Shown: one piece after another, positions 1 to 64,000 of the stretch
Layout of the letters: every line of letters starts with the position of its first letter
How positions within the stretch are numbered: the first letter of the stretch is position 1
Origin: a virus
Strand: one strand, 5' to 3'
IMG/VR virus record: IMGVR_UViG_3300021338_000004
Coordinates: 13,176-77,175 of that record
Length of the DNA: 64,000 nucleotides
Translations under genes and position numbers: made by a program
Notes under the pieces: model-generated
Told to the model about the DNA's origin: nothing
Seen by the model: only the letters and a program-made list of their open reading frames with translations
Databases searched by the model: none

Positions 1-3000
1 AGCGAGCTCACGCAGCTGTTCGTACAGTTCCTCCTGCTCATCGCTCATGTCTACGAATTCATTGGATTCAGGCGCGTCTGGAAGCTCCAGACCCACGTCA
101 TCCGCATTGCGCAGCAGCGTATAGCGGTGGAACAGGTTGCGTAGACCATCCAGGTTCTGGAAGCCCACCAGGCCATCGGAGTCCACCAGCTCGCCCGATA
201 CTTTCTGGCGGGTAACGGTTTCCACCTTGCCGAACACGCGCACAAAGTCGTCGGCGGTGTAGACGCCGTAACGTTCGAACTCCTCCACCGGAATTAGCAG
301 GGACAGCATGTTGTAGATCTCCAACGGACTATTGGTGATCGGTGTTGCGGTTAGTAGAACAGGGCCGCGACCGGCGTTCTGGTCTCGCAAGTGCGCCATC
401 TTCATGGCCATGTCGCGTGCGCGCTGACTGGAGACCGGTGTCGGCAGATAGGCAATACGCTGAGACTCTTTGCCCGCTTCGTAGCTGTTCTTGAAGTGAT
501 GAGCTTCATCCACAATCACGGACTGGAAGTTCATGTCTTCGAAGTATGGGTATTCGCCTTTCTTATTGGTCCCTTCATCGCTGTAGGCCTGTCGTACCTT
601 GTCGGTACGTTTCGCCTCGTTGTAGGACAGGCGATCACCGCCTTTGCCCATATCTACTTTTTCGCCGGCAATGGCCTCCACCGCATCGCGCTGGCTAATC
701 AGGTCACGCTCAACCCATTTATCTGCGTATTTCTCTTTGGTGCGGGCGCGCATCGGAATCATGCCGAAGCGCTCCTGAGACATTACGATCTTGGATTTGG
801 AGGTGTGCGGAATCTGGTGCATCTTGTCATAAATGGTCTGGGCATCATCTTCCACCAGAACATCTTGATACATCAGCTCGCCGGTAAACTTGTTTTTCTT
901 CGGATTGCCCTCTTCATCCAATACAAGCTCGCGTTCGACGTTGCCATCCTTGCCGGCTTTCGGGCTAAAACCGATAAACAGCACGTCCTCCATGGTGCCA
1001 AGGAATGTATTGTGCTCGTGATACCAGTTACCCAGGACATTGTTTGGAACTACGGTCGCAGTGCGGTTCGCACGCCCCATCTGTTTGTTGTAGGTCGCCA
1101 GCGCGATCGCAGAGAAGGTTTTGCCCAGGCCAACGTCGTCAGCCAGGATGCCGCGCCCCTCTTCCGACATGCGACGGATACCTGCGTTTTGATACCCATG
1201 CGGTTTAATGGTGTCCGGGACGCCCTTCAGCTCCAATGAGTTCTCCTCATAGCTCATTGGAATGTAGCCATTGAACTTCTGGTTGTACTGCGCCTGCAGC
1301 TGTTCGGCGTCCTGGTGCTGCTGCATGAAGATGGTGAACTCTTCTTCCAGCGCTTTGACCCGGTCTTTGTATTCCTGGATGTATTCCGCCTTGCTTGAAG
1401 TGATCGCGTTGCCGTTCAGGTAGCGATTCATCTGCTTCAGGAACCCGGTTTCATCCATGTAGCCGTAGAATTCACCGAAAGGTGAGCTGGTATCATTGGT
1501 AAGCTCTTTCTCCCAGTATTTTTCGCCGGTATCGGGATCCTCGCGCTGTACGTCCTTTTCCACACCGTAGCGCAAGTGTCGATATCCCTTCTGCTCAAAA
1601 AACTCCAGGATGTATTTTCGATCAAACCATTTTTGGTTCAGGCCAAACGAGATGTCTTCCAGGCTGGTGGAATTCACCTTAGCGCTGATCTCATCGATCT
1701 GCGCTTGCCATTTGGCTTTCAGGCGTGGATCGCTTTCCTGGCTCATCGCCTTGGCCAGTGCTGCTGCTTTCGGGAACACCTCTCCGGAACAGAAACGGTT
1801 CATCGGCATCATGCGACCGTCTGCGGTAATGGCTACACCTGGCTCCTCTGCCAAATCGCCCAAGCTCTTCAGTGCACGCGGCCCGCGGTATAGCGCTTGC
1901 ACATCCTCCAGGGTGATTTCGTCAATCCCCTCGCGAATGTACAGATGCTCAATGATCGATTGCAGCAGTGTATCGTCGTACTGCTGCTGGTCGCTGGCGG
2001 ACTCTCCGGACAATAGAGCAGAAAAATTACCGTCCTGGTCGATCGAATTCCGGAATACCCCCAGGTAGCGGGCGCTGTCGCCCTCTAGCTGCAGGTGGCG
2101 ATTCTTCTTTGGGTCGCCATAGCGGTTGTATTCCGCTGCAACGAGCTCCTGCAAGGCAACCAGATCACCGGTATCCGCGTCACCTGTGCGCTCCTGGTTC
2201 TGGTATCGGTTGATCAGCGTGCCAATCAATGCGCCGCGAAAAACCTGCTCTTGAGCGGATGGCGCTTGTTCAGCTGCGAGCGCGATTGCAGCCTTCTGCT
2301 GATCGGTGAAAAGGTCCGGCCAGCTATCGCTTGCGGCTTTGGCCTGCTGATAGGTTAGGTTTAGCGTGGATTGATTATGTGACAACAGGCCTTTCAGTTG
2401 TTCAATGCTGTCAGCGCCGTAGGTTTTGACATCAATGCCGGTCGGATTGTCCAGGCCGTGATCCACTTCCTGCCAGTCGCCACCACTCATAATGTATTCG
2501 CGGTCGTTCATGTAGCGGCGATCGCCTTCCGCGTAGTAGCGGATGACCGGTTCTGCCGTGTCCAGCAGCGCCCAATCAATGCGGCTATCAAATTTACGTG
2601 CCAGCGCCTGTTTAAGGCCGGCTTCGGTGATCTCGTTGTTGATCACACGGTCCTGGTCGCGAAACTTGTTCGGATCTTTCGGGACGAACGTACCCTGGAT
2701 GAATGGTCGCCCTTCCGGTGATTTGAACCATTCGCCTTGGATAAACGTGTCCCAAACCACATTGGCTGCTTTCAGGGTGTCGATTGACATATCCTGAATG
2801 CGTGCGATCGCATCGCGGGAATGCTTGCGCAGAATGATGACATCGGTAACGACATCAGTGCCTTGGCGACCAAACGTTTTAGATGGCAGCTTATGCGCGC
2901 CCAGGAATTCCGCCACCTTGCTTAGCTGGGTGCGCCAGCGCTCCCACTTCGCACCACGCCCGCTGACGATATTGATGGGCACTACCAGCGCAATCAAGCC

Positions 3001-5127
3001 GCCAGGGCGGACCTTATCCACCACACGGCGTACAAAGTAGCGCTCAATCAGCTTCTCTTTCTTGTACAGCGGATCGTCATGGGCGGATGCGCCGCGGGCA
3101 TCGCCAAACGGCACGTTGCCGATAATGGCGTCAAAGGTGTCGTCTTGCGCATCGACCGCCAGCTTCTCAAAGCTCTGGTTAAGGATCTGATCTTCTGGAT
3201 GAAGAATGCGGTTCACGCCTGCGGACAGAGGATCGATCTCCGTGCCGGTGATGCGTACGCCGTCATTTTTGGTGGCACTGAACACGCCGGATCCGGTGGC
3301 CGGCTCCAGGACATTGCCGTTCTCAAAGCCGTTGGCTTTCAGCATATCCCACACACCTTCAGCAACGTGCGTTGGTGTGAAGTATTCATACTGGCTGTTA
3401 ACGGTTAAGCCGCCGCGACCGGAGTACTGAACCAGGGTTTTTCGATCTTCCAGTGTCAGTGAATCCGCATTCCAGTCGCTTGCTTTGATTCGCTCCACGA
3501 TGGCCGCTGCTTGCGCGTTCAGGTGTTCGCGAGTCTTTACGCCACTTGCCTTGAGGCCGAACTCTATCGCCTCGTCAGCGGCTTCTGAGTCGCCCTGTGC
3601 CTGCAACTCGATCCCTGTGAATTCCTGGAGCGCTTGATCAATCTTGGCTTTGCTGGCGGGCAACCGAATGCCAGTTAGCTTAGTAAAGCCTCGTTTTAAG
3701 TGGGTATTGACCCCTTTAGGGTGCGCCAGCAGTGTCTGCAGCACGGTAAAGTCCCGTGCGGTGACCGCATCCACCAGCTGTTTAACGAGGCCTGTAGGCT
3801 CATCGACTGGCACGCCCTGTGGATAAATAATCGATTCTGCTTCAGCAGTCAGCTTTTCGATATCGACCGGCGGCGCAACTGCCTCCAGGAATGCCGCCTC
3901 CAGTTCATCTACGCTGGTGGCCGCCATGATCTTCTGAATGGCAGGGCTTTCTTCGCCGGCACTGTCCAGAATGTCAGTGAGCTCAACATGCAGTTCCTGC
4001 ATGGCTTCCGGGCTAATGCCTGACAGAAAATGGGAAAACGCATGCTGGTCAATGGCCGTTTCATCGCTCGCACTATCCAGCAGGGATACTTTGCCCGCAC
4101 CGTCGCCATCCAGATAAAACTCTACTTTGTCATCGCCTTGCTTGGATACCACGACATTGGTGCCCGCACCGTCATGCGTGTACTTGGATATTGTTTCCAG
4201 CATTTTGCGCAGCGCGTTATAACCGTCATGGTCATGCGTAGCCACTTTCAGCACCAGGTCGCGTACTTTTCCGGCACCATCCATCACGAACTGCAACGGG
4301 ATTTCTACCTTGTGCTCTTTCGCGCGATGTTTGTTGCCGAACAGCAGGTAACGAAAGTCTTCGACCTTCATCGTGCTGATGGGCCCAAGGAAACGATCGT
4401 CGTCATAATGCGCCAGATAGGCGTCACGCGCGGCCTGCTGGTTAGGGAAGCCGATGAACACCTTGTCTTCGTCAAAGTAGGCAGAGCATGCACAATGGTG
4501 TGGATGCTCATGGCAGTCAGGACAGGTGTCGTCTTTCCACGCTTTTACCTTCTCAATCGCATGCTGTTTGACGATGTACACATGCTTTGCACTGCGATCG
4601 GGGCCGATGTAGCAATCCACACCCTCGCCATCTTCGCCGATGGTGCCGCGGATATAGCCGTAATCGTTACGCATGGTAATAGACCAAGCATGACCGTCTG
4701 GGTCTTTGCCTTCACGCTTGGAGCCGGCCTTATTTTCGATGGATATCGGCATGCCCTGGAATTGATATCGATCCTGCAGACGGAAGTCTGTTTTTTTCTT
4801 CAGGTGAAGGTCGTTCATGGCGCTGTCTAGCAGCGGCTGATTGTTCAGGTCTTCCGGGTATTCCTGATGCTCGCCTTCCAGGATCTCTACGTCAAAGTCA
4901 GCGGATTTTTTGAGTGTGTAGTGAAGCGACATTGGCTCCATGTCTGGGTGTCGCGCGATGCGCCCCAGTGGGCTCATGCCGTTGCGGGTTAACTCATCTT
5001 CCAGGAAGGTCTTGGATAACTCATCACCGTCCAAATGGACCGTACCACGACGGTCCCATGGTGCATCAATGGTGGCCGTCACAAATCCACCACCGTCATT
5101 AGTGGAGACTTTGAACTTATATGTCAT
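1..5127 (-). CDS. darB: DarB-like polyvalent antirestriction protein (N-terminal extension, InPase-like domain, N6-adenine MTase, SNF2/SF2 helicase); 3' end lies outside the window, >=1709 aa
   Basis: Absent from the ORF track because it has no stop in the window. I translated about 5127-3100 by hand without a stop and found the helicase motifs and window end in the same frame. Start ATG 5127 with AAGGA RBS. Motifs: GMPISIENKAGS...DYGYIRGTIGEDGEGVDCYIGP (InPase-like); VLEPATGSG and GNVPFG (MTase); LADDVGLGKT, VIVDEAH and LLTATP (SNF2). Confidence 0.9.
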   Translation of the reverse strand, partial: MTYKFKVSTNDGGGFVTATIDAPWDRRGTVHLDGDELSKTFLEDELTRNGMSPLGRIARHPDMEPMSLHYTLKKSADFDVEILEGEHQEYPEDLNNQPLLDSAMNDLHLKKKTDFRLQDRYQFQGMPISIENKAGSKREGKDPDGHAWSITMRNDYGYIRGTIGEDGEGVDCYIGPDRSAKHVYIVKQHAIEKVKAWKDDTCPDCHEHPHHCACSAYFDEDKVFIGFPNQQAARDAYLAHYDDDRFLGPISTMKVEDFRYLLFGNKHRAKEHKVEIPLQFVMDGAGKVRDLVLKVATHDHDGYNALRKMLETISKYTHDGAGTNVVVSKQGDDKVEFYLDGDGAGKVSLLDSASDETAIDQHAFSHFLSGISPEAMQELHVELTDILDSAGEESPAIQKIMAATSVDELEAAFLEAVAPPVDIEKLTAEAESIIYPQGVPVDEPTGLVKQLVDAVTARDFTVLQTLLAHPKGVNTHLKRGFTKLTGIRLPASKAKIDQALQEFTGIELQAQGDSEAADEAIEFGLKASGVKTREHLNAQAAAIVERIKASDWNADSLTLEDRKTLVQYSGRGGLTVNSQYEYFTPTHVAEGVWDMLKANGFENGNVLEPATGSGVFSATKNDGVRITGTEIDPLSAGVNRILHPEDQILNQSFEKLAVDAQDDTFDAIIGNVPFGDARGASAHDDPLYKKEKLIERYFVRRVVDKVRPGGLIALVVPINIVSGRGAKWERWRTQLSKVAEFLGAHKLPSKTFGRQGTDVVTDVIILRKHSRDAIARIQDMSIDTLKAANVVWDTFIQGEWFKSPEGRPFIQGTFVPKDPNKFRDQDRVINNEITEAGLKQALARKFDSRIDWALLDTAEPVIRYYAEGDRRYMNDREYIMSGGDWQEVDHGLDNPTGIDVKTYGADSIEQLKGLLSHNQSTLNLTYQQAKAASDSWPDLFTDQQKAAIALAAEQAPSAQEQVFRGALIGTLINRYQNQERTGDADTGDLVALQELVAAEYNRYGDPKKNRHLQLEGDSARYLGVFRNSIDQDGNFSALLSGESASDQQQYDDTLLQSIIEHLYIREGIDEITLEDVQALYRGPRALKSLGDLAEEPGVAITADGRMMPMNRFCSGEVFPKAAALAKAMSQESDPRLKAKWQAQIDEISAKVNSTSLEDISFGLNQKWFDRKYILEFFEQKGYRHLRYGVEKDVQREDPDTGEKYWEKELTNDTSSPFGEFYGYMDETGFLKQMNRYLNGNAITSSKAEYIQEYKDRVKALEEEFTIFMQQHQDAEQLQAQYNQKFNGYIPMSYEENSLELKGVPDTIKPHGYQNAGIRRMSEEGRGILADDVGLGKTFSAIALATYNKQMGRANRTATVVPNNVLGNWYHEHNTFLGTMEDVLFIGFSPKAGKDGNVERELVLDEEGNPKKNKFTGELMYQDVLVEDDAQTIYDKMHQIPHTSKSKIVMSQERFGMIPMRARTKEKYADKWVERDLISQRDAVEAIAGEKVDMGKGGDRLSYNEAKRTDKVRQAYSDEGTNKKGEYPYFEDMNFQSVIVDEAHHFKNSYEAGKESQRIAYLPTPVSSQRARDMAMKMAHLRDQNAGRGPVLLTATPITNSPLEIYNMLSLLIPVEEFERYGVYTADDFVRVFGKVETVTRQKVSGELVDSDGLVGFQNLDGLRNLFHRYTLLRNADDVGLELPDAPESNEFVDMSDEQEELYEQLRELA

Positions 5128-5142
5128 GGTGAAGTTTCCTTG

Positions 5143-6894
5143 CTACTTCAGCCTGGGCAGCTCCTGTCCTTCGCGATACCACTCAGGGGCGCGTTGATGT
5201 AGGACTAGCATCTGTATCTGCTCGGCGGTTGATTGGATACCCTGCTCATTCAGCAATGACAGGTAGATGTAGGTTTTTGCCTGCACCTCTGTCTGGAAGT
5301 AGAAAAGATTTCGACCACCTTTTTCCACACCAAAAAAATGTTTGGCTGGAGTACCGTTGCGCTTTGCGATTTGTAGCGGGTAGATACTGTAGTCGTGTAG
5401 CTGCTGACGCTGAGCTTCAGCGTCTGTCCATGCCAGGGATGAAAGATGCTTGCGCGTAGCTTTGAGAAAGGTGTAGCCGCGAAGCTGTTCGCCGAACGTG
5501 CGCTGCTGGCGCTCGCGCTCAAGGCCTGACATTCCAGTCAGTAGACCGATCATCATATCGAACATTTCACGGTCGGCATTAAAGAGAGCGTACATTCGTT
5601 CCGGGTCGGTCAGCTGCTGCATCCCCATGGAGATGACCTCGGTGTAACCGCCGTCGTACACCTTGCCAACATAAGGGTCGAAGAACTTATCGCGAATGGC
5701 CTGCTCTGATGGTCGGTAGCGGCGATTGTCCGTGATGTCCTGAAGCGGCTCAGGCTCGCCCGTCGTGCCCCTGGTTTTTACAAAGTCGTTGGATAACGCT
5801 TTGATTGCGGGGTCTGCTTCCAAAAGGTGTGACAATTCATGCCAAAGCACGGTTTTATCGAAGTCGCCATCAACCATGATCTCTGAACGACCGATATACG
5901 CATGCGCGCGCTCACTGCCATCTGAGCTGATTGTGACTTTATCCAAGCGGCCTTGGGTAAGCTGATAATACTCTGCTAGGTCACGACGTAACTGAGGTGC
6001 TTGATATCCCTGCCGGCGCAAACGGTTCATGGCTGTTGGAGATATCTGTTGCATAGATGCCCAGGCTTCGGCCTCTTCCTGGGATACCGGGGACTCCTGG
6101 ATAAGTGCATCGTACAGTGGACGCATCATCTTAACGCACAGAAAACGACGTTTGCGCGTCAGGTCTTTGATCTTTTGCCGGTCTTCGCTACTCAGAACAA
6201 TCTGCTCATCAGTCCACTGGGAATATACCGGGTCGATGTATTGATCATATAGATCTTCGATGTGCTGCTTCTGGTTGGAAAACTCTTGCTTGAGCGCTGA
6301 AAGCTTTGCCTTTCGGATATCAGGAGATAGATTCTGATCTTTAGCGATCGACTGAGATTCAGCCACCAGGGCCGTTAGCTGATCTTCTTTTTCATCAATT
6401 CCATGTTCGGACTTTAAGTGCTCAAGTGTCTTTAGGAACTCTGATTCATCGCGCTGTGCAGCATCTTTGATGGACTTGATGGTTGAGGTGGCATCCTGGA
6501 TGCCATCGCTCAATAGTTTGGCTTCGTGATCATCCAGGAAGCGGGTGGTCTGGTTGCCGGCCGCAGTCACACCCAGACGCTTTACCGCCCCTGCTTCATC
6601 ACTCAACAAAAAGCTTGTGGCAAGACTGTGCAGGCTGAATCCCGATTCACGCTCAACCGCGCTATAGCGCTCCATCGGGTAATAACGCTGAAGGTCCGCT
6701 TTTAGGTCTGTTATTTCACGATGAGCGCTGGCCTTGTCCGTGATGGTGGCGCGGGGATTTAACAAAACATCAGCCGCCCGGGTGATGCGGGCGACCTGCT
6801 CTTCTTTACTCTGGCCCAGTATCCGAAAGAAGACGGCTTCTAAGCCGTCCATGGTGGTGACGGAATGCAGGGCTTTCAGCAATTCTTTATTCAT
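5143..6894 (-). CDS. ddrB: DdrB-like virion cargo protein with zincin metallopeptidase motif
   Basis: LWHELSHLLE (HExxH) plus downstream YTEVISMG; follows darA-ddrA as in P1. Confidence 0.75.
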   Translation of the reverse strand: MNKELLKALHSVTTMDGLEAVFFRILGQSKEEQVARITRAADVLLNPRATITDKASAHREITDLKADLQRYYPMERYSAVERESGFSLHSLATSFLLSDEAGAVKRLGVTAAGNQTTRFLDDHEAKLLSDGIQDATSTIKSIKDAAQRDESEFLKTLEHLKSEHGIDEKEDQLTALVAESQSIAKDQNLSPDIRKAKLSALKQEFSNQKQHIEDLYDQYIDPVYSQWTDEQIVLSSEDRQKIKDLTRKRRFLCVKMMRPLYDALIQESPVSQEEAEAWASMQQISPTAMNRLRRQGYQAPQLRRDLAEYYQLTQGRLDKVTISSDGSERAHAYIGRSEIMVDGDFDKTVLWHELSHLLEADPAIKALSNDFVKTRGTTGEPEPLQDITDNRRYRPSEQAIRDKFFDPYVGKVYDGGYTEVISMGMQQLTDPERMYALFNADREMFDMMIGLLTGMSGLERERQQRTFGEQLRGYTFLKATRKHLSSLAWTDAEAQRQQLHDYSIYPLQIAKRNGTPAKHFFGVEKGGRNLFYFQTEVQAKTYIYLSLLNEQGIQSTAEQIQMLVLHQRAPEWYREGQELPRLK

Positions 6895-6896
6895 GC

Positions 6897-7201
6897 TTAC
6901 GCCAGGCGCTGTTTCACGTATTTAGCCACCGGCTCTTTTACATCGTCCAGAGGTGCGCCCGACTCAACAATGCCGCGAACCTGTTTGATGAAAGGAATCG
7001 GCTCCAGTGAGCTGAACTTTCCTTCAATCAACTGCTGCAGCAGTGAGGCCGATGTATCTGCTACCGCTCCCAGTATCTTCTGGCGTACATCCCGTACTCG
7101 GCGTGCTAGGTTTAGCTTTTCCCGGCCACCGATGCCACCACTCATGATCTTTGTGCGCAAATCGCGCAGCTCTTTGGCCAATGCCAATTTCTCCCGACCG
7201 T

Positions 7202-7205
<4 letters not shown>
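6897..7205 (-). CDS. ddrA: DdrA-like small antirestriction-cluster protein
   Basis: 102 aa, internal duplicated GREKL motif; lies between darA and ddrB with ATGA overlap. Confidence 0.6.
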
Positions 7206-9795
<2,590 letters not shown>

Positions 9796-9799
<4 letters not shown>

Positions 9800-10383
9800 G
9801 CGTGCGCCTCCAAAAGTGTGTTTTTCTGCGCCTGCAGCTCAGCGAGTTGAGTGCGTAGGTCGGTGTTGAGCGTACGTGCATTGGCTGCCGCATTTTGTGC
9901 CGCGGTCAGGCTTTCGCGCAGCGCTTCCAGATTTTGGTTTTGCTCTTGAATGCCGGCGTTCAACATGGCAATACGTGCTTTGGTTGATGTTCTGGCAATG
10001 GTGGCTGTTGTGGTATCGACTTGGGCGCGCTTGAGGCGGCCTTTTAGGGTCTTCTGGAAGATCTTGGCGTTGCCCTTAACCTTCTCAGATATCTCTGCAA
10101 TGGCGCGCTTGAGGTCATTCACAGCGGTGACAGGAATGACTTTGTTGTTCAGTCGAACCTGGAAGATTGCACCATCGGCTTTGGCCTGCAGCGCAATGCG
10201 CTGACCATCTGTGAAAAACAGCTCGGCTTTTTTAGTTGGCACACCCTGCTGTCGTGTTTGCTTGTTGTTAGCTGATACGCGAACAACCGGCAGGTCATTA
10301 CGCTTAAATTCGGACAAGACGCTTTTCAGGCCTTGCTCGTTGAAGTGCTCATAATCAAATGAGAGATAGGAAGAACGTGCCAC
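9796..10383 (-). CDS. hdf: Hdf-like protein (homologue of DarA fragment)
   Basis: Likely GTG start at 10383 with GGAG RBS; YLSFDYEHFNEQGLKS...DGQRIALQAKADGAIFQVRLNNKVIP resembles P1 Hdf; immediately upstream of darA. Confidence 0.8.
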
Positions 10384-10414
10384 GGGCAATCTCCAATATA
10401 GGCATATTGCACCG

Positions 10415-10447
10415 AGTATAAGAAGCGGCGTCCGTGACACGCATCGA
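10415..10447 (-). promoter_or_regulatory. Putative late promoter TCGATG-N21-TATACT
   Basis: Matches the motif family found upstream of other late operons. Confidence 0.55.
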
Positions 10448-10457
10448 TAGAAAGTTT

Positions 10458-11075
10458 TTACGCGCCCTTCAGGGCTTCCGGCCATTCCGCCTGCCAGTTG
10501 GCCGCAATGTCTTGTAGCTGTTCAAACCAATCATCAGGAAGCTGATCGCTATCTGATAGCGATTTCAGATCATCAATCTTGTCTTCAGCCGCATGAAAGT
10601 CGCCCATGATGATGCTGGTGTATTCGGCGCTTCTACGAACCTTTTTGTTGACGCGATTTACCAGCTCTTCAAGTGAGATATTGCGGCGCTCTGACATGCC
10701 TTTAAGCGTGGTTACTTCCGCTGATGCATCCTTCATATAGGCCTCTGCCTCCGATCTTTGCTGAGGCCAGGTCTCAATCATGTTTTGGGTATATCCGCGT
10801 TTAAGAATCGCCAGAGCACGCTCGGCAGTCGTGGAAATTTCGCCAAGCACACGGGCTACCTCAACATGAAATGAGCGAACCGGGGTCCAGGTTGAATCGC
10901 CATCAAACAAGTGAGCGGTTGGGTTTTCGGGAATGAGGCGATCGTCCACTTCGTAAACTTCATAGCCCGGGGCTTTTAGCATGGACTCACGAGGCTTGAT
11001 GCGGCTAACCAGTTTCACTTGACTGGATGCTGAGTCGACTACTACAAATGAGAATGACTTTTCTGATGCCATCAT
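10458..11075 (-). CDS. Putative tail fibre assembly/chaperone protein
   Basis: ETWPQQRSEAEAY...ISLEELVNRV is typical of fibre chaperone genes; follows the fibre gene. Confidence 0.55.
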   Translation of the reverse strand: MMASEKSFSFVVVDSASSQVKLVSRIKPRESMLKAPGYEVYEVDDRLIPENPTAHLFDGDSTWTPVRSFHVEVARVLGEISTTAERALAILKRGYTQNMIETWPQQRSEAEAYMKDASAEVTTLKGMSERRNISLEELVNRVNKKVRRSAEYTSIIMGDFHAAEDKIDDLKSLSDSDQLPDDWFEQLQDIAANWQAEWPEALKGA

Positions 11076-12175
11076 TTCACCTTAATAACTTTGTAGATGT
11101 GTAAGTTGTAGCGCCATAGCAGAACTGACCACCCGGATGGTGCATCCGTATTTTTGTAGACGGATATGTAGTCATCACCGACACCCAGGCCTGCGCATAA
11201 CTGTTGCTGCTGCTGATATGACGCCCCGGCAGTCTGGATGAGATCCCAATCGATGCAGACAAGATGGGTTTCGACGTTTCTCAGCTGGGAACGCGCCAGG
11301 CTACCCGCCATAACCAAAAACACGCCGTTGCCATCATCGGGTGTTAATACGTCATGAAACACTTGTCCTGCTATGCCATCATCCGTATCCGCGGCTTTTT
11401 CGCCATCAAACAGGATTTCTCCGTATGTTTGGCTAAGCAATTCACTTGGCGCCATTCCTCGCCACAAATCCGCATCCAGCCCGGTTCCTTCGCCCTCGTT
11501 TTTTTTGGCGGCAGTGCCCAACTCGCTCTTCAATACGTACTGATCATGTGGGTCATCAGCGTTTTTGTGTGCAAGCAATGCCTGCCCATTGAGCGCGGCG
11601 GCCTCCTGAGCGGGGACGACTTCTTCTTCGTATAGCTGACGTACTTTGTCATCCAGCATCAGGCGCGTAACACCAATGGACGAGTCTATGGTGATGCTTA
11701 CGCGGCCTGAATCGCCACTAATAATATGCGCGCGGACAGCGACATCGCTGGGGGAGCCGGATGACATAGGCATGACCGGCATCGGTGCATAGTTGCTGAT
11801 GGCGTATACCGTTCCGTCGGATAGCAACCACTCCACTTCAGTCACGATGAATCCACCAGCCGGCGTTTGCCCTGCTGTTTTGGTTAGGTCCAGATGGGAT
11901 TCCAGCTCTGTGACGTTATCAGTAATACCTGCGCCACGGGTGATTTGAAATGTGCCGCCAGTGACTGGGCTAGCCAGGTTATCTGGCACCTCAATCGTAT
12001 ATTCGACCGGATCGCCTGGTACTTCTGTGACAGTCCATTCGCCGGATCCTACGCGACATACATCAAACTCTATTGTGGCCTCGCCACGCATGACTTCAGC
12101 AAGCCGCGTTTGCCCTTCAGGCGTTAAGTAGGTTCCGTGTTGGGTTTTGCTGGTGAACGTTCTCACGCATGGCAC
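11072..12175 (-). CDS. Tail fibre (baseplate-attachment, tail-collar type) protein
   Basis: N-terminal LTPEGQTRLAE...CRVGSG; HKNADDPHDQY and GLDADLW fibre motifs. Confidence 0.7.
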   Translation of the reverse strand: MPCVRTFTSKTQHGTYLTPEGQTRLAEVMRGEATIEFDVCRVGSGEWTVTEVPGDPVEYTIEVPDNLASPVTGGTFQITRGAGITDNVTELESHLDLTKTAGQTPAGGFIVTEVEWLLSDGTVYAISNYAPMPVMPMSSGSPSDVAVRAHIISGDSGRVSITIDSSIGVTRLMLDDKVRQLYEEEVVPAQEAAALNGQALLAHKNADDPHDQYVLKSELGTAAKKNEGEGTGLDADLWRGMAPSELLSQTYGEILFDGEKAADTDDGIAGQVFHDVLTPDDGNGVFLVMAGSLARSQLRNVETHLVCIDWDLIQTAGASYQQQQQLCAGLGVGDDYISVYKNTDAPSGWSVLLWRYNLHIYKVIKVK

Positions 12176-12906
12176 TCCAAAAGTGTTTGGTAGATGGTGG
12201 CGGTCGCCGCGACGCCTACTTCAATATTTAATTCTGGACGGGTAATTCCGATGCTTGCTGTGCTGGTGATAACCGTCATGGCCGTGGCCGTAATTGAAAC
12301 ACCGTCGCGAAAATCACTTTCCGCGTTAAACGCTACGCCGTCGTAGACCACGCGCGCGGGGCGGACCTTCTCTATTTCACGAAAGGCAACCGTAGCCAGA
12401 TCGACCATGCTAATGCCCAGTGAATGGGCTTTAATCGCATCCACACCCAGGCGTCCGCGCGAAGTCAAAAAATGCGCATTTTCATCAAGGTTAGGCTTGA
12501 GCTGTTTGGTAACGAAATGGGCGTGCGAATAAGGTTTATCTAGCGGACACCAGACCGGCAGCCATTCGACATTCAGTCCTTTGAAGTAGGTTTTCAGGAC
12601 ATCCCGAATGAGCAGGTCGGTTTCTTTTCGGTGAATGCCGCGGCGACGCCACATAACGGATAGGCGCTTAGTGCTGTCGTCCAGCGGAAACAGAATGTCG
12701 AAGAAGTCGCCATATTCTGACAGTCGCTCTTCAAGTGCCTCCATGCTGGAGTTGAATAACGACCGATCCTCTCGCATCTGTTCAACCTTGCTGAACAGCG
12801 GGAGATGGTACTCTTCTAACGCCCGAGCAAACGCCACCCAGCGAGCAGACTGCTGCTTTCCGGGAGTTAGGCGGTTTACTAGCCAGTCGGCATGGTCGGG
12901 TTGCAT
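12163..12906 (-). CDS. Baseplate wedge protein (P1 gp16-like)
   Basis: WLVNRLTPGKQQSARW and FLTSRG motifs; likely ATG at 12906 (MQPDH); precedes the fibre gene. Confidence 0.7.
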   Translation of the reverse strand: MQPDHADWLVNRLTPGKQQSARWVAFARALEEYHLPLFSKVEQMREDRSLFNSSMEALEERLSEYGDFFDILFPLDDSTKRLSVMWRRRGIHRKETDLLIRDVLKTYFKGLNVEWLPVWCPLDKPYSHAHFVTKQLKPNLDENAHFLTSRGRLGVDAIKAHSLGISMVDLATVAFREIEKVRPARVVYDGVAFNAESDFRDGVSITATAMTVITSTASIGITRPELNIEVGVAATATIYQTLLECHA

Positions 12907-12939
12907 GGGAAGTCCTGAGACGCAATGGGAATGCGGCTC

Positions 12940-12972
12940 AGGATACGAGGAAGGCAAAAAGGCTCGCTACAA
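12940..12972 (-). promoter_or_regulatory. Putative late promoter TTGTAG-N21-TATCCT, restarting transcription after the par cassette
   Basis: A-tract, motif and -10-like hexamer upstream of the gp16-like gene. Confidence 0.45.
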
Positions 12973-13000
12973 ACTTTATTTTTTAACCGGTTTGCGTGGC

Positions 13001-13264
13001 CTATGGTGCGTTCTCATCATCTGGGCCGCATAGCGAGCTATCGGCACAGTAATAATGCCCGTCATCGCCTATGTAATACTGTGCGCCTTGCTTGTATAAG
13101 CTCGCACCACACTCTCCGCACTGCTTTTTGTTGCAGCGATCACACAGGTGCACGCTCTGCCCTCGATCGTCACAAGTGCTCCAAATATTTGCCGGTGCCT
13201 CTTCAGTGCCGCGAATCATGCAGCCGCAGCCGTCGCAGATTGCGTTGTCATCATTGTCGTACAT
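13001..13264 (-). CDS. Small Cys-rich zinc-finger-like protein
   Basis: 87 aa with CDGC, CDRC, CGEC and YYC motifs; GGAG RBS. Confidence 0.6.
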   Translation of the reverse strand: MYDNDDNAICDGCGCMIRGTEEAPANIWSTCDDRGQSVHLCDRCNKKQCGECGASLYKQGAQYYIGDDGHYYCADSSLCGPDDENAP

Positions 13265-13279
13265 GAATGCTCCAGAAAA

Positions 13280-13293
13280 TTTCCCATGGGAAA
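13280..13293. promoter_or_regulatory. Palindrome TTTCCCATGGGAAA (candidate parS); other perfect copies at 33036, 39036, 52576 and 63635, one-mismatch copies at 15041 and 30744
   Basis: Perfect 14-bp palindrome just downstream of parB and repeated across the window. Confidence 0.7.
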
Positions 13294-13324
13294 GTTATCG
13301 ATACGCACAACCAATAATTCACTG

Positions 13325-14383
13325 TCAGCGATGCTGCACGAACAGTGACCATGCCTCTTCAAAGCTTTTCGGGCGCGTATCTTCACAATAATCTGAAAAA
13401 GCCTGGATTACAGAGTCCAGAGTGTAGTGCAGAGTATCAATACCTTTCAGCTGATGCATTGGCCGCTTTCTAAGCTCTTTCGCCAGTTCGGATACCGATG
13501 GTCGATCATCGCCAGGCTCAACGCCCGGCAGTACCTGCTGATCTTCATTGAATGGCTGGCGTGCCGGTGGCGCATCATCATTACCCTCTGCGCCTTCAGT
13601 ATCACCCTTGTAATATTTGTCATCGGAAAAGAGCGACCCGCCATTGCGAAATTCTTTTACCTTCTTACGCGCTTCTGAAATTGTTTCGCGCAATGGGGTT
13701 TCCAGTGTGCCGTCTTGTGCACTCTTGGATATTTCCTGAGCTGCCGCTGGGTCTTCCTTGTGCAGTTGAATTAAATTATTCAGGGCATTAACGTCGGCTA
13801 CCCCCTTTTGACTCGCCAGCTCTTGGACTACGTCAGGGGCCCTCAGAATTGAGAGGCGTTTGGACAGCCATGCAGGTGATCGACCTAGCTGCGTGGCAAC
13901 ATCCTGCTTATTTCGCCCCAACGCCTTGAAACCTTCCACCAGCGACTGCAAAGCCTCTGCCAATTCAATAGGGGGGAGTTCTTCGCGTTGCTCATTCTCC
14001 ACAATTTGTGCGGCAAGCTTGCTTAAACGGTCTTCTGGCCTCTCTACAATCGCGCGAACGTTGCGACCGATGCTGGAGCAGGCCCGCCAACGCCGTTCCC
14101 CTTCGGAAATGATGTAGATGCCGTTAACGGGTGGGCTAACTACGATGGGCTGGCGCTGCTTATTTGCTCGAATGGATGCCGCCAGTTCGCTGATAGATTC
14201 TTCCGTGAACGTCTTTCGGGGCTGATCAGGGTCGGGCTGACAAACATCGGGGGCGAGTTCGAGAACGCGATTCTCATCTACCAGCGCCTCATTCGCGCCA
14301 GTGGAGAGCATGCCCATCAGGTTTGAGTCAGCACCGGGCGCACTTCCCAACCCGCTCAGGTTGATGCCCTTGCCCTGTTTCAT
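13325..14383 (-). CDS. parB: ParB/Spo0J partition protein
   Basis: PDPDQPRKTF, GERRWRA (CTPase arginine patch), QIVENEQR, HTH. Confidence 0.95.
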   Translation of the reverse strand: MKQGKGINLSGLGSAPGADSNLMGMLSTGANEALVDENRVLELAPDVCQPDPDQPRKTFTEESISELAASIRANKQRQPIVVSPPVNGIYIISEGERRWRACSSIGRNVRAIVERPEDRLSKLAAQIVENEQREELPPIELAEALQSLVEGFKALGRNKQDVATQLGRSPAWLSKRLSILRAPDVVQELASQKGVADVNALNNLIQLHKEDPAAAQEISKSAQDGTLETPLRETISEARKKVKEFRNGGSLFSDDKYYKGDTEGAEGNDDAPPARQPFNEDQQVLPGVEPGDDRPSVSELAKELRKRPMHQLKGIDTLHYTLDSVIQAFSDYCEDTRPKSFEEAWSLFVQHR

Positions 14384-15297
14384 ACCATGATCTCCATGAT
14401 CTCCTGCGTAAATCCTTGCACTTGTTCGGCAGCCTTCCCGCGCTTATTTAGCTCTATGACTGAGCAACCCATTCCCTGTGAGTCCTCATAGTCCATGAAG
14501 CGGGTAATCATGTTTTTCATGATTGGGATATCGAAAGCGCTACCCAGTTCCTTTGCGGCGTTGGCGCTATCTTTCTGTCGATTTTCTTGTGGGTGCTGCC
14601 GGCTAAGAAACATGAATGCATTTACCGGTGCGCCTTCGCTGCGGCGCTTTTGGATAAACTCCAACAGGTGAAAACTTCCCCATGCATCAACCGACCCCGT
14701 CCCGAACGGCACCAAAATTAATCCCGGGTTATCAGGGTTGGACGCGGCAAGGATACCGCTGATGGTGATGTCTCGCGCTACAGCAGCACCATCGATAAAC
14801 ACAAAGTCATTATCCTTTGCGAGTTTTTCAGCGATAAGATGCACATCGTTATGCGGGTGATGTATCACTTCGGGCTGAACGCTCTCTTCTCCACCAGCTC
14901 GACGCCAGCACAAAGCGGACGCCTGTGGGTCGGTATCAAGGATTACGACCGAATAGCCCAAAAGCTGTACGACACGCGCCACATTGACGCATGATGTGGT
15001 TTTACCGGCTCCGCCTTTAGGGTTCAGCCAAGCTATGATTTTTCCCATGGGTAATTTCCTGCCTTTACCTTTTTTGTAACGTGACATGTCACGCTTCATG
15101 AATTCTGGACCTTCGTAGTACATCAACGTCCGTATGTGTGCGGAAACCGTGCCGGATACAGGGTTCCCCTTTACATATCCTCTATGCGTTTCCGGGCTAA
15201 TGCCGAGGCGTTCAGACCACTGCGGGACCGTCAGCCCAAGCATTTGGCGGGCGTCTTTGTACTCTTGCGTGCTTAAAAGGGTCTTTTTTGTACTCAT
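14380..15297 (-). CDS. parA: ParA ATPase with N-terminal HTH domain
   Basis: Deviant Walker A KGGAGKTT, DTDPQAS, FVFIDG; N-terminal Xre-like HTH (ARQMLGLTVPQWSERLGIS); start uncertain (15297 or 15333; an internal ATG at 15048 is also possible). Confidence 0.9.
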   Translation of the reverse strand: MSTKKTLLSTQEYKDARQMLGLTVPQWSERLGISPETHRGYVKGNPVSGTVSAHIRTLMYYEGPEFMKRDMSRYKKGKGRKLPMGKIIAWLNPKGGAGKTTSCVNVARVVQLLGYSVVILDTDPQASALCWRRAGGEESVQPEVIHHPHNDVHLIAEKLAKDNDFVFIDGAAVARDITISGILAASNPDNPGLILVPFGTGSVDAWGSFHLLEFIQKRRSEGAPVNAFMFLSRQHPQENRQKDSANAAKELGSAFDIPIMKNMITRFMDYEDSQGMGCSVIELNKRGKAAEQVQGFTQEIMEIMV

Positions 15298-15307
15298 ACA
15301 TAGCGCC

Positions 15308-15371
15308 AAAGGGGTATATATTACCCTTTTCATTAAATCGATTTTTATAATAGGGTTATATTTACCCTTTT
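15308..15371. promoter_or_regulatory. Two imperfect inverted repeats (GGGT...ACCC-TTTT) upstream of parA; probable autoregulatory operators
   Basis: aaaggggtatatattaccctttt (15308-15330) and agggttatatttaccctttt (15352-15371). Confidence 0.6.
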
Positions 15372-15384
15372 ACAAGAAAGATAT

Positions 15385-15410
15385 AAAAAAAGGGGCTATT
15401 GCCCCTTTTG
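15385..15410 (-). terminator. Rho-independent terminator after bplA
   Basis: AAAAGGGGC-AATA-GCCCCTTTTTTT on the minus strand. Confidence 0.85.
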
Positions 15411-15433
15411 TCTTTTTGCTTGTTGCGCTTGGC

Positions 15434-16837
15434 TTAGTAGCTCAGTGACAATGCGCTCCGCGTTTCTGCCTCATTCATAAACACCATCTGTCGAAGGTTT
15501 TGTGGCTCTGCCGTACCATCAATAGAGATAGGCAACGAAGCCCCGGGCTCAAAAATATTTAGGGCCATCAGTATTCCATACACATCCTGAATCAAGATGG
15601 CGCTTTTGTGCTGTTTGTCACGACTATCCTTTCCATAGTGACGCCCCAAGGCGTCCATAATCTTTTCTGTAGCATCGCTGATCCCAATGTCACGCCTGAG
15701 CTTGCCGTTAATAGCGATTGTGCACGGCTGCTCATCTGGGGGAAGCCAAGCGAACTTGGTGTTCACATCCTTTACGCCCGTTCGAAGCGTCCCCAGAACA
15801 GTAGCGTCCAAGCCTTCCATACCCGGCGCATACGCCGACACAAAGATCGTGTTGATATTCTTTGCATCAACCACGCCGGTCATCTGTTCCTGCTCTTGCT
15901 CACCCCAAACCGCCAGCCAAAGAATTGCGGGATGCTTTCGACGGATAAAAAATTTAAAATCCCTTTCCCATACCTGGTCTTCGTCATACAGAAAATAGTA
16001 AAGCGCATTGCGGCGCAGCGTCTCCGTATCTTCAACGGGTTGCCCTCCGGTGATGCTGGTGGCGGTTTCCAGCTCCAGCCCTTCGGCTGACTGATCCAGT
16101 ATTGCGAGCGGCTGGTTAGGCAGCAGCGTCGTATCCCCGTCTGTCAGGCTAAGCTCAACTTTTACCTGGGAGTGAAGCGCCGGGATCTTGCCGTAAATAC
16201 CGTTACCAAAACGGATACCAAGCTGATCGGTAAATCGGTAGTGCTCGTCATACACCCGGCTTTCTTCGTTGGTGTTCACAAAGCGCCGTGCCGCCGTCCA
16301 TTCAGACATCTCCCCCTGCTCACCATCGCTGACAAAGACGCGCATTTCAGATACTGAGGCGCTGTACTCCTGCTCCAAAAGGAATTCAAGGAATGGCTTG
16401 GTCTCAGTTACCGTAAATGTCACGGTTTTCTTGCTGATCTGGACCAGATCAACCACTACCGTTTCGCCTGGTGGCACCGTAACGCTGTCGATCGGCATAT
16501 AGATACGCTGATCGTCTGAAATAAGCGGCGTCCAAGACAGCAGCGACCGCACGACGCCAGATGCATTCCGCACCCTGAGCTTGCCTGTAGCCGGTGTGGC
16601 TTTGCGCTGGATATACAGTCGATCTTCAGCACCTGCCAGGATAGACGATCGATCCAACGCCGTAGACATGCGGGATTCTTGCCGTTCCCGCTCTACGTTC
16701 TGCAGCAATGCCTCAGTGTTAAGGTTTAAGAAGCGATTTACGCCATCCAAAAACTGCGACCCGACCAAGTCGCGCAGCTCTGGATCCGCTCCAGCGATCT
16801 CATTAAACAGGCGATAGCCTTGTAGCTTATGGTTCAT
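15434..16837 (-). CDS. bplA: Baseplate wedge protein (P1 BplA / baseplate J-like)
   Basis: STALDRSSILAGAEDRLY, IRFGNGIYGKIP and WGEQEQE motifs; synteny. Confidence 0.85.
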   Translation of the reverse strand: MNHKLQGYRLFNEIAGADPELRDLVGSQFLDGVNRFLNLNTEALLQNVERERQESRMSTALDRSSILAGAEDRLYIQRKATPATGKLRVRNASGVVRSLLSWTPLISDDQRIYMPIDSVTVPPGETVVVDLVQISKKTVTFTVTETKPFLEFLLEQEYSASVSEMRVFVSDGEQGEMSEWTAARRFVNTNEESRVYDEHYRFTDQLGIRFGNGIYGKIPALHSQVKVELSLTDGDTTLLPNQPLAILDQSAEGLELETATSITGGQPVEDTETLRRNALYYFLYDEDQVWERDFKFFIRRKHPAILWLAVWGEQEQEQMTGVVDAKNINTIFVSAYAPGMEGLDATVLGTLRTGVKDVNTKFAWLPPDEQPCTIAINGKLRRDIGISDATEKIMDALGRHYGKDSRDKQHKSAILIQDVYGILMALNIFEPGASLPISIDGTAEPQNLRQMVFMNEAETRSALSLSY

Positions 16838-16857
16838 GCAAAATCTCTCCTGATTCG

Positions 16858-17208
16858 CTACGCCGCCAACCGGTAGTTGTCGTTACGGTATGTGCCGTAG
16901 TTATGGTGCAAAACGATCTTCCAGCGATCGAACTCAACGACCTCGATGCGTATGCTATAAATCTGCACCCCTACGACATCCTGGGTTAGTTTTTCTACGA
17001 TCGACATTTCGAGCATCACGGCCACATCTTCACTGTTATCAGGCTCGAATCGAAATGCGCCCAGGTTGTGCCCCCATGCAGGATAATCAGCAATAGACCC
17101 TTGAGGCGTATCAAACCACTCAGTGATGTTGTTGTTTTGGGCAGCGCCGTCGATATGGCTTTGAACACCACCCGCGGAAAGGGTGATCAGGTAATCAAGT
17201 TCCTTCAT
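16858..17208 (-). CDS. pmgA: Baseplate protein PmgA (gp25/GPW-like)
   Basis: EWFDTPQGSIADYPAWGHNL; lies between the tape measure gene and bplA. Confidence 0.75.
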   Translation of the reverse strand: MKELDYLITLSAGGVQSHIDGAAQNNNITEWFDTPQGSIADYPAWGHNLGAFRFEPDNSEDVAVMLEMSIVEKLTQDVVGVQIYSIRIEVVEFDRWKIVLHHNYGTYRNDNYRLAA

Positions 17209-19316
17209 TAGCGTACATCCCGACTCATGAGCTCCAGGTTCATATCACTGAAGTGCATAGATGGAGAGCTGGCTCCGGTATTTTGTGGCGTGGGTGCAGC
17301 CGCTCGCGGTGCGGCCCTATAGTGACGGACACCGCCACCAGATCCCGCCGTTTGAACGATCAGGGGCGACCGCCTCAATTCGGCGGCTATGGCTACGCCA
17401 ATCTTTTTGGCATCAATCGGTTCCTGCTTGGCAACCACGACCCGCTCGATTGAATGGGATTCAATGCTTTCGGTATTAGGCATGAGATCGGGCAAGACAT
17501 TAATAGATGCTTCGCCGCTGGCAGCTGCTGCAGCACCGGTCGCAGATTGCATGGTGTATGTTTTCCCTGGCGCAATCGTGGCGCGCCTGGCTGCTTTCTT
17601 TCGCTCATCGGCCAGTGCATGCACCTCTGCCACCTCGCGGCGATCTGCTTTTTCCTGATAGCGTTCGGCATCTGATTTTGGTGATACGGCGGGATCTGGT
17701 GGCGCTGAAGTCTGTTTTTCATCAGATCCTAACCAGCCGCTGAGTGCTTCACCCAGGGTCTCTCCCAGCTTCTCCCCACCGAAGGCACCAAGGGCACCAC
17801 CAATGATTGTCCCTATGACTGGCATAACAGCGGTGCCGACTGCCGCCCCAGCTAGTGCACCCCCCAGTGCGCCGCCGCCCGTGCTGGCTACCTGTGCGGC
17901 CTTCTGTGTGCCGCTGAGGCTGTCATCATCCTTGACCTCCATAAACTTGCTCGCCCCGGCCACAATTGCCGTGAGCGGCGCAGCAGCACGCGCCAACGCG
18001 CCTTTGGCGACAGCACCGATACTGCTTTTCCCTGCTCCGCTTGCGGTAGCCGCGGCAGTTGTCGTTGCTGCAACCTTGCCTGCAGGTTTTACTGCATCGA
18101 CTACACCGGCCTTTCGTCGGAATAAATCACGCAGTCGACGGCGCTTCCCGCGGCGGCGCTCCGGGACATCTACATCCCCACCATCAGCACCACCCAGCAG
18201 ATCTCCCAGGCCGGCACCTCCTGCTAACGTGTCCAGAAGGCCTTTCTGCTCCGGCTTGTAGCCGTTGTCCTCTATCGCGTCGATGACTTCTTTATGCTGA
18301 GTGGAACGGACTTCTACCTGATCTTCCTGGAGATCAGCTGTCCGCTGGTGGGTTTCCAGTATCTCCGTCTGGATATGACCGGTCTGCTTCTCATCGTTTC
18401 CGGGCGATGAAAAGAGCCGCTTTAGACGCCCGAACAGGCCGCCCTTGCCGTTTTTCTCTCGCGCCCGCTGTGCACGCTCCTCTTTACTGAGAAAACGCCC
18501 GGTTTCTGGATCCCGCGTTGCGTCAGTAACCGGCTGCGCATCGTCATCCGCGTTACCAAAAACAAGATGGCCAAGCTTAGAATCGGCCACCTCTTCGCCG
18601 GCTTCTTTGATCTCTTTTACGGCCTCCCAGATGCCGCCACCCACAACAGCGGATCCGGCAGCGTCAGAGGCATCAGCGCCCGCCAAATCGTCCGCCTTAT
18701 CCCGTTCAGTGAAGCCCTTGATGCCTTCAAACACACCCGACAACTTGCCTAAAAAGCCTCTCTGCTCTTCTTTTTGGCGGCGATCGGCTAACGCCTCTTC
18801 AGACTGTGAGCGACCTTCAGTGCTGGGAATGGGATCAGCCGAAGGAGCTGGTGATGCAGGAACGGACTGGGCAGCTGGATCCGCTTGCGTGGATTGATCG
18901 TCTACCTTTTTAGGCCTGGCTACCTGGCTGCCGACCTCTTCTGCCGGCTTGCCGGCTTCAGTAAGGGGGCGGGATGCCTGCCCTGAAAGGGGTTTCCTAT
19001 GGCTGCGAGCATCACTTACCGCCTCATTTGGTGGGACAACATGGACAGCATCACGTACAGATACACTGACATCTACTGCAACGGGATCCGGGCTGGTGCG
19101 CTCAGATATCGACGGCTGCTTTACTGCCGGCTGTGCGCCTGCCTCTCCCTTACCCCACCAACGATGACCCACCAGATCCGGCAGTACCGACGTGTTTTTG
19201 TCGATCTGCTCCAGGAGCTCAAGCGCCTGATCAGATTCTGTTGTACCGGTTAGCTCCTGGTTGGCGCTCTGCATGGGCGACCAGTCATCAATGGTGACCT
19301 GTCGTTCGTCAGTCAT
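17208..19316 (-). CDS. Tail tape measure protein (in the position of P1 sit)
   Basis: 702 aa, Ala/Gly-rich with glycine-zipper GGALGGALAGAAVG; downstream of the chaperone gene. Confidence 0.75.
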   Translation of the reverse strand: MTDERQVTIDDWSPMQSANQELTGTTESDQALELLEQIDKNTSVLPDLVGHRWWGKGEAGAQPAVKQPSISERTSPDPVAVDVSVSVRDAVHVVPPNEAVSDARSHRKPLSGQASRPLTEAGKPAEEVGSQVARPKKVDDQSTQADPAAQSVPASPAPSADPIPSTEGRSQSEEALADRRQKEEQRGFLGKLSGVFEGIKGFTERDKADDLAGADASDAAGSAVVGGGIWEAVKEIKEAGEEVADSKLGHLVFGNADDDAQPVTDATRDPETGRFLSKEERAQRAREKNGKGGLFGRLKRLFSSPGNDEKQTGHIQTEILETHQRTADLQEDQVEVRSTQHKEVIDAIEDNGYKPEQKGLLDTLAGGAGLGDLLGGADGGDVDVPERRRGKRRRLRDLFRRKAGVVDAVKPAGKVAATTTAAATASGAGKSSIGAVAKGALARAAAPLTAIVAGASKFMEVKDDDSLSGTQKAAQVASTGGGALGGALAGAAVGTAVMPVIGTIIGGALGAFGGEKLGETLGEALSGWLGSDEKQTSAPPDPAVSPKSDAERYQEKADRREVAEVHALADERKKAARRATIAPGKTYTMQSATGAAAAASGEASINVLPDLMPNTESIESHSIERVVVAKQEPIDAKKIGVAIAAELRRSPLIVQTAGSGGGVRHYRAAPRAAAPTPQNTGASSPSMHFSDMNLELMSRDVR

Positions 19317-19328
19317 AGGCTACCTGCA

Positions 19329-19499
19329 TTACTTGGTTTTCTTTGAAAGCGCCCGATTGAGGCTAAGAACGTAGCTGCGCGGGCTGGATAGCACGCTGTC
19401 CAGCGGCTGCCGTCCACGCTCTGTCAGACATAGGTTGCTGATTACGATATCCCAATCGCGCTTACTAAATCCGCGGAATAAACTCGACACACCGAAAGG
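19329..19499 (-). CDS. Putative +1 frameshift extension of the tail assembly chaperone (GT-like C-terminus)
   Basis: Overlapping +1-frame ORF ending 12 nt before the tape measure ATG. Confidence 0.55.
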   Translation of the reverse strand, partial: PFGVSSLFRGFSKRDWDIVISNLCLTERGRQPLDSVLSSPRSYVLSLNRALSKKTK

Positions 19500-20247
19500 G
19501 AAGGTGCAGCCGTGTTGACGCATCCCCCTTCCCGCTAGGGCAGATATGTGGCGGGCTTTTCAGGGAAAACTTGCCATTATTCAGAGCCAGCGGGACACCA
19601 TGCATCATCTCTGACTCACAGCTATCAACCAGCGCTTTAAGTTTTTTAAACTGGCTCTCCGGCATGCCCATAACCCACTCGGTGCGATCGCTTTCTTCAC
19701 GCTTGGCATCCGCTGCTTGGGCGTTGGGCAATATCAGGCGAAAGATCACCTCATGTACCCGTATTTTGGCATTCTCCGCGCGATACTCGGGGCTATCCTC
19801 TGCATACTCATCACGTTTAAGCCTCATGAGCTGCAGTGCTTCGGCATCTTCCCCGTTCAAACAGTGGATCTGGATCGTTTTGCCGTTAAATTCCCGTTCG
19901 CGGTACGACGCGCCTTGAATTGACCGGTATTCGGCTGCGATATCACGCATATCAAATGTGTGGTGATGCTCTTTTTGGCAGTGAGGACACTGATACGGCA
20001 CGCTGGCATACGTATCGGCCTGTGTATGCATGGCATACCAAAATACTGCCGTATAGCGATCCGCGACCGTCCAAGTTGATGCATCAGAGTAGTACTCTGG
20101 TAACTGAATCGTGTTGAGAAAGGCCGTAATTAGCGTTTCTTCATGCTCTGGCATCACTTCGCTAAAGCCGATGCATTGCGCGACACTGACCTCCTGCAGG
20201 TGGAGTTTTTTGTCGGGCTGGCTGGGTTGCTGAAGAACCGGAATCAT
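19465..20247 (-). CDS. pmgB: PmgB-like tail assembly chaperone / baseplate hub assembly protein
   Basis: Likely ATG 20247 (MIPVLQQPSQP) with ATGA overlap; WTVADR and CPHC motifs; upstream of the tape measure gene. Confidence 0.7.
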   Translation of the reverse strand: MIPVLQQPSQPDKKLHLQEVSVAQCIGFSEVMPEHEETLITAFLNTIQLPEYYSDASTWTVADRYTAVFWYAMHTQADTYASVPYQCPHCQKEHHHTFDMRDIAAEYRSIQGASYREREFNGKTIQIHCLNGEDAEALQLMRLKRDEYAEDSPEYRAENAKIRVHEVIFRLILPNAQAADAKREESDRTEWVMGMPESQFKKLKALVDSCESEMMHGVPLALNNGKFSLKSPPHICPSGKGDASTRLHLPFRCVEFIPRI

Positions 20248-20447
20248 GATGATGGCCACCCTTGACGGAAGGTGGCGACCGCCAGCACGAAAAAGGCAGC
20301 GCTCATGCATGTCATCGCGTCATCCACACTGCCTCCCAGGAGGCGCACAGTGGCCCATACAAGAAACAGCACAGCAACACATACAAATCCCCAGAAAAAG
20401 GATATAAGCCACCAGATAAACGTGCCTAAGCGCCTGAGCATTGGCAT
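20244..20447 (-). CDS. Small membrane protein (2 predicted TM segments)
   Basis: 67 aa, hydrophobic; stop overlaps the pmgB ATG. Confidence 0.55.
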   Translation of the reverse strand: MPMLRRLGTFIWWLISFFWGFVCVAVLFLVWATVRLLGGSVDDAMTCMSAAFFVLAVATFRQGWPSS

Positions 20448-20483
20448 GGAAGAGTTCTCACATTGAAGTCATTATCGTGTGAG

Positions 20484-20515
20484 AGTGTATGCAGCCGGAC
20501 AGAGCCCGGCAGCAA
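20484..20515 (-). promoter_or_regulatory. Putative late promoter TTGCTG-N20-TACACT
   Basis: A-tract, motif, exact 20-nt spacer. Confidence 0.6.
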
Positions 20516-20524
20516 CACATTTTT

Positions 20525-21040
20525 TTAGGAACGGAATTGAATGAAGGTAACAGGGAATTCTAAGAACCCCTGCTCTGAACGACTTTCGCTGATATCGCCC
20601 ATTTGAGTGATGAAGACGCCCCATTCCCGGGGGGACTCCTCTCTGAAGCTGCCTTCGCTTGGCGCCAGTTCGCGCAGCTGGTGGCGCGACCATTTGCGCA
20701 CATAACCTTTTTCCGGGTGCAGTGGCGGATTAATGGTCCCGTCCGGGTTGATTACCTTACCTGCCCACGCGGATGCCCAGTTATAGATGCGCTGATCAGC
20801 GTGGTCCCGCATCGTCATGGAGATTGCAACCGGCTCTGCACTAACAGGGAACTGCAGCGCCTGGATCCCCGCTTTCAAGGCGTCGGTCGTGATTTCGATC
20901 GGCCCGTAGGACACGTCTTTCACGAACAGGTCAAAATCTGCGGGCTCTTCTTCGATTTCTATCCGGTATGCCCAGCTGCGCTGAAACTCAGTGTTAACAG
21001 CTTTTCGCATCGCCAGGCGCTGCAGATTAAAATCACCCAT
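20525..21040 (-). CDS. tub: Tail tube-like protein (P1 Tub)
   Basis: DLFVKDVSYG, GKVINPDGT and EFPVTF motifs; synteny. Confidence 0.7.
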   Translation of the reverse strand: MGDFNLQRLAMRKAVNTEFQRSWAYRIEIEEEPADFDLFVKDVSYGPIEITTDALKAGIQALQFPVSAEPVAISMTMRDHADQRIYNWASAWAGKVINPDGTINPPLHPEKGYVRKWSRHQLRELAPSEGSFREESPREWGVFITQMGDISESRSEQGFLEFPVTFIQFRS

Positions 21041-21082
21041 GCTTACACCCTCTCAAGGCGAGTTGCCGTTACGGTAACGGCT

Positions 21083-21634
21083 TTAAAACACCATCATGGG
21101 CATGAATACCCGCTGATTTTCCATCTCTTCCTCCAGTTCACGTAAGCGCGCCTCCAGTGAGGCCGTGTCCTTAAGGTGATCGACGGGCAATTGACTCGCC
21201 AGACTGGTATGGCGGATCCGCTCGGTGTTCGGAATGGCAATCAATGCTTCCAGGTAGTTACCAATCAAACGAACAGCGTTGTTCGGTAACTCGCCACTGG
21301 CTTTATCGATGCCAGCCAGGTTGACCAGATAGTTCACCGTGAATGGCGCCAAGCTTAGCCGATCTGTCCTTACCTTGAGCTTGCCTTCGACGTTTAAAAC
21401 CTCTAAGGAATCGCCGCCATCCTCTTCGGCGGACATCAGTTCAAGCCAGTCGGCAGGCCAGTCGATGCCGTCTTTATTGTCCTGAGCTGTTAGCGTGATG
21501 GTTTTAATGCAGCCGGCTTTGTCCTGATACGTCTGTAACGCCAGATCCAGCAGCGCATCAAGCTTGGGCGGCTCATCATGCAATAGCGTGATAAACCGCC
21601 CTTTTACGCTCTCCAGTAATGCGTGCGGTGTCAT
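21083..21634 (-). CDS. pmgC: PmgC-like head-tail connector protein
   Basis: MTPHALLESVKGRF and LEALIAIPNTER motifs; synteny. Confidence 0.7.
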   Translation of the reverse strand: MTPHALLESVKGRFITLLHDEPPKLDALLDLALQTYQDKAGCIKTITLTAQDNKDGIDWPADWLELMSAEEDGGDSLEVLNVEGKLKVRTDRLSLAPFTVNYLVNLAGIDKASGELPNNAVRLIGNYLEALIAIPNTERIRHTSLASQLPVDHLKDTASLEARLRELEEEMENQRVFMPMMVF

Positions 21635-22122
21635 TTAAGCCACTCAAACCAGTTGTGGTGAATCTGCAGCGGGATGCGCAGGGCTGTGGTCTGGCCTTCC
21701 ACATCCAAATCCCCCGGTTCGGCTTGCACCGTGCACATCTGAAGCTCCCAGCCATCACCTTTCTGGCCTTCACCCACCAGCTCGACCTTAACGTTGATGT
21801 ATTGGCGATCTTCAACAATGCTGCGAATGGCTTTCAGCGCACGTCCGCTTTTTACTTCAACGATGTTGGCTGAAATATCGCCGTCGCGTTTCAGGTTGCC
21901 GTACTGCTGGAAGGCCATACCAAATGGCCCAAAGTCTTCTACGTTATCGCCGCGACTGATGGCGGGAGTCTGCGCAGTACGAATCAGAACCCACAGATCC
22001 TCATAACCTTCAAACGTAACCTTGAAGTCGCTTTGAACCGCGCGCTCCCCCAGTGCCACGTTGGCGGTATGCGCTTGCTTCAGCAGATTGATATCCGCCT
22101 TTACGCCTGGGATGCTAGGCAT
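21631..22122 (-). CDS. bplB: BplB-like tail tube protein
   Basis: LIRTAQTPAISRGDNVEDFGPFG...QQYG; synteny. Confidence 0.7.
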   Translation of the reverse strand: MPSIPGVKADINLLKQAHTANVALGERAVQSDFKVTFEGYEDLWVLIRTAQTPAISRGDNVEDFGPFGMAFQQYGNLKRDGDISANIVEVKSGRALKAIRSIVEDRQYINVKVELVGEGQKGDGWELQMCTVQAEPGDLDVEGQTTALRIPLQIHHNWFEWLK

Positions 22123-22134
22123 GATTAATCTCCC

Positions 22135-22770
22135 TTAACCAAACATCCGGGGCACATCTGAGCGATTCAGCATAGCCTCGGACTGAATGGTGATGTTTAA
22201 CAAAGATGATGACAGGTAGCCGTCCTGGTAACGCGGCGCATCCAGTGGATCAGAGATATTCTCAATGACGCACGGACCATAAACGGCATTACGGCCAATA
22301 TTGACGTACACGGAACTGGGGATGCGCCCCATTGCTCCGTTTGAGCCCACCGGGCTGATTGCCCGGACTTCAGGGGATATAAACTGATACAGCGCTTGAA
22401 TGGCGTCATCCACTTCGCGTTTGCCATCCACCAGCGCATAAAGCAGCAGTGAGATGTTGAACGCCAGAGGCTGGTTGCCCTCCCATACCTGGCGCGATGC
22501 CAGCGTGGTGATCGATGTCATACCACGGGTGCCTTCAACCAGCTCACCGGATTGTAAAATACCCCCGGTCTTCTGGAATTGAGACCCTACAGAGTCGGAC
22601 TCAAACGGACTATTCCAGTTGGCCTGGAGCTCGCGGCTTGTGCCTTCCCCAATGATGCCGACAACGCAGGTGTTACCCTGCTTAATCCAGCACTTCTGGT
22701 AGGGGCTGACTTTAGGGTCATTAACCCCCAGCACCTGCATGCCGCGTTGCTGCCAAACCAGCGCTGCCAT
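22135..22770 (-). CDS. pmgG: PmgG-like tail tube initiator/baseplate protein
   Basis: VSPYQKCWI, ANWNSPFE and VWEGNQP motifs; synteny. Confidence 0.7.
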   Translation of the reverse strand: MAALVWQQRGMQVLGVNDPKVSPYQKCWIKQGNTCVVGIIGEGTSRELQANWNSPFESDSVGSQFQKTGGILQSGELVEGTRGMTSITTLASRQVWEGNQPLAFNISLLLYALVDGKREVDDAIQALYQFISPEVRAISPVGSNGAMGRIPSSVYVNIGRNAVYGPCVIENISDPLDAPRYQDGYLSSSLLNITIQSEAMLNRSDVPRMFG

Positions 22771-22773
22771 TGC

Positions 22774-23454
22774 TTACATGCCCCGCTTCTTGCGCACACC
22801 CATGGATTTGGCGCGTTTGCGACGGGCGGATGCTGAATGAGCTTTTTTGCGGGCCTTTTTAAGTGCTGCTTTTTGTGCCGCTGAAAGCTTTGGCTTGCGC
22901 AGCGTTTTACGCACCAGTGTTACCACACCGTTGCGCACGACACGGATTTTGGCGCCATCCAGAATGGCGGATGCTTTCAGCGCAAAACGGGAAATAATCT
23001 CGTCATCGGCGCGCTCGCTGTCTTCGATACGTTTGCTCAGATAATTTGCCAGCTTTTCGCCTGCTTCTGAGTCTTCGTCATCGATAAACTGCTTCACATT
23101 CGCCTTATTGCCGCCCAGTTCCACCAATGCATCGGCAGTTGTGGCCAGAATGGCGTTATAGGCCTCTTCTTCTTCATCAGTGATCTCGCCATCACCATCC
23201 GCGTCAGCAAGGCCTGCCACCAGACCGTTCAGCATGTTCCAGGAATAATCGTCGCCACCGATAAACTCCAGCGCCGCGGCCATACCCAGTGCGCGCTCCT
23301 GTTTGCTGCCATAGTCGTCTTCGGCGCTATCAAACAACGCTTCATCCATGGTGATTTCATCAGCAGAGACGCTTTTGTTTCCGGCGTCAGGGAATGGATT
23401 GCTTGCGGCGCTATCCAGCACCAAAGAACCACCAGTACCAAAAATATCTGTCAC
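22774..23454 (-). CDS. P1 gp21-like prohead core protein (acidic N-terminus, very basic C-terminus)
   Basis: VVRNGVVTLVRK...SAAQKAALKKARKKAH...SMGVRKKRGM; adjacent to the sheath gene. Confidence 0.75.
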   Translation of the reverse strand: MTDIFGTGGSLVLDSAASNPFPDAGNKSVSADEITMDEALFDSAEDDYGSKQERALGMAAALEFIGGDDYSWNMLNGLVAGLADADGDGEITDEEEEAYNAILATTADALVELGGNKANVKQFIDDEDSEAGEKLANYLSKRIEDSERADDEIISRFALKASAILDGAKIRVVRNGVVTLVRKTLRKPKLSAAQKAALKKARKKAHSASARRKRAKSMGVRKKRGM

Positions 23455-23465
23455 GGTTTCTTACC

Positions 23466-25016
23466 TCACTTCATAAGGATTGGTTGCAGGGCGAAGCGAC
23501 GGCCAACACCGGTTGGTGCAAAGGCCACCTGCACTTCCCACAGGTCCAGTTCGCGTTGTTTCAAAATAATGCGGTACGGCGATGTCCCGTCGCGCTCAGG
23601 ATCCCGCGGTTCAACCAGGGCTTCTGCTTCAACGCGCTTTTCACAGACCTCTTTGCCGAGGCGCTGCAGCAACTCAATGGTCAGGCCGTCGGGCTCAAAT
23701 TTGGCGATCGACGCAACCTGGATAAAGTCACGCAGGATATCCAGCATGATTGCGACAACGTGCTCAAATCGCAGATAGTTCTCCTGTCCCCAGCACGTCA
23801 GCACGTCACCGATAACTTTGCCCTTGTCAGCGGGATTCATGCGGATTTCATAGCGCTGGTTGCCCGACAATTGACCGGTCGTATGCAGTGGCTCAATACC
23901 GCGGCGATTGATGCGGCCGCGCTTCTCGCCAGCACGCGCGTAATGCGCGCCTTTGACATCGGCACGCCCGGTTGGTGTTGCGTTACAGATAGCCTTGGAT
24001 GCCACCAGCGCACCCGAGCCGCCCCATACGGACTTGCCGCCATACCATTCATCAGTGGCTTTGTATGGGTAATGGATGTAATCACCCATGTAGTCACTCA
24101 GGTTCAGACTTTCAATCCAGGGCTTCGCATTCTCTTCCGTCATCCACGGCGGTGCATCGAAGCGGTATTGCGCCAGCCGTACGGCTGCGATAGACGACAT
24201 ATGGGCGATTACAACCGGGTCATAACACCCTGCCGCCATCATCTCGTCAAAGTCATAGTCGTCTGACTTCAGCAGATCCCATGCGTCTTTGTAGTCCTGG
24301 GTGGTTGGAATGCCGCCATTCGTGCCGCCAACGAACGCTTCGGATACCGCCTTCACATCCGCGACAAAGTCGATTTCATCTGCAATGTTTGCGCGAAATG
24401 CAGAGTTGCGGTCCTCCAGCACTGATGGAAGGTAGGCCGTTAATCCGCTGTCGTCCCGATCATCGGGGTCTATGCCTACGCGGTAACTTTCGTTATCCAT
24501 CGCACGCCATTCGCCGGCAATCAGTTCTTCAAAATGCAGGGTGAAACGCTGTGTTGCGGCATCAATGTCGCCGATAACAACGCGGCGCTTGCCGGAAGGA
24601 TCGCCGTCTACGGGATACAGCTGCAGCCAATACCCTGGTGCAACATCAGTATCAGCACCAAACGCATGCGCCGATGTTGAAGCTGCACCCCCGGCATCTG
24701 CCAGGCTGATACTTGGGTATTTCGCATCACTGGCCTTGACGACAACAACCCAGGCTCCGTAGCACTGATCCAGCGCATCTTTAAGATGCCGAAGGCCTTC
24801 TGCGCGGGTGCCCATGCGCATGGGCATTGGCTTACCGAGCTTATCTTCCCAGTTCTCGCTGGTGACATAGAGCGGCGTACCCACCCTGCCTTTTGTTGCT
24901 TCCAGAACAGTGGCCGCCACCGTATCCGTTGTGCCGCCGATCTTGTAGTTGTTGTCGATCGGCTGCAGAACGGTAGTCCCTGGCGCATTGGTCAGGGTTC
25001 TATTGATCATTACCAT
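23466..25016 (-). CDS. Tail sheath protein (P1 gp22-like)
   Basis: 516 aa; KGRVG, FVGGTNGG, AGEKRG, NYLRFEH and PTGVGRRF motifs. Confidence 0.9.
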   Translation of the reverse strand: MVMINRTLTNAPGTTVLQPIDNNYKIGGTTDTVAATVLEATKGRVGTPLYVTSENWEDKLGKPMPMRMGTRAEGLRHLKDALDQCYGAWVVVVKASDAKYPSISLADAGGAASTSAHAFGADTDVAPGYWLQLYPVDGDPSGKRRVVIGDIDAATQRFTLHFEELIAGEWRAMDNESYRVGIDPDDRDDSGLTAYLPSVLEDRNSAFRANIADEIDFVADVKAVSEAFVGGTNGGIPTTQDYKDAWDLLKSDDYDFDEMMAAGCYDPVVIAHMSSIAAVRLAQYRFDAPPWMTEENAKPWIESLNLSDYMGDYIHYPYKATDEWYGGKSVWGGSGALVASKAICNATPTGRADVKGAHYARAGEKRGRINRRGIEPLHTTGQLSGNQRYEIRMNPADKGKVIGDVLTCWGQENYLRFEHVVAIMLDILRDFIQVASIAKFEPDGLTIELLQRLGKEVCEKRVEAEALVEPRDPERDGTSPYRIILKQRELDLWEVQVAFAPTGVGRRFALQPILMK

Positions 25017-25060
25017 GTTTTACCTCTTCGCCTTCTGGCGCGATGGGCAATCGATACAGA

Positions 25061-25420
25061 TTATTTCTTTGGAGCTGCGCTGCGCTTCGCAGAGGGCTTT
25101 TTGGTGCTGCCCGCGTCTGCATCTTTATCTGCGCCCTTGGCCGCATTCAGGGATGCCTGATGCTCTTCATCGGTGATCACAATCAACCATGGGCGCTTTG
25201 CCAAAAACGGTGCTCGGCGAAACGCTTCCTCTTCGTCAGCAGGGATATTGAATGGACCGGCCACATCGTGTCCGTCTACAGTGATTTCGCCGTATTTGCT
25301 GATCAGATCCAGCGGATTGGAGCTGTTGTTTTTCAGCCACAGCACAGTAGTGGATGATGTGTTATTCGATGCCTGAGTGTCTGAGGCGTTCGTGTCTTGC
25401 GGGTTATTCTCGTTTTCCAT
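25061..25420 (-). CDS. Hypothetical virion-associated protein
   Basis: 119 aa between capsid and sheath genes, with RBS. Confidence 0.6.
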   Translation of the reverse strand: MENENNPQDTNASDTQASNNTSSTTVLWLKNNSSNPLDLISKYGEITVDGHDVAGPFNIPADEEEAFRRAPFLAKRPWLIVITDEEHQASLNAAKGADKDADAGSTKKPSAKRSAAPKK

Positions 25421-25450
25421 GACGGCTTACCTTGTAGAGATAAAGGGGGA

Positions 25451-25476
25451 TGCATGGCGATCACTGTCGCCATGCA
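25451..25476. other. Stem-loop just downstream of the major capsid gene (stabiliser or partial terminator)
   Basis: TGCATGGCGA-TCACTG-TCGCCATGCA. Confidence 0.6.
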
Positions 25477-25494
25477 AAGAGAGCGGCTTGCCCG

Positions 25495-27069
25495 TTAGTC
25501 AACAATGCGCAACCAGGTAAACCAGGAACGCCCGTTTTTCGGGTGAAGATCACGGTACGCCAGGTCATACAGGGTGTTTTTGTGCTTCAGATCGGCCTGG
25601 ATGCTGTGCGGGAAGTTGATCATGGTGATAGCATCACCGGCCACGAAGCCGGCATCACCGTGGCTTGCGCCTTTTGCGTAACAGAAAACGCCCCATGGAT
25701 CATCCATGTATGGGTCTTCTTTGAAGACATAGCCGAATGCGGTGCCGACCAGGTGCGGCTGTGCGATGTGACGGTATCCAGGCACTGTTTTCACAAAAGG
25801 ATGTCCCAGCGAGCGCAGCAGGGCAGCGGCTTTACCACCACATACCATGCCGACCATGCCTGATTTACGTGTTGCCAGCATCAGCTTCTGACTGATTTCC
25901 TGGAACTTCACGTTCAGGCTCTGATAATGCTCGCGGTAATTCAGACCGCTCGGAATGCCACGGCTCCACTCTGTCTCGCCCTTGGCAAAGAAGTACATGG
26001 CCATAAGGCGATTGCGATCGCGCTCTGATGCCAGGACATTGCGAGATGCGCTCAGGTTCATCTGGCCCAAATTCATACCAAACTCTCGGCCCATGCTGAA
26101 CTGCGCCTGGATTGTGGAGCTACAGCCCAGAGCAGATTCATGCGGGCGCAGAGTCCAGGACTCCATGCGGTGCTCGATACCCGGGATCAGCGACGGGTCG
26201 CTTTCAATATTGATGTCGAAACCAAAGTGCACGTCCAAGCCGGATGCGACACCGGTCGAAAAGTCCGTTGTGATACCGCCGTCTTCGTAGGCAACCGTGC
26301 CGGTCAGTACGACTGTGTCACCATCACCATTTACATAACGGCCAAAAATACCGCCTTTACCGTCATCCGAGCCGACCAGTTCGCGGTCGACATACACCAT
26401 GACCATATTCGGCTTAAATGGCATTTTCTTGCCCAGATCAGTGGTGCTGGACAGGGTGAACTGCTTTTTGGTGCCATCACCCGTGCCCACCAGGCGGCGC
26501 TGGTCCATGGTGCCGTACTGCTTATTGAAGGTTTCGTCGATGACATCGCCTTTTTTCATGTCACCGAAGTCGGAATTGGCGTGGCGTGTCAGCGCAAACA
26601 GTTCGCTTTTGTCATAGTTACCCGGAATGGTGGTGACCATGTCGTTCGTAACCATCATCAGCGCTGTTGGCACAATCAGCGCGACGCGGTGGTCGCGTAG
26701 CTCAACACCTTCGCTGGTGGACAACGGCGCACCTGCGGAGTCGAGGATTTTACCGAGCTTATTGTCGTCCTGTGGCGCCAGCTGGCTGCGCAGCTGTGAA
26801 TGCATAGAGGACATCAACTCGCTCGATGGCAGCTGGCCGTCATGTGCATCACGGTAGCTTTCCAGCGCGTTGATTGTGCCCAGGAGCAGAGATGGGCCTT
26901 TGTCGCCCGCGCCATCAAAAATGGTCTCTTTGCATTTGCTCTGCACGATGCCAGGCCATTCAGCGCGCGGCGCGCCATCTACAAGACCCAGCGTCTGCGC
27001 GTACATTGCCTGGGCGCTTTCCTGCAGAAATGCTGTGCGGTCCAGGTATTTAGAGATATCGGTTGTCAT
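25495..27069 (-). CDS. Major capsid protein (P1 gp23-like) with N-terminal propeptide
   Basis: 524 aa; FGDMKKGD, DINIESDP, TIQAQFSMGREFG and GFVAGDA motifs; synteny. Confidence 0.88.
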   Translation of the reverse strand: MTTDISKYLDRTAFLQESAQAMYAQTLGLVDGAPRAEWPGIVQSKCKETIFDGAGDKGPSLLLGTINALESYRDAHDGQLPSSELMSSMHSQLRSQLAPQDDNKLGKILDSAGAPLSTSEGVELRDHRVALIVPTALMMVTNDMVTTIPGNYDKSELFALTRHANSDFGDMKKGDVIDETFNKQYGTMDQRRLVGTGDGTKKQFTLSSTTDLGKKMPFKPNMVMVYVDRELVGSDDGKGGIFGRYVNGDGDTVVLTGTVAYEDGGITTDFSTGVASGLDVHFGFDINIESDPSLIPGIEHRMESWTLRPHESALGCSSTIQAQFSMGREFGMNLGQMNLSASRNVLASERDRNRLMAMYFFAKGETEWSRGIPSGLNYREHYQSLNVKFQEISQKLMLATRKSGMVGMVCGGKAAALLRSLGHPFVKTVPGYRHIAQPHLVGTAFGYVFKEDPYMDDPWGVFCYAKGASHGDAGFVAGDAITMINFPHSIQADLKHKNTLYDLAYRDLHPKNGRSWFTWLRIVD

Positions 27070-27125
27070 TGATTATCGCTCCAATCAATCGTACATATAC
27101 CCAGCAACACGCTGGAATTAGAGCG

Positions 27126-27157
27126 AATCTAACAACCCCCGAAAAAGGGAACATCAA
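27126..27157 (-). promoter_or_regulatory. Putative late promoter TTGATG-N20-TAGATT (capsid operon)
   Basis: AT-tract, motif, 20-nt spacer. Confidence 0.65.
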
Positions 27158-27196
27158 CACAAAATTATTTAGTGCATCACGCACCAACGTGCGCGA

Positions 27197-27862
27197 TCAG
27201 GGGCGCTCGGAAATGCGTCTGCGAGCACGCTCCAGGATGTCGCCCTTAACGTGCAACTCCAGATCGCCACCCACTTCAAACAACATGTTCCCCACACTGG
27301 AAAAGTACGCTGCACCTTCAGAGTGCAGCACAATGTGACCGCCTTTCGTGATTTCGACAGCCGTGCCTGAAGCATCCTGTGTTACGCGATACACCCCATT
27401 AGGCTCTACTTCGACCGTAACGCCATACACGGAAAATACGCGCGACGCATGGTATCCGGTCCCATCAGGACTAGGCTGGCGACCCGTGCGCTTATGCTGA
27501 AGCCTTTTAGGTCCGCGCCAGGCCTCGTCGGGAAAGTTTGGTATGCCTTCAGGGCAATAATGAACAGATCCTGTAATACGCGGGCGTCGCGTATCAGGCT
27601 GGCCGTGACTGGTGTACGGAAAATCCACCCATACAATGTCGTCCACTTGGGCGGGCATAAAATCCCCGTCCCCAGGGCGGTGCCCAACCGGCAGTTTATA
27701 CGTGGCCCAGGACAATTCCTCTTCGGGTACATTGTCCTGAAGCCCCAGCAGCCGAACCAAGACACGCATGTTGTTGTCAGGATCCCGGTCACTAACCACA
27801 ATCGCCTCATACTCCGGGCGATTCAGTACCGGTGCCGGATTTTCAGTGGTCATATCACTCAT
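27197..27862 (-). CDS. Baseplate spike protein (P1 gp5 / gpV OB-fold)
   Basis: AIVVSDRDPDNNMRVLVRL, WATYKLP and VWVDFPY motifs. Confidence 0.8.
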   Translation of the reverse strand: MSDMTTENPAPVLNRPEYEAIVVSDRDPDNNMRVLVRLLGLQDNVPEEELSWATYKLPVGHRPGDGDFMPAQVDDIVWVDFPYTSHGQPDTRRPRITGSVHYCPEGIPNFPDEAWRGPKRLQHKRTGRQPSPDGTGYHASRVFSVYGVTVEVEPNGVYRVTQDASGTAVEITKGGHIVLHSEGAAYFSSVGNMLFEVGGDLELHVKGDILERARRRISERP

Positions 27863-28841
27863 GAGGCAATACTCCAGTTATGCGGCATGTGTATTTCTGG
27901 ATGCTTTCATAGTGCGCAATCGCACCAATCACGACCTTGATCGGCAGGCTTTCATCCAACGGGTTTTCCAGATCATTACGATTCCACACCAGGTCGATAG
28001 CGTCACCGCCCACCAGCCCACCATTCCCCTGCATTTGCATGTCCAGGACGGGATTGGCTGCCAGTGATAAGTTGTCGAGTGACGTTTGCGTCTGTACGCC
28101 GCTATATGCCAACGGGGCTGAGTCAACGTGCACGCGCGACCGGATCAGGCCTTTTTCGATATGCCAACCGATGTAATTGCGATCAACCATATCTTCCAAG
28201 AGGTATTCAGCATTTTCCTGTCGGTAGCTGGCGATCTGATTCTCTTTGCTGGTGTCGTTATGGTGGTACTTGTACGGTGCAATGGTATTCAGCATATCGG
28301 ACAGCCTGCGTGCCACCACCACACCGCGTCGGTAGTAGATCTGGCAGCCGGTTTCTTGCGCGATCTGCCTGACAACGCGCGAGGGCCGCACACTGGACGG
28401 TATGTGATAGCTCTCCAATAACGCAAAGCTATCAATGTCCAATGTACACCCGGGGAACAGCTCCCCCAGGACGTACTGCATTGATCGGCGGACAAAGTGG
28501 CGCGTCTGTATTGCGCGCTTCTTCAGTCGATATACCGGCGTAGCAATGCAGTTGAAGGTGATCTGGTCGTGCTCATCAATGGGCATCGTCAGAATGGTAA
28601 AGGTCTCTGTGAAGTTCATCTTGTCTCGGCGATACGGGTCCGCCAACACGACCTCAAGCTCATCATCCGGGCTTAAATTCATGTCATCACGCAGCAGGCG
28701 CTCTGTGTCTGACATCTTCAAAATGAACTTTGGACCTGAAATATCGAACATCTCGATATAGGTCGCTTCTTTCATCCACGACCGGTCGAGCGGCACGCCT
28801 TTGTGCCGTATTTCCTGCACCAATAGATGCTCTTGCGTCAT
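27855..28841 (-). CDS. Baseplate hub protein (P1 gp6-like)
   Basis: YIEMFDISGP and DESLP motifs; synteny with gp5. Confidence 0.7.
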   Translation of the reverse strand: MTQEHLLVQEIRHKGVPLDRSWMKEATYIEMFDISGPKFILKMSDTERLLRDDMNLSPDDELEVVLADPYRRDKMNFTETFTILTMPIDEHDQITFNCIATPVYRLKKRAIQTRHFVRRSMQYVLGELFPGCTLDIDSFALLESYHIPSSVRPSRVVRQIAQETGCQIYYRRGVVVARRLSDMLNTIAPYKYHHNDTSKENQIASYRQENAEYLLEDMVDRNYIGWHIEKGLIRSRVHVDSAPLAYSGVQTQTSLDNLSLAANPVLDMQMQGNGGLVGGDAIDLVWNRNDLENPLDESLPIKVVIGAIAHYESIQKYTCRITGVLPHE

Positions 28842-29539
28842 GCTATCGTCCCTATTGTTAATTCGATGCGGGGAATAGGAGGTACATCTACTTCATGGCC
28901 GCTAAGCACTGGCGCCAGGACTTCATGCACAAGCTCCACCGCAAATAGTCGCCCTTCATCCAGCTCAACACTGATATCGTCCGCCTGAAACTGCTTGGGC
29001 GTATCGAATACCACGGGGAGATGGAACTCCTGGCCCTGTATGCGGTACGCGATCACGGTAGATGTGTGCTTGGATAAGTAGAAATGCCAGGCCAGCAGCA
29101 GGCGCTCAAGGTCTGCTGAGCTGGATGCACCGATCATGATGCGGTAACGAAGCTTTACCTCTGACAGGGTCAGATCGTATTTGGAGAGATTGTCGGGCGA
29201 CAACCAGGAGAATTCCGGTTGATGATGCAGCGCGGTGTCTTGCCCGTCCGCGGTCCCCATGCCAATTTCCCGGTAGTAGTACACCATCGGCCACGCGAAG
29301 CTATTAAGCTCTTTGTCCGCTATACGGCGCATACCGGATTTGCGTGTCACTTTGCGCGCCAGCTCGCTGGGAGACTTTGACAGCCCTCTGGCGATTTGAT
29401 CCATTGGCGCGCGCTTCAAGAACAGCTGAAAATCACGGCTACCCTTATCCTTATCGATGCTCTCAATGGCAGCTGCAAGGTGTCGACCGATTGCATGATC
29501 AACCGCGTCCAACTCAGAAATATCAACAGTGTCCATCAA
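28838..29539 (-). CDS. P1 gp24-like tail completion/terminator protein
   Basis: Synteny (6-24-7-25-26) and size. Confidence 0.55.
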   Translation of the reverse strand: MMDTVDISELDAVDHAIGRHLAAAIESIDKDKGSRDFQLFLKRAPMDQIARGLSKSPSELARKVTRKSGMRRIADKELNSFAWPMVYYYREIGMGTADGQDTALHHQPEFSWLSPDNLSKYDLTLSEVKLRYRIMIGASSSADLERLLLAWHFYLSKHTSTVIAYRIQGQEFHLPVVFDTPKQFQADDISVELDEGRLFAVELVHEVLAPVLSGHEVDVPPIPRIELTIGTIA

Positions 29540-30096
29540 TACAGTATTCCTGCAGGTCTATCGGCTTTCGCCTCCTGGTGTGGCTCAACATCTACCACCG
29601 GCAGATCCGGCGCATTGGTTAGCAATGCTGGATCCATCGTGAACGGCACCAGCAAGTGCCGTTTGCCACCTGCAGCGCCTTTGCCGATACCTTCTGAACG
29701 CAGCAGGTACAGCAACGTAATGCGGATATCGTCATCTGGCATCACCTCTTCCAGCCAGATAACGCTCTGCTGGGGAATGTCTGACTCCTGGATAAGAAAG
29801 ACCACCGGCTCGTCAGGCAAGCTGTCGCTGTCTGTCCCGTCCATGAGTATTTGTACACCCGTGCCATCAGAAGGCAGCTCGATTGCCTTTGAGGCTATGG
29901 GTTCGGCGTATATCAACGGGCGTTCCTGTGCTTCAAAACTGCCTACAACATCATCCTGCCCGGTCTCTATTGGTGCAGCCTCTGAGGCTTTGAAGATCAG
30001 CACGTCAAACGCTTCAGGATGAGCACTGATCATTTTATTCAGATCAGCAGCAACAGCATCGCTGACTGCCCGTCGATTAATGGGGGCCAGTGTCAT
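29536..30096 (-). CDS. P1 gp7-like neck/tail protein
   Basis: HPEAFDVLIFK and IPQQSVIWLEE motifs; synteny. Confidence 0.55.
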   Translation of the reverse strand: MTLAPINRRAVSDAVAADLNKMISAHPEAFDVLIFKASEAAPIETGQDDVVGSFEAQERPLIYAEPIASKAIELPSDGTGVQILMDGTDSDSLPDEPVVFLIQESDIPQQSVIWLEEVMPDDDIRITLLYLLRSEGIGKGAAGGKRHLLVPFTMDPALLTNAPDLPVVDVEPHQEAKADRPAGILY

Positions 30097-31274
30097 AAAT
30101 CCTCCGCCAAGGCTTTCACCTGACTAATGGGCATGCCATTCATGCCAGAAAATACTTTGTAGGCTTGCTCTGGGCTGGATCCGTATAGTTTTGCGCGGTC
30201 CAGTTCGGCTCTCAGTGCAACTTTAAGGGCGTCTTTTGATTTTGAAGGCTTGGATGCAGCTTTCTTGACGGCATCAATCGCCTTTTGACGACCGGCTTTC
30301 TCTTTCGCTAAGCGTTGCTTCAGGTTGCGGACCTGTGCCTGAAGCGAGGCAACCATTTTTTTGTCTTTGAGTGATTCCGAGAATCCTTTCTGCGCATTCT
30401 GGATCCGCTTCAACGCCCGTTCAGCGGCGTCTCGGTCAACGTCTTTAGGGCGCGCGCGGCTCAGTGCCTTGTGTTCATCCTGTTTCAGAAATGCACCGCT
30501 GGCTGTGCCGCCATAGCTGATCTGAGCGGCTTGTTTCTCCATGGCCTGGCCTAGAGTCGCTTGCACTGTTGGCGACTTGAGCGCTGAAAGCGTCTTAATA
30601 ACGTGCTTACAGCAGCAGCCGGTTAGGTTGGGGTTGCGAATCTTAGGGAAGTCTTTTTCATACGGAGTCAACGCAAAGTTACCCACGGTTGCGATGTAGC
30701 GATACCAGAACTGGTGGCGACCACAGGGGCAATCAAACGAAACTTTCCCACGGGAAATTAAGTCTCTTGCAGCGCTGTAGTAGTTTGATGCGCTGGTCAA
30801 GGCGCTCATCCAGCCTTCCAGGCGGACGCGAACCTGGTAATGGCTCTGCTCACTTCCAGGACTTGCCGCCACCAGGAATGTGAGCGTGCCCGCCCCTACC
30901 TTATAAAGGCGGGCATAACTGATTTCCTTAGCCCGTGCTATATCGGCCTTGTCAGACGACGCCACCAGCTGATCGATCAACGCACCACGACTTGACCCGT
31001 ATTTCTTTGCTGTGTGGCGGCGGGATTGATCAAAGCCGCGCATATCGTCCGCTGTAAACGGCGTTCCATCGGCTTTTCGACCGATTAGAACTTCCATCTG
31101 CGGCGGTACATCACCGGTTCTGATAGCCTCCCTGATCTGTGCAGGGCTTAACGTGCGCTGGGCGTATTGCCGTTCCTGAATGTTGTCTCGACGCTGCGCA
31201 TTCAGCCACGCATCCGCTTTACGCCAATCTGCAGACTTCCACTCTCGGAACACTCGCTTATTTGATGCCATCAC
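30093..31274 (-). CDS. P1 gp25-like protein with SWIM-type zinc finger
   Basis: SFDCPCGRHQFWYRY...PKIRNPNLTGCCCKH. Confidence 0.7.
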   Translation of the reverse strand: MMASNKRVFREWKSADWRKADAWLNAQRRDNIQERQYAQRTLSPAQIREAIRTGDVPPQMEVLIGRKADGTPFTADDMRGFDQSRRHTAKKYGSSRGALIDQLVASSDKADIARAKEISYARLYKVGAGTLTFLVAASPGSEQSHYQVRVRLEGWMSALTSASNYYSAARDLISRGKVSFDCPCGRHQFWYRYIATVGNFALTPYEKDFPKIRNPNLTGCCCKHVIKTLSALKSPTVQATLGQAMEKQAAQISYGGTASGAFLKQDEHKALSRARPKDVDRDAAERALKRIQNAQKGFSESLKDKKMVASLQAQVRNLKQRLAKEKAGRQKAIDAVKKAASKPSKSKDALKVALRAELDRAKLYGSSPEQAYKVFSGMNGMPISQVKALAEDL

Positions 31275-31578
31275 TCACTTCCATGTAGTGCCGGATCCGC
31301 GAACGTATCCAAGAGGCGGGCGGTAGTGGCACCTTGGAGCCGATGCGCATTTGTCCTCTGAGGTCATCAAGGCCGGCACTTATTGCGACAACGCGCTTGG
31401 GGGATGCAGTCCCGTAGTAACGATAGGCAACAAGATCAGGCCTGTGTGCTTCATCAGCTGAGATTTCCCATGAATCCCACTGATCGCGCTCAGGCGATGT
31501 GCGCAGCTCCATGTAAAAGTCCCGGCGAACCAGTGCATCTTTTATGTTTGCGGGATCCAGACGCGGTATAGGCTCCAT
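31258..31578 (-). CDS. P1 gp26-like baseplate protein (LysM/T4 gp53-like)
   Basis: RPDLVAYRYYG and LPPASWIRSRIR motifs. Confidence 0.75.
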   Translation of the reverse strand: MEPIPRLDPANIKDALVRRDFYMELRTSPERDQWDSWEISADEAHRPDLVAYRYYGTASPKRVVAISAGLDDLRGQMRIGSKVPLPPASWIRSRIRHYMEVSDGIK

Positions 31579-32228
31579 TAACCCTCTCCATTCAGGCGTT
31601 TGGCGAGCTGCTGATCTACACCAATGGTGATTGCATACAGCGATGGCGGGATTGCAGGCTCTGAACGTATTCCAATGGCGTCCATGAATTCACCTATGTA
31701 TCGATCACTCATCTGGTGCATCACAGGTCCGGCCAGAATACTAAGCAATATGCAGCGCTGTTCGGAGCTGAACGCACTGTGATCCATCCGGTAACGATTG
31801 CGCCCTTTCTCATCTTGCTCAACGTCCAGGGTTTCATCACTGAACCAGGAGGATTGCAACGACCCCGCCAGGATAATGCGCCCTCGCTGACTGCCTTTTT
31901 TCTCGCCCATATTGGTCAGCGAGGTGTAATGATCCAGTGCGACATTCAGAAAGGTACGGCCCTCTTCGGCGTAAACTTCATCAAATCCGAGGCAGAAACC
32001 GTATTCCTGGAATGTCTGGGTGCGGTCTTCGATCAAAATATCGAAGCCATCGGCAGCAGCCTTCTTTAGATCGTCTATCAGGCGTGGCTTCCACGACATA
32101 AACATGCCTGAAATAGGTTCTGCTTTTGCCACTGTGAGCATATCGCCATCGTATACGGCATAGGCCTTCATGCGACGGGATCCACCCAAGCTAACAACCA
32201 GTAGTTTTTTCATCGAATCCCGCCTCAT
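31578..32228 (-). CDS. Hypothetical protein in the late operon
   Basis: 216-aa ORF translationally coupled to the gp26-like gene. Confidence 0.65.
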   Translation of the reverse strand: MRRDSMKKLLVVSLGGSRRMKAYAVYDGDMLTVAKAEPISGMFMSWKPRLIDDLKKAAADGFDILIEDRTQTFQEYGFCLGFDEVYAEEGRTFLNVALDHYTSLTNMGEKKGSQRGRIILAGSLQSSWFSDETLDVEQDEKGRNRYRMDHSAFSSEQRCILLSILAGPVMHQMSDRYIGEFMDAIGIRSEPAIPPSLYAITIGVDQQLAKRLNGEG

Positions 32229-32421
32229 AAATCGTCACCACTGCTTTTTTCCCATGCTCCTTATGGAATGCATCAGCCTGTTTTATCAGCGCTTCCCGAA
32301 CGGTTTTGCGCTGCCTGACGGGCACCTGGCTTTCATCCAGTCTCAGAAGCAGTAGTTGGTCATCGTAGTGCTCTACCCAAAGGGCACGGTAAATGATTTC
32401 TCTGCCATCAATGAGCGGCAT
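32191..32421 (-). CDS. Hypothetical protein
   Basis: 76 aa, GGGAG RBS, directly after a putative late promoter. Confidence 0.55.
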   Translation of the reverse strand: MPLIDGREIIYRALWVEHYDDQLLLLRLDESQVPVRQRKTVREALIKQADAFHKEHGKKAVVTIYEAGFDEKTTGC

Positions 32422-32460
32422 GCTCTGCTCCCTGCGTTAATTTGGTTTCATCCAGGCACA

Positions 32461-32552
32461 AGGGTGCACACGAACCAAAGGGCATGCATCAACACGTTTT
32501 TTTTGTCTGATATTTTTTTTTTGATGTTTGCTGGTGGAGAGATATGTAGATT
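32461..32552. promoter_or_regulatory. Divergent pair of putative late promoters: minus TTGATG-N20-CACCCT (32461-32492) and plus TTGATG-N20-TAGATT (32521-32552)
   Basis: Two oppositely oriented motif copies separated by T-tracts. Confidence 0.55.
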
Positions 32553-32558
32553 CGCAAT

Positions 32559-32735
32559 CGTTCTTGCTTGGGTGCGCCGGCTGAAATGCTGAAGATCATG
32601 AAAGGCGCGCATCAATCAGTAATGCTGGTTGGCTTCACATACCCTGCTGCGAGTACTCAAAACCTACTTCAGGTTCAGGTTTAATCCCGCTCTGTTACAC
32701 GACGTTCTTACCGGCCCCAAGGGCCGGTTTTTTTT
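32559..32735 (+). ncRNA. Candidate small RNA (about 175 nt)
   Basis: Promoter motif upstream, intrinsic terminator with U-tract on the plus strand, only a 32-codon ORF lacking an RBS, several hairpins. Confidence 0.4.
32710..32735 (+). terminator. Rho-independent terminator
   Basis: ACCGGCCC-CAA-GGGCCGGT-TTTTTTT. Confidence 0.85.
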
Positions 32736-32744
32736 GCCTAAATA

Positions 32745-33143
32745 TCACGCTTTGATGAAGTCTTGCGGCCCTAAGTGGGTAACCGCGGCAGTATAGATGG
32801 GCTCAGCCCCAAAGCAGACATCGTTAAGCATGTCGCTAAATATCTGTATTGTTGCTTCTTTGGATATCGGGATTTCATGCCGGAACTGACATAGCACGTC
32901 ATGAACCAAGCTAGCATCGTGTGTGATTCGCTTGCCTTCATGCATGCGCCCGTCAGGCGTGCCAATCACAAACAGACCCAGGACATCATACTTCGGCGAA
33001 CATCCGTCCCATGCATAACCGGTTCTAATTGTTATTTTCCCATGGGAAATTGAGCACCACTCATTGTGATGCTCAATACCCTCAAGCAACGGGTGCTTAA
33101 AGGTTTCTGGCTCCTTCAGTTTGTATAAATAAACCTTCCCCAT
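32745..33143 (-). CDS. DUF1353-like phage protein
   Basis: GYAWDGCS and ASLVHDVLCQ motifs. Confidence 0.6.
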   Translation of the reverse strand: MGKVYLYKLKEPETFKHPLLEGIEHHNEWCSISHGKITIRTGYAWDGCSPKYDVLGLFVIGTPDGRMHEGKRITHDASLVHDVLCQFRHEIPISKEATIQIFSDMLNDVCFGAEPIYTAAVTHLGPQDFIKA

Positions 33144-33931
33144 CAGCCATCACCCAGCTCGTTCAGAATCATGGTGCGTGCATTTTCAAGCGTGTAGCTG
33201 CGGTTTACCTTGCCGATACCCTCGCCCTCAACAAACGCCTCCAGCTTATCAATATCTGGAATGACCTTGATCACCTCGATATCCAGATCCATGCGTTCAG
33301 CCGGTGGCGTTTCGAGCATAGATAGAGCCAGCTCTCGCCAGTCATCCGCCGTTTGTGCGTTATCGATACTGAGATTTAGTGGTACACCACGGAGAAGAGA
33401 GTCATGCAGCACCGGTGTAAAGAGACCTTCCTGCAGATAGAGACCAATCCCTTTGATAAACGCCGGGTGCTTGATGTAGATATCACCGGACAGCTGATCG
33501 TCTTTTATCTGCTGCACTTTGATATGGGTGCTGGCGCGTTCGTAGATGCTGTCCAACACCGCCTCTGGTATCTGCGCGCGGAACTCCCGTGATGTAAACA
33601 GCGTTTTATACTGCACAGGCTCAGGCGGCGGTGGGTCTAGCAAATCACGCAGGGGTGTTAACAGAGCGCGGTTTACAACGATCATCTCTGTGCCGCTCTG
33701 TAGCTCAGCCGCAGCGGCATCGATTACTGATTGAAGCGTTGCTTCGGGTTCTTCGCCTTCGGCCACCGGTGTGGGCAGATCGAAGACCGGCACATCAGGT
33801 TCCGCTGCTGTGTAGATGCCGTAGATCTGATCGTTAACAGTTATCGTGCCCGGATTAGGTTGTGCCAGTTGCAGCGGGTGTTCTTCAGGAAGCGCTGAGA
33901 TCAGCGCGAGTGTGTAGAGATCAGCGCGCAT
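33143..33931 (-). CDS. Hypothetical protein (possible chaperone/partner of the large fibre-like protein)
   Basis: 262 aa, translationally coupled on both sides. Confidence 0.6.
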   Translation of the reverse strand: MRADLYTLALISALPEEHPLQLAQPNPGTITVNDQIYGIYTAAEPDVPVFDLPTPVAEGEEPEATLQSVIDAAAAELQSGTEMIVVNRALLTPLRDLLDPPPPEPVQYKTLFTSREFRAQIPEAVLDSIYERASTHIKVQQIKDDQLSGDIYIKHPAFIKGIGLYLQEGLFTPVLHDSLLRGVPLNLSIDNAQTADDWRELALSMLETPPAERMDLDIEVIKVIPDIDKLEAFVEGEGIGKVNRSYTLENARTMILNELGDG

Positions 33932-36900
33932 TACACGGCCTCCTTGAGTAGTTCTCTGACGGATGCACCGCCAATATTGTATAGAGCAGATCCATCGACT
34001 CGATAGATTGCAAAATTTGCATTTTCAGCAATGAAGTCGCCCTTAATATCTGAGTTAAAGGCGCTATCCAAGTTGTTATAGGCCGTGCTGGACCCAGCTT
34101 TTAGAGCGCCAGAAATACGCTCAACATCGTAAACTTCACCGCGATACGTTTGTCCGACCGTTAGAACATTGCTCTGACGAACATAGGCCATACCATCGAC
34201 GGTAGCGTCCAATTGCGCGACTCCGTTTACAACATCAACATTTTTCAAAGCCCAGCCGATAGCACCCTCAGAGAAGTCTGCGTTTGAAAGGCGCTCTGGG
34301 CTCAACCACTCCCGCACATGATCGCCCTGGTAGACAAACTTCGGATATGCGTCAGCAGGAGGGTTTTCGATAGCTCCGGCGTTGGGAGCTTCCCGAACAT
34401 CAAGAATGCTCAGTGTTAGCCGCTTTCCTGTAGCCATGTTCCCCGTTCGTTGGGCAAATACACGAATAGGCCCATCAGTAGCCGTAAATACGAACTCTGC
34501 GGTGTCTCCCGAATCAATCCCGGTTTTTGCCGCCAATGTTTGTAATGACGCCGCATCCCACGCCTTCGCATACCAGCTTTCACCACCACTGGTTTCTGCG
34601 CCAATACGTACCGCATATGTTTTGCCAGGCTCAGTAGGTACAACTACATAGATGTATGCCCAACTGTCAGCGGTTGCGGTTAACGTGTTTTCAGACACAA
34701 CGCCATTACCTGCTGCCGCAAACGGCAGCCCCGCTGCAATATTCGCCCCAGAATCCGCCAGTGCGTCATACAGAATGCCGGTTTCCGAATCCATGAGGTA
34801 CAGGCGGGAGTTTGTTAAGGGTGCATCTAAGTCAATCCACGCCTCATACAGCCTGTACCCTTTTCCATAAGGGACGCTGGTTGTACCCGACGGCCAGCTA
34901 CCACCAATGCTATCGAGCGTTATCTCAACCGCCTCGCGGTTATTTGAGTCATCCCTACGTTCATTATCTATGCGCGCGACATAGCCTGACTCAGTAGATT
35001 GAACGGCAATTTCCACTAATCCCGTGAAATCTAAACCCGCTATGTCATGCACGGTGTGATTGCCACCACCAACATATAGCCTCAACGAGTTTTTCCATAA
35101 AATTAGGCGATCACCACCGAGCGAAGAATTCGCCGATATATGCATACCTAGATAGGCAATATCGATGTCGGCAGGAATAGAGAGCTTGCTTGTAATTTCA
35201 ATACTAGTTGCTGTCCACGGCTCAACACGCCCCTTCATGCTTACGCCATCAAAGTACGGTATTGGACGAACCTTGCCCGCTCTGTTCTTCAGTAGCGCCT
35301 CAATGCGGCGACGCAATTTGTAGAGTGGAGAGGCTGGGATAGCACGCCGGACGCCGACCGAAATTGTGCCCACGAATTTAGATCCTGCCTCAGTTTGCAA
35401 TGTTACATTCACCTTCCCATCAACTGGGGTGACTATCCGCTCAAACTCAAGCGAGGCCGCCGCTCCAAACCACGGTTCGCCCCCAGCCAGTTGATAATCG
35501 ACTTTGATCCTTCCGGTAGATCCCGGCGTGGCCCTCATTGCTATTCTGTAATGCTCACCGACAAACGATGAAAACCCCAACAGAACGCTGGCCCAGTCAG
35601 CTTCGCTTCCATCCCACGTTGTGATTGAATTTTGGGTTACTAATTCATCAACCCCGATAAGATCACCGTCATCTACCCGATAGCGGCGTACTGCATCAAG
35701 CGGCATGTTATGAACACGCCCCCAGCCTGGGGCGCGGCGAATCGAAAAACGAACACCAGATTGAGCACGACCAAACTCACGAAACACAGCTGTAGTTCCA
35801 GCGGCATCAATCACGTGCAATCCGTTTGAAAGACGCGGTCCCCAGCCAGATATTTCATAGAATCGCAGAGATGAATCGTCGCTCAGCCCCGAAATGTTGA
35901 GCAGGTATGTCGCCCCGGCATTCATCCCCACTGCCAGCGTTACGTTTTGATCAAGCGGAAGATCTGATATGCCAGTGTGTAATTCTGCACCAAGCTCACC
36001 ACCCGGCGCTTCGTTCTCAATCACACTATCGCGGCGTTTGAACGTATAACGACGAACAACTGTCTTACCGTCATTAACTTGCACCAGCGGCATCGGCCCT
36101 TTCCAGTGACCACCCGTTGAATCCGGGTGTCGGGCAACGATAAACCCGCTCAAATCGCCGTTAAAATCGGTCAGCCCTCGAAATACCTCAACGCCATCAA
36201 CTTCAACAACAGCTTGGTCGCCATCTATGTACATTTCATATCTGCGGCGGAGGCCATCGCTGATGGGAATAGTTTCGACATACAACGAGCCATGACCAAC
36301 CAGCAGATTGCCGTTTTGCTCTGCCAGATAAAAGCGGTTTCCCGAGTGACGCCCTGCCATAAATCGCGCGCCTGTGCTCACCTCTGTTGTCGAGTCTTCA
36401 ACAATCAAACGCGGCTTAGCAATCGCGGGCAGCGGCTCAACTTCAGCATACATGCCCTCACCGTCGAAGTGAGTAATATCAACTTCGGCTGGTGGCTCAT
36501 CTTCGTCAACAATTTCCGGCACCGGGCTGCCAACACGCCAAATACCCGGGTTGGTCGGACTTAGATCGAACTCGTGATAGCTTTCTTCCCCTGTGTCCAG
36601 GTTTTTTATATTGATCGCCGGCAAGAACCCTTCGAAATATTGCCAGACTGGTGCGCCCTGCAAATCAGGGAATGGCATATCAACAACGCCGCCCACCATA
36701 AGCTGAGATATCGATAGATTGGGTTCACCATCAACAAAGGACGCTTCCCCTCTATCAATGCGAACCCCAAAAGCCTCGCTTTGGGAGATCAGGTCAATAC
36801 GGTGCAGCGCATTATCATGCCACTTGCCCTGCTGAAGGGGGATTCTCAGTTTTGGCTTAAGCTCGTACCAAACAACCAACTCATCACTCACGGTGACGTG

Positions 36901-37143
36901 CAAGCCGTCAGGATCCGTGCTGGCCAATAGCATCTGAAGGTGCGTCTTTTGGGTGGATACCCAAAGCGTGATTTTAAAATTAGTCGCATCAAAACGCGGC
37001 AGCTTTACTGCCAACTGGTCATTCTTATGCGGTACAAATGGCTGCACATACGCGAATCGGCTCGGCCAAGCGCGCTGGTGTTTTGCAAGATGCGACGCAC
37101 CAAACATCGGCGCTATATGTCCCAGCTTTTGCTGGATGATCAT
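33931..37143 (-). CDS. Large beta-rich virion protein; putative receptor-binding/carbohydrate-binding protein (LamG/CBM-like repeats)
   Basis: 1070 aa; repeated beta-sandwich-like segments (WHDNALHRI, HFDGEG/YFDGVS, TEPGKTYAV, LTVGQTYR, LSNADFSEG); preceded by a late-type promoter. Confidence 0.55.
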   Translation of the reverse strand: MIIQQKLGHIAPMFGASHLAKHQRAWPSRFAYVQPFVPHKNDQLAVKLPRFDATNFKITLWVSTQKTHLQMLLASTDPDGLHVTVSDELVVWYELKPKLRIPLQQGKWHDNALHRIDLISQSEAFGVRIDRGEASFVDGEPNLSISQLMVGGVVDMPFPDLQGAPVWQYFEGFLPAINIKNLDTGEESYHEFDLSPTNPGIWRVGSPVPEIVDEDEPPAEVDITHFDGEGMYAEVEPLPAIAKPRLIVEDSTTEVSTGARFMAGRHSGNRFYLAEQNGNLLVGHGSLYVETIPISDGLRRRYEMYIDGDQAVVEVDGVEVFRGLTDFNGDLSGFIVARHPDSTGGHWKGPMPLVQVNDGKTVVRRYTFKRRDSVIENEAPGGELGAELHTGISDLPLDQNVTLAVGMNAGATYLLNISGLSDDSSLRFYEISGWGPRLSNGLHVIDAAGTTAVFREFGRAQSGVRFSIRRAPGWGRVHNMPLDAVRRYRVDDGDLIGVDELVTQNSITTWDGSEADWASVLLGFSSFVGEHYRIAMRATPGSTGRIKVDYQLAGGEPWFGAAASLEFERIVTPVDGKVNVTLQTEAGSKFVGTISVGVRRAIPASPLYKLRRRIEALLKNRAGKVRPIPYFDGVSMKGRVEPWTATSIEITSKLSIPADIDIAYLGMHISANSSLGGDRLILWKNSLRLYVGGGNHTVHDIAGLDFTGLVEIAVQSTESGYVARIDNERRDDSNNREAVEITLDSIGGSWPSGTTSVPYGKGYRLYEAWIDLDAPLTNSRLYLMDSETGILYDALADSGANIAAGLPFAAAGNGVVSENTLTATADSWAYIYVVVPTEPGKTYAVRIGAETSGGESWYAKAWDAASLQTLAAKTGIDSGDTAEFVFTATDGPIRVFAQRTGNMATGKRLTLSILDVREAPNAGAIENPPADAYPKFVYQGDHVREWLSPERLSNADFSEGAIGWALKNVDVVNGVAQLDATVDGMAYVRQSNVLTVGQTYRGEVYDVERISGALKAGSSTAYNNLDSAFNSDIKGDFIAENANFAIYRVDGSALYNIGGASVRELLKEAV

Positions 37144-37454
37144 GTCCGAATTACCCCCAGCTGAACAACGGCATCAGCCTCACTGGTTTCTGAAAACGGC
37201 CCAAGCTCAACTTTATGTATTTTGCTACGGACCACCCCCTCAAACCCTTCGAATGGAAGATGCTCTCTTGGGTAAAGGAGAAATCCAATATCGTCTGACC
37301 CTGGCGGGGAATCTTCACCAGATATGTGAATGCGGACAGTCATGGTCTCGGACTGATTCTGAATGGAAACAGAACTGTGCGATGTGCTGTTGGCATGTAC
37401 CTCCCAGTGGTCTGGGTATGATTTTTCGGTCACGGTATTCGTTGTGGGCATCAC
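37140..37454 (-). CDS. Hypothetical small protein
   Basis: 104 aa, ATGA overlap with the next gene. Confidence 0.6.
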   Translation of the reverse strand: MMPTTNTVTEKSYPDHWEVHANSTSHSSVSIQNQSETMTVRIHISGEDSPPGSDDIGFLLYPREHLPFEGFEGVVRSKIHKVELGPFSETSEADAVVQLGVIRT

Positions 37455-37479
37455 GTTCCCCTGTATGAGCTATGTCAGG

Positions 37480-37511
37480 ATGATAAGCAGGGGATGCCAT
37501 TGCCGAATCAA
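37480..37511 (-). promoter_or_regulatory. Putative late promoter TTGATT-N20-TATCAT
   Basis: Same architecture as the other late promoters. Confidence 0.55.
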
Positions 37512-37622
37512 AAATTAAATATTGTTACGACTCATGTTGCCGTTCGATAGATTGCCTTTTCCTACTTCACTATTTGGTCATTTGCCGCTGGGCCCTCCTG
37601 GCGGTATTTTTTTACCCACCTC

Positions 37623-37656
37623 AATTCGTTATAAAACATATCTTTTATAACGAATT
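37623..37656. other. 34-bp lox-like recombination site AATTCGTTATAAA-ACATATCT-TTTATAACGAATT
   Basis: Perfect inverted arms around an asymmetric spacer, about 110 bp upstream of a tyrosine recombinase; a related repeat lies at 37709-37742. Confidence 0.75.
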
Positions 37657-37764
37657 CAGCAAAATCAGCACTTTCAGGCCAAGCCACTAGACAATATTTT
37701 TTTATTTAGTTATAAAATATTTAAATAATACGATTTTATAACCAATAAGGGGTTTGGCGCTGAC

Positions 37765-38379
37765 ATGGCAGGAAAACAAGCAAAGATCCTCTCTAAGCAG
37801 CAGCAGCGACTCGCGTTAGCGTATTTAGATGGCACACGATGGCCTGAACGCAACCGGGTCATGTTTTTGCTCAGCGTGAAGGCGGGATTGCGATCGAAAG
37901 AGATCGCGGCATTGTCAATGTGGAACGTTGCTGACTGGGAGTACCAGGTGCTCGATTTTATCGAAATCACCGACAAGGACTCCAAAGGAAAAAAAGGCGG
38001 CCGAAAAATTCCGCTGAACCAGCAGCTCAAAGAGGAGCTTCAGATACTGATCGATCAGGTCAGGACGCTTCCCAACGGGTCTGATCCAAGCATGCCGATT
38101 ATCCGAAGCGAAAGAGCTGGCCGCACAGAAAAAACTTCACCACAGGTAATAACCAACTGGTTTAAGCGTCTGTATGGGCCAGCAGGGTTAAATTTTGCCG
38201 GCTGCTCCTCGCATAGTGGCCGTCGTACGTTTGGCACCATGGCTGCTCGCAACATCTCAGCTGCAGGAGGCTCTTTAAAGGATGTGAAGTATTTAATGGG
38301 ACACAGCAGCATACAGACAACACAAACCTACATTGACGAAACCGAAGAAGCGAAACGAAACGTCGTTAATATGATTTAA
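37765..38379 (+). CDS. Tyrosine recombinase (catalytic domain only; resolvase-like)
   Basis: GLRSKE (R), SKGKK (K), SHSGRR (HxxR), MGH and TTQTY (Y). Confidence 0.93.
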   Translation: MAGKQAKILSKQQQRLALAYLDGTRWPERNRVMFLLSVKAGLRSKEIAALSMWNVADWEYQVLDFIEITDKDSKGKKGGRKIPLNQQLKEELQILIDQVRTLPNGSDPSMPIIRSERAGRTEKTSPQVITNWFKRLYGPAGLNFAGCSSHSGRRTFGTMAARNISAAGGSLKDVKYLMGHSSIQTTQTYIDETEEAKRNVVNMI

Positions 38380-38391
38380 GGAACGCAACTT

Positions 38392-38826
38392 ATGCTATCT
38401 ACCCCGCAAATAGACTCATTCCTGGCGCAGTTCAACGAAAGTCCGTTGGCGTTATCACTGGATCATTACCTGGTAGACCGCGCCAAGGAATGGAACGGAC
38501 AAGCAAACGCCCTTGCAGGCATCGTCAATCCCGCATCGCTGCTTTACAAATTAGAGGACCGCTTTGGCTTTGATCCTAATAGTCCTGAGTGGAATTCAGA
38601 ATGGAACTCCCACCATAAGCAGCTGGCTTTCATTAAAGCTTTCAAATGCTTACAGCGGGAATCAGTAATTGAGATTGTCAGCTTAACCAAAACCAAACTT
38701 ACATTAGGATTCATTCACAACAGCGCCGGAGCCCCGTTTAAGCTCGTTTTTTCGGGAAAAACAGCGTGCCATGCCGAACGATTACTACTACCGGCCCGCT
38801 GGCTAAAGTCCAATGAATGGATTTAA
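38392..38826 (+). CDS. Hypothetical protein
   Basis: 144 aa, AAGGA RBS. Confidence 0.65.
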   Translation: MLSTPQIDSFLAQFNESPLALSLDHYLVDRAKEWNGQANALAGIVNPASLLYKLEDRFGFDPNSPEWNSEWNSHHKQLAFIKAFKCLQRESVIEIVSLTKTKLTLGFIHNSAGAPFKLVFSGKTACHAERLLLPARWLKSNEWI

Positions 38827-39032
38827 GAAATTGTGACATGTCACAACGCAAAGGAATGGACATGAATATATTTAACTACTCACTGCGCTACCTGGAGCGC
38901 TACCTGGCGCGCAAGCTGGTACGCTGGCTGGTAAAGCAAGCACTAGATCGCCCCCTACTCACATTGTCAGCCGTTGGATTGTTAGCAATCGCCTATGCTG
39001 CCCACCAGCTATTCCCGGACCTTTTTGCATAG
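38817..39032 (+). CDS. Small membrane protein
   Basis: C-terminal TM segment; start uncertain. Confidence 0.5.
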   Translation: MDLRNCDMSQRKGMDMNIFNYSLRYLERYLARKLVRWLVKQALDRPLLTLSAVGLLAIAYAAHQLFPDLFA

Positions 39033-39157
39033 CAATTTCCCATGGGAAAGCATGCTTGAGCAGTGTTCCTGTTAGACCAATGATAGAGCCGGAAAATATC
39101 CGGCCATCGTTCCTATTTTATATTCATTGATAACAGCAACCCATCAGCGCCCCATCC

Positions 39158-39203
39158 AAATAAAACCCTCTCCATAGGAGATCTAATTGAGAGGGTTTTA
39201 TTT
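39158..39203. terminator. Bidirectional terminator-like inverted repeat between convergent genes
   Basis: AAATAAAACCCTCTC...GAGAGGGTTTTATTT. Confidence 0.7.
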
Positions 39204-39204
39204 C

Positions 39205-40947
39205 CTACGCCAAAGCATGACGATACATATCATCAAGCCGTTTCACTTCCATTAGAGCAATCTGCGCCCGCACATGGTCACCACCATCCAAGCATTTGGC
39301 AGCCCAATCCTGTAGGTTTTGACGTACCTCTGGATAATCCTCTAGTGTGCACTCGACGATCTCACTATCTGCGATCGCCTGCAGATCTCCAGGCGGCTCT
39401 GCTTCCATTGGCTCATCTGACAAGCCAAGCATGGTAAGCGCGTCATCCAAGTGGCGTTCTGCTTCTTCATTATCGGCATCAGAGCCACACGGTATGTAAT
39501 TAGCCAGGAACGCAAAGGCGTATGTATCGAAGATATCGGGCGATGCAATGCCCTGCGATCGCATCCGTTGCTTACTCATCATGAGCCATTGCCCACGGTC
39601 ACTGAAGCCGTATGGAAGCTGTGTGAACTGAGTAATAGTTTTTGATCGCAGCGTGTCGTCTTTGGGATCCTGGTAGATAGACATACGCCCTGAGTCCAAT
39701 GCGAAGCGGATTGCGACACAGGCCATATCTTTTTTCTTGGGGAAGCGCCTTAGCATCGCCCGGGAATGAGGAGGAACCCCCCAGTGAATTCGCTGCACAT
39801 TAAGTCCTGCGCGCTCACACTCTTGGGCCGTCGTCAGACCTAGTCCATCTGAGTCAATTGCGACAGTAACATTCGGGTATTCCTGCGAAGCAGCAATGAT
39901 GCGGCGCGCAAAATCGACCGGGTTACTACCTTTCGGTTGCACTTCTACTTTGACAGGCTCAACGTGGCGGTCATTAAACCCCGTACCCGATACTTTAAAA
40001 ACGCTCATAACGGAGCTGTCACGCTCTTCCCCACTCGCCACATCGGCAGTTATGACCCACCCCCACTCTTCTTTGTGCCGCACAGAGATCTTAAAACCTG
40101 CATCAACCACGTTACGGCTTAACAGCATTCCGTCCAGGCTGTCAGGACAGACTCCCAGCACGCGGATCTGATATTCCGGGCTATCCCTTCCACCATATTC
40201 AAACCGCTTATCACGAATGAACTTCATGGTTACAAACGGAGATTCCTCGGAATTCAGCGTTATTGCCGTGTATTTGCCTTTGGGGTTCGCCTCTGTTTTC
40301 GCCAATCGCAGCTGACTATCTGCGAAGTGCCCATTTGGGCGTGTAAACTGGCTCAACAGAAGGATCTTGTTATTATCTTCCGTAAGTGCGCCACTCAGCG
40401 TACTAAAAACCTTATCATCCGCACCAGACGCCTCGTCAACGACCACAAGATAATCCGCACGGTGGTTACCCGCCAAACCGTCCTCATTCCCCTTGGCACA
40501 GGTTTTTCCGAAGATCTGCCAGACGCCTTTAAAGCCACGAGCATAGAACGACTTGGCAGTAACCAGAAAGTATTGCTCAAGCCAGCGGTGTCTTTTGCAG
40601 ATATCGGCCCACACGCGCTTGATGTACGCAAAAACAACGTTAATTACCTGGTCGATACTGTTCGCAGTCAGCATAACCAGGCTGATCGGATGGCATATTA
40701 GGAAATGCAGGCACAGCGCTGCTGTTAGATGAGACTTTCCCGTACCATGCCCGGAAGCAACCGATACTGCGGCTCCTATTGGCTTCAGCGCAAAGATAAC
40801 ATCTGCCTGTTGCCAGCTTGGTTCCATACCGCACACATCAACAACAAAGGCGTACGGATCGTTCATATAGGATGCCGCAAAGTCTAAATATCGCGGATCC
40901 TCCAGTATGGTGCGTTTACGTTTCTTGGCCATCATTTTCCTCGGCAT
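39205..40947 (-). CDS. pacB: Terminase large subunit (P1 PacB-like)
   Basis: SGHGTGKS (Walker A), VVVDEASG (Walker B), TADVASG and SPDIFD nuclease motifs. Confidence 0.93.
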   Translation of the reverse strand: MPRKMMAKKRKRTILEDPRYLDFAASYMNDPYAFVVDVCGMEPSWQQADVIFALKPIGAAVSVASGHGTGKSHLTAALCLHFLICHPISLVMLTANSIDQVINVVFAYIKRVWADICKRHRWLEQYFLVTAKSFYARGFKGVWQIFGKTCAKGNEDGLAGNHRADYLVVVDEASGADDKVFSTLSGALTEDNNKILLLSQFTRPNGHFADSQLRLAKTEANPKGKYTAITLNSEESPFVTMKFIRDKRFEYGGRDSPEYQIRVLGVCPDSLDGMLLSRNVVDAGFKISVRHKEEWGWVITADVASGEERDSSVMSVFKVSGTGFNDRHVEPVKVEVQPKGSNPVDFARRIIAASQEYPNVTVAIDSDGLGLTTAQECERAGLNVQRIHWGVPPHSRAMLRRFPKKKDMACVAIRFALDSGRMSIYQDPKDDTLRSKTITQFTQLPYGFSDRGQWLMMSKQRMRSQGIASPDIFDTYAFAFLANYIPCGSDADNEEAERHLDDALTMLGLSDEPMEAEPPGDLQAIADSEIVECTLEDYPEVRQNLQDWAAKCLDGGDHVRAQIALMEVKRLDDMYRHALA

Positions 40948-42280
40948 CCAGCGCCTCTAGCTCTTTGCGACGCTTCGCGAGGGCCTCTTCCTTTTTCGCA
41001 GCGTACTGCTGCTCCAATTCTTGAGCGCGCGCCTTAACCTGCTCTGGCGTAACACCACCATCGCCCATGTCGTCCTCGTTCTCGTCCTGGAATTCGGCCA
41101 CAACCTCTTTTTCCAGCACAGGCGGTAGTTGCATAACCCCGGCCTTCATCAATCTGTAGGCGGCCTCTAGGGCTGTCAGCCCCTTATCCTCTTTCTCACT
41201 CAGCACTTCCTGCAGCAATTCGGCTTGATTGAGATAGGTCAGCGTATTCGCATGAATCAGGCGGGCATGTTTTAGCTTCAGGTTGGATAGGTTGGTGGTG
41301 AACCGGTGAACCAGCTGATTAAAGTCCGGCATCTGCTTAACGAATTGGATCCCGTCGTTGCCAGTGCCAACGCCCACCTCTATGCGCGCATCGTCATACA
41401 TTTCCACTGGCACACTGCCGCCGTCGGCATGCTGTTTGAGCTGGTCGTACTCCATTTGACGCTGCAGAGTACGCATAAGCTGGCGACTAACTACCCGTAT
41501 TTCACCTTCCAGGCTATGGGTATCTACATCGTCTAACGCCTGACGTTCATCTTCGCTCTCAAACTGGGAATAAATGCCGTGTTTAGATGCATTCTGATTG
41601 CGTGCCGGTGCGCCTTCTGATTTTCCGCCGTGCAACTTGCAGCGACCGGTGCCGAAATGATGGGTTCCCCAGCCGGCGGGCATCTGGCAATAGCCACCAC
41701 TGCGCGTAGTCGCATTGCAACAGCCGTCTCTCGGTCCTGGCGGTTCACCGTCATCACCCCCGTCACCACTCTCTTTCTTGCCTTCCAAGCCAAAGACGTT
41801 CATCAGGTTGCGACCGAAGGATGAAGGGCCGTCAGACGCATCTTCCGAGCTGCGATTTTTCGCATTTCCAGCGGCACCGTTGCGGGCACCGTCATGGGGT
41901 TGTTTCACAGATTCGATGGGAATGACGTTGTTTGAAGTGCGCGCGCGACCCTCTATATCACGCTCTTCACTCTTATCATTTCCCTTATTATTCAGAGGCT
42001 TATCTTCTTTACTACCAATCGCCTTACTGCGATTTTTCGCATTCCCTGCACTGCGACTTTTCGCACGCGCATTTTTCGCACTTTTCGCAGAAGGCTTACT
42101 CGCATTTTCCAGCCAGGCTTTGGCCGCTTTTCGGGTGATATATCGCTTTGCGGAACCATAAGAAACACCGGCCTGATTGCACCAGTCTTCAGCAGAAATC
42201 TGTGTTGCGTCATATGCCTTGGCATACGCTTCCAACAGACCTTTCCATTTGGCGGGATAATTGTCGTATGGGGCAGACAT
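40916..42280 (-). CDS. pacA: Terminase small subunit (PacA-like) with HGGxSTG-type zinc module
   Basis: N-terminal HTH-like SYGSAKRYI; CKLHGGKSEGAP; NQNASKHGIY; overlaps pacB. Confidence 0.8.
   Translation of the reverse strand: MSAPYDNYPAKWKGLLEAYAKAYDATQISAEDWCNQAGVSYGSAKRYITRKAAKAWLENASKPSAKSAKNARAKSRSAGNAKNRSKAIGSKEDKPLNNKGNDKSEERDIEGRARTSNNVIPIESVKQPHDGARNGAAGNAKNRSSEDASDGPSSFGRNLMNVFGLEGKKESGDGGDDGEPPGPRDGCCNATTRSGGYCQMPAGWGTHHFGTGRCKLHGGKSEGAPARNQNASKHGIYSQFESEDERQALDDVDTHSLEGEIRVVSRQLMRTLQRQMEYDQLKQHADGGSVPVEMYDDARIEVGVGTGNDGIQFVKQMPDFNQLVHRFTTNLSNLKLKHARLIHANTLTYLNQAELLQEVLSEKEDKGLTALEAAYRLMKAGVMQLPPVLEKEVVAEFQDENEDDMGDGGVTPEQVKARAQELEQQYAAKKEEALAKRRKELEALDAEENDGQET
41850..42104. 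repeat. Cluster of TTTTCGCA repeats inside pacA (candidate pac region)
   Basis: Copies at 41857, 42034, 42058, 42073 and 42082; 17-bp repeat CTGCGATTTTTCGCATT at 41850 and 42027. Confidence 0.6.
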
Positions 42281-42387
42281 GGAGCTTTATCGCCCTCCCT
42301 TATGACACACAACAACCTGGTACTGCATATAGTCGCTCTCCAGCAAAAAAGAGACGACGACACCGGGAAGCATCGCCGTCCCGGTCC

Positions 42388-42933
42388 TTACGTGCTTGCA
42401 GAATCTGCTTCCAGCACACCTGCAAATCGACTTGCCGTTTGAAGTTTTGCCAGGAGCTCATCATTTCTTTTGGTCAGATCAGCGTTGGCTCTCTCCAGGT
42501 GCTCATTGTGTCCTTTCAGTTTCTGGAGATCTTCTTTCAGGGCCCTGTTGGATTTACGCATGGCGCTAAGCTCATCTGTAAGACGACTCACCTCCTGATC
42601 GAAATGGGCACGATCCTCTTCGGCTTGGCGTTCATACTCTTCCACCAGCCTTGTGCACTGGTCTCTCAATAGCTCATTACTGGCTTGCGCTTCCTTGCGC
42701 ACGGTTTCCATCATGGTGCTCTGTATTTTCACCAGCGTTTCAGCGGCCTTAACATGAGCATCCTCTGCCTGGGCATGTTTTAAGCCAGCATCAGCGGCGT
42801 TCACTTTACGACCACCCCAATAAGCCCAAAAGCCAGTAGCACCCACCACTGCCGAGACAAGCGACGCCACGCCTAAAATTAATTCAGGCTTAGTGCTCCA
42901 CAGCAGAGGAAGAGTTGTCACCGGATCGGACAT
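42388..42933 (-). CDS. Membrane-anchored coiled-coil protein in the lysis cassette
   Basis: Likely start MSDPV (42933); N-terminal TM then coiled coil. Confidence 0.6.
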   Translation of the reverse strand: MSDPVTTLPLLWSTKPELILGVASLVSAVVGATGFWAYWGGRKVNAADAGLKHAQAEDAHVKAAETLVKIQSTMMETVRKEAQASNELLRDQCTRLVEEYERQAEEDRAHFDQEVSRLTDELSAMRKSNRALKEDLQKLKGHNEHLERANADLTKRNDELLAKLQTASRFAGVLEADSAST

Positions 42934-43198
42934 CTTGGCTATTCCCCCATTCCCGGATGCTGCGCTTGTCGATGTTGCAGGCTTTGAGCGCGGCTTCCAG
43001 TCGATCCACTCTCTCCAGCAACGCGCCATTCGTCAGCCCTTGGAGCTGAGGTATTGGCGTTTCCAGCGTGTACCGTTCGGGCACCAGCACTTTCCGCATC
43101 TCCGTTTTGGGGATGTGAACCGTTTTCACCGGTCCCGAGCTGCATCCGGTACACAAAATCAGGCAAAGGCTGATCAGCCCAAATGCGGTATTCGTCAT
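42890..43198 (-). CDS. o-spanin (Rz1-like lipoprotein)
   Basis: Lipobox-like LCTGC; ALKACNIDK; overlaps the i-spanin gene. Confidence 0.85.
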   Translation of the reverse strand: MTNTAFGLISLCLILCTGCSSGPVKTVHIPKTEMRKVLVPERYTLETPIPQLQGLTNGALLERVDRLEAALKACNIDKRSIREWGNSQDVRSGDNSSSAVEH

Positions 43199-43502
43199 CA
43201 GTGTCTTTCTCCTGTCTAAGACGGTTCAGCCGATCCTGAAGCTGCGCATTATTTTTTTGATGGTTAGCTTCCCGTTGAGCATTGATACGGCGCTCATTAG
43301 CCTGCTGCACCAGCAGCCGGTTTATTTCATGCGCCTGCTCATTCAGAGTGTTCAGACTCCAGTCCCGTACTAACTCCAGCTGTGCTTTATCTGCCTGCAG
43401 CTGACTGACTTCCCCTTCCAGGTTTCCTTTGGCCACAACTTGCCAGCCAAAAACAGCGGACAGGATGGCAAGCCCGCCAGCCACCATGCGAAATCTAGTC
43501 AT
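42939..43502 (-). CDS. i-spanin (Rz-like)
   Basis: N-terminal TM, coiled coil, WADQPLP motif; ATG 43502 overlaps the endolysin stop. Confidence 0.8.
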   Translation of the reverse strand: MTRFRMVAGGLAILSAVFGWQVVAKGNLEGEVSQLQADKAQLELVRDWSLNTLNEQAHEINRLLVQQANERRINAQREANHQKNNAQLQDRLNRLRQEKDTDDEYRIWADQPLPDFVYRMQLGTGENGSHPQNGDAESAGARTVHAGNANTSAPRADEWRVAGESGSTGSRAQSLQHRQAQHPGMGE

Positions 43503-44083
43503 ACCCTCACCTTCATGCGCAGAAAGAAGCGCCAAATACGCCTAACGTATGTCAGCGTTTCTTTTGAGTGATGACCGGTAACTGCAGGCAGACACTTTGA
43601 TATGCCGTCGTAGGTCCGTTTCCCACCGCATAGCTTTTGTGCCTTGAGAAGATTGCCGAAACCGGCGTTATACGATGCCATTGCAAGGCTGTGACGGTCC
43701 TTTTCAGGTCGCGGGCTGCTCCAGCCTTTGCGAAGACGCGCCATGTAGTACGCGGAAGCCTGGATGTTATGGTGCTCACTGAACACCGACACCCCAGCAA
43801 ACCCCATAGCAGTACTCACATCAGCCCATGTCCCCGGCATAAACTGCCCCAATCCTTTGGCTCCTACCGGCGACACCGCATATGGCTTTAACAGGCTTTC
43901 CTGGTAGAGCTGTGCTTTCAGCAATCGCCAGTCAAGACCAGGTAACCACATGCGCGCAGCATCTTTGATTTGAGCGTCGTAACGATCAGGAAAGTGCGTT
44001 GCTGACAAGGTAGGCGACACCCAGAAAACGCAGCCCGTAATAAAGAGCCAGATCCGAATATTTGCCTTTAGTTTTCGCATCAT
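43499..44083 (-). CDS. Endolysin, SLT-type lytic transglycosylase with N-terminal signal/SAR segment
   Basis: QES catalytic motif, GAKGLGQFMP, ASYNAG, ETLTYV. Confidence 0.92.
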   Translation of the reverse strand: MMRKLKANIRIWLFITGCVFWVSPTLSATHFPDRYDAQIKDAARMWLPGLDWRLLKAQLYQESLLKPYAVSPVGAKGLGQFMPGTWADVSTAMGFAGVSVFSEHHNIQASAYYMARLRKGWSSPRPEKDRHSLAMASYNAGFGNLLKAQKLCGGKRTYDGISKCLPAVTGHHSKETLTYVRRIWRFFLRMKVRV

Positions 44084-44237
44084 TAACCCACTCCTTAAAT
44101 GAGACGCCCGCCAGGCGATCGAAATAGCGCAGCACCTGCGTTGAGATAACCAGGGCCACCAGCAGCAAAGCCATCTTCAGCAACGAGCCGAAGATGAACA
44201 CATCGTTCATAAAGTCCGACGAGATCGGTCCATCCAT
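43986..44237 (-). CDS. Putative holin (2 TM)
   Basis: 83 aa, hydrophobic, GAGG RBS, directly upstream of the endolysin. Confidence 0.65.
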   Translation of the reverse strand: MDGPISSDFMNDVFIFGSLLKMALLLVALVISTQVLRYFDRLAGVSFKEWVNDAKTKGKYSDLALYYGLRFLGVAYLVSNALS

Positions 44238-44526
44238 AAGAATTCACCTCAAATTGAGTTAGGACGACTGCACCATGCAGCCGCTCGACGACATCTCACC
44301 AGTTCCAGGTGACTAACTCATCTAAAGAAAAATTTGTAGGACCATTGTTCCTATATAAAAAACTCAAATAATTTGTTCATTGCACAAATTTTATGTATTT
44401 TAAATAGGCAACTTGATGGAAAAAGGAGTGGGTTTCAGCGAATGACGAGCCGCCACGCTAACACGCGGCGAATAACGAGACTCACAACAAAAAAATATTG
44501 TGTAAGTAGGAAGTAAGGAGAAAGAC

Positions 44527-45048
44527 ATGTTGATTTTGACCCGCCGAGTTGGCGAAACACTGATGGTTGGCGATGAGGTATCCGTCACCGTGCTTGGCGT
44601 TAAAGGAAACCAGGTTCGAATCGGGGTTAATGCCCCCAAAGATGTGCCCGTGCACCGGGAAGAGATCTATCGCCGGATTCAGGATGGTTGCAACCAGCCA
44701 CTATCCGGCACAAAGCCAAAGGGCGGCTTTAAAAAGGGAGATTATGTTTCGCTTCAAGGAACACCTATCTCCACTCCCATTCTGGATGTTGAAAAAGGCG
44801 TAGACGGTACGCTCACTCTTGGGGACGGCTCAACCGCGAAAGCCAGTCAATGCACCCTGCTCTGGCGACCATTCAAGATGGGCGATATGTCAGTAACGCA
44901 GCCCGGCAACCAGCGCCACGCAATCGCTAACCAACGCGACATTGATAGCGGCAATAAATTCGATCAGGGATTGGGCTCATTCCCGCTTGTGCATGAAAAC
45001 ACGTCATGGCGTGGAAGCCCTAAATGGCAAAGCACGGCGTGTCGCTGA
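44527..45048 (+). CDS. csrA: CsrA/RsmA carbon storage regulator homologue with a C-terminal extension of about 115 aa
   Basis: [48 protein letters not shown]. Confidence 0.93.
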
Positions 45049-45130
45049 AACGCGGCACTGCCTGGGTGAAATGAAAACGGCGGGGATTGCGGCCCCGCCG
45101 TAAAGACACAACCAAAATAAGGGATCGGAT

Positions 45131-45286
45131 ATGTCTCTGAAACTGGATTCTAGCACACTGCGGGAACTCCCCGTAGCGATGATCAAAGAGATCTCTCGCA
45201 ACCCGCAGTATCGCCGCTTGCTTGAAAAGCATGCTGAAAGCCACCCCGCAATCGCGGAACACCTTCTACGCACAATCGCCGCCTAG
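45131..45286 (+). CDS. Small hypothetical protein (51 aa, MSLKLDSSTLRELP...)
   Basis: Hand-translated; AAGGGA RBS; flanked by hairpins. Confidence 0.45.
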   Translation: MSLKLDSSTLRELPVAMIKEISRNPQYRRLLEKHAESHPAIAEHLLRTIAA

Positions 45287-45474
45287 AAGGGACCGCCCCG
45301 GTGTTGAATTGGCAGTCACACCGGGGCGAGAACCACCCGGAAGAAAGGACTTTCTATGCAATCCCGACTGATTCTAACCAGAAATCATAACAGTCCGTTC
45401 TATCCGAAAACACCTAAAAGCCCACTTTGTCGCTGTGGTTTTTAGATTTTTCACACTTAATCAAAGGACTGGCT

Positions 45475-46413
45475 ATGTCTACTACTCAAATTGAGGGCAA
45501 GCAATACCCTGCCCGCCCAACCATCTTTGATCCTCATGTTGAGAAATCAGCATGGGAAAGTATCGCGCCTCGCTTAGCTGAATGGATGGGCACCACTGAA
45601 ACCCAAGCTGTTGATCGCGCACTCAGACAGCGCGTCACATTTTCCTTGAATGAAGACGCATACGAAATTGCAAAAGGCCTTGAAAAGGGCGGTTGGGACA
45701 CTGACAGAGACCTTCTCGACATATTAGAAGGTATGGACACTTGGTCAGCCGTACGGCGCGCCGAAGAAGCCTGGATAGAACAAAACAATATCTCCTCCTC
45801 TTGCCGACTCCACCAGCTGGTAGAAATACATCGATTTTCCGCTAAATGTGGTCGCGTCATCGGAGAAATTACCGATATTCACCCGAAGACAGGCAAAGTA
45901 GATGTATTCCTACCCCAACGAGGTTTTGTGCGAAAGGGCTCAGGCACCCATAGCACCCTTATCAACATAGAGGACATCACCTGCATTCCTCTGTCTTGCT
46001 TTGATCACCTTGAAGCACCGGTCATGAACGGCGAACGACGCTACCAGCTTCGCCCCCGGGACTTCATCTTGGTTAAGCCTCCAGGCTTCCCCCCCCGCCT
46101 TGAAATAGTGAAAACGGTACGCAATGCACAAGTCTACTTCGCCCAGATGCGAGACGACGCATACTCTAAGTCCCTGTATACCTTCGTGATCGATCACGCT
46201 CATGAGCAGCATTGCACGTTACTCGCTCGCCCAATTCTTGAAGGCGACGCCTTCGAGCAGCTGGAAAACGGTAGCTGGTCGGATGTGGATTGCAGCCTAT
46301 ACAGCGACCGCAAGTTAGAAGAACTGCGGGCCGCTAACGGCTTCACAACGCGCTTAAAAGACGCCAGCACGCGAGGCGACTTCCACATTGCCCAGCAGCT
46401 ATCGGTAGAGTGA
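45475..46413 (+). CDS. Hypothetical phage protein
   Basis: Likely start MSTTQ with AAGGA RBS. Confidence 0.7.
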   Translation: MSTTQIEGKQYPARPTIFDPHVEKSAWESIAPRLAEWMGTTETQAVDRALRQRVTFSLNEDAYEIAKGLEKGGWDTDRDLLDILEGMDTWSAVRRAEEAWIEQNNISSSCRLHQLVEIHRFSAKCGRVIGEITDIHPKTGKVDVFLPQRGFVRKGSGTHSTLINIEDITCIPLSCFDHLEAPVMNGERRYQLRPRDFILVKPPGFPPRLEIVKTVRNAQVYFAQMRDDAYSKSLYTFVIDHAHEQHCTLLARPILEGDAFEQLENGSWSDVDCSLYSDRKLEELRAANGFTTRLKDASTRGDFHIAQQLSVE

Positions 46414-46904
46414 GGACTCTAGGAATGAAACGACAATCCCCAAGCACAGCGGCGATGGTACGCCGCGTTAAAGAATTCCTGAAAGGCCGCTCAGATGCAT
46501 CTCAGCTGTCGTACGACAAAATCATGACTGAGACCAAAGCAACTCGCTATGCGGTCACTAAAGCCAAGCGAGACATGGGCCTGCTTGCATCTCAGCTAAA
46601 AATCAAAAAAGAGGCTCAAGCCAATGGGAAGCTTCCTGACGACCGAATGAAAGAGCTGAGAAAAGTCGCGCTGTATCAGCGACGCAATTACACCAGCGCA
46701 GAAAAGACCGCTCACATTGTCGCTGAACAATATGGACTGACTCATTCCGGTGAAATCAAAAAGCTGACATCGTACATACAAACTCAATATTCACCGCATG
46801 ACAAAATCGGCATGTCTACCATGGCGCTGCGCGTCCCGTTTTCTGAGTTCGGAAAGCTCGTTTCCATTGGTGAAGAGAAGCTTTTACTGGGAGGCACAGC
46901 ATGA
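46410..46904 (+). CDS. Hypothetical basic protein (possible HTH)
   Basis: Translationally coupled operon gene. Confidence 0.65.
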   Translation: MRTLGMKRQSPSTAAMVRRVKEFLKGRSDASQLSYDKIMTETKATRYAVTKAKRDMGLLASQLKIKKEAQANGKLPDDRMKELRKVALYQRRNYTSAEKTAHIVAEQYGLTHSGEIKKLTSYIQTQYSPHDKIGMSTMALRVPFSEFGKLVSIGEEKLLLGGTA

Positions 46905-47344
46905 CATCTACCACCGACCTTGATCCACGCATGGCGGCCCGTGCCATCCTGGAACGAAACGCCACGTTAGAGCAGATCGAATCCTACATTAACTGGAAAA
47001 AGCGCTGCCATGCTGGCGATGTATGTGAAGGAGTCATGCACCTGCTGTTAGGCGTAGTCCGGCTTCAGAAGCAACAAATACAAGCACTCGAAGAAAAGCA
47101 GCTATCTCAGCTTTTGGAAATCGAAGACCTTAAAACCAGCAAGCTCTGCACTGATGGGATCCCAACGTTCTATCTCTCTGCAGAACACGCACCGGTCACG
47201 CACCGCCTGAGTGAAAACGATATCCCCATCTGGTGCAAATCTGCCGATGATGGAATGAAAGCGATCGATCTGATTCAAGAGCTGATTACTCAGAGTGAGA
47301 ACCTGCAAGCCAATTCACCAGAACTGGAGGCATACAATGTGTAA
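46901..47344 (+). CDS. Hypothetical protein
   Basis: GGAGG RBS, ATGA overlap. Confidence 0.65.
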   Translation: MTSTTDLDPRMAARAILERNATLEQIESYINWKKRCHAGDVCEGVMHLLLGVVRLQKQQIQALEEKQLSQLLEIEDLKTSKLCTDGIPTFYLSAEHAPVTHRLSENDIPIWCKSADDGMKAIDLIQELITQSENLQANSPELEAYNV

Positions 47345-48317
47345 CCCCCCCAAGAAATGCCCGTTTTGCGCTGTCCTTCCGTCTTTTTTCGGGGAAAACG
47401 TTGCGTGCACCACTGAAGATTGCCCGTTGTGTGAAATTTCTTTCACATTGGAGGAGTGGAACACTCGGCGCACTCTGGAGGGCGAGCTTGCTGAAACGCT
47501 GCAGGAACACAAACGTTTGCATGCAGAACTGTCGGACGCACTGGAGTACGGCGCGGATTCGCCGTCACTATGCGACCTAGTAACAGATGTCCGCAAGCTG
47601 TTCGTTGAGCATTTTCAGCTGCAGGAACACCTAAAACGCTTTGATATCTTCGTTGAAGTCGGCAAAGAAATCCTTCGTCAGGATAACCGCTACACCGACC
47701 AACCGATGTTCCAGGTGCGTCAGCGAAAGCGCGTTTGGGGCTTTGATCCCAACAACCATGATCCAGAAAAAGTGATCTGGCTGAATGCAGAGAATGACTA
47801 CAGCGAGGCTGATACCAAAGAGACATACCGCCTGAACCAATTGCATGATGACGGTGAAGACACCCATCCCTGGCTTAGAACCGGTTACGAGGATTACATG
47901 AAGGTGGTAACCACTTGCTTCACGGAGAAAGGCTGCAAAGCTCATATGGAGATCAACGGGCATAACCTCAAACAGCCTGAGATCTATGCAGAAGGCAGTT
48001 TCCGCAACGTCGAATACCAAGCGTTACGTAATGCCATGATAGATATTGCACGTAATACACCAGCTACTCGTATTGGCTCTTTTCGGCATTTAACAGACTT
48101 GACAGCATTCGCTAACGAAATATTTCAGATCAGCCGGGAAGATTGCAGCGCTGACGCCAGCACGATTCAAAGGCTTGGCATCAAACATGGCCTACTGAAA
48201 GAATCTGAACGAACTTCCTCTTATGGAGCTCACTGCGCATGCAAAGACGCCACTATTTCTTTTCCGACTACTTGTGATCTCATCACATACACTCAGGAGG
48301 TGCCACATGGCGAATAA
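47337..48317 (+). CDS. Mosaic phage early protein: N-terminal CPFC zinc ribbon (Lar-like) plus Ead/Ea22-family-like domain
   Basis: KKCPFC...CTTEDC; QDNRYTDQPMF...CFTEKGCK..NGHNL..P.IY. Confidence 0.6.
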   Translation: MCNPPKKCPFCAVLPSFFGENVACTTEDCPLCEISFTLEEWNTRRTLEGELAETLQEHKRLHAELSDALEYGADSPSLCDLVTDVRKLFVEHFQLQEHLKRFDIFVEVGKEILRQDNRYTDQPMFQVRQRKRVWGFDPNNHDPEKVIWLNAENDYSEADTKETYRLNQLHDDGEDTHPWLRTGYEDYMKVVTTCFTEKGCKAHMEINGHNLKQPEIYAEGSFRNVEYQALRNAMIDIARNTPATRIGSFRHLTDLTAFANEIFQISREDCSADASTIQRLGIKHGLLKESERTSSYGAHCACKDATISFPTTCDLITYTQEVPHGE

Positions 48318-48891
48318 AGCAAGTGTAGCCTGGGTGGGCACAGATTATGAAGGCTGCGGCATCGTTGTTTTTCACCATCATGGGCTCGCTGCTCGCCGCC
48401 TTGCAGCAGAAGCCAAAGGGGAAGACTTTGACAGCATAGAGCTTCGTCGTGCTCCTGAGTTTGATCAATACGCCAACCAAGGCTATGTCCCACAAATGGA
48501 CCTTATTCGGGCAGGCTGGTGGTTTGAGTGCGCACACTGTGCAGCTCGCATTGATGAGGAGCACACACCTCTTCATCAAATCGTTCAGGAAGAGGAGGCG
48601 TTGTTTTGCAGTAAAGCATGTAAAGCCGCCCGAGACCAAGGGATACAAGACGTAAACGACCGATTTGAAGCGTTCAAGGAAAAGGTTCAAGCCCTACGCC
48701 CCGATCTGACATTCACAAGCTTTCGCGGTGGCTGGCCCATGACTAACATGAGTGCAGCATTTTCATTCCCAGGGATGCAGCACAACGCTTCTGTACATGA
48801 AGACAAAGGCCAGCTCACCTGGTGGATATCAGGCGAAGATCAGGACGCCTGGGATCAATATGAAGCATCACGAACCGCGAGCAATGAATAA
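48307..48891 (+). CDS. Hypothetical phage protein with Cys motifs
   Basis: AGGAGG RBS; GWWFECAHC...FCSKAC. Confidence 0.7.
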   Translation: MANKASVAWVGTDYEGCGIVVFHHHGLAARRLAAEAKGEDFDSIELRRAPEFDQYANQGYVPQMDLIRAGWWFECAHCAARIDEEHTPLHQIVQEEEALFCSKACKAARDQGIQDVNDRFEAFKEKVQALRPDLTFTSFRGGWPMTNMSAAFSFPGMQHNASVHEDKGQLTWWISGEDQDAWDQYEASRTASNE

Positions 48892-48952
48892 ATCTGTTCA
48901 ATGAACAAAAACGCGCTACACTAATGGGACTGCAACAAAGAAGCGTAAGGCT

Positions 48953-49192
48953 ATGACGAATAACGAAAAACTGATCATTATTCAGCGCAAACTGGGATTG
49001 CGAGCAGAGAATATTGCAACAGCGACACTCTCCTCAGTTCAAACCGTTTACGGCTGGCGCCAACCAGTGGATTCTGATCGTCACCGCGGCATGAGAGATC
49101 AGCCGTACAAGCTGCTGACTGACTGGCTAATCCAGGAAGGAAAAGCCAGCTCTATCGATGAAATAAACGCTTTGCTTCAGGACGCCGCATAA
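48953..49192 (+). CDS. Small HTH (Xre-like) protein
   Basis: IATATLSSVQTVYGWR. Confidence 0.6.
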   Translation: MTNNEKLIIIQRKLGLRAENIATATLSSVQTVYGWRQPVDSDRHRGMRDQPYKLLTDWLIQEGKASSIDEINALLQDAA

Positions 49193-49196
49193 AGAT

Positions 49197-49226
49197 AAGG
49201 GGCGGATGTATTATTCCGCCCCTTTT
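49197..49226 (+). terminator. Rho-independent terminator
   Basis: AAGGGGCGGA...TCCGCCCCTTTT. Confidence 0.75.
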
Positions 49227-49744
49227 GACCATCCCCGGACTGTTAAAGCCCGTACCAGCAAATCCAACCCGCTACCATCTTTAGCCATCTTGGTATCAAG
49301 TCGTATCACCAGCCATCCAAGTATTGCAGCTTCACCATACTTCTTACAATCTTCACCGAAGCCTGATGGCGTTAGGTGTCGACTTTTCTGCTGGACCTTT
49401 TCGCCGCTTTCATTCGTTCGCGTCCGCCCATGGGTAAAGACCCCTCCTTCAAGTTCCACCGCAACGTTGTAATCAGGCCAGGCAAAGTCAAATCTCCAAC
49501 GACGTGTTGGGTGAAACCTGAGTTCGTTATCCCCCCAAAGCGGCTCCGGCAAACCTTCACTTAAACAAAGCAGGTAAAAATCATGCTCCAGACCACTTGA
49601 GCGCCCTTTCCCGGGCTTTTTTGAATTACTGCCAGTCTTTCCACTGCCAACAGCTTTAGATGCTGTAGCGGCTCTGTAAGCCTTCAGAATCTTTTTGGAT
49701 CCTGTGGTGTTCAGTCGCTCCAGATCGTTAACGGACAGTCTCAC
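49211..49744 (-). CDS. PD-(D/E)xK endonuclease (Vsr/DUF559-like phage protein)
   Basis: RFHPTRRWRFDFAWP..VAVELEGG...DCKKY.EAAILGW. Confidence 0.8.
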   Translation of the reverse strand: MRLSVNDLERLNTTGSKKILKAYRAATASKAVGSGKTGSNSKKPGKGRSSGLEHDFYLLCLSEGLPEPLWGDNELRFHPTRRWRFDFAWPDYNVAVELEGGVFTHGRTRTNESGEKVQQKSRHLTPSGFGEDCKKYGEAAILGWLVIRLDTKMAKDGSGLDLLVRALTVRGWSKGAE

Positions 49745-49745
49745 G

Positions 49746-50252
49746 CTAAAGCTTCAGCGGTTTTACCTCAAACCCTGCCAGCTCCAACCAGGAACGCCAT
49801 GTCGGGTACGCAATACTCCTGGATTCGCCTTCAATCGCTATGTAGTAGCGTACCGCCCTTGCTGACATGCCGATTTTGCGTGCGATCGCTTCTCCGCTAG
49901 CTCGATCGCCATGGTCATTTTCCATCACCTGGCGCAATCCTTTGGCCATGTAGATAGTAGGTGATCGCCAGCGCTTATACTGGAGTTCTTCTGGTAACGC
50001 CCAGACCTTATCCCGACGTTCTTCGACGCTCTCTCGGTCAACATCCCAGCGTATTGATGACAATGTGCTGAAGCATGCGTTCGGTACGTCCTCCTGCTTT
50101 GTTGAGTGAACATACACCCAGCCCTTTCTAGGCGTACGCATTCGACAGAGCTCAAAGTAATGCGTTTCAGCCTCAACGGGATCATCAGTTTCAAGGCGCT
50201 CATGGCGCTCATGGCTATCTTCACCTTGCCAGTACACACGGTAGGCTTTCAT
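49746..50252 (-). CDS. Hypothetical protein with C-terminal HTH (KorC-like)
   Basis: SGEAIARKIGMSARAVRYY...IAYPTWRSWLELAG. Confidence 0.55.
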   Translation of the reverse strand: MKAYRVYWQGEDSHERHERLETDDPVEAETHYFELCRMRTPRKGWVYVHSTKQEDVPNACFSTLSSIRWDVDRESVEERRDKVWALPEELQYKRWRSPTIYMAKGLRQVMENDHGDRASGEAIARKIGMSARAVRYYIAIEGESRSIAYPTWRSWLELAGFEVKPLKL

Positions 50253-50299
50253 ACGTGTCCTCTTCTGTTTACCTGGAACAGTGTTCCAAGAATTTTTAT

Positions 50300-50610
50300 C
50301 CAGCCACGGCGGTTGTGATTATTATTAATACAATGGTTAAAAGGATAGATATAAAAGAGATTATAAGATGGTTAAGAGGAAAAGTCGTATCTCTGTTTTT
50401 CGATGAATGTTCCCTAAATATCAGGCTTTCAAGCCATTGAAATAGGTCTATTTCTGTTTTTATGATAGGTCCACTTCTGTTAATTGGTAGGCCCATTTGC
50501 GAAAAGCCATAGGTCTATTTCTGTTTTTAGATAGGTCCACTTCTGTAACCCAAACCAAAAACAACAGCTTATCCACGTATTAGGCACATGTTGCCCACCA
50601 GCTATCCACA
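50300..50610. other. Iteron-type plasmid replication origin
   Basis: AT-rich tract; iterons ATAGGTCYAYTTCTGT at 50442, 50465, (50487 degenerate), 50509 and 50531, with 22-23 bp period; DnaA-box-like TTATCCACG (50569) and CTATCCACA (50602). Confidence 0.85.
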
Positions 50611-50622
50611 GGAAACGGGCAT

Positions 50623-50645
50623 AAAAAAGGCGGTAAATACCGCCT
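50623..50645 (-). terminator. Rho-independent terminator shielding the origin
   Basis: AGGCGGT-ATTT-ACCGCCTTTTTT on the minus strand. Confidence 0.75.
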
Positions 50646-50721
50646 CAATTTTATGAATCATCCAACCTACTGATGGCCAGCTATAACTGTATAGCTTCAC
50701 CCTAAGCAAGCCCGCCTCTGC

Positions 50722-50991
50722 TCAATCAACATCGCCCGTTAATTCAAAGAACTCCTTCAATGTCATTTGATGAAGGGCCGGTATGTTCTGCACACACAAC
50801 CCCAGCATATCTGCACCTGGATTAGATCTAGCTGCATTTAGCCGGTTTGAAAACCGCTGCAATTCCTTCCTACTAGGTTCGCTACCGTGAATCGCAATGT
50901 AGAGCTGGCGTAACGGACCGGCAGCTTTTATCGCGCCCGTTGCAGCTCTTATGTACTGATCACCCGCTTCAATTTTTTTGGGCATAACCAC
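50722..50991 (-). CDS. Hypothetical small protein (possible HTH)
   Basis: 89 aa, divergent from the PAPS reductase gene. Confidence 0.55.
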   Translation of the reverse strand: MVMPKKIEAGDQYIRAATGAIKAAGPLRQLYIAIHGSEPSRKELQRFSNRLNAARSNPGADMLGLCVQNIPALHQMTLKEFFELTGDVD

Positions 50992-51105
50992 TCCTTCTCA
51001 GATCAAATGAGGATACTTTTTTTATCGATGCATATCAAAAATGATTTACAAGAAGCGGGCAGCGTGGGTACCATGCATATCATCTTTGATATACAGGAGT
51101 TTAAA

Positions 51106-52206
51106 ATGGACCAGTACGACGACACCACAATTATCCCCAACTTAGGATCCCAGCTCGGCCTGCTGATTGATGACGGCCTGACAGAACCTCCCAGCGATTC
51201 CGGCCGGTATTTTTCCGCTCCTTCTATCGATGTCAACGAATACGAGCGGATAGTGCTCTGCATGTCCGGCGGTAAAGATTCGATTGCGTGCCTACTACAC
51301 CTCATTGATATCGGTGTCGATCTGAGATTGGTCGAGCTCTGGCATCACGACGTTGATGGGCGCGAAGGATCATCATTGATGGATTGGCCATTCATGGCCG
51401 ATTACAATCGAAAGCTGGCTGAAGCTTTCGGGCTGCCAATCTACTTTTCATGGCTGGAAGGCGGCTTTGAAGGCGAAATGCTAAAAGAAAACGCTTACAG
51501 CCGCCCTCACCACATAGAAACCCCGGACGGACTAATCACCCTGGAGCGCGACACTCGCCGGGCTAAGCCTGGCACTCGCTTGAAATTCCCCCAGGTGACC
51601 GCCAGCCTTCAGACAAGGTGGTGTAGCTCAGCGCTAAAAATCGATGTAGGTAGACGAGCCCTAAACAACCAGACCCGTTTCGACGGCAAGAAAGTTCTTT
51701 TCATCACGGGGGAGCGCCGAGAAGAAAGCCCCAACCGGGCAAAGTACAACCAACTTGAACCGCACGCATGTGACCGTCGTTCTGGGCGCAAAGCGCGTCA
51801 CGTTGATTCTTGGCGACCTGTTTTGAATTGGACAGAAGAGCAAGTATGGGATGCCCTGCAGCGACACGGCGTAATATCTCCTGTGCCGTACCGGCTTGGA
51901 TGGCCGCGATCATCCTGCATGAAATGCATCTTCAACGATGAGGTGATATGGGCAACACTGAGGCACTATTTCCCTGGGAGTCTCGACCTAATAGGCGCGT
52001 ATGAAACTCGTTTTGGGACAACTATAAATCGAAACCGGATTAACGTCATTGACTTATCTAAGAAGGCTAAACCGCTCGAAATTGATGACAGGGAAGCGCT
52101 CATGCAAGCCATGAAACGCGACTATTCGCTACCGATCATCCAGCAAGGCGGCACCTGGCTATTGCCACCAGGTGCTCACGCAAAAACCAACTGCGGCCCA
52201 TCGTAG
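51106..52206 (+). CDS. Phosphoadenosine phosphosulfate (PAPS) reductase-family protein
   Basis: MSGGKDS PP-loop, RWCSSALKI, GERREES.NRAKY, RSSCMKC; ATG 51106 with AGGAG RBS. Confidence 0.88.
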   Translation: MDQYDDTTIIPNLGSQLGLLIDDGLTEPPSDSGRYFSAPSIDVNEYERIVLCMSGGKDSIACLLHLIDIGVDLRLVELWHHDVDGREGSSLMDWPFMADYNRKLAEAFGLPIYFSWLEGGFEGEMLKENAYSRPHHIETPDGLITLERDTRRAKPGTRLKFPQVTASLQTRWCSSALKIDVGRRALNNQTRFDGKKVLFITGERREESPNRAKYNQLEPHACDRRSGRKARHVDSWRPVLNWTEEQVWDALQRHGVISPVPYRLGWPRSSCMKCIFNDEVIWATLRHYFPGSLDLIGAYETRFGTTINRNRINVIDLSKKAKPLEIDDREALMQAMKRDYSLPIIQQGGTWLLPPGAHAKTNCGPS

Positions 52207-52210
52207 CAAC

Positions 52211-52561
52211 TCAAACATGAAGCGCTACCTCTTTAGAGTGCATCCGCAACCAGCAGTTGGATTGCCCTTTGAATACATCCTTACAGCCACCAGGAAGGCC
52301 GTTGCCGCAAACTTCACATCGATCCTTAGCCCACGCCTTCTCCTGCTCCTGTAGGCGCTCATAATCGTTAAGGATTAATGTGACGATAAACTCATTGGCA
52401 TCATAAGGCGTGATGCCTCCACGCACATTACGGCAATAATCCATCTTCTTTCGCACAGATTCAGGAATCTCAAACTCAACAACCTTCATTCCCATTTCTG
52501 CCAATCGCTCTTTATCACGCCTGCGCTGAGCCTTCTTGCGATCTTTGTCACTGGTTGCCAT
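52211..52561 (-). CDS. Hypothetical phage protein with C-terminal Cys cluster
   Basis: DRKKAQRRRDK N-terminus; CEVCGNGLPGGC...CW. Confidence 0.7.
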   Translation of the reverse strand: MATSDKDRKKAQRRRDKERLAEMGMKVVEFEIPESVRKKMDYCRNVRGGITPYDANEFIVTLILNDYERLQEQEKAWAKDRCEVCGNGLPGGCKDVFKGQSNCWLRMHSKEVALHV

Positions 52562-52741
52562 ACGCGAGCCTATTTTTTCCCATGGGAAATTCTCCTTTCT
52601 TCCGGTCTACACAAAGCACCTGGCCTGCCAATACCCGCACTTTGCAGCTTTTCAAAACCCATCCTCAAATACTAATCGCCGACATATACGACTGACTGTC
52701 GTAAAATCTGGGAACAGCGACATTTGTCGTATATCTCAGTG

Positions 52742-52984
52742 TTATGTTCCACTCTTAACTTTATCGATCACCTCTATAAGCTCCGCGTCTTCAGGTACTC
52801 GCTTATCCAGCCAAACCGCCTTGCTTCGCTTAACTCCCTCCTTGTCAGTGTGCGATACAGTTACACGAACATATGGAATCCAGTTGTCGAAAACATAGCT
52901 AACAGCCTTTCTTGCCAGCCTAAATCCGACTACGGAAACAGCTAATATCCCCGCTACGTAAAAGAACAAATCAATAAGACTCAA
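52742..52984 (-). CDS. Cassette-encoded small membrane protein
   Basis: N-terminal TM; stop TAA inside ACATAAC. Confidence 0.65.
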   Translation of the reverse strand: MSLIDLFFYVAGILAVSVVGFRLARKAVSYVFDNWIPYVRVTVSHTDKEGVKRSKAVWLDKRVPEDAELIEVIDKVKSGT

Positions 52985-53050
52985 CCTGCCATCCTCTTAA
53001 TCCGTGAAACATAACAACAAGCGGCACGGGACAGGCCCGTGCGCTCCGGG

Positions 53051-53218
53051 TTATACCTCTCTGTCACGCACAGCTACTGCACCAGCAACCAGCACCTCAA
53101 ACAGACGCGGTTTGTTTTTGTGCCAGTTATTGAGAGTCTGAACAGACTCACCCGTGATACGAGATAGTTCAGCCAGGCTTTTCAGCCCGGCTGCTTTGCA
53201 AATTTCAGAGGGCTTCAT
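53051..53218 (-). CDS. Cassette-encoded small HTH protein (55 aa, MKPSEICKAAGLKSLAELSRITGESVQTLNNW...)
   Basis: Hand-translated; stop TAA inside GTATAAC. Confidence 0.75.
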   Translation of the reverse strand: MKPSEICKAAGLKSLAELSRITGESVQTLNNWHKNKPRLFEVLVAGAVAVRDREV

Positions 53219-53219
53219 C

Positions 53220-53420
53220 TTACCAACCCTGCTTTTTTAAGTGATCCAATGCGGCCTGATAGCTGCCAACCCATTTTTCAGCCCCGCAGTACGTATAATC
53301 TATGGCCCACTCGTCACAGGACTCAAAGGTTTTGATAATCGCTTCTTTGTGGTGCTGATCAGACCACACTTTGATTTTAATAATGCCTACGGGTGCGCTC
53401 ATGAATTCTGCGGTTATCAT
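53220..53420 (-). CDS. Cassette-encoded hypothetical protein upstream of the HTH gene
   Basis: ATG 53420 with GAGGGG RBS; coupled to the HTH gene. Confidence 0.6.
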   Translation of the reverse strand: MITAEFMSAPVGIIKIKVWSDQHHKEAIIKTFESCDEWAIDYTYCGAEKWVGSYQAALDHLKKQGW

Positions 53421-53471
53421 CGCTCTATCCCCTCTACGTATCGGCTGGGCCACTCCCTTACCGTTGATCCC

Positions 53472-53524
53472 ATAATACTAAAACATTTTTAGTATATCAA
53501 GCATTTTACTAAAATATTTTTAGT
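53472..53524 (-). promoter_or_regulatory. Sigma70 promoter TTGATA-N17-TATTAT with two palindromic operators ACTAAAA(C/T)ATTTTTAGT
   Basis: One operator fills the spacer, the second lies upstream of -35. Confidence 0.75.
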
Positions 53525-53587
53525 TTATTTACGCAGAGGTATAACAACCCACAGCAGCGGACAAGCCGCTGCGCTCCGGGTTATGAA

Positions 53588-53797
53588 TCACTCACCATGA
53601 AAATCAGGGCGGTAACTCGGTGGTAGCCCCAGCTCTTTTTCCCGCTGAAACTGTTTTAGATACCTCCTGTAGTTGCACAGGTGTCGCCACTCATCGCTAT
53701 ACAGATCGAAACCATGATCCAGCTCATCAAACATCTGCTGTTCTATGCGCTCCAAATCAGCGATAACTTTCTTGCAATATGTGATTCCGTAATTCAT
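53588..53797 (-). CDS. Cassette-encoded hypothetical protein
   Basis: ATG lies inside the GTTATGA core; stop lies just before TCATAAC. Confidence 0.6.
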   Translation of the reverse strand: MNYGITYCKKVIADLERIEQQMFDELDHGFDLYSDEWRHLCNYRRYLKQFQREKELGLPPSYRPDFHGE

Positions 53798-53874
53798 AAC
53801 AAAGCCATCAATCGCGGACGGTTCACCCGCGTCCTGTTTCCTGCTGTTACTAATGCCGCCGTTTATGGCGGGGG

Positions 53875-54138
53875 TTATACCGCGCTCTCATGCTGTCTGA
53901 TTTCACCAGGGTTACCTCTTAGCCAATACGCAAGCGCAAAGGATCCGCAGCGAATTAACGGCGTTAGAAACCCTTCATAGGTTGAATTGCACTCAGGGCA
54001 AACAGCCGTGCTACCGGCTTTATCCTGCCCAGCAAACTGTAGACGACAGTTAGTACAAACAAAATGCGGTATAACAACAGGCTCTTGGCTGGACCCGCTT
54101 AGCGCTTCCGGGTTTTCAGTTTCGTTCTGTCCGTTCAT
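53875..54138 (-). CDS. Cassette-encoded zinc-ribbon protein
   Basis: CTNC...CPEC; GGAGG RBS; stop inside GTATAAC. Confidence 0.6.
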   Translation of the reverse strand: MNGQNETENPEALSGSSQEPVVIPHFVCTNCRLQFAGQDKAGSTAVCPECNSTYEGFLTPLIRCGSFALAYWLRGNPGEIRQHESAV

Positions 54139-54228
54139 CTTTATCGCCTCCATCAAGTTAAATCGCGGGCCGCAAAGCCAGCCCCCCTGGGCGAGCGAGC
54201 CAGCCAGCATCACTAATTTAGCTTTGGG

Positions 54229-54444
54229 TTAGTGTGCTCGCCCTTGCCAGTTCAAACAGGGCGTGCCACCACTGTCGTTGACGATTTCATGACAAAATCC
54301 TTTCAGATACCTCCTGCCATGGCGCTGTTTGATTGTCCCTAGGACCATAATGGCCACGGCGGACACGGCGGCATCAAATTCATTTTCAGGCAGCTGTGTC
54401 AGAGCCTGCATCAAATCGTTTATATTCTCGATTTCTTTACTCAC
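54229..54444 (-). CDS. Hypothetical protein (cassette-like)
   Basis: GTG start with GGAG RBS; stop inside CACTAAC. Confidence 0.55.
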   Translation of the reverse strand: MSKEIENINDLMQALTQLPENEFDAAVSAVAIMVLGTIKQRHGRRYLKGFCHEIVNDSGGTPCLNWQGRAH

Positions 54445-54530
54445 TGATCTCTCCAATAATTCGCACATTAAAAACGGCTTAAATCTCGCTCCTCGCCGAA
54501 CAGCGCAAGCGCTGCCGCTTAAAGCAAGGG

Positions 54531-54770
54531 TTATGCGTCCCAATTCGCCAGATCCACATTAAAACCATACTTCTGCAGAAGCCTGCTGCTGAACTGGAAC
54601 TGAGAACCGTAGAATGTGTGAGTCGATAAATACTCATCAAATTCGCCGGTCTCTTTATTCACAATCCAACCGCAACCATCCCCTATTTTCAGGAAATGGG
54701 TTTCTGAGGCTTCCACGGCTGCAAGCTCTTCCCAATTATCGATAGGTAGACATTGCATAGATCTATTCAC
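54531..54770 (-). CDS. Hypothetical protein (cassette-like)
   Basis: Stop inside GCATAAC. Confidence 0.6.
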   Translation of the reverse strand: MNRSMQCLPIDNWEELAAVEASETHFLKIGDGCGWIVNKETGEFDEYLSTHTFYGSQFQFSSRLLQKYGFNVDLANWDA

Positions 54771-55057
54771 CCTTGCCCGTTCATCGGCAACTGCTTCGAC
54801 AACAATGCAGACACAACACGCTTAGCTTCCTCAACTGAGGGCAGGAAACCATCAGAGACATCAACAACAGACAACCCGCCTCTGCTAACTTCAAAGAACA
54901 CTGAGTCATCCGGGCTATCCAATACATGAACAGAGACCATGGGGCGACCGGCATGGTCCTGAAGGGTAACCACCAAGTTCCCACCATCTTCAACAAACGC
55001 ACGCTTTACTGCATGTTTTAAAGCATGGCTTTGCAGCAACATTTCTAATGCAGTCAT
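54767..55057 (-). CDS. Hypothetical protein
   Basis: Coupled by overlap; ATG within GTTATGA. Confidence 0.6.
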   Translation of the reverse strand: MTALEMLLQSHALKHAVKRAFVEDGGNLVVTLQDHAGRPMVSVHVLDSPDDSVFFEVSRGGLSVVDVSDGFLPSVEEAKRVVSALLSKQLPMNGQG

Positions 55058-55248
55058 AACCTATCCCACTCAAACGATAGACAATTACAAATACACCCCA
55101 GGGCGTGCCAACCTGCCGTCAGTGCTCTATATCCAGCGCCGCGCCCATTCAGTCGTTTAGCGTAACCAGCCGAAACCGGTATGGGCGTCATGGAAAGTGA
55201 GTCTTTACGGGTTCCTGTCCGGTTATCCGGTCTGTAGGGCGTATTCAT
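55054..55248 (-). CDS. Hypothetical protein
   Basis: 64 aa, fills an operon gap with ATGA overlap. Confidence 0.4.
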   Translation of the reverse strand: MNTPYRPDNRTGTRKDSLSMTPIPVSAGYAKRLNGRGAGYRALTAGWHALGCICNCLSFEWDRL

Positions 55249-55253
55249 AATGA

Positions 55254-55688
55254 TCAGTCTGAATCCTGAAAAAGCGGCTTATAGTGAGTAATACCTTCTT
55301 CATTCCATCCGCTTTTTTTGTGATAAGCCCGAACCTGGTAGCGTGAAGCCTTCTCTTTACGGCTTGGAATAAAGCACCAGAACATATCCCAATCTTCCTC
55401 ACCTAACAGGTCATCGCTTGGCGGCGTAGACGCCAGAGTCCAGCCTTCGCCAGGGTCCAGACCATGCAAAACATCAGCAAGGAATTCTATCTTTGAGATC
55501 TGCTCGGCTTCTTCAAATCCACAGCAAGATTTAAGCTCATCGTAGCGATCAGACACCCCCTGGGCCGCAATCGCCGCTTCCGTGCCTATAGCCGCACTGC
55601 GCTTATAGCTATCACTCGACAGGCCCAGCACTTCCAAAACGAACTTCGCACGTTCTATGCACATGTCAGAACTCCTCCTGATCATCAA
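55254..55688 (-). CDS. Hypothetical phage protein
   Basis: C-terminal GW..ASTPP...ITHYKPL (DUF551-like); start may be 55664. Confidence 0.6.
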   Translation of the reverse strand: MMIRRSSDMCIERAKFVLEVLGLSSDSYKRSAAIGTEAAIAAQGVSDRYDELKSCCGFEEAEQISKIEFLADVLHGLDPGEGWTLASTPPSDDLLGEEDWDMFWCFIPSRKEKASRYQVRAYHKKSGWNEEGITHYKPLFQDSD

Positions 55689-56529
55689 AAACTAGGATCC
55701 TGTCTGATTCAGGGTCTATTTTTGCTTGAATAACGCCATGGCTCGCCAATAGCTTGAGCGCTTTATCAACGCTTTGTCTGAAGGCGGGGAGGCTGTTGTC
55801 TTTTGAGCCACATAGGCTCTGAAGGCGGGCAACCGATATTGCATAGCGGTTGTCTTTTTTGTGGCTGGCAAAGTAGATCTGGAGCCACTTTGCAATGTGA
55901 CTATTGCCAAGCGCTTTTCGCGCTTCCCAATCAATGCGCGTAAACCCATGGCCGGCAAAGAAATCGATCAGCTCAACGGGCAACTGATACTCCCATGTAC
56001 GCGAAACTTTTCCGTTGTCGCCCATGTACTTCCAGCGATCCAGAAGACTGAAGGAGAATCGCGTGCATCTCACACGCATTTCACCTGCTTCCTTGTATTT
56101 TCTGCTTATAACCCCTTCCAGGGTCGCGGACTTCAAGCGCCGCATGCACTCCAGAAGTCTTTTGTAATAAAAACTGTTACTTCCCCATTCTAATATTTTC
56201 AGGAGATCGGACCGTTTCACGCTAACAGGGCGGTCTATAGATCGGTCGCGGGCAACATGAAGCAGAGCAAGATAGACATCTAAATCATCCTGGCGAAGCT
56301 CGATGCCCGTAAACGTCAGCCGAAGCGGATAAAGCCCCTCATCGATCCGTGCCAACTCCTGACATTGGTATTGCTGCCTAGCCGTCGTTGTACCGATCGA
56401 AAACAATGCGTAGCGCACCAGTTCATTAGGTACACAGCGGACACGTTTCGCCCAAGGACGATCCGTCAGGTGACGGGGTTGAAAACTATCTGCGCAACCG
56501 CTGTTAGCGGCCATTCCCATTGCGCTCAT
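55666..56529 (-). CDS. trfA: TrfA-family plasmid replication initiator
   Basis: PNELVRYALFS, FTGIELRQDDLDVY, IAKWLQIYFASH, LCGS...FRQSVDKAL resemble RK2 TrfA. Confidence 0.85.
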   Translation of the reverse strand: MSAMGMAANSGCADSFQPRHLTDRPWAKRVRCVPNELVRYALFSIGTTTARQQYQCQELARIDEGLYPLRLTFTGIELRQDDLDVYLALLHVARDRSIDRPVSVKRSDLLKILEWGSNSFYYKRLLECMRRLKSATLEGVISRKYKEAGEMRVRCTRFSFSLLDRWKYMGDNGKVSRTWEYQLPVELIDFFAGHGFTRIDWEARKALGNSHIAKWLQIYFASHKKDNRYAISVARLQSLCGSKDNSLPAFRQSVDKALKLLASHGVIQAKIDPESDRILVFDDQEEF

Positions 56530-56644
56530 AACAACTCCTAAAAATACCCGCTTTTTTGAAACGAGCGAATCCGTGGGCGTCAGAATTGGCGTTAGCCGCT
56601 GACCCCATTCAAAAATGTATGGCTTAGGAAAAAGCTAAAAGCTT

Positions 56645-57076
56645 CTAGGCGAGGCTTTCTAGCGCATCCATTTCTCGCTGCAGTTGATCCAGGTGCATCC
56701 GGTTCGTTCTGTGAGAGTGTCGTGCTCTCTCCACATTACGCCGCGCCGAATCCATTGCTTCCTGAATCTCTTCTCGCGTCCGATTGGGCTCTTCATAGTC
56801 ACTGCCCAGAAAATCTTTAGCGTGCTTCTGTAAGTGCTCAACGCCTGGCGAACTTTTGTTCTCGTCATTCGCCGCATCGCTGGCCAAAGACTCATATAGC
56901 TCACGGTCACGATTGCGACAGAAACGGTGTAACGCCTCCCGGCAAGCCTGGTATTTCAGGTCATTCACCTCGGCAACATCCACCGGTTTTGCACCCATGA
57001 GAATGGCGGCTGCAATCTTCAATTCCAGCTCACCGGATATTGCAGATGCAGTGCCTTTTGATACTTCACTACCCAT
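56645..57076 (-). CDS. Hypothetical protein (HTH-like N-terminus plus coiled coil)
   Basis: Likely start MGSEV. Confidence 0.6.
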   Translation of the reverse strand: MGSEVSKGTASAISGELELKIAAAILMGAKPVDVAEVNDLKYQACREALHRFCRNRDRELYESLASDAANDENKSSPGVEHLQKHAKDFLGSDYEEPNRTREEIQEAMDSARRNVERARHSHRTNRMHLDQLQREMDALESLA

Positions 57077-57098
57077 GATATTTCTTCCCCTGGCGGCA

Positions 57099-57545
57099 TC
57101 ATGCCGCCTGGATAATCTCCCCTGTCTGAGGATCAAACCCGATGGCCTGCTTGATCACCTCATCAAGCAAAGGCCACTCCCTAATTAACGAAAATCCAAT
57201 CTTTTCGATCACACTATCCGGGAGCAATCCCCACGTTACAGCGCATAACTCTGCATCACTGCCATAACGTTCGAAGAACTCCCAGTCTTTACCGTGTCGG
57301 TAAACATGCCCTTCCGGTAACTTGCTCCGTTCAACCGGCTGATGGCATGCAGCGCAAAGACTGTAGCCATGAAAGTGTGCGAACTGGCGGCGCGATCCGT
57401 AATCAGGATCATGATGAAACCCACACCACAACTCAGTGTTCTCCATGAGAACATCGCCTCTGAGTCGGCAAGCGATACAGCCAACGTGGGCAATTACTCC
57501 CTCGATATAAAGCCGTTCAGCTTGCGTGGGCGTTCGTCCATTCAT
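57099..57545 (-). CDS. ref: Ref-like (recombination enhancement function) HNH nuclease
   Basis: MNGRTPT..., GCIAC, FHH, AHF..YSLCAACHQ, FFERYGSD.EL. Confidence 0.7.
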   Translation of the reverse strand: MNGRTPTQAERLYIEGVIAHVGCIACRLRGDVLMENTELWCGFHHDPDYGSRRQFAHFHGYSLCAACHQPVERSKLPEGHVYRHGKDWEFFERYGSDAELCAVTWGLLPDSVIEKIGFSLIREWPLLDEVIKQAIGFDPQTGEIIQAA

Positions 57546-57555
57546 ACGCCACCCC

Positions 57556-58086
57556 TTATGAGTCGGCAACGGCACCTAAATACGTAGCCGGATAGCGCCT
57601 TTCAGCGCACCAGTCCGTAAATAGGCGGCAAATTTTCACAAACCGTTTGCGCGCTTCGTCGTTATGATCAAGCTCAGCCCGGGACGTTACTTTGCAGTTG
57701 TGACGAACCCACTTTACAGCCATGGATTCGTCATACTGACGCCCGTCTGGGGAGCGCTCTGACAGATACAACCAGAAACGGGGATCCTTACAAAGCATGG
57801 CAGCCCGATTAGAGAAATAACCCCCTGTCGGGTCGTGCACGTCATAATTCAAAACTTGAAGCGTTCCGCCCAACATCATCTTGTTGAGCTTGCGCGCATT
57901 CTTAAACATGTCAAAAAGCTCTTCCGACACCTCAAATGAAATCCGGTGTGTCGGAACGCCTTGTGGATGTGAAATTCTCAGCACTGGCTTACAAAACGCC
58001 ACTGCTGCTTCCAGACCTTCAAAGTCCAGAGGATTAGGCCCAGAGCCAAACTGCCCTGAAGCACCGCCATATCCGTTATCGCTCAT
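57556..58086 (-). CDS. Hypothetical phage protein
   Basis: AAMLCKDPRFWLYL...CKVTSRAELD.N.EA, a recurrent phage motif; likely start 58086. Confidence 0.7.
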   Translation of the reverse strand: MSDNGYGGASGQFGSGPNPLDFEGLEAAVAFCKPVLRISHPQGVPTHRISFEVSEELFDMFKNARKLNKMMLGGTLQVLNYDVHDPTGGYFSNRAAMLCKDPRFWLYLSERSPDGRQYDESMAVKWVRHNCKVTSRAELDHNDEARKRFVKICRLFTDWCAERRYPATYLGAVADS

Positions 58087-58221
58087 AATGTCCACTACAT
58101 CCTTTTGTGCTGCCTTCCTTTTACAGGGCGCAGCAACAATGAACATCAAAAAAAAATTTTTATTGATGTTCTGCTTCCTGATTTACGTCACCGTCACGCC
58201 AGTGGACAGGCGCGGCAGACC

Positions 58222-58524
58222 CTACGTATATGAAACCTCGCCGGTTTCAAATTTACCCACCATCTCAGAGCCTAGCTCTGTGATCTGAATCCACGTAGGT
58301 GTCCGCCCTCGCCCCTGCCCCGGTAATGATGTCCGGTTGTTGACGGTGATTAACCCCTGCTCCTGAAGCTTTGCGATCGCCTCTTCTTTTTGCTCGCGCT
58401 GCACCTTTGCCATTAACAGGCGACGAGTGACATCGCTTTGCTTTAGGCGAGATTCAGCTGCATTGCTCAGCATTACCAAAAGCCGAACATCTACTGAGGT
58501 GTACCCTGCTTCGCTTGATTCCAT
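58222..58524 (-). CDS. Winged-helix DNA-binding protein
   Basis: AIAKLQEQGLI...GRTPTWIQITELG. Confidence 0.7.
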   Translation of the reverse strand: MESSEAGYTSVDVRLLVMLSNAAESRLKQSDVTRRLLMAKVQREQKEEAIAKLQEQGLITVNNRTSLPGQGRGRTPTWIQITELGSEMVGKFETGEVSYT

Positions 58525-58662
58525 TGGAAATATTTCTCCGTATTTTGAGAGGTAAAGCCGCCAATTCTAACAGCTTTACCAACACTCCACTGTACGGCAT
58601 CGCATTAATTTATATATACATGATGGCATAAACACAACCATACATACAAAAAAACATTATTC

Positions 58663-58691
58663 TTGACAGGAATAAATACAGAAATTAACTT
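58663..58691 (+). promoter_or_regulatory. Sigma70 promoter TTGACA-N17-TAACTT for the recombination operon
   Basis: Consensus -35, 17-nt spacer. Confidence 0.7.
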
Positions 58692-58760
58692 ATAAAAACG
58701 GTTGCGCGATTGGCAGAGCGCAGCCGCTTCAAAAGCAACGATAAGGAAAGGATTAAGATC

Positions 58761-59897
58761 ATGCAGTTACCAGCGCGAAACCATCAGGATCAGCTGATCG
58801 CCATCTTTGCCCACCAGGGCATAACGATTCAGCATGCGTACCGCACAGAGCACGGTATCCCGATCCCAAACTGGCTAAATGAAGACGGCACAGAGTGCGT
58901 GCCCGGTATTTATTTGGGCGTTCCGAACAGCGAGTACCACGCGGCCCCGAACAGCTGGAGCACATCGCAGCTAAAGATCCTCATGCAGGAGACGCCTGCG
59001 CACTTTCACTCAAAATTCCTGGACCCTGAAGCCAAGCAGCTGCGCGAAATGAGCAAAGCTGAAAGCAGCGCAAAGAAAAAAACACTTGCGACCGGCGATC
59101 TAATTCACGCGCTGGCACTGGAACCTCACGCCGTCTACGAGCGCTATTACTGCGCACTAAACCCATCTGACTATCCTCAAGCCTTGCGCACCGACGAACA
59201 GATAAAGCGTGCACTGAAGGCAAAAGGCGAGCCGATGACAAAGTCAGGAGAGAAGAAAGAAGACCGCATCAAACGCCTCCTGGATGTCTGCCCTGATGCA
59301 CAGATCTGGGATGATCTGGTTGCAAATCTAGCCCAGGAAAACGAGGGGAAAGAAAGCGTTGCTTACGCAACATGGCACCTTGCACACCTCGCTATTCAAA
59401 AAACGATGGAGCGCAGCGAATCTGCATTTTTATTGGCAGAAGGCCTGCCAGAGCTATCAATCTTTGCGCGCGATCCCGCAACGGGCTTGATGTTTCGCAT
59501 TCGCCCGGACATCTTGCGAACCAACCTGTGGATGGTGGACGTTAAGAGCACTGCCAGTGCAAGCCCTGATCTTTGGTGCTCAACTGCAAGTCGCTTTGGA
59601 TACCACCTGCAGGAAGCTGTTTACTGCTCAGTCTTTGAGTGGGCCACCAGCATTCCCGCTTCAGGATTTGGCTTTGTTGCCATTGAGTGGGAAAACGCCC
59701 AGATATCCGAACCGTACGACTTCGACCTCGAAACAAAAGAGGATAGCTTGAAGATGTTCATGGACGCGAAAGGCGTTCTGGCAGATTGCTTGGAGAGCGG
59801 AGAGTGGCAAGGCTACACCCGCACTGGCGTCACAACGGTATCCGCGCGGCCATTTTCTCGCCGCTTGCGTTTCCAGGCGGAAGAAGGAGGAGAGTGA
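58761..59897 (+). CDS. recE: RecE/exonuclease VIII-like PD-(D/E)xK nuclease
   Basis: NSEYHA, GDLIHALALEP, RIRPD..VDVKST, YHLQEAVY; adjacent to recT. Confidence 0.85.
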   Translation: MQLPARNHQDQLIAIFAHQGITIQHAYRTEHGIPIPNWLNEDGTECVPGIYLGVPNSEYHAAPNSWSTSQLKILMQETPAHFHSKFLDPEAKQLREMSKAESSAKKKTLATGDLIHALALEPHAVYERYYCALNPSDYPQALRTDEQIKRALKAKGEPMTKSGEKKEDRIKRLLDVCPDAQIWDDLVANLAQENEGKESVAYATWHLAHLAIQKTMERSESAFLLAEGLPELSIFARDPATGLMFRIRPDILRTNLWMVDVKSTASASPDLWCSTASRFGYHLQEAVYCSVFEWATSIPASGFGFVAIEWENAQISEPYDFDLETKEDSLKMFMDAKGVLADCLESGEWQGYTRTGVTTVSARPFSRRLRFQAEEGGE

Positions 59898-59898
59898 C

Positions 59899-60777
59899 AT
59901 GCAATCCCCTTCAAACACAGTTTCTCAAGCACCGATCGACCGGTGCCTTGAGGCACTAAAGAAAGCGCGTGAGAATTTTGCCCGAATTGCGGACGCGCAC
60001 AAGCGCGTCCTCTTTGCAGAAGAGGCAGAATTCGCAAGATCTATCCTGCTTAGAAGCGTCCCCGTTCGCGGGGATCGAAGCGCGTTCAAGCTTTGCTTTT
60101 GCGACCCGGACTCGGTTTACCACGCAATACTTCAGGTGGCAAAAATCGGGGTTACGCTCAACCCCACCGAAGGCCTCGCCTACTTGGTGCCTCGCAAAAA
60201 TCAGCAGCGCGGCGGCATACTGGAGTGTCATTTAGAAATCAGCTACAAGGGCATGATTCAGTTAGCCATTGAATGCGGAACCATCACCCATGTTGTTAGC
60301 GAACAGGTTTTCCAGGAAGACCTGGACAGTGGTGCTTTCCAATATCTCGGCCCCGCTGCAGAACCCATCGTAAAGACCAACCCCTTTTCCTCCAGCAAAA
60401 GCAACACTTCTTCTGTCGGCGTTTGGTGTACCGCTTTCCTGAAATCTGGCGGCGTCATGACGACATACATGCGCCGCGATGAGCTGGATACCGTAAAGCT
60501 CATGAGTTTCAACAAAGATGGGTGGAACAAGTTCTCTTCCGAGTACGAGAAGAAAACCTGTATTCGACGCGCCTTCAAACTATGGCCAAAGCCTCGAAAT
60601 GATGACCGCTTAGCCGCGGCAATTGCGTACATGAACGAAACTGAATCACCGCAATTTTCCGAGCAGCCCCCAGCGCCCCAGCCTCACACAATCGCATCCA
60701 CACAAAACCAAGGCGGCATGGCTGCCATGATTGCTGCCGGCACGCAAGGACGAAGCCATGTCAACCAACACAGATAG
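59899..60777 (+). CDS. recT: RecT-family ssDNA annealing recombinase
   Basis: IGVTLNP...AYLVPR, ISYKGMIQLA, W......EKKTCIRRAFKLWP. Confidence 0.92.
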   Translation: MQSPSNTVSQAPIDRCLEALKKARENFARIADAHKRVLFAEEAEFARSILLRSVPVRGDRSAFKLCFCDPDSVYHAILQVAKIGVTLNPTEGLAYLVPRKNQQRGGILECHLEISYKGMIQLAIECGTITHVVSEQVFQEDLDSGAFQYLGPAAEPIVKTNPFSSSKSNTSSVGVWCTAFLKSGGVMTTYMRRDELDTVKLMSFNKDGWNKFSSEYEKKTCIRRAFKLWPKPRNDDRLAAAIAYMNETESPQFSEQPPAPQPHTIASTQNQGGMAAMIAAGTQGRSHVNQHR

Positions 60778-61249
60778 CCCTACCGAACTGCTGGGACATC
60801 TGCAGATGTCCCCGCTTAACTCCGGTCATCTGGCAGAACTGTGCAGGATCCTGGTTCAGAAGACGGGCGATATCGATCTCCCACAGATTGACCGCCCTTC
60901 GTTGCGCAGTGACGCCCACCAGCACCTTCGCGAAGCGATGGTTAGCCTGGCATTGCTTGATACGGAAGTGACGACACATACGTGTCGAAACCGCATCAAC
61001 GCTGCCCGCCGGGCATCACATGAAGCCTTACATTTGATGCCCTCCTATCGAGAAGCCCAAGCGGCAGTGGATTGGCTTCGCGATTGTGGGGCGCTGGACG
61101 ACGTGAGTTTTGAGCCCGCCGAAGGCTCAAGCCTTTACCCCGATCGCCCCTGCTATATGCGCTGGCTGATCAGCACTCAATTCGAAGGGTTTAAGGCGCT
61201 GCCTTTCCCCGAGCTCAAGAAAAGAATTTCTTCTCAGCTGGATAGCTGA
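60758..61249 (+). CDS. Hypothetical protein
   Basis: Likely start MSTNT with AAGGA RBS. Confidence 0.6.
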   Translation: MSTNTDSPTELLGHLQMSPLNSGHLAELCRILVQKTGDIDLPQIDRPSLRSDAHQHLREAMVSLALLDTEVTTHTCRNRINAARRASHEALHLMPSYREAQAAVDWLRDCGALDDVSFEPAEGSSLYPDRPCYMRWLISTQFEGFKALPFPELKKRISSQLDS

Positions 61250-61256
61250 GTTACCG

Positions 61257-63119
61257 ATGAGGATCATCAACATGCTAACCATTCACAACCCTGAACTGCG
61301 CAAAGCACAGCAACAAAAGCTGTTAAACGAATGGAGTCACCCAGTCGGGACCGCTGTCACCGTTACCGACGATGACGGCAATCAGTTCAACTCTAAAACC
61401 AGCAGCCACCCACGCATGTTGGGCGGCCACACAGCGGTGATCGATCTTGGCGATATTTGCGGGGCATACGCACTGGAGCGCGTACAGCCCTTGGAAGTAG
61501 ATGCGCGGTTACCGGAAGATGGGGATGCCGCCAATGACTGCACATTGGAAGAGCCCAAGATGCGCCCGGAAACAAAAGAACCGCCAGTTACCAAAACGCC
61601 TCGCACATTTGAGCCTCCCGTCGCCAGCTCTGTTCCCGCCTCAGACAAGAAAGAGCCTCTGGCGCCAAGCCCTGCGCCTGATAGCAAAGCAGAACTAAAG
61701 CCTTTGCGCCTGCAGCAGCTGATCGTGCGGAACGTAATGGGCATTGAGGACTACACGCTGGAGCTTGACGGCTCACTCACGCGCGTCACCGGACATAACG
61801 CAGCAGGCAAAACCAGCCTTGTCAGCGCCCTTCTGAGCCTCTTCGGGGGCGGCTCTACCGCTGAAATGATTCACAACGGCGCAGAGCGCGCAGAAATTGT
61901 CGGTGTCATGAGTAACGGCATAGAGGCGCGTAAACGCATCGGTCAAACACGCGGCAAGTCGGGCATCACGGTAAAAGAGAATGGCCGACCGGTGCCTTCG
62001 CCAGCAACCTTTATGAAAACACTGGCGGACATGTGCAACTTAAACCCTCTGGAGTTCGTCCAGGCTAAGCCCGCGCAACAGGTAGAGCTGCTATTTCAAG
62101 CCTTGCCCATGACCATCACTGCAGAGGAACTGCTGGCGCTCACCGGAATTGATGATATTGACTGTGACAATCATGCGCTAAATGTATTGGATGCGGCTTA
62201 TCGACGACTCTATGACTCGCGAACAGGCGTCAATGGCAGTGTCCGAAAGAGCCAGGAAAGCGTTCTGCGAATTGAGCAGTCCCTTCCTGAAGATTGGACC
62301 GACCGAAGCGAACTGGAAGCATCTAAAGCCACCCTTGATAGTGAGTGCGAAACCTTCGATCAACAGCGCCTAAATAAGCATCGCGGTGTCGATCAAGAAG
62401 CAGAGGACGGATATCGCCGCATCAACACAGAGCGCGACGAGAATGTTCGCCAGGTAGATGATCGAATTGCTGATGTGAATCGGCAAATACAGGCACTCCA
62501 GGAGGAGCTTGTATCATTATCCCACGCCAAGAAAGAAACCGATCTTGTGCATGCCAGCAAGTCTCAGCAGATCAAAAGCTGGGCGGAAAGCCAAAAGACT
62601 TTGGCAGATCATGAATGTGAGCAAAACTCGCAAGCCGCCCGCAGCGAAATAGAAAAAATCAACCTCCAGCTGCAGAGCCTTACATCGCACGAAAGCACGC
62701 GACGCATGCTGGACGACGAAAAGGCTGAGCTGACCAAGCTTTTGAGCCAACAAGCCTCGCTAAATGATCGCATCGATGCGATCCGCACTCGCAAAGGCGA
62801 ATTGATCAATGACATCCCAATCGATGGCCTGACTGTAGAAAACGGGGCTTTGATGGCAAACGGCGTGCCGTTCAACATGGTGAACACAGCTGAGCAGCTT
62901 CGTCTGGCTGTAAAGATTGCCGAATTACGCCTGCCTACCGGTCCTGGAGCGCTGCGCCTGATCGTCATTGATCGAGCCGAGTCCATGGACACCAAAACCA
63001 TTCACGAACTCCACAACGCCGCCCGCGTCGCCGACATTCAGCTGCTGCTGGTGGGTACAGATGATTGTGAACTAACAGTAACTCATGGAGATAACGCGCT
63101 ATGCCGTCCAACAGCATGA
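61257..63119 (+). CDS. SMC/Rad50-like AAA ATPase with coiled coil and an extra N-terminal domain
   Basis: Walker A GHNAAGKTS, coiled coil, signature-like NTAEQ, Walker B LIVIDRAE. Confidence 0.85.
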   Translation: MRIINMLTIHNPELRKAQQQKLLNEWSHPVGTAVTVTDDDGNQFNSKTSSHPRMLGGHTAVIDLGDICGAYALERVQPLEVDARLPEDGDAANDCTLEEPKMRPETKEPPVTKTPRTFEPPVASSVPASDKKEPLAPSPAPDSKAELKPLRLQQLIVRNVMGIEDYTLELDGSLTRVTGHNAAGKTSLVSALLSLFGGGSTAEMIHNGAERAEIVGVMSNGIEARKRIGQTRGKSGITVKENGRPVPSPATFMKTLADMCNLNPLEFVQAKPAQQVELLFQALPMTITAEELLALTGIDDIDCDNHALNVLDAAYRRLYDSRTGVNGSVRKSQESVLRIEQSLPEDWTDRSELEASKATLDSECETFDQQRLNKHRGVDQEAEDGYRRINTERDENVRQVDDRIADVNRQIQALQEELVSLSHAKKETDLVHASKSQQIKSWAESQKTLADHECEQNSQAARSEIEKINLQLQSLTSHESTRRMLDDEKAELTKLLSQQASLNDRIDAIRTRKGELINDIPIDGLTVENGALMANGVPFNMVNTAEQLRLAVKIAELRLPTGPGALRLIVIDRAESMDTKTIHELHNAARVADIQLLLVGTDDCELTVTHGDNALCRPTA

Positions 63120-63331
63120 AAGAACAGCTCGCCCCTATTAAGAAAAAGCTCAGCGGCGGTGGCGGGCTTATTTTGAACCGCGATATAGGCGACACACTTC
63201 ACCTTGGTGAAGGCGAAGACGAGATCATCATTACCGTTATGCCAACTACGCGGCGTAGCAAAACAAGCCTTCGCATCCAAGCACCTAAACACATCAAAAT
63301 TGATCGCGGCGAAAATCGACGCCGGTCTTAG
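63101..63331 (+). CDS. Divergent CsrA-like protein
   Basis: GLILNRDIGDTLHLGEG..IIITV...SLRIQAPKHIKIDRGE aligns by eye with the CsrA fold. Confidence 0.65.
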   Translation: MPSNSMKEQLAPIKKKLSGGGGLILNRDIGDTLHLGEGEDEIIITVMPTTRRSKTSLRIQAPKHIKIDRGENRRRS

Positions 63332-63405
63332 GGACGACAGCGAGGCTCATTTTGAGCCTCGCCATTTATCGCTTCAGTCAGCTTAGATAACAAGGACTAC
63401 ATACC

Positions 63406-64000
63406 GTGAATGCCGACACAGTAGATATGAAAGACATGTGGATTCAATTCTCGCTGCAACAATCCCAGCAGCTAGAGGACCAGAAAAACCTTCTTCAGGA
63501 AGCGCTTTCAGTGATTCAAGACCTTATTGGCCTTGAGCAAGATTCCTCGGGCATCGCCGGATACCATCTTAATGGCGCCATTGAGCCCTGGGGGGAGACG
63601 TTTACGCCAGCAAAAGATATGGCTCAGCTCATAATTTCCCATGGGAAAAAAGCGCCAGCCATCCCCCAGAAAGTCCCAGACACTGTAGCGCTTCATCGGG
63701 AACTGGATAAGGCATACCTGGAAGTCAACGCTCTCCAGGATCAACTGAATATTCAAGCAGACATCACCTGCGTGGCAGAAGCGCGGCTCATGTTTATGGA
63801 GAAAAGCATTTCAGACGCGATGCAGGAAAATCCAAGCCAGGTACTCCTGCTGAACGAGATGCTAAACGCCGCTCAGGAGCGCTACAAAACACTGCCACCC
63901 ACGCCCCGCCTTACTTTATCTGGGGCAACCAAAATACAGCAGGCAACGGCCTTGGCGTTTAGCTATGCCCTGGGCGACAGTAATGGCCTGCCTCTGGAAA
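63406..64000 (+). CDS. Hypothetical protein, truncated at the window end
   Basis: Open frame from GTG 63406 (AAGGA RBS) to the end with no stop. Confidence 0.6.
   Translation, partial: MNADTVDMKDMWIQFSLQQSQQLEDQKNLLQEALSVIQDLIGLEQDSSGIAGYHLNGAIEPWGETFTPAKDMAQLIISHGKKAPAIPQKVPDTVALHRELDKAYLEVNALQDQLNIQADITCVAEARLMFMEKSISDAMQENPSQVLLLNEMLNAAQERYKTLPPTPRLTLSGATKIQQATALAFSYALGDSNGLPLE

Follow-up and report, generated by a model that had tools for sequence, protein, structure and literature searches.

The stretch of viral DNA analysed here, 64,000 nucleotides long and referred to as the window, belongs to a 77,175-bp virus record. On its minus strand, it encodes a DarB-like polyvalent protein in a frame that leaves the window and continues for a further 2,537 nt past the window start in the virus record (Table 1). 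Translated from the ATG at 5127-5125, this open reading frame (ORF) gives a 288.5-kDa chain of 2554 aa that holds an InPase, an N6 methylase and an SNF2 helicase. It is encoded between the genes for Hdf, DarA and a DdrB-like protein and those for the portal and Pro; the homologue of P1 Pro lies about 8 kb downstream of darB, outside the window. The 77-kb record carries terminal repeats. A DNA search of a phage collection gave no match to this DNA. A single-protein scan of viral contigs found no relatives, whereas an alignment-based scan of viral contigs did find some.

The gene upstream of the DarB ORF has its stop codon at 5145-5143, and a ribosome binding site precedes the ATG. Seven relatives (2113-2350 aa) open with the same module at residues 1-2, which indicates that the ATG at 5127 is the real start. 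Together, this conserved N-terminal module and the ribosome binding site uphold the start as annotated and rule out one further downstream. Every element that the first-pass annotation had listed is present in the chain: a module of about 100 aa, LLDSA, an InPase with an insert, VMDGA, LLDSA and ILDSA, and the methyltransferase-helicase. It had also placed the first module directly after ddrB. The 583-aa upstream protein is DdrB-like (BLASTP, 2e-10, to aa 784-972 of P1 DdrB), but it shares only the zincin peptidase part of the P1 protein.

Table 1. Coordinates of genes, modules and candidate sites, numbered in the window (arrows mark putative or mapped cut positions)
Feature	Position	Strand	Remarks
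DarB-like polyvalent ORF	1..5127	(-)	Pfam InPase, N6_Mtase/Eco57I, SNF2
Shine-Dalgarno-like AAGGAA	5136..5141	(-)	8-9 nt ahead of the ATG at 5127; read directly
Module 1, aa 1-101, 11.5 kDa	4825..5127	(-)	folded alpha/beta domain, AlphaFold2
Junction 1, LLD↓SA, aa 99-103	4819..4833	(-)	candidate head-protease site; in pLDDT<50 segment 97-111
InPase module, aa 102-283, 21.0 kDa	4279..4824	(-)	family I pyrophosphatase-like OB fold
CPDCHEHPHHCAC insert of InPase, aa 202-214	4486..4524	(-)	four invariant Cys in this InPase subfamily
Junction 2, VMD↓GA, aa 281-285	4273..4287	(-)	candidate site; in pLDDT<50 segment 281-288
Module 3, aa 284-351, 7.3 kDa	4075..4278	(-)	two helices and a hairpin
Junction 3, LLD↓SA, aa 349-353	4069..4083	(-)	candidate site; between pLDDT<50 segments 342-348 and 351-363
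Module 4, aa 352-388, 4.1 kDa	3964..4074	(-)	acidic helical peptide
Junction 4, ILD↓SA, aa 386-390	3958..3972	(-)	candidate site; a cut here would give the mature DarB N-terminus
Conserved helix motif, aa 397-417	3877..3939	(-)	aligns with P1 DarB residues ~6-17
DarB core, aa 389-2554, 244.7 kDa	1..3963	(-)	methylase and SNF2 helicase, no strict site inside
DdrB-like zincin protein, 583 aa	5143..6894	(-)	HELSH at aa 352; upstream neighbour of darB
DarA-like protein, 865 aa	7202..9799	(-)	DarA_N, E 1.5e-26
DarA site VMD↓SA, aa 47-51	9647-9661	(-)	N-terminal
DarA site ILD↓AV, aa 65-69	9593-9607	(-)	aligns with P1 DarA LLE68↓A69
Major capsid protein, 524 aa	25495..27069	(-)	P1 gp23 homologue; tblastn to P1 gene 23, 1e-59
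Capsid maturation site ILD↓SA, aa 108-112	26734..26748	(-)	reference site for the motif

Modules of the DarB chain

The InPase family PF18823 matches the whole ORF with E 3.9e-35 and 121 bits (cut-off 26.8), in two stretches that flank CPDCHEHPHHCAC, and the isolated segment with E 3.6e-39, so that scores span 121-134 bits against that cut-off. When the InPase model was compared with the PDB using Foldseek, all top matches were inorganic pyrophosphatases (E 5e-3, probability up to 0.99). Residues E131, D155, D166, D171, D219, E220 and D221 are invariant in our alignment A2 and may serve as metal ligands. The insert residues C202, C205, C212 and C214 are invariant in the same alignment. This four-Cys insert, which is missing from the stand-alone InPases P0127, P0158 and P0163, is probably a zinc knuckle.

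Two small modules separate the InPase from the DarB core. Module 3 has no family match and is absent from Vibrio-type relatives, and module 4 looks, by eye, like a duplicate of the helix motif just after it. In our alignment, the P1 DarB counterpart of that helix motif lies inside the capsid-targeting sequence of P1 DarB, which is 30 residues long (PMC9024508). The core itself has the domain order PF02384, PF07669, PF00176 and PF04851, and the methylase region at its N-terminus aligns with P1 DarB.

Module 1 has a high-scoring AlphaFold2 model (pLDDT 92.6, pTM 0.83) and no match in Pfam or PHROG. All 48 of its 48 profile-search matches start at residues 2-22 of their protein; the family is confined to the N-termini of proteins and to stand-alone proteins of about 100 aa, and in the fused, multi-module proteins it is followed by a site. 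The best Foldseek match in the PDB had E 0.5, and the best hit of a wide VIA-align search (Z 4.5, rmsd 3.0 over 58 residues) was within background. In BFVD, the model matched three uncharacterised phage proteins of 87-101 aa (probability 1.0, TM 0.58-0.68). These matches point to no function for module 1.

The first-pass annotation had read this module as Hxr-like, and here it did not hold up, as sequence similarity to P1 Hxr was non-significant by every method used. BLASTP gave E 0.19, two hhalign runs gave E 0.29 and 0.034 with a probability of at most 1.5%, and hmmsearch returned 0.4 bits, within noise. The 50 best BFVD matches of the model did not include P1 Hxr either. A search for Hxr homologues returned only near-identical E. 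coli/P1 proteins and therefore yielded no useful Hxr profile. The Hxr link is not supported; all that remains of it is the position after a DdrB-like gene and a similar size.

The junction motif in DarB and in head proteins

The pattern [LIVMF][LIVMF]D[SG]A occurs 15 times among 95 gene calls totalling 23,908 aa, where chance predicts 1.24 (Poisson 6e-12). Of two control motifs, the Glu version occurs once in the proteome (1.28 expected) and the reversed motif not at all (1.24 expected). Four copies lie in aa 1-420 of DarB, where 0.029 are expected (3e-8), and none in aa 421-2554. These φφD[SG]A motifs exceed chance and are strongly enriched in head proteins. A looser four-residue motif occurs twice in the DarB core against 2.1 expected, hence there is no avoidance here; elsewhere, site avoidance in the core is mixed, with 0 each in G002, G005, G006 and P1 (about 2.3 expected) and 3 in G007 (2.1 expected).

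In the AlphaFold2 model of aa 1-409, pLDDT falls below 50 at residues 97-111, 281-288, 319-322, 342-348, 351-363 and 404-409, and three of the four DarB motifs thus fall wholly or partly within disordered linkers that join folded parts. Junction 4 sits in a predicted helix (pLDDT 65-69), which counts against cleavage there.

The capsid protein carries sites at aa 29, 50 and 108, in its N-terminal region. The last of these, KILD↓SAG, aligns column for column with AMLE120↓S121VAAEM of P1 gp23, whose E120↓S121 site was mapped by Edman sequencing (PMC9024508). In five relatives, the same column reads AILD↓SAG, SVLD↓SAG, PILD↓ST or LVLE↓SA. DarA has two sites near its N-terminus, the second in the column of P1 LLE68↓A69, and residues 1-69 of P1 DarA are invisible in cryo-EM. 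The portal motif is at the C-terminus, and that of Pro is just after its protease domain. Besides DarB, then, the motif carriers are the capsid protein, DarA, portal and Pro, which are expected protease substrates with positions analogous to P1. P1 Hdf has no site in its sequence and is reported to be unprocessed. Pro itself had no Pfam match, and its protease domain had no PDB sequence match with a six-sequence profile; neither search confirms the fold, and its role as the protease is taken from the P1 literature. The same motif also divides unrelated modules in other proteins, with five sites in P0096 and further cases in P0099, P0213, P0222 and P0227.

Asp and Glu junctions and split genes in relatives

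Among related genomes, the motif comes in an Asp or a Glu type. With 0.4-1.3 of each expected, we counted 15 Asp and 1 Glu copies in this phage, 7 and 0 in G002, 0 and 8 in G005, and 1 and 6 in G006; G007 is mixed in its usage. The junctions of the polyvalent proteins follow the type of their genome. Junction 1 reads V[VI]FD↓SA in relatives, or VFE↓SA, VLE↓SA or IFE↓SA in Glu-type genomes, at the same border, and is degraded in some (VIFDNT in P0006, VVMDSN in P0009), a point against cleavage. The column of junction 2 holds QFVHD↓SA, QFITD↓SA, QFVSE↓SA or QFVAE↓SA. At junction 4, the residues just ahead of the helix motif in relatives are VLD↓SA, ILD↓SA or TILD↓AA, and L[IV]LE↓RA where the genome is of the Glu type. 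Across six Pro sequences, Asp-type and Glu-type genomes are told apart by columns A88/N, L105/V and E116/P; as specificity residues they are only a lead, confounded by phylogeny.

We also found relatives in which the modules are separate genes, broken at the motifs, with module 1 and InPase on one side and DarB on the other. In L012, a 307-aa gene (module 1, IFE↓SA, InPase) ends right after the second junction and is accompanied by a separate 2076-aa DarB, and L011 has genes of 612 and 2100 aa in place of one chain. L013 encodes an InPase-first protein and a DarB that, by eye, opens with a module-1-like domain. In P0246 and P0247, module 1 is fused directly to DarB. Together with the motif statistics and the capsid alignment, these split genes make a polyprotein that would be processed by the head protease well supported by computation.

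Proposed processing in the head

The P1 Dar system consists of DarB, DarA, Hdf, DdrA, DdrB and Ulx, with head maturation by Pro, and this phage has homologues of Hdf, DarA, DarB, the portal, Pro and gp23 as well as the DdrB-like zincin protein. At the aligned capsid and DarA sites, the residue before the cut is Glu in phage P1 and Asp here. However, P1 DarB (2255 aa) starts about five residues before the helix and lacks a leader, an InPase and any site. The position of darB differs too: here it follows the DdrB-like gene in one block, and in P1 it occupies its own locus beside prt and pro.

The chain also resembles the polyvalent proteins described by Iyer, Burroughs, Anand, de Souza and Aravind in 2017, which have several effector domains per chain and are encoded by late or virion genes, as here; their catalogue includes InPase, DarA_N and the methylase-helicase dyad (PMC5512222). 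Such proteins were already proposed to be processed into units, as was a role during assembly for the assemblin-like peptidases that some of them carry as fusions (PMC5512222). Iyer et al. proposed that chiefly zincin domains do the processing and gave no cut-site motif, whereas the junctions here carry the capsid maturation motif and the protease is a separate gene. In T4, the injected head cargo proteins IPI-III and Alt lose an N-terminal part to gp21 at L/I-X-E. The likeness lies in a short motif with hydrophobic P3 and acidic P1 and in a protease that also processes itself. However, the T4 capsid-targeting sequence is about 10 residues rather than a folded 100-aa domain, the cargo is single-domain rather than a string of enzymes, and the cut is after Glu. 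Internal head proteins of φKZ, 201φ2-1 and SPN3US are cut by gp175/gp245 at S/A-X-E, often at several sites. SPN3US shares the preference for Ser at P1', but almost all of its cuts remove N-terminal propeptides rather than separate enzyme domains, and the reported cuts are after Glu. The general principle is thus already known from T4, φKZ and polyvalent proteins.

We think it likely that the DarB chain is a head cargo precursor that is loaded with the Dar proteins and cut by the prohead protease into separate proteins. The first-pass annotation had proposed that an Hxr-like protein, an InPase and DarB are made as one chain, packaged together and freed by the head protease ahead of injection; of this, the modular chain with the head-maturation site at its borders is supported, the capsid copy being aligned with the mapped gp23 site, and the Hxr identity is not. 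We infer that the 288.5-kDa precursor would enter the procapsid, probably together with other Dar proteins, and that Pro would cleave behind the Asp of its φ-φ-D↓S/G-A sites, just as in the capsid protein. Five products would result: the N-terminal leader domain (11.5 kDa), the InPase (21 kDa), two small pieces (7.3 and 4.1 kDa) and a DarB methylase-helicase of 245 kDa whose new N-terminus bears the helix motif. The folded fragments would remain in the head and be ejected with the DNA. The InPase may then act on pyrophosphate or a nucleotide-derived signal, and DarB would guard the DNA against type I restriction. There is no guarantee that the InPase stays inside, because most propeptide fragments leave the head in T4 and SPN3US.

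There is a small chance that the motifs are instead uncut linker or docking elements, which might bind the scaffold or core, and that the 288-kDa chain is packaged and injected whole. P1 DarB, a 250-kDa virion protein with no site in its sequence and no reported processing, speaks for this and counts against cleavage, as does the helical setting of one of the four sites; the N4 virion RNA polymerase is likewise packaged unprocessed. Yet the pentapeptide is identical to that of the capsid cut site, and the genes of relatives break exactly at these points. The Asp/Glu switch, moreover, tracks the whole substrate set and therefore fits one enzyme pocket better than several docking surfaces.

Slimmer still is the chance that the first 388 residues are a disposable propeptide for targeting or scaffolding, cut at redundant sites and expelled, with DarB as the only cargo. 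Such an arrangement would agree with φKZ and SPN3US, in which propeptides are as a rule long, cut several times and for the most part lost from the capsid, with the three sites in the N-terminal region of the capsid protein here, and with the invariably N-terminal position of module 1. The InPase argues otherwise. It keeps every conserved acidic residue, is a separate gene in some relatives, and belongs to a widespread head-associated cargo domain, with fusions known to MuF, to portal and to giant polyvalent proteins; a folded domain of 21 kDa would also be unlikely to exit via capsid pores.

Least probable of all is that the DdrB-like neighbour cuts the junctions with its zincin metallopeptidase, either inside the head or once injected. 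In its favour, the neighbour contains HELSH and matches P1 DdrB in the peptidase part, Iyer et al. propose zincin domains as processing enzymes of polyvalent proteins (PMC5512222), and P0094 has such a motif in one chain with InPase. Against it, the junctions share their motif with the capsid maturation site, which aligns with that of gp23. The motif recurs in Pro, behind the protease domain where self-processing typically takes place, and at the C-terminus of the portal, both prohead-protease substrates in T4-type systems, and a cut after an acidic residue with hydrophobic P3 matches gp21-type specificity, L/I-X-E.

Beyond processing of this one chain by the head protease, it is possible, though we would not call it probable, that P1-group phages share a portable loading-and-release code made up of a folded leader domain of the module 1 family at the N-terminus, short φ-φ-[D/E]↓[S/G/A] junctions that the prohead protease recognises, and a helix tag preceding the cargo. 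Neighbouring anti-defence genes could then be fused and split freely while the head still received separate enzymes, and the protease of one sublineage may have switched from Glu, the specificity reported for characterised prohead proteases, to Asp, with all substrates following.

If the cuts occur, the P1-group head protease, for which gp23 E120↓S121 is the only site mapped so far, would gain a defined recognition code, from which an as yet unmapped site in DarA, LLE68↓A69, and possible portal and Pro sites are predicted. It would also account for the delivery, by giant polyvalent proteins, of enzymes whose targets differ: the ordinary maturation protease would separate them in the head, and they would need no built-in peptidase domain. 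The chain would further be a natural template by which several foreign proteins could be loaded into a P1-type transducing particle and freed as separate units, a step beyond the 30-residue DarB tag that Gonzales et al. showed in 2022. Finally, the Asp-specific sublineage would be a ready natural experiment on protease specificity.

Modules of the DarB reading frame

The DarB reading frame opens 15 nt past the stop codon of the preceding gene, with AAGGAA 8-9 nt 5′ of its ATG, and extends past the end of the window. In the full 77,175-bp virus record, which carries direct terminal repeats and of which the window is bases 13,176-77,175, it encodes 2554 residues with Pfam domains InPase (PF18823, 3.9e-35), N6_Mtase/Eco57I and SNF2/ResIII. 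Its minus-strand neighbours encode an Hdf-like protein, an 865-aa DarA-like protein and a 583-aa protein that has only the zincin peptidase region in common with P1 DdrB and is without the ParB-like N-terminal part. A proline/glutamate-rich stretch of the DarA-like protein matches Trypan_PARP weakly (aa 266-297), and aa 645-755 form a DUF6908 unit.

The first-pass annotation had proposed that an Hxr-like protein, an InPase and DarB form one cargo chain cut by the head protease. The modules and their motif borders stand: LLDSA lies at 99-103, the insert CPDCHEHPHHCAC at 202-214, VMDGA at 281-285, LLDSA at 349-353 and ILDSA at 386-390. In the AlphaFold2 prediction for aa 1-409, computed from a 93-row alignment (mean pLDDT 79), the confidently folded domains are 1-90 and about 112-270; pLDDT falls below 50 at 97-111, 281-288, 319-322, 342-348, 351-363 and 404-409, which would place three of the four motifs in predicted linkers; ILD/SA at 386 (a slash marks the candidate cut) falls within a helix predicted with middling confidence. 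Cutting at all four motifs would give products of 11.5, 21.0, 7.3, 4.1 and 244.7 kDa. In a structure search of the PDB with the InPase part, the top-ranked hits were all inorganic pyrophosphatases (E 5e-3, prob up to 0.99), and this part retains every acidic residue that is invariant across its subfamily. The four cysteines of CPDCHEHPHHCAC are also invariant in the subfamily; stand-alone InPases of 147-178 aa, present on long contigs, are without this insert.

Module 1 (aa 1-101) did not fare as proposed. Against P1 Hxr, hhalign gave a collinear alignment of 77 columns with an E-value of 0.034 for a single comparison and a probability of 1.5%, so homology is unsupported and Hxr counts at best as an analogue by position. 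Module 1 has no match in Pfam or PHROGs. Its model is confident (pLDDT 92.6, pTM 0.83; β-β-β-α-α-β) and matches three small uncharacterised phage proteins in BFVD, with no convincing match in the PDB. Searching 1.8 billion proteins with an 11-sequence profile retrieved 48 representatives, and the match starts at residues 2-22 in all 48; such strict confinement to N-termini suggests that the module acts in loading or as a propeptide. Roughly half of the 48 stand alone, at 95-185 aa and usually with an acidic tail at the end, and the remainder sit before varied cargo. Given the stand-alone forms and an InPase protein without module 1 in the relative G007, the module may also have a function of its own.

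Relatives were also checked for modules encoded as separate genes, and split forms were found at three loci. At L012, a 307-aa gene comprises module 1, IFE/SA and InPase, and ends just past FVGES; a DUF1353 gene and DarB, here a gene of its own (2076 aa), come after it. DarB is likewise separate at L011 (2100 aa), where the other gene encodes 612 aa. L013 has a 956-aa protein that starts with InPase, and its DarB of 2292 aa, by eye, opens with a module-1-like domain. Module 1 is fused straight to DarB in P0246 and P0247, and in P0096, P0099, P0213, P0222 and P0227 the same motif lies between modules of unrelated kinds (HAD-like, LPD domains). Vibrio- and Xenorhabdus-type proteins (2113-2350 aa) consist of module 1, V[VI]FD/SA, InPase, QFVHD/SA (often then VLD/SA) and DarB directly. 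Because InPase runs straight into DarB in these types, modules 3 and 4 (aa 284-351 and 352-388) and ~100 further residues are additions in our phage. The stretch that separates the helix motif from the FGLKASGVKTRE block has no counterpart in P1 DarB or any aligned relative.

Features and motif carriers (coordinates in the window unless stated)
Feature	Coordinates	Strand	Details
DarB, aa 418-520	3568-3876	-	~100 residues
Helix motif IQKIMAATSVDELEAAFLEAV	3877-3939	-	aa 397-417; after last DarB junction
DarB start codon	5127-5125	-	ATG
DdrB-like protein	5143-6894	-	583 aa; HELSH at aa 352; BLASTP 2e-10 to P1 DdrB aa 784-972
DdrB-like N-terminus	6814-6894	-	motif similar to helix (by eye)
DarA-like protein	7202-9799	-	865 aa vs 639 in P1; motif at aa 47
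ORF just upstream of Hdf-like gene	10458-11075	-	205 aa; VVD/SA at aa 12-16
Acidic/basic protein (phrog_1053, unknown function)	22774-23454	-	226 aa; VLD/SA at 12, LFD/SA at 40, ILD/GA at 164
Capsid protein	25495-27069		524 aa; motif at aa 29, 50, 108
Portal			motif at aa 540 of 567
P1 Pro homologue (outside window)	L002 2803-3807	-	motif at aa 167 of 334

A site shared with the capsid protein

The 524-aa capsid protein is a homologue of P1 gp23 (tblastn 1e-59), whose mature N-terminus, S121, follows MLE120 (Edman sequencing; Gonzales et al. 2022, PMC9024508). In a pairwise alignment, our KILD/SAGAP matches P1 AMLE/SVAAE column for column, and five relatives have AILD/SAG, SVLD/SAG, PILD/ST or LVLE/SA there. 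Across the 95 gene calls of our genome (23,908 aa), the strict motif [LIVMF][LIVMF]D[SG]A was observed 15 times where 1.24 were expected (Poisson 6e-12), its Glu version once (1.28 expected) and the reversed motif not at all (1.24 expected). Four of the 15 fall in DarB aa 1-420 (0.029 expected) and none in its other 2134 residues.

Among the other carriers, the 226-aa protein has an acidic N-terminal part and a very basic C-terminal tail and is probably one more internal head protein that is processed; its 223-aa counterpart in G002 has VFD/SA at 14. The 205-aa ORF may carry a short propeptide, and the match in a ParA-like protein is likely due to chance.

In P1, φφE[SAG] (φ, hydrophobic) occurs in gp23 at 47, 103 and 118, DarA at 66 (LLE/A), Prt at 557 of 569, DdrB at 439 and Pro, the head protease, seven times, including MFE/SA at 168; the scan found none in DarB, Ulx, DdrA, Hxr or Hdf. 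P1 DarA residues 1-69 cannot be seen in the cryo-EM structure of 2026, and Hdf reportedly escapes processing (PMC12810830); both agree with this map. Our DarA has ILD/AV at the column of P1 LLE68/A69. The Pro homologue belongs to phrog_1801, labelled 'tail fiber protein', as is the pro product of P1 in RefSeq (NC_005856 19014-20033); the name looks like a propagated mislabel.

An Asp/Glu switch and the candidate protease

The residue before the candidate cut differs between genomes. By the strict motif in our genome and the whole records of four relatives (0.4-1.9 expected), Asp and Glu sites number 15 and 1 in ours, 7 and 0 in G002, 0 and 8 in G005, 1 and 6 in G006, and 4 and 2 in G007. The Pro column (YVLD/SA, YVLE/SA or MFE/SA) tracks each genome's type, as do the columns in DarA and the portal C-terminus and the polyvalent-protein junctions. 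The simplest account is that one enzyme pocket reads all these sites. G007 is mixed, with Asp-type sites in capsid, DarA, portal and InPase protein (L030-L034) and VLESA in Pro, and the P1 portal has LMD/SI where its relatives have their C-terminal site and ILE/SV twelve residues later; the proteases may tolerate both acidic residues. Three protease-domain columns split the two types (ours A88, L105 and E116; N, V and P in Glu-type genomes) in an alignment of Pro homologues from six genomes, too few sequences for a comparison confounded by phylogeny; they are candidate specificity-pocket residues.

We consider it probable that the DarB precursor would enter the procapsid and that Pro would then cut it at the four junctions. 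Three observations favour Pro: the junctions match the capsid site, Pro itself carries the motif where self-processing would be expected, and Asp or Glu usage switches between genomes. That the motifs are docking elements at which nothing is cut seems unlikely. A disposable propeptide spanning the whole N-terminal region is harder still to credit, since InPase keeps its conserved active-site residues and recurs widely as cargo associated with heads, both of which favour release of a functional enzyme. Cutting by a DdrB-like zincin, along the lines that Iyer et al. proposed for polyvalent proteins, is the least plausible reading, as the same three observations point to Pro.

Loading and relation to known systems

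The helix IQKIMAATSVDELEAAFLEAV aligns with P1 DarB residues about 6-17 in a multiple alignment, within the 30-residue stretch sufficient to target a reporter into P1 heads (Gonzales et al. 2022, PMC9024508). Separate DarB genes of Glu-type relatives begin with a short peptide, L[IV]LE/RA, and then the same helix, and P1 DdrB, like ours, has a similar N-terminal motif by eye. Gonzales et al. obtained no consensus by BLAST (PMC9024508); the helix may be a shared Dar loading tag.

T4 gp21 cuts after L/I-X-E and strips capsid targeting sequences off IPI-III and Alt, and the corresponding motifs for the proteases of φKZ and SPN3US are S/A-X-E and A-X-E. All three cut after Glu, whereas the putative sites of our lineage have Asp. 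In polyvalent proteins, Iyer et al. 2017 (PMC5512222) listed InPase, DarA_N and the methylase-helicase dyad; they also proposed that such proteins are processed, with zincin domains as the main agents. The principle is already known from other systems. Judged against the cited P1, T4, φKZ/SPN3US and polyvalent-protein literature, in which we found none of them, the new parts are a defined motif at DarB-type junctions that equals the capsid site, a P1 gp23 site that extends to DarA, portal and Pro, and a lineage with Asp at the P1 position of the cut site.

Follow-up and report, generated by a model that had tools for sequence, protein, structure and literature searches.

The pmgB-like gene of a marine relative of phage P1 is very likely a tail assembly chaperone gene of the P1 type, which is predicted from comparative analysis to give rise to two proteins by a +1 ribosomal frameshift at the site CCC_UUU_CGG. 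The longer form of PmgB, designated PmgB*, would very probably be produced by a +1 slip in this phage, and the underlying arrangement was identified in every relative examined, P1 included, where it is unannotated. The logic of a frameshifted tail chaperone is already known; new here are the +1 direction, the PA-X-like site at a sense codon, the unrelated protein family and the short extension.

In the window, which is the whole stretch of 64,000 nucleotides analysed, the genes concerned are all located on the minus strand. The following features are referred to below:

20525..21040, minus strand: tail tube gene (Tub-like), coding for a tail tube protein of phrog_1842 (E 2.7e-40)
19465..20250, minus strand: pmgB-like gene, 0 frame, 261 amino acids plus TAG, coding for the predicted major short product ending in LPFRCVEFIPRI
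19521..19533, minus strand: ATG of a 64-amino-acid ORF (19523-19521) with its upstream stretch, the ATG being directly preceded by GGGAAGGGGG; lineage-specific
19492..19500, minus strand: putative +1 shift site CCC_TTT_CGG (in the RNA, CCC_UUU_CGG), marked by codon conservation and bracketing stops
19467-19465, minus strand: 0-frame stop TAG of pmgB
19329..19496, minus strand: +1-frame extension, Phe plus 54 amino acids and then TAA, the C-terminal domain of the predicted PmgB*
19331-19329, minus strand: +1-frame stop TAA
17208..19316, minus strand: tape-measure protein gene, 702 amino acids, matching PHROG tape-measure and tail-lysin families, with a glycine-zipper match

The order tube gene, pmgB, tape-measure gene is equivalent to pmgC-tub-pmgB-sit in P1. 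The full pmgB ORF at 19465-20310 codes for 281 amino acids; since the homologues and the PHROG profile begin at Met21, the start was placed at the ATG at 20250, which is probably the true start and gives a protein of 261 amino acids. At the 3' end of the gene, the 0 frame reads CTG CAC CTT CCC TTT CGG TGT GTC GAG TTT ATT CCG CGG ATT TAG. Relative to pmgB, the ORF at 19329-19523 lies in the +1 frame, since (20310-19523) mod 3 equals 1, and this frame is open for 76 codons from stop to stop. The chance of an open frame of this length at such a base composition was estimated at about 3%, which is mildly unusual by itself, and the conservation in relatives described below places the +1 ORF far beyond chance. 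After a +1 shift at TTT, the sequence would be read as F-GVSSLFRGFSKRDWDIVISNLCLTERGRQPLDSVLSSPRSYVLSLNRALSKKTK-TAA, comprising 54 codons past Phe, and the predicted trans-frame peptide spanning the junction in the source phage is LHLPFGVSSLFR. This peptide, as a translation, had been given correctly in a preliminary description of this DNA, which had also placed CCC_TTT_CGG at 19492-19500, followed by a +1 ORF of about 55 codons with its stop 12 nt before the ATG of the tape-measure gene (19316); all of these coordinates were found to be correct.

PmgB was assigned to the family phrog_1854, with residues 21-281 of the full ORF matching profile positions 1-267 of 276 at E 1.4e-63. In a library of 1.84 billion proteins, 128 homologues of PmgB were identified, 37 of them at E<1e-30; PmgB gave no match in Pfam, and a relation in sequence to known chaperone families could not be detected. 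An AlphaFold2 model of PmgB, built from 78 homologues, reached a pLDDT of 96. The best domain-spanning structural matches of this model are the HK97 tail assembly chaperone 2ob9, which ranked at the top (Z 6.3, rmsd 5.7, 100 of 107 residues aligned), and the B. subtilis prophage protein YqbN 3klu (Z 5.9, rmsd 3.8, 94 residues), which we take to be a chaperone of the XkdN type; in both cases Z is below 8, a range in which matches can be due to chance. The match to 2ob9 was also obtained with Foldseek and was weak (E 0.06, probability 0.90), and a wide structural search with VIA-align was dominated by helical-hairpin matches to PmgB residues 126-202. The model is no more than suggestive of a chaperone fold. 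For P1, PmgB was shown to be essential, deletion of the gene resulting in no complete tails, and the protein was not detected in virions (PMC9024508). A function as a chaperone for the tape measure was proposed, a frameshift not being mentioned, and the deletion was complemented only weakly, 4.7-fold, by the cloned ORF (PMC9024508). The essentiality of P1 pmgB was also seen by CRISPRi.

For comparison, 129 pmgB loci from phages, plasmid-prophages and IMG/VR contigs were collected, comprising 109 unique sequences and 45 lineages with less than 80% protein identity. For sampling without bias towards the site, a degenerate DNA pattern was designed on the N-terminal motif W-T-x-x-D-R...W...C-x-x-C-x-x-x-H, about 500 nt upstream. 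This pattern gave a single match in each of 19 of the 20 known loci and retrieved 119 loci from IMG/VR, and all of those readable through the 3' end were true pmgB genes. A +1 ORF at the end of pmgB was present in 129 of 129 loci; where the sequence is complete, it runs 58-172 nt past the 0-frame stop. In P1, D6 and the Cronobacter phage JK004, it overlaps with the 3' end of pmgB and terminates shortly before the tape-measure gene, and the encoded peptide is homologous to that of the source phage, with the common motif W/Y-x-x-(L/I)-(V/I)-x-N-L-x-L...P...D. The same layout was identified in 16 diverse plasmid-prophages with Vibrio, Photobacterium, Alteromonas, Spartinivicinus, Aeromonas, Serratia, Xenorhabdus, Citrobacter, Moritella, Pantoea, Enterobacter and E. 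coli as hosts. PmgB of the source phage is 27-40% identical to its homologues from P1, D6, JK004 and Vibrio plasmid-prophages, the identity to P1 being only about 27%. A DNA search of the region against a phage collection gave no match, and for the 64-amino-acid ORF there was neither a tblastn match in the phage collection nor a match in Pfam or PHROG. A search for related loci with the source-phage PmgB, P0003 and P0012 returned no relatives in viral or genome contigs, and a search of homologous-protein clusters with the source-phage protein returned its own cluster only.

The comparison of the pmgB homologues at the codon level, as it had been suggested in the preliminary description, was strongly positive. 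The Phe codon at the site is TTT in all 45 lineages, without synonymous variation, as compared to 58% TTT elsewhere in the same genes (p ~3e-11), and the codon after it is CGG in 37 of 39 cases of Arg against a background of 16% (p ~3e-27); in both tests, the 45 lineages are counted as independent, which strictly they are not. A CGN codon follows TTT in 39 of 45 lineages. The codons other than CGG at this position are CGC (2), CAC (2), CTC in the D6 group, CAG, TGC and TGG, all of which keep U_UUY. Since either C or T follows TTT in every one of the 45 lineages, U_UUY is the sole invariant element in a span of 35 nt. The codon before TTT is CCC in 24 of 45 lineages, corresponding to 73% of the Pro codons there (background 15%), and CGA, CAA, CAG, GGC, TTA and ACC were identified as other codons. 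Since the CCC position is located upstream of the dual-coded part, its bias points to a signal and not to a coding constraint. It had been proposed that the tRNAs on CCC and on TTT both re-pair after the slip; for tRNA-Phe, this is in agreement with the invariant U_UUY, but re-pairing of the tRNA on the upstream CCC would not be required, because only U_UUY is invariant.

The position of the shift is bracketed by stop codons. In five lineages, the +1 frame contains a stop 5-8 nt ahead of TTT. The 0 frame is closed 30 nt after TTT in most lineages and up to 114 nt after it in others, so that the stop codons confine the shift to -5 to +30 nt around TTT. At the conserved 0-frame Pro position between site and stop, CCA is used in 30 of 41 cases (background 24%) and CCT in none, a preference which fits with the +1 frame, coding for Gln, His or Arg there, already being read. 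The initial proposal of a +1 recoding event at CCC_TTT_CGG is supported by codon conservation, by selection on the +1 frame and by the bracketing stops. Two other kinds of shift were considered and rejected: a -2 shift would not allow re-pairing at the conserved site, and for a shift at the 0-frame stop, neither the last sense codon nor the position of the stop is conserved, and in the long forms of the P1 type this stop lies beyond the conserved +1 motif.

In the source phage, CGG is a moderately infrequent codon, accounting for 13% of the Arg codons and 8.5 per thousand, and in-frame TTT_CGG occurs four times in 46 long ORFs as compared to 2.4 expected, which shows that the motif alone is neither rare nor avoided. 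From the D6-type and a few other lineages with CUC, CAC, CAG, UGC or UGG after UUU, it follows that a slow codon in the A site is not universal. A Shine-Dalgarno-like stimulator within 22 nt upstream was identified in one of 44 lineages, without any conserved element; a consensus RNA structure downstream was not found with RNAalifold, and the 60 nt downstream of the site are not unusual in stability (mean z -0.68; source phage z +1.25). Without a stimulator or an RNA structure, the efficiency of the shift may be very low.

The extension encoded in the +1 frame comprises 53-68 residues including Phe, with 53-62 residues in all but one lineage. With about 55 amino acids, it aligns almost without gaps across 44 lineages and shows the motif FG(I/L/V)xTSFQ...W..(L/I)I.NL.LYGGQP...P...L...K.K. 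Its stop is located -8 to +23 nt from the start of the tape-measure gene in the 41 lineages with a callable start, often overlapping with it as ATGA or GTGA. A separate AlphaFold2 model of the extension shows three short helices, predicted with moderate confidence (pLDDT 65). Termination in the 0 frame follows 30-33 nt past the site in 26 short-form lineages (33 nt in lineage L033), after which about 45 codons are open in the +1 frame only. For these lineages, the differences between lineages downstream amount to 0.55, 0.38 and 0.68 at the first, second and third +1 codon position, respectively. Within lineages, polymorphisms are for the most part synonymous and at the third codon position, the numbers of synonymous and non-synonymous changes being 3/0 in the P1 group and 18/0 in a Vibrio group, with 7/2 and 11/4 in two others. 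Judged by these substitution patterns, the +1 frame is under purifying selection and hence coding, which would imply its translation in the pmgB family. It is highly improbable that the +1 ORF is untranslated and conserved merely as a by-product of other constraints, which might act on the 0 frame or at the DNA or RNA level, for example through a signal for translation of the tape-measure gene. Such an origin would be conceivable for the long forms of the P1 type, in which the 0 frame runs through part of the region and some of the conservation could be assigned to either frame; in the +1-only stretch of the short forms, however, protein-like conservation is retained, with substitutions increasing from position 2 to 1 to 3 and with synonymous polymorphism, and the length of the extension is held within narrow limits.

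It is very unlikely that the +1 ORF represents a separate small gene, of 64 amino acids in the source phage, which would be translated separately, either from the start at 19523 or by re-initiation once pmgB has terminated, without a fusion protein being made. The source phage does contain a +1-frame ATG 26 nt upstream of the site with the G-rich stretch listed above in front of it, and the distal part of the +1 ORF has been annotated as a tiny gene in JK004 (gene_9) and as a CDS of 46 amino acids on an Aeromonas plasmid. However, the G-rich stretch abuts the ATG, which would be a poor spacing for a ribosome-binding site, and 10 of 45 lineages lack any ATG, GTG or TTG in the +1 frame between its opening and the point 60 nt past the site. 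In the other lineages, start codons in the +1 frame occur at unconserved positions and mostly without a Shine-Dalgarno sequence. The five lineages with a +1-frame stop shortly before TTT leave merely those few nucleotides for the ORF to open, and the conserved peptide starts right at the site (FGxxTSFQ), where the synonymous 0-frame positions are constrained. Because of the 10 lineages without a start codon, independent initiation, which had been named at the outset as an outcome that would speak against the frameshift, is excluded as a conserved mechanism. A different view of the decoding step, in which the +1 event and the protein (..PF-G..) are identical, is that a Gly-tRNA binds GGN out of frame at a hungry CGG codon, or that CGGN is read as a four-base Gly codon. 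This would agree with GGN coding for Gly in 37 of 45 lineages, but is quite unlikely, as the invariant element is U_UUY and not CGG, and eight lineages contain CGC, CUC, CAC, CAG, UGC or UGG instead, with Ala, Ser, Thr or Gly as the +1 residue. The presence of TTT, and never TTC, in 45 of 45 lineages fits with slippage in the P site and not with quadruplet reading in the A site. A phage-encoded tRNA reading four bases was excluded, since no tRNA genes were found in the whole 77-kb record (the 64-kb stretch plus the remaining 13 kb). Finally, a change of frame by transcriptional slippage, by a sequencing or assembly error or by a recent inactivating mutation is extremely improbable. The extension is in frame with pmgB in one P1-like contig, L060, and lineage L009 contains a T8 run beside the site. 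The fusion in L060, however, is due to three single-base differences in homopolymers typical of sequencing error and was rejected as a natural fusion; the runs at the site itself are just C3 and T3, which were judged too short for polymerase slippage, and 129 loci from 45 lineages share the two-frame layout. In addition, independent contigs from other runs (X5 and X8, neither being marked as a potential source of the DNA; four seawater runs were compared) span the site without differences or indels, and this agreement base for base shows that the site is no assembly error.

For the favoured reading, a +1 slip of tRNA-Phe at CCC_UUU_CGG, the following course of events is proposed. Most ribosomes would remain in the 0 frame and terminate 10 codons past the site, producing the 261-amino-acid PmgB ending in ...PFRCVEFIPRI. 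In a minority, translation would pause while tRNA-Phe occupies UUU in the P site and the A site, positioned on the infrequent Arg codon CGG, is still empty. The element U_UUY lets tRNA-Phe shift from UUU to UUC or UUU; here, tRNA-Phe would slip by +1 onto UUC, GGU would next be read by a Gly-tRNA, and reading in the +1 frame would end 12 nt before the start of the tape-measure gene, resulting in a PmgB* of 306 amino acids, the C-terminal domain of which would be small and helical. If gpG and gpGT of lambda are taken as a guide, the part common to both forms may bind the tape-measure protein, the extension may link this common part to another component of the tail, for example, the tube, and tail assembly may need a fixed, low ratio of the long to the short form. 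Sequences of the type UUU_Ynn have been described as especially prone to +1 shifts in bacteria, as for the YopN-TyeA site (PMC5009743). The sites UCC_UUU_CGU of influenza PA-X and UCC_UUU_CGG of human PLEKHM2 are experimentally proven +1 sites for which no downstream structure is needed. The motif probably provides a low basal level of shifting, which would be put to use here. Beyond this, we incline to the view that YCC_UUU_CGG is a minimal, structure-independent +1 cassette on both bacterial and eukaryotic ribosomes, which would long have been used by P1-type phages to set the ratio of the two chaperone forms.

The gpG and gpGT proteins of lambda, said to have been described by Levin in 1993 and by Xu, Hendrix and Duda in 2004, reportedly exemplify a chaperone frameshift that is conserved in long-tailed phages. 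Like lambda G, pmgB follows the gene for the tube or major tail protein and immediately precedes the tape-measure gene, its putative slip site lies a few codons before the 0-frame stop, and the second ORF has no independent start and extends as far as the start of the tape-measure gene. As in lambda, a short major product would be accompanied by a longer minor one, which for pmgB is predicted from the sequence. The requirement of P1 PmgB for tails, its absence from virions and the weak resemblance in fold to the chaperones of HK97 and of the XkdN type are likewise in line with this class. The differences are that the shift in pmgB is +1 and not -1, with no XXXYYYZ heptamer, and the -1 frame of pmgB, which is not conserved, ends 5-95 nt beyond the stop. 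In addition, gpG comprises about 140 amino acids, roughly half as many as PmgB with about 260; the PmgB extension is only about 55 amino acids long, and the pmgB frameshift is a prediction from sequence. By its gene organization, pmgB would work like G/GT, but as a +1 variant. The tail-assembly-chaperone frameshift of long-tailed phages has been reviewed (PMC5009743). A +1 shift of the chaperone gene is suspected in the haloarchaeal myovirus HSTV-2 (PMC5009743), which is the same gene class as pmgB.

The site itself resembles that of PA-X, to which it had been likened in the preliminary description, and that of PLEKHM2: UUU is in the P site, followed by C as the fourth base to allow re-pairing to UUC, a CGN Arg codon is in the A site and YCC precedes. 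CCC_UUU_CGG is an exact fit to YCC_UUU_CG, and, as with those two sites, a downstream structure would not be needed. In contrast to PA-X and PLEKHM2, which are translated by eukaryotic ribosomes, pmgB is a phage morphogenesis gene in a bacterial host, and its upstream codon is variable. Bacterial ribosomes, U_UUY without an adjacent stop and the fusion of two frames are shared with YopN-TyeA of Yersinia, the product of which is functional (PMC5009743). In contrast to YopN-TyeA, the site in pmgB has been retained by dozens of divergent phage lineages, with CGG as the preferred codon in the A site. The cps and tsh genes of Listeria phage PSA (CCC_UGA or CCC_UCC) are similar in that a +1 shift results in a C-terminal extension of a protein for virion assembly or structure; there, however, a proline codon beside a stop or a pseudoknot is involved, whereas the shift in pmgB is on the Phe codon UUU before a sense codon, and no structure was found. 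pmgB also differs from prfB (RF2), since its A-site codon is a sense codon, its 0-frame stop is located 30 nt (up to 114 nt) downstream, and a Shine-Dalgarno-like element is present in one of 44 lineages.

In searchable papers, database records and annotations, no description of a pmgB frameshift or of a UUU CGG site in phages was found. P1 is a classic phage of molecular genetics; its records show one ORF for pmgB and then, ahead of the tape-measure gene sit, a gap for which no explanation is given. In the D6 record, the start of sit has been placed too far upstream, across the extension. If the two-product reading is true, one product of an essential gene is missing from every annotation of a P1-type phage or phage-plasmid, and hundreds of plasmid-prophages from clinical E. 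coli and Salmonella would be affected. The weak, 4.7-fold complementation of the P1 pmgB deletion by the cloned ORF could, speculatively, be explained in this way. The finding would extend the rule of two chaperone products by frameshifting to a family without sequence similarity to known chaperones. It would also provide a natural bacterial test bed for the +1 motif of PA-X and PLEKHM2 and a well-sampled +1 training case for frameshift-prediction tools. If the proposal of a YCC_UUU_CGG cassette is true as well, pmgB would be the first widely conserved programmed +1 frameshift at a sense codon in a bacterial virus, and the seeming lack in P1 of the near-universal chaperone frameshift would be explained.

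In Cronobacter phage JK004 and in an Aeromonas salmonicida plasmid, the downstream portion of the +1 extension, the open reading frame overlapping the 3' end of pmgB in the +1 frame, has been predicted by gene callers as a separate tiny hypothetical gene. Relative to pmgB, both coding sequences are read in the +1 frame, and they end at the stop of the extension:

JK004 (locus L003) 4875-4964, gene_9, hypothetical protein of 29 aa
Aeromonas salmonicida plasmid (locus L010) 2339-2479, hypothetical protein of 46 aa

In phage D6, the annotated start of the tape-measure gene sit lies within the conserved extension, at locus position 4831, and the extension ends at 4937.

Phage D6 (locus L002, NC_050154.1) 4737-4960, conserved +1 extension region of pmgB and sit start

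Since resemblance to the Sit protein of P1 is seen only from about 40 codons downstream of the annotated start onward, sit of D6 has probably been annotated too far upstream. In the P1-like contig L060 (IMGVR_UViG_2617271072_000004), single-base length changes relative to P1 were identified in C3, T5 and A6 runs around pmgB-sit. An apparent in-frame pmgB fusion in this contig was rejected as a spurious product of these changes, which are probably homopolymer sequencing errors in the record.

The PmgB homologues have in common a nearly invariant C-x-x-C-x-x-x-H motif with a distant Cys (C87, C90, H94 and C236 in alignment numbering), which looks like a putative metal-binding site. Such a site is not a known feature of tail chaperones.

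Window 19465-20250 (-), Cys/His motif of PmgB, residues about 87-94 and 236

Further observations concern neighbouring genes of the window:

20244-20447 (-), strongly hydrophobic ORF of 67 aa, beginning MPMLRRLGTFIWWLISFFWGFVCVAVLFLVW...
17208-19316 (-), tape-measure gene, 702 aa
22774-23454 (-), phrog_1053 protein of function unknown, 226 aa

The hydrophobic ORF, which may be a small membrane-protein insertion, occupies the 274 nt that separate the tube gene from pmgB, two genes without a gap between them in P1; at the same junction, a replication gene is inserted in D6. The tape-measure protein is short compared to the 1140 aa of P1 and, unlike its counterparts in P1, D6 and JK004, gave no transglycosylase (SLT) match in a Pfam search (E <= 0.01), its only matches being a glycine-zipper and a weak PHROG tail-lysin similarity. 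For the phrog_1053 protein, a sub-threshold Pfam TIR-domain match (E 0.0028, 40 residues) is probably noise.

The phage record, comprising the window and L140, has a length of 77 kb and carries direct terminal repeats. No tRNA genes were identified in the whole of it, and the GC content of the window is 52%. The phage is present in several seawater metagenome runs from 2018. Because the closest PmgB relatives, with about 40% identity, are found in plasmid-prophages of Vibrio, Photobacterium and Alteromonas, a marine gammaproteobacterium is suggested as the host.

What the first reader, a model, noticed from the sequence alone, without database searches (positions are those of the whole stretch)
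52670..54536. Integron-style gene cassette array with miniature attC-like sites inside a phage genome, without an integrase
Seen (minus strand): small ORFs end at a TAAC-containing core and are followed by hairpins closing in GTTAT. Each cassette's two ends are complementary: GTTATAC (54069)/GTATAAC (53874); GTTATGA (53794)/TCATAAC (53580); GTTATACCTCT (53535)/AGAGGTATAAC (53050); GTTATGT (53009)/ACATAAC (52741). The two ends of each individual site do not match each other. This is the signature of circular cassettes inserted at G/TT. Established: integron cassettes show this R'/R'' pattern with stop codons in R''. Inference: the phage has acquired or shuffles accessory genes by attC-type single-strand recombination, using a host IntI or an unseen phage recombinase.
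Basis: partly seen in the sequence, partly recalled or inferred. Interest (0 to 1): 0.9.

Follow-up and report, generated by a model that had tools for sequence, protein, structure and literature searches.

The report
Reversed mini integron cassettes in phage-plasmid
A marine P1-like phage-plasmid carries four tiny accessory-gene cassettes bounded by integron-type recombination hairpins that are unusually short, sit ahead of their genes, and come with no integron integrase, so phages appear to exchange small genes through the integron cassette system.

Summary
Four consecutive units (window 52742-54112) each start with GTTAT... and end with ...ATAAC. These ends are complementary over 8, 11, 9 and 10 nt. 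The two ends of any single hairpin site match over only 5 nt. The same script on a genuine Vibrio integron (MK672802) gives 8-11 nt and 4-5 nt. A chain of four or more such links arose in 1 of 500 shuffled genomes.

Covariance models built from real attC sites (the Vibrio integron, and an 8-site array in another viral contig) place their best hits in the 64-kb window on three of the sites. Three sites are 48-50 nt and one is 87 nt; attC sites are quoted as 57-141 bp.

The 77-kb genome has no IntI. A 204-aa Xer-like recombinase lies 15 kb away. Four laid seawater metagenomes showed no variants, no relatives were found, and the cargo proteins tested have no homologues, so present-day mobility is untested.

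CALINs (attC clusters lacking an integrase) in phages are published (Qi 2023). This scan has already noted reversed phage arrays on other DNA. Verdict: a new variant of a known kind.

The parts
52741..52747 (+). Left junction of the array. GTTATGT: G52741 belongs to the backbone, and TTATGT.. is the first stretch of cassette a (an R' remnant). It holds the stop codon TAA of the 80-aa ORF on the - strand.
   Evidence: GTTATGTT is complementary over 8 nt to AACATAAC at 53008-53015.
52742..53050 (+). Cassette a (309 bp). Its cargo is the 80-aa ORF 52742-52984 on the - strand (TTG start, hydrophobic N-terminus), and its own site is B.
   Evidence: codon score +0.10 on the - strand against -0.18 on the + strand; the reconstituted site folds at -19.3 kcal/mol against -12.4 as it stands in the array.
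53009..53056 (+). Site B, 48 nt. Layout: ACATAAC - AACAA - stem of 10 pairs with one bulged G - loop of 5 - TCCGG - GTTATAC.
   Evidence: fold with R box, 4-nt spacers and a bulge; Vibrio model R1, 13.8 bits; model R2, 21.6 bits; best hit in the 64-kb window; + strand 21.6 against - strand 6.2.
53051..53580 (+). Cassette b (530 bp). The - strand carries a 55-aa HTH protein (53051-53218), a 66-aa protein (53220-53420), and their own sigma-70-like promoter (53500-53472) set between two 18-bp palindromic operators (53477-53494, 53507-53524). Its own site is A.
   Evidence: phrog_409 at 1.8e-6; HTH_26; repeats D7, I14; promoter, 10 of 12 matches.
53539..53586 (+). Site A, 48 nt, a sister of B (80% identical, with two compensatory stem changes). 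Layout: GTATAAC - AACCC.. - 7-bp stem - ..TCCGG - GTTATGA.
   Evidence: D3; compensatory pairs; R2, 13.5 bits; third best in the window; z = -3.0 to -3.3, but the fold uses AACCC/GGGTT rather than the R box.
53581..53874 (+). Cassette c (294 bp). Its cargo is the 69-aa ORF 53588-53797 on the - strand, whose ATG lies inside the R'' box of its own site S1.
   Evidence: no homologue among 5.8 billion clusters; +0.23.
53794..53880 (+). Site S1, 87 nt. Layout: TCATAAC - AAAGC - CATCAA... two inner hairpins ...TTATGGCG - GGGG - GTTATAC.
   Evidence: R1, 13.2 bits; R2, 20.7 bits; second best in the window; as it stands in the array it does not fold better than shuffles; with its own cassette's R' it closes into one hairpin.
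53875..54112 (+). Cassette d (238 bp). It carries the CxxC...CxxC zinc-ribbon part of the 87-aa ORF 53875-54138 on the - strand. That ORF's start codon and Shine-Dalgarno sequence lie outside the cassette, so it reads through site S0.
   Evidence: (the same 87-aa product is called on 10 contigs).
54069..54118 (+). Site S0, 50 nt, a degenerate third sister of A and B. Layout: GTATAAC - AACAG - ... - TTCCGG - GTTTTCA. It is the last site; the right junction is G54112|T54113. It encodes codons 8-24 of the 87-aa ORF.
   Evidence: alignment A2: conserved TATAACAAC and GCGCT.CCGGGTT; its GTATAAC pairs over 10 nt with 53874-53883. It gets no model hit.
54226..54537 (+). Two further GGGTTA boxes (54226-54231 and 54528-54533; TAACCC on the - strand) sit at the stops of the 71-aa and 79-aa ORFs. 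They may be relics of older cassettes, or chance.
   Evidence: 6 of the 26 TAACCC in 128 kb lie within 1.5 kb here; no complementary partner; spacer folds z = 0.4-0.7.
37765..38379 (+). The only tyrosine recombinase of the genome: 204 aa, catalytic domain only, Xer-like. Its palindromic sites lie at 37625-37658 and 37709-37744 (half-site GTTATAAAA). It is a candidate Cre/lox analogue, and an alternative candidate enzyme for the array.
   Evidence: PF00589, 1.4e-16; the only hit in 77 kb; XerC 47.6 bits; integron integrase 25.6 bits against a cut-off of 265.

Best explanation
Window 52742-54112 is a cluster of four integron-type gene cassettes without an integrase (a CALIN). It sits in the early/accessory region downstream of trfA in a marine P1-like phage-plasmid.

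Each cassette was once a circle carrying one folded attC-type site. A tyrosine recombinase of the integron-integrase type joined it at G|TT of the R' box. That is why the first bases of every cassette are the reverse complement of the R'' box of its own site, 8-11 nt away from it in sequence identity terms but 240-530 bp along the DNA.

The sites read on the + strand and the genes on the - strand. Each hairpin therefore precedes its gene, and the gene's stop codon is the TTA of the crossover box. Three sites are 48-50-nt sisters, consisting of little more than R box, spacer, one short bulged stem, spacer and R box.

Inferred, not shown:
- The enzyme was an IntI supplied by the host. The nearest replication-protein relatives are Vibrionaceae plasmids, and the R boxes are of the Vibrio type.
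- The first cassette entered at a backbone GTT, the route called attG.
- In the phage transcript the hairpins, each followed by a T-rich spacer, act as weak terminators or 3' stabilisers.
- The array may now be static. One site has decayed and is read through as coding sequence.
For: - Chain of cross-complementary ends of 8, 11, 9 and 10 nt against 5 nt within a site. A genuine Vibrio integron gives 8-11 nt and 4-5 nt with the same script, with R' mostly GTTAT[G/A].
- A chain of at least 4 links occurred in 1 of 500 shuffled genomes.
- Read on the + strand, every cassette has exactly one site and no box is left without a partner.
- Model R1, built from 16 Vibrio attC sites, puts its two best hits of the 8-kb region on B and S1, end to end.
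- Model R2, built from 7 sites of another viral contig's array (L066), puts its three best hits of the whole 64-kb window on B (21.6 bits), S1 (20.7) and A (13.5), all on the + strand.
- R2 also recognises genuine Vibrio attC sites (14-17 bits) and an attC in a metagenome cassette array (21.4 bits). R1 recognises all 8 L066 sites (15.8-18.8 bits, E 0.002-0.013).
- In L066 a 342-nt block is duplicated exactly. It starts at the G of an R' box and ends inside the next R' box, so the hairpin on its 3' side travels with it, and its ORF is antisense too.
- A and B show compensatory stem changes.
- Sites rebuilt from each cassette's own two ends close into a single hairpin, 2-8 kcal/mol more stable than the hybrids standing in the array.
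- A and B match the terminator pattern on the - strand.
- Codon usage places the genes on the - strand.
- Published background: phage CALINs whose attC sites recombine with IntI1 (PMC9892861), and IntI insertion outside att sites (bioRxiv 10.1101/2022.09.11.507474).
Against: - No IntI anywhere in the 77-kb genome, and the host is unknown.
- Three sites are 48-50 nt, below the 57-141 bp quoted for attC (for example PMC5371416).
- A folds in another register. S1 does not fold better than shuffles as it stands. S0 gets no model hit and lies inside an ORF.
- There is only one bulged base, where canonical sites have two or three.
- With the Vibrio model alone, an ordinary terminator at 39158-39203 scores as high as the sites.
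- All four genes are antisense to site polarity, which is the exception in bacterial integrons.
- The cargo has phage-like codon usage and GC content. Three of the five cargo proteins were searched and have no homologues, so nothing shows a foreign origin.
- Independent contigs from four laid seawater runs carry the identical arrangement, and no related phage could be found for comparison.
Confidence: 0.6

Rival explanations
1. It is an integron-like system of phages that does not use IntI. The hairpin sites are recombined by a phage-encoded enzyme, either the 204-aa Xer-like recombinase at 37765-38379 or one not recognised here. The likeness to attC reflects a shared single-strand hairpin mechanism, not membership of the integron family.
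For: - The only tyrosine recombinase of the genome has palindromic sites whose half-site GTTATAAAA shares the GTTAT core of the cassette ends.
- The reversed gene orientation and the very short sites set both this array and L066 apart from bacterial integrons.
- Earlier unchecked notes of this scan describe phage arrays next to small recombinases.
Against: - The recombinase lies 15 kb from the array, in the position that cre/lox holds beside pac in P1 (P1 map from general knowledge).
- Its sites are ordinary double-stranded 14-6-14 palindromes in which GTTAT faces the spacer the other way round.
- It lacks any N-terminal DNA-binding domain.
- The 15-kb L066 fragment has no tyrosine recombinase.
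- R boxes, spacer lengths and model cross-hits match IntIA-linked Vibrio sites.
Confidence: 0.2
2. It is a fossil. A block of an integron array was picked up once, en bloc, from a bacterial chromosome by illegitimate recombination. It has since been domesticated, and the sites now serve only as transcription terminators.
For: - S0 is decayed and translated, and S1 folds poorly.
- The arrangement is identical in all metagenome contigs.
- The cargo is ameliorated to phage codon usage.
- Qi et al. raise the same route for phage CALINs.
Against: - The block ends exactly at G|TT on both sides, with no orphan half-site. That is what site-specific insertion predicts and would be a coincidence for illegitimate capture.
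- B and A keep intact, covarying stems.
- No donor array was found in 185,579 species genomes with a strict site pattern.
Confidence: 0.1
3. These are ordinary intergenic terminator hairpins between small early genes. The complementary ends arise by chance together with stop/start codon context (TAA-C, GTT-ATG).
For: - A and B match the terminator consensus.
- A plain terminator scores like the sites with the Vibrio model.
- GTT...AAC pairs of at least 8 nt are no more frequent genome-wide than in shuffles (26 against 26.6).
Against: - A chain of four flush links occurred in 1 of 500 shuffles.
- The links of 10 and 11 nt are two of only three that long in the genome.
- For the two links whose positions are fixed in advance by the hairpins, the extensions of 4 and 6 nt beyond the core have a joint chance of about 1e-6 (my arithmetic).
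- GTTATACCTCT lies upstream of a promoter, not at a start codon.
- The three best R2 hits in the window are the three sites.
Confidence: 0.05

Closest known systems
CALINs (clusters of attC sites lacking an integron integrase) in bacteriophage genomes (Qi, Rajabal, Ghaly, Tetu, Gillings 2023, PMC9892861)
   Same: Both have several attC-type sites bounding small genes inside a phage genome, with no intI nearby. The paper's examples include marine hosts and a P1 phage. Five of the six phage sites tested there recombined with IntI1.
   Different: Here the sites are 48-50 nt (one is 87 nt), all genes are antisense to site polarity, the replicon is a TrfA-type P1-like phage-plasmid, and the array was recognised by the cassette-end signature rather than by IntegronFinder. 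The P1 case in the paper is a class 1 resistance integron.
attC sites of Vibrionales sedentary chromosomal integrons (example analysed here: Vibrio phage Va_90-11-286_p16, MK672802)
   Same: - R'' xxATAAC and R' GTTAT[G/A]x.
- Spacers of about 5 nt between the R box and the inner stem.
- An extra base on the R''-side arm.
- 8-11 nt complementarity between the two ends of each cassette.
- Sister sites that are alike within one array.
These were seen.
   Different: The Vibrio sites are 97-129 nt (most 126-129), with a TTTAAG/CTTAA inner box and a long terminal stem. Most of their genes are co-oriented with the site and lie upstream of it, and IntIA and the attI end are adjacent.
Array of 8 attC-like sites in IMGVR_UViG_3300036765_000282 (locus L066, found here)
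   Same: It belongs to the same site family: the model built from it ranks the window's sites first. It has the same reversed gene orientation, similarly small cassettes (240-360 bp), one 54-nt mini site, and a position downstream of a co-directional phage gene block.
   Different: Most L066 sites are 68-70 nt with a clear inner box (CAATCAG/CTGTTG with an extra T). L066 shows exact cassette duplications, which the window does not. The cargo is unrelated.
IntI-mediated cassette insertion at non-att genomic sites (attG; Loot et al., bioRxiv 10.1101/2022.09.11.507474)
   Same: It gives a route by which a first cassette can enter a replicon that has no attI. The window's array ends in backbone sequence at G|TT on both sides.
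   Different: This was not tested here. The pre-insertion backbone is not available for comparison.
PeSL promoter/stem-loop cassettes of T4-type phages and pdif (XerC/XerD) modules of Acinetobacter plasmids (both from general knowledge)
   Same: Both are small accessory-gene modules bounded by short repeated structured or palindromic elements in mobile replicons.
   Different: PeSLs act through homologous recombination of near-identical promoter-plus-stem-loop units, whereas only one promoter is present here. pdif sites are 28-bp double-stranded sites with a 6-bp spacer, whereas here 34-73 nt separate the boxes, and both halves of each hairpin stay with the same cassette.

Membership tests
attC site (integron cassette recombination site) | Inverted core boxes ending in AAC (R'') and starting with GTT (R') | tested here: met
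   All four sites have them. The A/T at the third and fifth positions departs from RYYYAAC/GTTRRRY, but the genuine Vibrio sites depart in the same way.
attC site (integron cassette recombination site) | In an array, the R' of site n-1 is complementary to the R'' of site n, while the two ends of a single site are not complementary beyond the core | tested here: met
   8, 11, 9 and 10 nt across cassettes against 5 nt within a site. The control integron gives 8-11 against 4-5. A chain of at least 4 occurred in 1 of 500 shuffles.
attC site (integron cassette recombination site) | Folded single strand with R box, unpaired central spacer, L box with extrahelical bases, and a variable terminal structure | tested here: inconclusive
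   B has a 5-bp R box, 4-nt spacers and a 10-bp stem with one bulge. A folds in another register. S1 and S0 fold only after the cassette's own R' is restored. There is one bulged base where two or three are usual.
attC site (integron cassette recombination site) | Length 57-141 bp, as quoted in the literature | tested here: not met
   B is 48 nt, A 48 nt and S0 50 nt; only S1 (87 nt) is in range. The range is quoted in PMC5371416 and PMC3053210.
attC site (integron cassette recombination site) | Recognition by an attC covariance model | tested here: met
   Only surrogate models were available. R1 (16 Vibrio sites) gives 13.8, 13.2 and 6.2 bits, which is not significant alone. R2 (7 sites of L066) gives 21.6, 20.7 and 13.5 bits, the top three hits in 64 kb, and R2 also finds genuine attC sites. 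IntegronFinder's own model could not be run.
attC site (integron cassette recombination site) | Gene upstream of its own site and on the site's top strand | tested here: not met
   The sites fit the + strand by 8-15 bits for B and A, and only that strand for S1. The genes are on the - strand.
attC site (integron cassette recombination site) | Recombined by an integron integrase | not testable with these tools
   This needs attC x attI or attC x attC assays.
Complete integron | intI gene with attI and the Pc promoter next to the array | tested here: not met
   TIGR02249 gives a best match of 14.2 bits genome-wide (25.6 bits on the translated protein) against a cut-off of 265. The only PF00589 hit is the 204-aa Xer-like protein 15 kb away.
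CALIN | Two or more attC sites clustered without an integrase | tested here: met
   Three sites with model support and a fourth degenerate one lie within 1.1 kb, and there is no IntI. This rests on the surrogate models.
pdif / Xer modules | 28-bp site made of two 11-bp arms around a 6-bp spacer, in alternating orientation | tested here: not met
   The boxes are 34-73 nt apart and all sites have the same polarity.
Intrinsic terminator (function, not origin) | G+C-rich stem-loop followed by a T-rich run on the transcribed strand | tested here: met
   A and B are listed by the consensus scan on the - strand. This is a pattern match only, with no transcript data.

The most novel reading that the evidence does not exclude
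Phages and phage-plasmids keep a cassette pool of their own. In it the recombination hairpin is placed ahead of the gene, so that in the phage transcript it also ends the previous gene. The sites are pared down to about 48 nt. Exchange between unrelated phages (this P1-like element and the L066 phage share one site family) is driven by host integron integrases or by a small phage recombinase. This would be a phage-adapted, reversed branch of the integron system that standard surveys overlook.
Probability: 0.25. Interest if true: 0.8.

Novelty: new variant of a known kind. Interest (0 to 1): 0.6.

Why it matters
If these sites are active, a plasmid-prophage that lives for generations inside integron-bearing marine bacteria can draw on, and feed, the cassette pool. 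That would link phage accessory-gene turnover to the integron system.

Two features are not in the published account of phage CALINs. The sites are shorter than any quoted attC, which bears on the minimal substrate of integron integrases. And the gene orientation is consistently reversed, seen here and in a second viral contig. Reversal means the recombining strand is the coding strand and each site can double as a terminator.

The case also shows that the end-complementarity chain finds arrays without any site model.

Tried and rejected
**Searches for related sequences**
- DNA similarity of 52400-54800 to phage and plasmid collections, near and distant: no match.
- TrfA as a handle for relatives: none in IMG/VR or in phages. 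Among 5.8 billion protein clusters the only hit is a 53% Vibrio protein. Vibrio and Photobacterium P1-like plasmids (52%) have a different gene set downstream of trfA and no model hits. No comparison of cassette gain and loss was therefore possible.
- Exact and gapped site patterns in viral, genome and metagenome collections: chance matches only, except L066. The L066 site pattern found no further array.
- The genome search with model R2 on two integron-bearing MAGs and on the window's own genome returned nothing, not even the known sites, so it is uninformative.

**Other checks**
- Rfam: nothing relevant.
- Laying contigs of four runs: no joints and no variants. These are contigs of low depth from one kind of sample, so this is no evidence against mobility.
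- Cargo homologues: none for the 69-aa, 87-aa and 66-aa proteins; nothing in Pfam, NCBIfam or PHROGs except the HTH; no cargo shared with L066 or the Vibrio array.

**Readings considered and dropped**
- A fifth link (51820/52658, 8 nt) would put a boundary inside the PAPS-reductase domain, so I take it as chance.
- Xer/dif likeness of the boxes rests on little beyond ATAA/TTAT.
- Removing 52742-54112 in silico leaves a 31-codon frame from the ATG at 54138. That is too short to mean anything.
- A padloc scan failed on a coordinate slip and was not repeated.
Full report
**What the replicon is.** The window is bases 13176-77175 of a 77,175-bp IMG/VR virus record with direct terminal repeats. Its large terminase is 43-44% identical to PacB of phages D6 and P1. 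It encodes a TrfA-type replication initiator whose nearest relatives, at 52%, sit on 67-97-kb Vibrio and Photobacterium plasmids such as p0908. It also has RecT and a PDDEXK partner, and 23-nt iterons at 50435-50546. It is therefore a distant P1-like phage-plasmid. Ten seawater metagenome runs of 2018 hold part of the stretch, seven of them half of its sampled words or more.

**The observation.** Read on the minus strand, five consecutive small genes end in TAACCC, and three of the spacers that follow end in GTTAT. A script looked for GTTAT+x ... rc(x)+ATAAC pairs and found four of them tiling the region: 10 nt (54075/53874), 9 nt (53800/53580), 11 nt (53545/53050) and 8 nt (53015/52741). The two ends of any one site share only the 5-nt core.

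Genome-wide, GTT...AAC pairs of at least 8 nt are no commoner than in shuffles (26 against 26.6). What differs is that these four are linked head to tail through short hairpin sites. In 500 second-order Markov shuffles the longest chain was 4 once and 5 never. Two of the three pairs of at least 10 nt in the genome lie in this chain.

As a positive control I ran the same measurement on the IntIA-linked array of Vibrio phage Va_90-11-286_p16 (MK672802), which Qi et al. name as a complete integron. Its 15 cassettes give 8-11 nt across cassettes and 4-5 nt within a site (10 nt at one site, where two like cassettes adjoin), and its R' boxes are mostly GTTAT[G/A]. The window shows the diagnostic cassette signature with the same numbers and the same box type.

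**The sites.** Sites B (53009-53056) and A (53539-53586) are 48-nt sisters, 80% identical, with two compensatory exchanges in the stem.
- B folds as a 5-bp R box, 4-nt unpaired spacers, a 10-bp stem with one bulged base and a 5-nt loop.
- A folds well (z about -3) but in a competing register.
- A third sister, S0 (54069-54118), keeps both conserved ends but has lost the stem. It lies inside codons 8-24 of the called 87-aa zinc-ribbon ORF.
- S1 (53794-53880) is 87 nt with two inner hairpins, and as it stands it folds no better than shuffles.

When each site is rebuilt from its own cassette's two ends, as an excised circle would carry it, all four close into a single hairpin with an 8-12-bp R box. 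These are 2-8 kcal/mol more stable than the hybrid sites standing in the array.

**Model tests.** Rfam has nothing here and IntegronFinder's model was not available, so I built surrogates.
- R1 was built from the 16 Vibrio sites. Scored at every position of 50-58 kb, it puts its two best hits end to end on B (13.8 bits) and S1 (13.2 bits), with A at 6.2 bits, all on the + strand.
- Over the whole window, an ordinary bidirectional terminator at 39158-39203 scores 13.3 bits. R1 alone therefore proves little.
- A pattern taken from the two sisters found one viral contig, IMGVR_UViG_3300036765_000282 (L066), whose end is an array of eight sites. R1 scores all eight at 15.8-18.8 bits (E 0.002-0.013). 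Seven of the eight are 68-86 nt, and four of these show the canonical layout (R'', 5 nt, CAATCAG with an extra T, terminal stem, CTGTTG, 5 nt, R'). The eighth is a 54-nt mini site.
- R2 was built from those seven sites. In the 64-kb window its three best hits are B (21.6 bits, E 0.007), S1 (20.7 bits, E 0.011) and A (13.5 bits), and nothing else exceeds 12.4 bits.
- R2 also finds genuine Vibrio attC sites (14-17 bits) and an attC of a metagenomic cassette array (21.4 bits).
- 673 kb of unrelated viral and plasmid DNA gave three R1 hits of at least 12.3 bits, with default filters.

**Polarity.** Both models fit the + strand. With R2, B scores 21.6 against 6.2 bits and A 13.5 against 5.6 bits. 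The bulged base is also on the R'' arm only in that reading. The genes are on the - strand. This rests on the HTH match, codon-usage scores that favour the - strand frame in every cassette, Shine-Dalgarno sequences and the gene calls on record.

Read on the + strand, the block resolves into exactly four cassettes, each with one site:

| Cassette | Coordinates | Own site |
|---|---|---|
| a | 52742-53050 | B |
| b | 53051-53580 | A |
| c | 53581-53874 | S1 |
| d | 53875-54112 | S0 |

Backbone G|TT lies at both ends and no box is left over. Read on the - strand, S0's first box and the last ACATAAC would be orphans. So each hairpin precedes its gene. The stop codons of three genes are the TTA of the crossover box, and the ATG of the 69-aa gene lies in its own R'' box.

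L066 shows the same reversal. It also carries direct evidence for the mechanism and polarity in this site family: a 342-nt block occurs twice at 100% identity, starting at the G of an R' box and ending inside the next R' box, with different hairpins to its left.

**Cargo.**
- Cassette b carries its own promoter between two 18-bp palindromes, a 66-aa protein and a 55-aa HTH protein. Its layout recalls the self-promoted two-gene toxin-antitoxin cassette that Qi et al. describe in the Vibrio phage integron.
- The other cassettes hold an 80-aa protein with a hydrophobic start, a 69-aa protein and a zinc-ribbon protein.
- Three of the cargo proteins were searched and none has a homologue.
- GC content and codon usage match the backbone.

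**Enzyme.** No integron integrase is encoded. The single tyrosine recombinase (37765-38379) is a 204-aa catalytic-domain-only Xer-like protein with 14-6-14 palindromes just upstream. Its place beside pac suggests a Cre/lox analogue. Its half-site shares GTTAT with the cassette ends, but in the opposite geometry. A host IntI acting in trans is the simplest reading, and published work shows IntI can insert cassettes at non-att GTT sites. This step is inference.

**What is not shown.** Present-day mobility is untested. Independent contigs of four runs show the same arrangement, with no joints. No relative close enough for a gain/loss comparison exists in any collection searched.

**Comparison with the known.** Integrons and CALINs in phages, including a P1 carrying a class 1 integron and marine virulent phages whose attC sites recombine with IntI1, were published in 2023 (PMC9892861). 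The quoted attC length range is 57-141 bp.

The window adds four things: a P1-like TrfA phage-plasmid as carrier, 48-50-nt sites, uniformly reversed cassettes, and a site family shared with an unrelated viral contig.

After I had reached the reversed reading, a look-up showed that this scan has noted reversed cassette arrays in other phages. Those notes are unchecked and are not used as evidence.

**Verdict.** This is an integron-type cassette array without an integrase, a new variant of a known kind. Confidence is 0.6 for IntI-type origin and 0.2 for a phage-specific enzyme.

Noticed in passing
window 37625-38379: A 204-aa tyrosine recombinase with a catalytic domain only (Xer-like). Upstream lie a perfect 14-6-14 palindrome (37625-37658) and a second pair of the same GTTATAAAA half-sites 17 nt apart (37709-37744). 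It sits beside the pac genes, which makes it a likely Cre/lox analogue.
   Followed up: partly
window 50435-50546: Three to four 21-23-nt iterons (ATAGGTC.A.TTCTGT) spaced 23 and 44 nt apart, probably the TrfA origin. Contigs of three other runs carry 37 extra letters here, which fits one more iteron copy (table 5c).
   Followed up: no
window 53471-53528: Two 18-bp palindromes (ACTAAAA.ATTTTTAGTA) flank a good sigma-70-like promoter inside cassette b. This looks like an autoregulated two-gene module (66 aa + 55-aa HTH) of unknown function, possibly toxin-antitoxin-like.
   Followed up: partly
window 54226-54231 and 54528-54533: TAACCC also follows the stop codons of the two genes upstream of the array. 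The spacer after 54531 has TAAC + 5 nt + CTTTAAGCGG, which resembles the Vibrio-type inner box. These may be relics of older cassettes, but they have no partner boxes and no significant fold.
   Followed up: partly
L066 (IMGVR_UViG_3300036765_000282, contig 6081-15365), locus 6831-9248: A second phage-borne array: eight attC-type sites and reversed small ORFs. One 342-nt cassette occurs twice at 100% identity with boundaries in R' boxes, and the contig ends inside the array.
   Followed up: yes
window 39158-39203: A textbook bidirectional terminator (AAAACCCTCTC...GAGAGGGTTTT) just downstream of pacB. It scores as high as the sites with the Vibrio attC model, which is a warning about weak model hits.
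   Followed up: yes
L041, L042 (GTDB MAGs: Mariprofundus, Granulosicoccaceae): Both genomes that matched the strict site pattern encode a full integron integrase (about 415 bits). The pattern may therefore have hit real attC sites of other types rather than chance sequence.
   Followed up: partly
L050 (Ga0307408_100510168, 1054 bp): A metagenome contig fetched by chance is itself a cassette array, with end complementarity of 14 and 9 nt and an attC scoring 21.4 bits with R2.
   Followed up: partly

Follow-up and report, generated by a model that had tools for sequence, protein, structure and literature searches.

Miniature attC-type sites probably delimit small gene cassettes in a mirrored, integrase-less array of a marine phage-plasmid

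Two 48-nt sister hairpins in a 77-kb phage genome are probably miniature attC-type sites that belong to a mirrored cassette array lacking an integrase (CALIN) in a phage-plasmid. The best explanation of the locus is that the two hairpins (sites 1 and 2), a neighboring 87-nt site and at least two decayed copies divide about 52.7-54.5 kb into small gene cassettes. An attC-like nature had been proposed for the hairpins in the initial annotation, and the terminal boxes, the fold, models built from outside attC sites and the break points of cassettes in related DNA agree in its favor. The further proposal, that the hairpins may be a distinct minimal site class, is not new, as we discuss below.

The DNA analyzed (the window) is a 64-kb stretch, bases 13176-77175 of a 77,175-bp IMG/VR record with direct terminal repeats; coordinates below are positions in the window. 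The record is that of a 77-kb marine phage-plasmid, temperate-looking and with a TrfA-type replicon, and the array lies in its early/plasmid region. The ORFs around the hairpins form a run of small genes, all on the minus strand, between a TrfA-like gene on one flank and a regulator and a PAPS-reductase-like gene on the other. RecT-like and exonuclease-like proteins are encoded at 58.7-60.8 kb. Eight seawater metagenome runs contain the array DNA nearly unchanged; among the runs listed with this DNA there is none of RNA. The features referred to in the text are as follows.

37765-38379: tyrosine recombinase, 204 aa, catalytic domain only, 15 kb from the array
51007-52561: 116-aa regulator and PAPS-reductase-like gene, one flank of the small-ORF run
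52731-52745, minus strand: half site at the array end, ATAACACTGAGATA, fused to backbone sequence
52742-53050, minus strand: putative cassette Z, site 1 and an 80-aa gene (52742-52984)
53009-53056, minus strand: site 1, candidate mini attC, 5' box GTATAAC and 3' box GTTATGT
53051-53218, minus strand: 55-aa HTH gene, with weak matches to HTH families
53051-53580, minus strand: putative cassette A, 530 bp, with site 2, a promoter, operators, a 77/66-aa gene and the 55-aa HTH gene
53220-53453, minus strand: 77/66-aa gene of cassette A
53500-53472, minus strand: sigma-70-like promoter of cassette A
53477-53494 and 53507-53524: operators of cassette A, two 18-bp palindromes
53539-53586, minus strand: site 2, candidate mini attC and sister of site 1, 5' box TCATAAC and 3' box GTTATAC
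53581-53874, minus strand: putative cassette B, the 87-nt site and a 69-aa gene (53588-53797)
53794-53880, minus strand: 87-nt candidate attC of ordinary size, 5' box GTATAAC, 3' box GTTATGA, TTGA bulge motif
53875-54138, minus strand: zinc-ribbon gene, 87 aa from the ATG at 54138, N-terminus crossing relic site 3
about 54069-54118, minus strand: relic site 3, leader AACCCGGA(A)GCGC and trailer TGTTGTTATAC kept, stem lost
54229-55057, minus strand: upstream array genes of 71/104, 79 and 96 aa
54465-54536, minus strand: decayed site after the 79-aa gene, 5' box GCATAAC, 3' box degraded to TTTTTAATG
55666-56529: TrfA-like gene, the other flank of the small-ORF run

The two hairpins are present where they had been reported, and are read on the minus (coding) strand. 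Written out from the 5' box to the 3' box, they are:

site 1 (53056 to 53009, minus strand): GTATAAC-CCGGAGC-GCACGGG-CCTGT-CCCGTGC-CGCTTGTT-GTTATGT
site 2 (53586 to 53539, minus strand): TCATAAC-CCGGAGC-GCAGCGG-CTTGT-CCGCTGC-TGTGGGTT-GTTATAC

A repeat search recovers the pair as a 44-nt direct repeat (53011-53054 and 53541-53584) with 80% identity and a spacing of 530 bp. When the 530-bp inter-site units were tested as old tandem duplicates, similarity was confined to the sites. The two sites were said to have the same length and the same leader, and they do: the leader is shared exactly over about 14-15 nt. Its 14-nt form, ATAACCCGGAGCGC, has exactly two occurrences in the window and also exactly two in the 77,175-bp genome when up to one mismatch is allowed. 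These are the only intact copies of the 48-nt site in the 77 kb, and both belong to one co-oriented array.

As single-stranded DNA, sites 1 and 2 fold at -12.4 and -12.8 kcal/mol, respectively (z = -3.5 and -4.1 against dinucleotide shuffles), and their opposite strands fold about equally well. The minimum free energy (MFE) fold of site 1 has an R stem of 5 bp and an L stem of 10 bp, separated by a 4+4-nt spacer and closed by a 5-nt loop; site 2 reaches a fold of this type at -9.9 kcal/mol, against -12.8 for its own MFE. The sites thus have the layout of an attC, in which an unpaired central spacer separates the R from the L stem and a loop closes the latter; the spacer is 4 nt where 5-6 is usual. 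Each site has one bulged base on the 3' arm of the coding strand, C in site 1 and T in site 2. When the terminal boxes are set against the consensus RYYYAAC...GTTRRRY, AAC and GTT are invariant and position 3 is A rather than Y, as it also is in phage sites recombined by IntI1 and in Vibrio sites.

A compensatory change in the stems had also been claimed, and it is partly borne out. Between GCACGGG/CCCGTGC in site 1 and GCAGCGG/CCGCTGC in site 2, two adjacent pairs are altered on both sides, but 122 of 500 shuffles reach the same level, so the change is not significant; slid-partner controls gave no such pairs. An argument from n=2 sequences is suggestive, with small statistical weight alone, and is no proof.

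More informative are covariance models built from attC sites outside this genome. The first (R2) was made from seven sites of the phages TJE1 (three sites) and H101 (four sites), aligned in bottom-strand orientation, and was searched against both strands of the 64 kb with filters off. Its top three matches in the window all run end to end on the minus strand: site 1 (27.0 bits, E 9e-4), the 87-nt site (22.3 bits, E 0.012) and site 2 (13.9 bits, E 1.3). The plus strand of site 1 scores just 10.3 bits. Control searches with R2 gave zero matches at E<=10 in 1.05 Mb of unrelated loci and zero matches in 84 kb with filters off. Since a chance match elsewhere in the genome reaches 14.1 bits, site 2 alone stands at the noise level of this model. 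A second model (R3), from 20 outside sites of which 13 belong to a Vibrio integron, again places site 1 (20.5 bits) and the 87-nt site (20.3 bits) first and end to end; site 2 is absent from its matches in the window. The putative membership of site 2 in the family rests mainly on how closely it resembles site 1 (80% identity) and on the near-identical copies seen elsewhere, in the metagenome runs X9 and X12 described below.

The 87-nt site was missing from the earlier description, which also mentioned neither the degenerate third copy nor the mirroring of the sites relative to the genes. It shares the terminal boxes of sites 1 and 2, without their hairpin and without a T tail, and an attC-type fold lies less than 2 kcal/mol from its MFE. 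Together the three sites occupy 872 bp of one strand. A model built from sites 1 and 2 only (R1) has relic site 3 as its best non-self match in the window (54064-54123, 12.7 bits, E 0.63) and a second, weaker non-self match at 54853-54925; both are within this 2-kb array and share its strand. Relic site 3 has no structure against shuffles (z +0.59), and the alignment indicates that it now supplies codons 7-23 of the zinc-ribbon ORF. The other intergenic stretches, one of about 70 nt behind the 79-aa gene and one behind the 104-aa gene, show no significant structure. Relatives preserve parts that this phage has lost. At the site after the 79-aa gene, where the 3' box of the phage copy is lost, the X9 relative still reads ...GTTGTTAT; the loose contig end, at 54485, reads ...CCGTTGTTAT here, a complete 3' box. 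Similarly, the 14 nt of the half site at the array end extend in X12 to a complete mini site of about 43 nt ending GTTATG.

The boxes are interlocked with the genes. The stop codon of the 55-aa gene is the TAA in the GTATAAC box of site 1, that of the zinc-ribbon gene is the TAA in the GTATAAC of the 87-nt site, and that of the 80-aa gene is the TAA of the half site at the array end; site 2 starts 2 nt past the TGA of the 69-aa gene. Farther upstream, the 71/104-aa gene stops in ACTAAC and the 79-aa gene in GCATAAC. Stops embedded in (A)TAAC are found at six successive gene ends of the array. With a greedy gene call, three of the six called array genes have a stop embedded in ATAAC, against none of 90 genes elsewhere (Fisher p = 1.4e-4). 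Several array genes also start within or just past GTTAT(G): the ATG of the 69-aa gene is in the GTTATGA of the 87-nt site, and that of the 96-aa gene is in GGTTATG.

The ORFs of the array on the minus strand are real. Of 20 differences listed between the phage and its relatives, 12 are third-position changes that are synonymous in the minus-strand frames, and the same differences would introduce two stop codons into the overlapping plus-strand ORFs. The HTH family match of the 55-aa protein and the zinc-ribbon motif of the 87-aa protein are likewise in minus-strand frames. These two were the only matches that Pfam, PHROGs, NCBIfam and PADLOC gave for the array proteins, the HTH match being weak, and no defense families were found among the proteins by these four collections. 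An Rfam search of the region returned nothing relevant.

The orientation of sites to genes can be read from the strand on which R2 matches. In the complete integron of Vibrio phage p16, with intIA on the minus strand and cassette ORFs on the plus strand, R2 matches 16 attC, all on the minus strand and so antisense to the ORFs, as is expected of a bottom-strand model. Matches in TJE1 are antisense to the genes as in p16, whereas in H101 and in this window they lie on the gene strand. By this contrast with the Vibrio integron, the array here is, like that of H101, a mirror image of classical integrons: its genes are coded on the very strand that should fold and recombine. The bulged base would agree with this orientation, being on the 3' arm of the coding strand, the arm on which bottom strands carry their extrahelical bases, namely R''/L'' (PMC5027507). 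The searched text of PMC9892861 holds no remark on the mirrored gene orientation of H101.

Evidence that the sites bound exchangeable units comes from relatives in other samples. Logan contigs of four runs were compared with 51900-55300: two seawater runs, which contain the same phage, and X9 (an animal oral metagenome) and X12 (organism A), which belong to other studies and contain related pieces in other arrangements. One X9 contig matches 52741-53056, that is, site 1 and the 80-aa gene, at 99% between unlike flanks of 195 and 28 bases. An X12 contig matches 52731-53054 at 95%, also with unlike flanks, and has a different upstream gene ending ...GTAA|ATAAC. Copies resembling site 2 without the cassette (53540-53585, with 1-5 mismatches) are found in three further contigs. 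In X9, a homolog of the 79-aa gene, starting in a GTTATG box, is joined straight to the array-end sequence (52740 to 54530), although the two places share CATAAC only. In that run other cassettes also adjoin the backbone stretch 52718-52740. Loose contig ends carry additional complete ATAAC...GTTAT sites. Homology to the relatives breaks exactly at the ATAAC/GTTAT boxes, and the traveling unit is a site with the gene downstream of it. A crossover at ATAA|C of the 5' box in a mirrored cassette predicts just such a unit, and when viewed on the plus strand such a unit has the make-up of an ordinary cassette (TTAT..., ORF, attC, ...G), except that its ORF is inverted. The evidence for apparent rearrangement at box boundaries is good; it is not conclusive, because the Logan contigs are short and of low depth, come from two runs, and have joints whose sides measure 20-28 nt.

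Relatives were scarce in other collections. Searches with the DNA of 52600-54200, for near and distant similarity, gave no match in GenBank phages, complete E. coli genomes or PLSDB plasmids, and tblastn of the 80-aa protein gave none in plasmids and phages. Relatives were not found in IMG/VR by protein scans with the 116-aa, 77-aa, TrfA-like and 80-aa proteins, nor was the 80-aa protein found in a scan of GTDB genomes. A homolog search with the 77-aa protein returned its own cluster only, on 12 contigs, and the protein atlas offered nothing informative on it. A pattern scan of IMG/VR for the leader followed by GTTAT yielded one chance match, in a GC-rich contig, and a scan of IMG/VR for the stem pattern yielded none; one genome per GTDB species yielded 27 chance matches to the stem pattern, all without boxes. 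The site family was absent from 70 metagenome loci (840 kb) around relatives of the PAPS reductase (<=80% identity), where synteny was limited to one neighboring gene.

Known phage arrays provide the closest parallel. Clusters of attC without an integrase have been reported in phages, and five such sites are recombined by IntI1 (Qi et al., 2023, Front Microbiol, PMC9892861). By the primers of Table S3 in that study, the phage attC are about 50-60 nt long and have boxes such as GTATAAC, GCATAAC and ATATAAC...GTTATAC, GTTATAT and GTTATCC (PMC9892861). As here, the arrays of TJE1 and H101 (Pseudoalteromonas phage H101, PH101) have small co-oriented ORFs between imperfect hairpins and no phage integrase, and their sites have xxATAAC...GTTATxx boxes and a short loop, apparently with one bulged base; in H101, as here, the genes are on the bottom-strand side. 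The host is a temperate-looking phage-plasmid with a TrfA-type replicon here, whereas the TJE1/H101 arrays are in virulent phage; stop and start codons lie inside the boxes here, unlike in TJE1/H101; and recombination by IntI1 has been demonstrated for the TJE1/H101 sites, whereas the present sites are candidates by sequence and models. The Vibrio integron (VCR-like; Va_90-11-286_p16, MK672802) also resembles the array, having the bottom-strand form xxATAAC...CTTGTTATxx with R stem, spacer and L stem. The same model detects both, and both have cassettes with their own promoter (of toxin-antitoxin type). The Vibrio sites, however, are 97-129 nt long, antisense to the ORFs and beside intIA, whereas the present sites, two of them of 48 nt, share a strand with the genes, and no intI is present.

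Classical attC sites are 57-141 bp long and have 5-6-nt spacers, two or three extrahelical bases and a loop (VTS) of down to 3 nt (Nivina et al., 2016, PMC5027507). That described sites start at about 57 bp was thus quoted correctly in the initial annotation (PMC5027507). Within this length range falls the 87-nt site, whereas sites 1 and 2, at 48 nt, are too short for it. Classical attC, such as attC-aadA7, share the AAC/GTT triplets with the present sites and recombine as a folded single strand (PMC5027507). Their cassette ORFs are on the top strand and are expressed from Pc beside attI/intI, whereas the ORFs here are on the bottom-strand side. A distinct minimal class is nevertheless not supported as something new, because TJE1_attC1, of about 50 nt, with the same kind of box motifs and apparently one bulge, has already been recombined by IntI1, about equally to attC-aadA7 (PMC9892861). 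By the Table S3 primers this site has box motifs of the GTATAAC / TTGTT type and apparently a single bulged base, and ends GTTGGAT; compared with it, sites 1 and 2 are slightly shorter and have a 4-nt spacer and a GC-rich 7-bp core stem. Since TJE1_attC1 works, what had been taken for a new class is reduced to a marginal extension. Lying at or below the smallest working attC, the 48-nt single-bulge sites may help to define the minimal substrate.

In terms of array type, at least two co-oriented attC-like sites lie close together with no intI nearby, which is the definition of a CALIN. The array differs from a complete integron in that IntI is absent, the ORFs are on the bottom-strand side and the array ends in a half site on the backbone. 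No integron integrase was found in the 77-kb genome, where the sole tyrosine recombinase scores 25.6 bits against the IntI model, whose cut-off is 265. If the CALIN reading is right, the phage-plasmid would be added to the few phages in which attC cassette arrays are known, and the occurrence of the same cassette and mini site in other contexts, in unrelated samples, would be in-silico evidence for natural cassette exchange.

We propose the following mechanism. An integron integrase would bind the folded bottom strand, and, the phage having none, the enzyme would need to be encoded by the host. Strand exchange would occur at the AAC of the 5' box, ATAA|C, and the mobile unit would comprise a site and the gene downstream of it. 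The conserved boxes would at the same time provide stop codons (TAA in ATAAC) and start codons (ATG in GTTATG). In the mRNA, the hairpin of the bottom strand is followed by a U-rich UUGUUAU box, and the sites would therefore probably double as weak intrinsic terminators, or as insulators that separate the cassettes. The placement of genes on the bottom-strand side reverses the logic of expression from Pc, and leaves such a U-rich box after each hairpin in the mRNA.

Termination might be the only function of the hairpins. They would then be Rho-independent terminators closing two small units, each a 'moron' with promoter and terminator, and would owe their likeness to duplication. Each hairpin indeed begins at, or 2 nt past, a stop codon of the coding strand, and a promoter-like site with operators comes after site 2. 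By pattern match nothing else on the gene strand between 50 and 58 kb looks as much like a terminator: the stems are GC-rich, with 7-9 pairs, and five or more T stand in the 8-nt tail. Compensatory stem changes should also be seen in any functional hairpin. But a terminator has no need of conserved ATAAC/GTTAT ends paired across an unpaired spacer; the 87-nt neighbor has the same ends without that hairpin or a T tail; models from attC that are recombined by IntI1 or belong to real integrons match the sites end to end; homology with the relatives stops exactly at the boxes, and lone sites occur in other contexts; and the T tracts are weak and interrupted by G. We regard an exclusive role in termination as unlikely. 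The earlier account had set a terminator-only function against attC; the sites do fit the pattern of a terminator on the mRNA strand, and for this reason the two roles are not exclusive. A second view takes the sites as conserved linkers for general or phage homologous recombination (RecT and exonuclease) among co-infecting relatives, with no site-specific enzyme. Precedents are the PeSL (promoter-early stem-loop) cassettes of T4-type phages and the lambdoid 'morons', in which small early accessory genes are bounded by a stem-loop or terminator, and which are thought to shuffle via homologous or illegitimate recombination. Their promoter follows the hairpin, as in cassette A; they are not known to have AAC/GTT boxes or an attC-type fold. 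Near-identical 46-48-nt copies beside different genes in relatives are as expected of linkers, as are the RecT-like and exonuclease-like proteins of the phage and the mosaic copy in X12, which combines the stem of site 1 with the trailer of site 2 (changes at 53019-53021); homologous exchange also predicts break points at the outer edges of the repeat. What makes the linker view rather improbable is that the X9 junction of the 79-aa gene with the array end shares 6 nt (CATAAC), too short for homologous exchange and in keeping with crossover at an AAC box, that dissimilar sites (48, about 70 and 87 nt) retain the boxes only, and that this view explains neither the strand asymmetry nor why attC models match the sites.

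The phage's own tyrosine recombinase is another candidate enzyme, being the only one of its kind in the genome. A presumed palindromic site at 37626-37655, with GTTATAAAA half sites, has GTTATA in common with the 3' boxes. The shared motif, however, is 6 nt long, chance alone would put about 38 such hexamers into 77 kb, and the link between sites 1 and 2 and this palindrome was judged a 6-nt coincidence. The presumed site lies next to the recombinase gene and has the form of a classical double-stranded 13-6-13 palindrome, as sites for resolution or cyclization do, and neither R2 nor R3 matches 37.6 kb. The same kind of attC array exists in H101 and TJE1 without any tyrosine recombinase, so phage attC arrays are evidently independent of one, and it is very unlikely that sites 1 and 2 are substrates of this enzyme. 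We give least credence, to the point of near dismissal, to the idea that the hairpins are small mobile palindromes (REP- or MITE-like) which insert after genes unaided and are not cassette borders. Lone copies resembling site 2 in three unrelated short contigs would suit such elements, and so would the assembly breaks at the sites, which are typical of dispersed repeats. However, target-site duplications and the REP-type GTAG motif are absent at the sites, no RAYT/IS200-type gene was noted in the ORF listing of window positions 44-64 kb, just two intact copies exist in 77 kb and in one co-oriented array, gene and site move together, and the stop and start codons within the boxes remain unexplained. 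Miniature attC-type sites of a mirrored CALIN thus account for the locus better.

The CALIN reading may be carried further, and here we are far more tentative. Phages might run a mirrored integron of their own, in which each ORF, coded on the recombining strand, starts in a GTTATG box, stops in an ATAAC box and so fills its cassette, mini attC double as terminators in the mRNA, and insertion takes place at a fixed backbone junction, 52741, by means of an enzyme other than an adjacent IntI, be it an integrase that the host supplies in trans or a recombinase of the phage; we hold this to be doubtful, if conceivable. If true, it would amount to a general and so far undescribed shuffling of small early phage genes, and the mirroring, if general, would explain how tiny accessory genes are gathered and swapped in phage early regions. 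The head genes of this phage-plasmid are of one type, and the backbone junction at 52741 varies between relatives.

The 3' boxes of the two proposed 48-nt sister attC sites (site 1, 53009-53056; site 2, 53539-53586) and of their decayed copy, relic site 3 (54069-54118), all on the minus strand, lie at 53009, 53539 and 54069, at exact intervals of 530 + 530 bp. Comparison of the 530-bp units between them revealed no similarity beyond the sites. Downstream of relic site 3, the zinc-ribbon gene lacks a start codon; its N-terminus is supplied by 23 codons (in 54069-54138) that begin at an upstream SD/ATG and continue through the decayed site. Since these first 23 codons cross relic site 3, the zinc-ribbon coding sequence appears to have absorbed what was once a recombination site.

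Features within and outside the proposed array of attC-bounded cassettes
52201-52230, hairpin between a convergent PAPS-reductase-like gene and a 116-aa regulator gene; 13.1 bits with the covariance model R3 (20 outside attC sites, 13 of them from Vibrio)
52660-52745, array-end half site ATAACACTGAGATA joined to a structured stretch
53051-53538, two-gene unit of cassette A, encoding a 77/66-aa protein and a 55-aa HTH protein
37626-38379, 204-aa tyrosine recombinase (catalytic domain only) with adjoining palindrome

Cassette A, which includes site 2 and two genes, is self-contained; it carries a promoter of its own and a pair of 18-bp palindromic operators, a layout shared with the toxin-antitoxin cassettes of chromosomal integrons. 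The 77/66-aa product of its first gene could not be assigned to a family with Pfam, PHROGs, NCBIfam, PADLOC, a protein atlas or a homologue search.

The backbone stretch fused to the array-end half site contains three GTCGTATA-type repeats and is structured (z -2.96). In related contigs of the oral metagenome run X9, other cassettes adjoin the same stretch. The junction may be an attI-like insertion point; alternatively, it may contain operators of the neighboring 116-aa regulator. The 52201-52230 hairpin is unlikely to be an attC site; it probably terminates transcription in both directions.

The 204-aa tyrosine recombinase, which has only the catalytic domain, is not an integron integrase. 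Adjoining its gene is a perfect palindrome of 13-6-13 layout whose half sites are of the GTTATAAAA type. A second half-site pair is located nearby (37708-37745). The recombinase and palindrome probably constitute a small Cre/lox-like system for resolution or cyclization.

In Pseudoalteromonas phage H101 (NC_029094, 74000-78500), which carries a published phage CALIN (an attC cluster without integrase), the annotated genes and the attC bottom strands are on one strand. The H101 array is thus mirrored, like the array in the window. The searched text passages of PMC9892861 contain no discussion of this gene orientation in H101.

RecT-like and exonuclease-like genes are found near the array (58710-60777). 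Their products could help DNA to be exchanged at short stretches of homology, the 48-nt sites among them.
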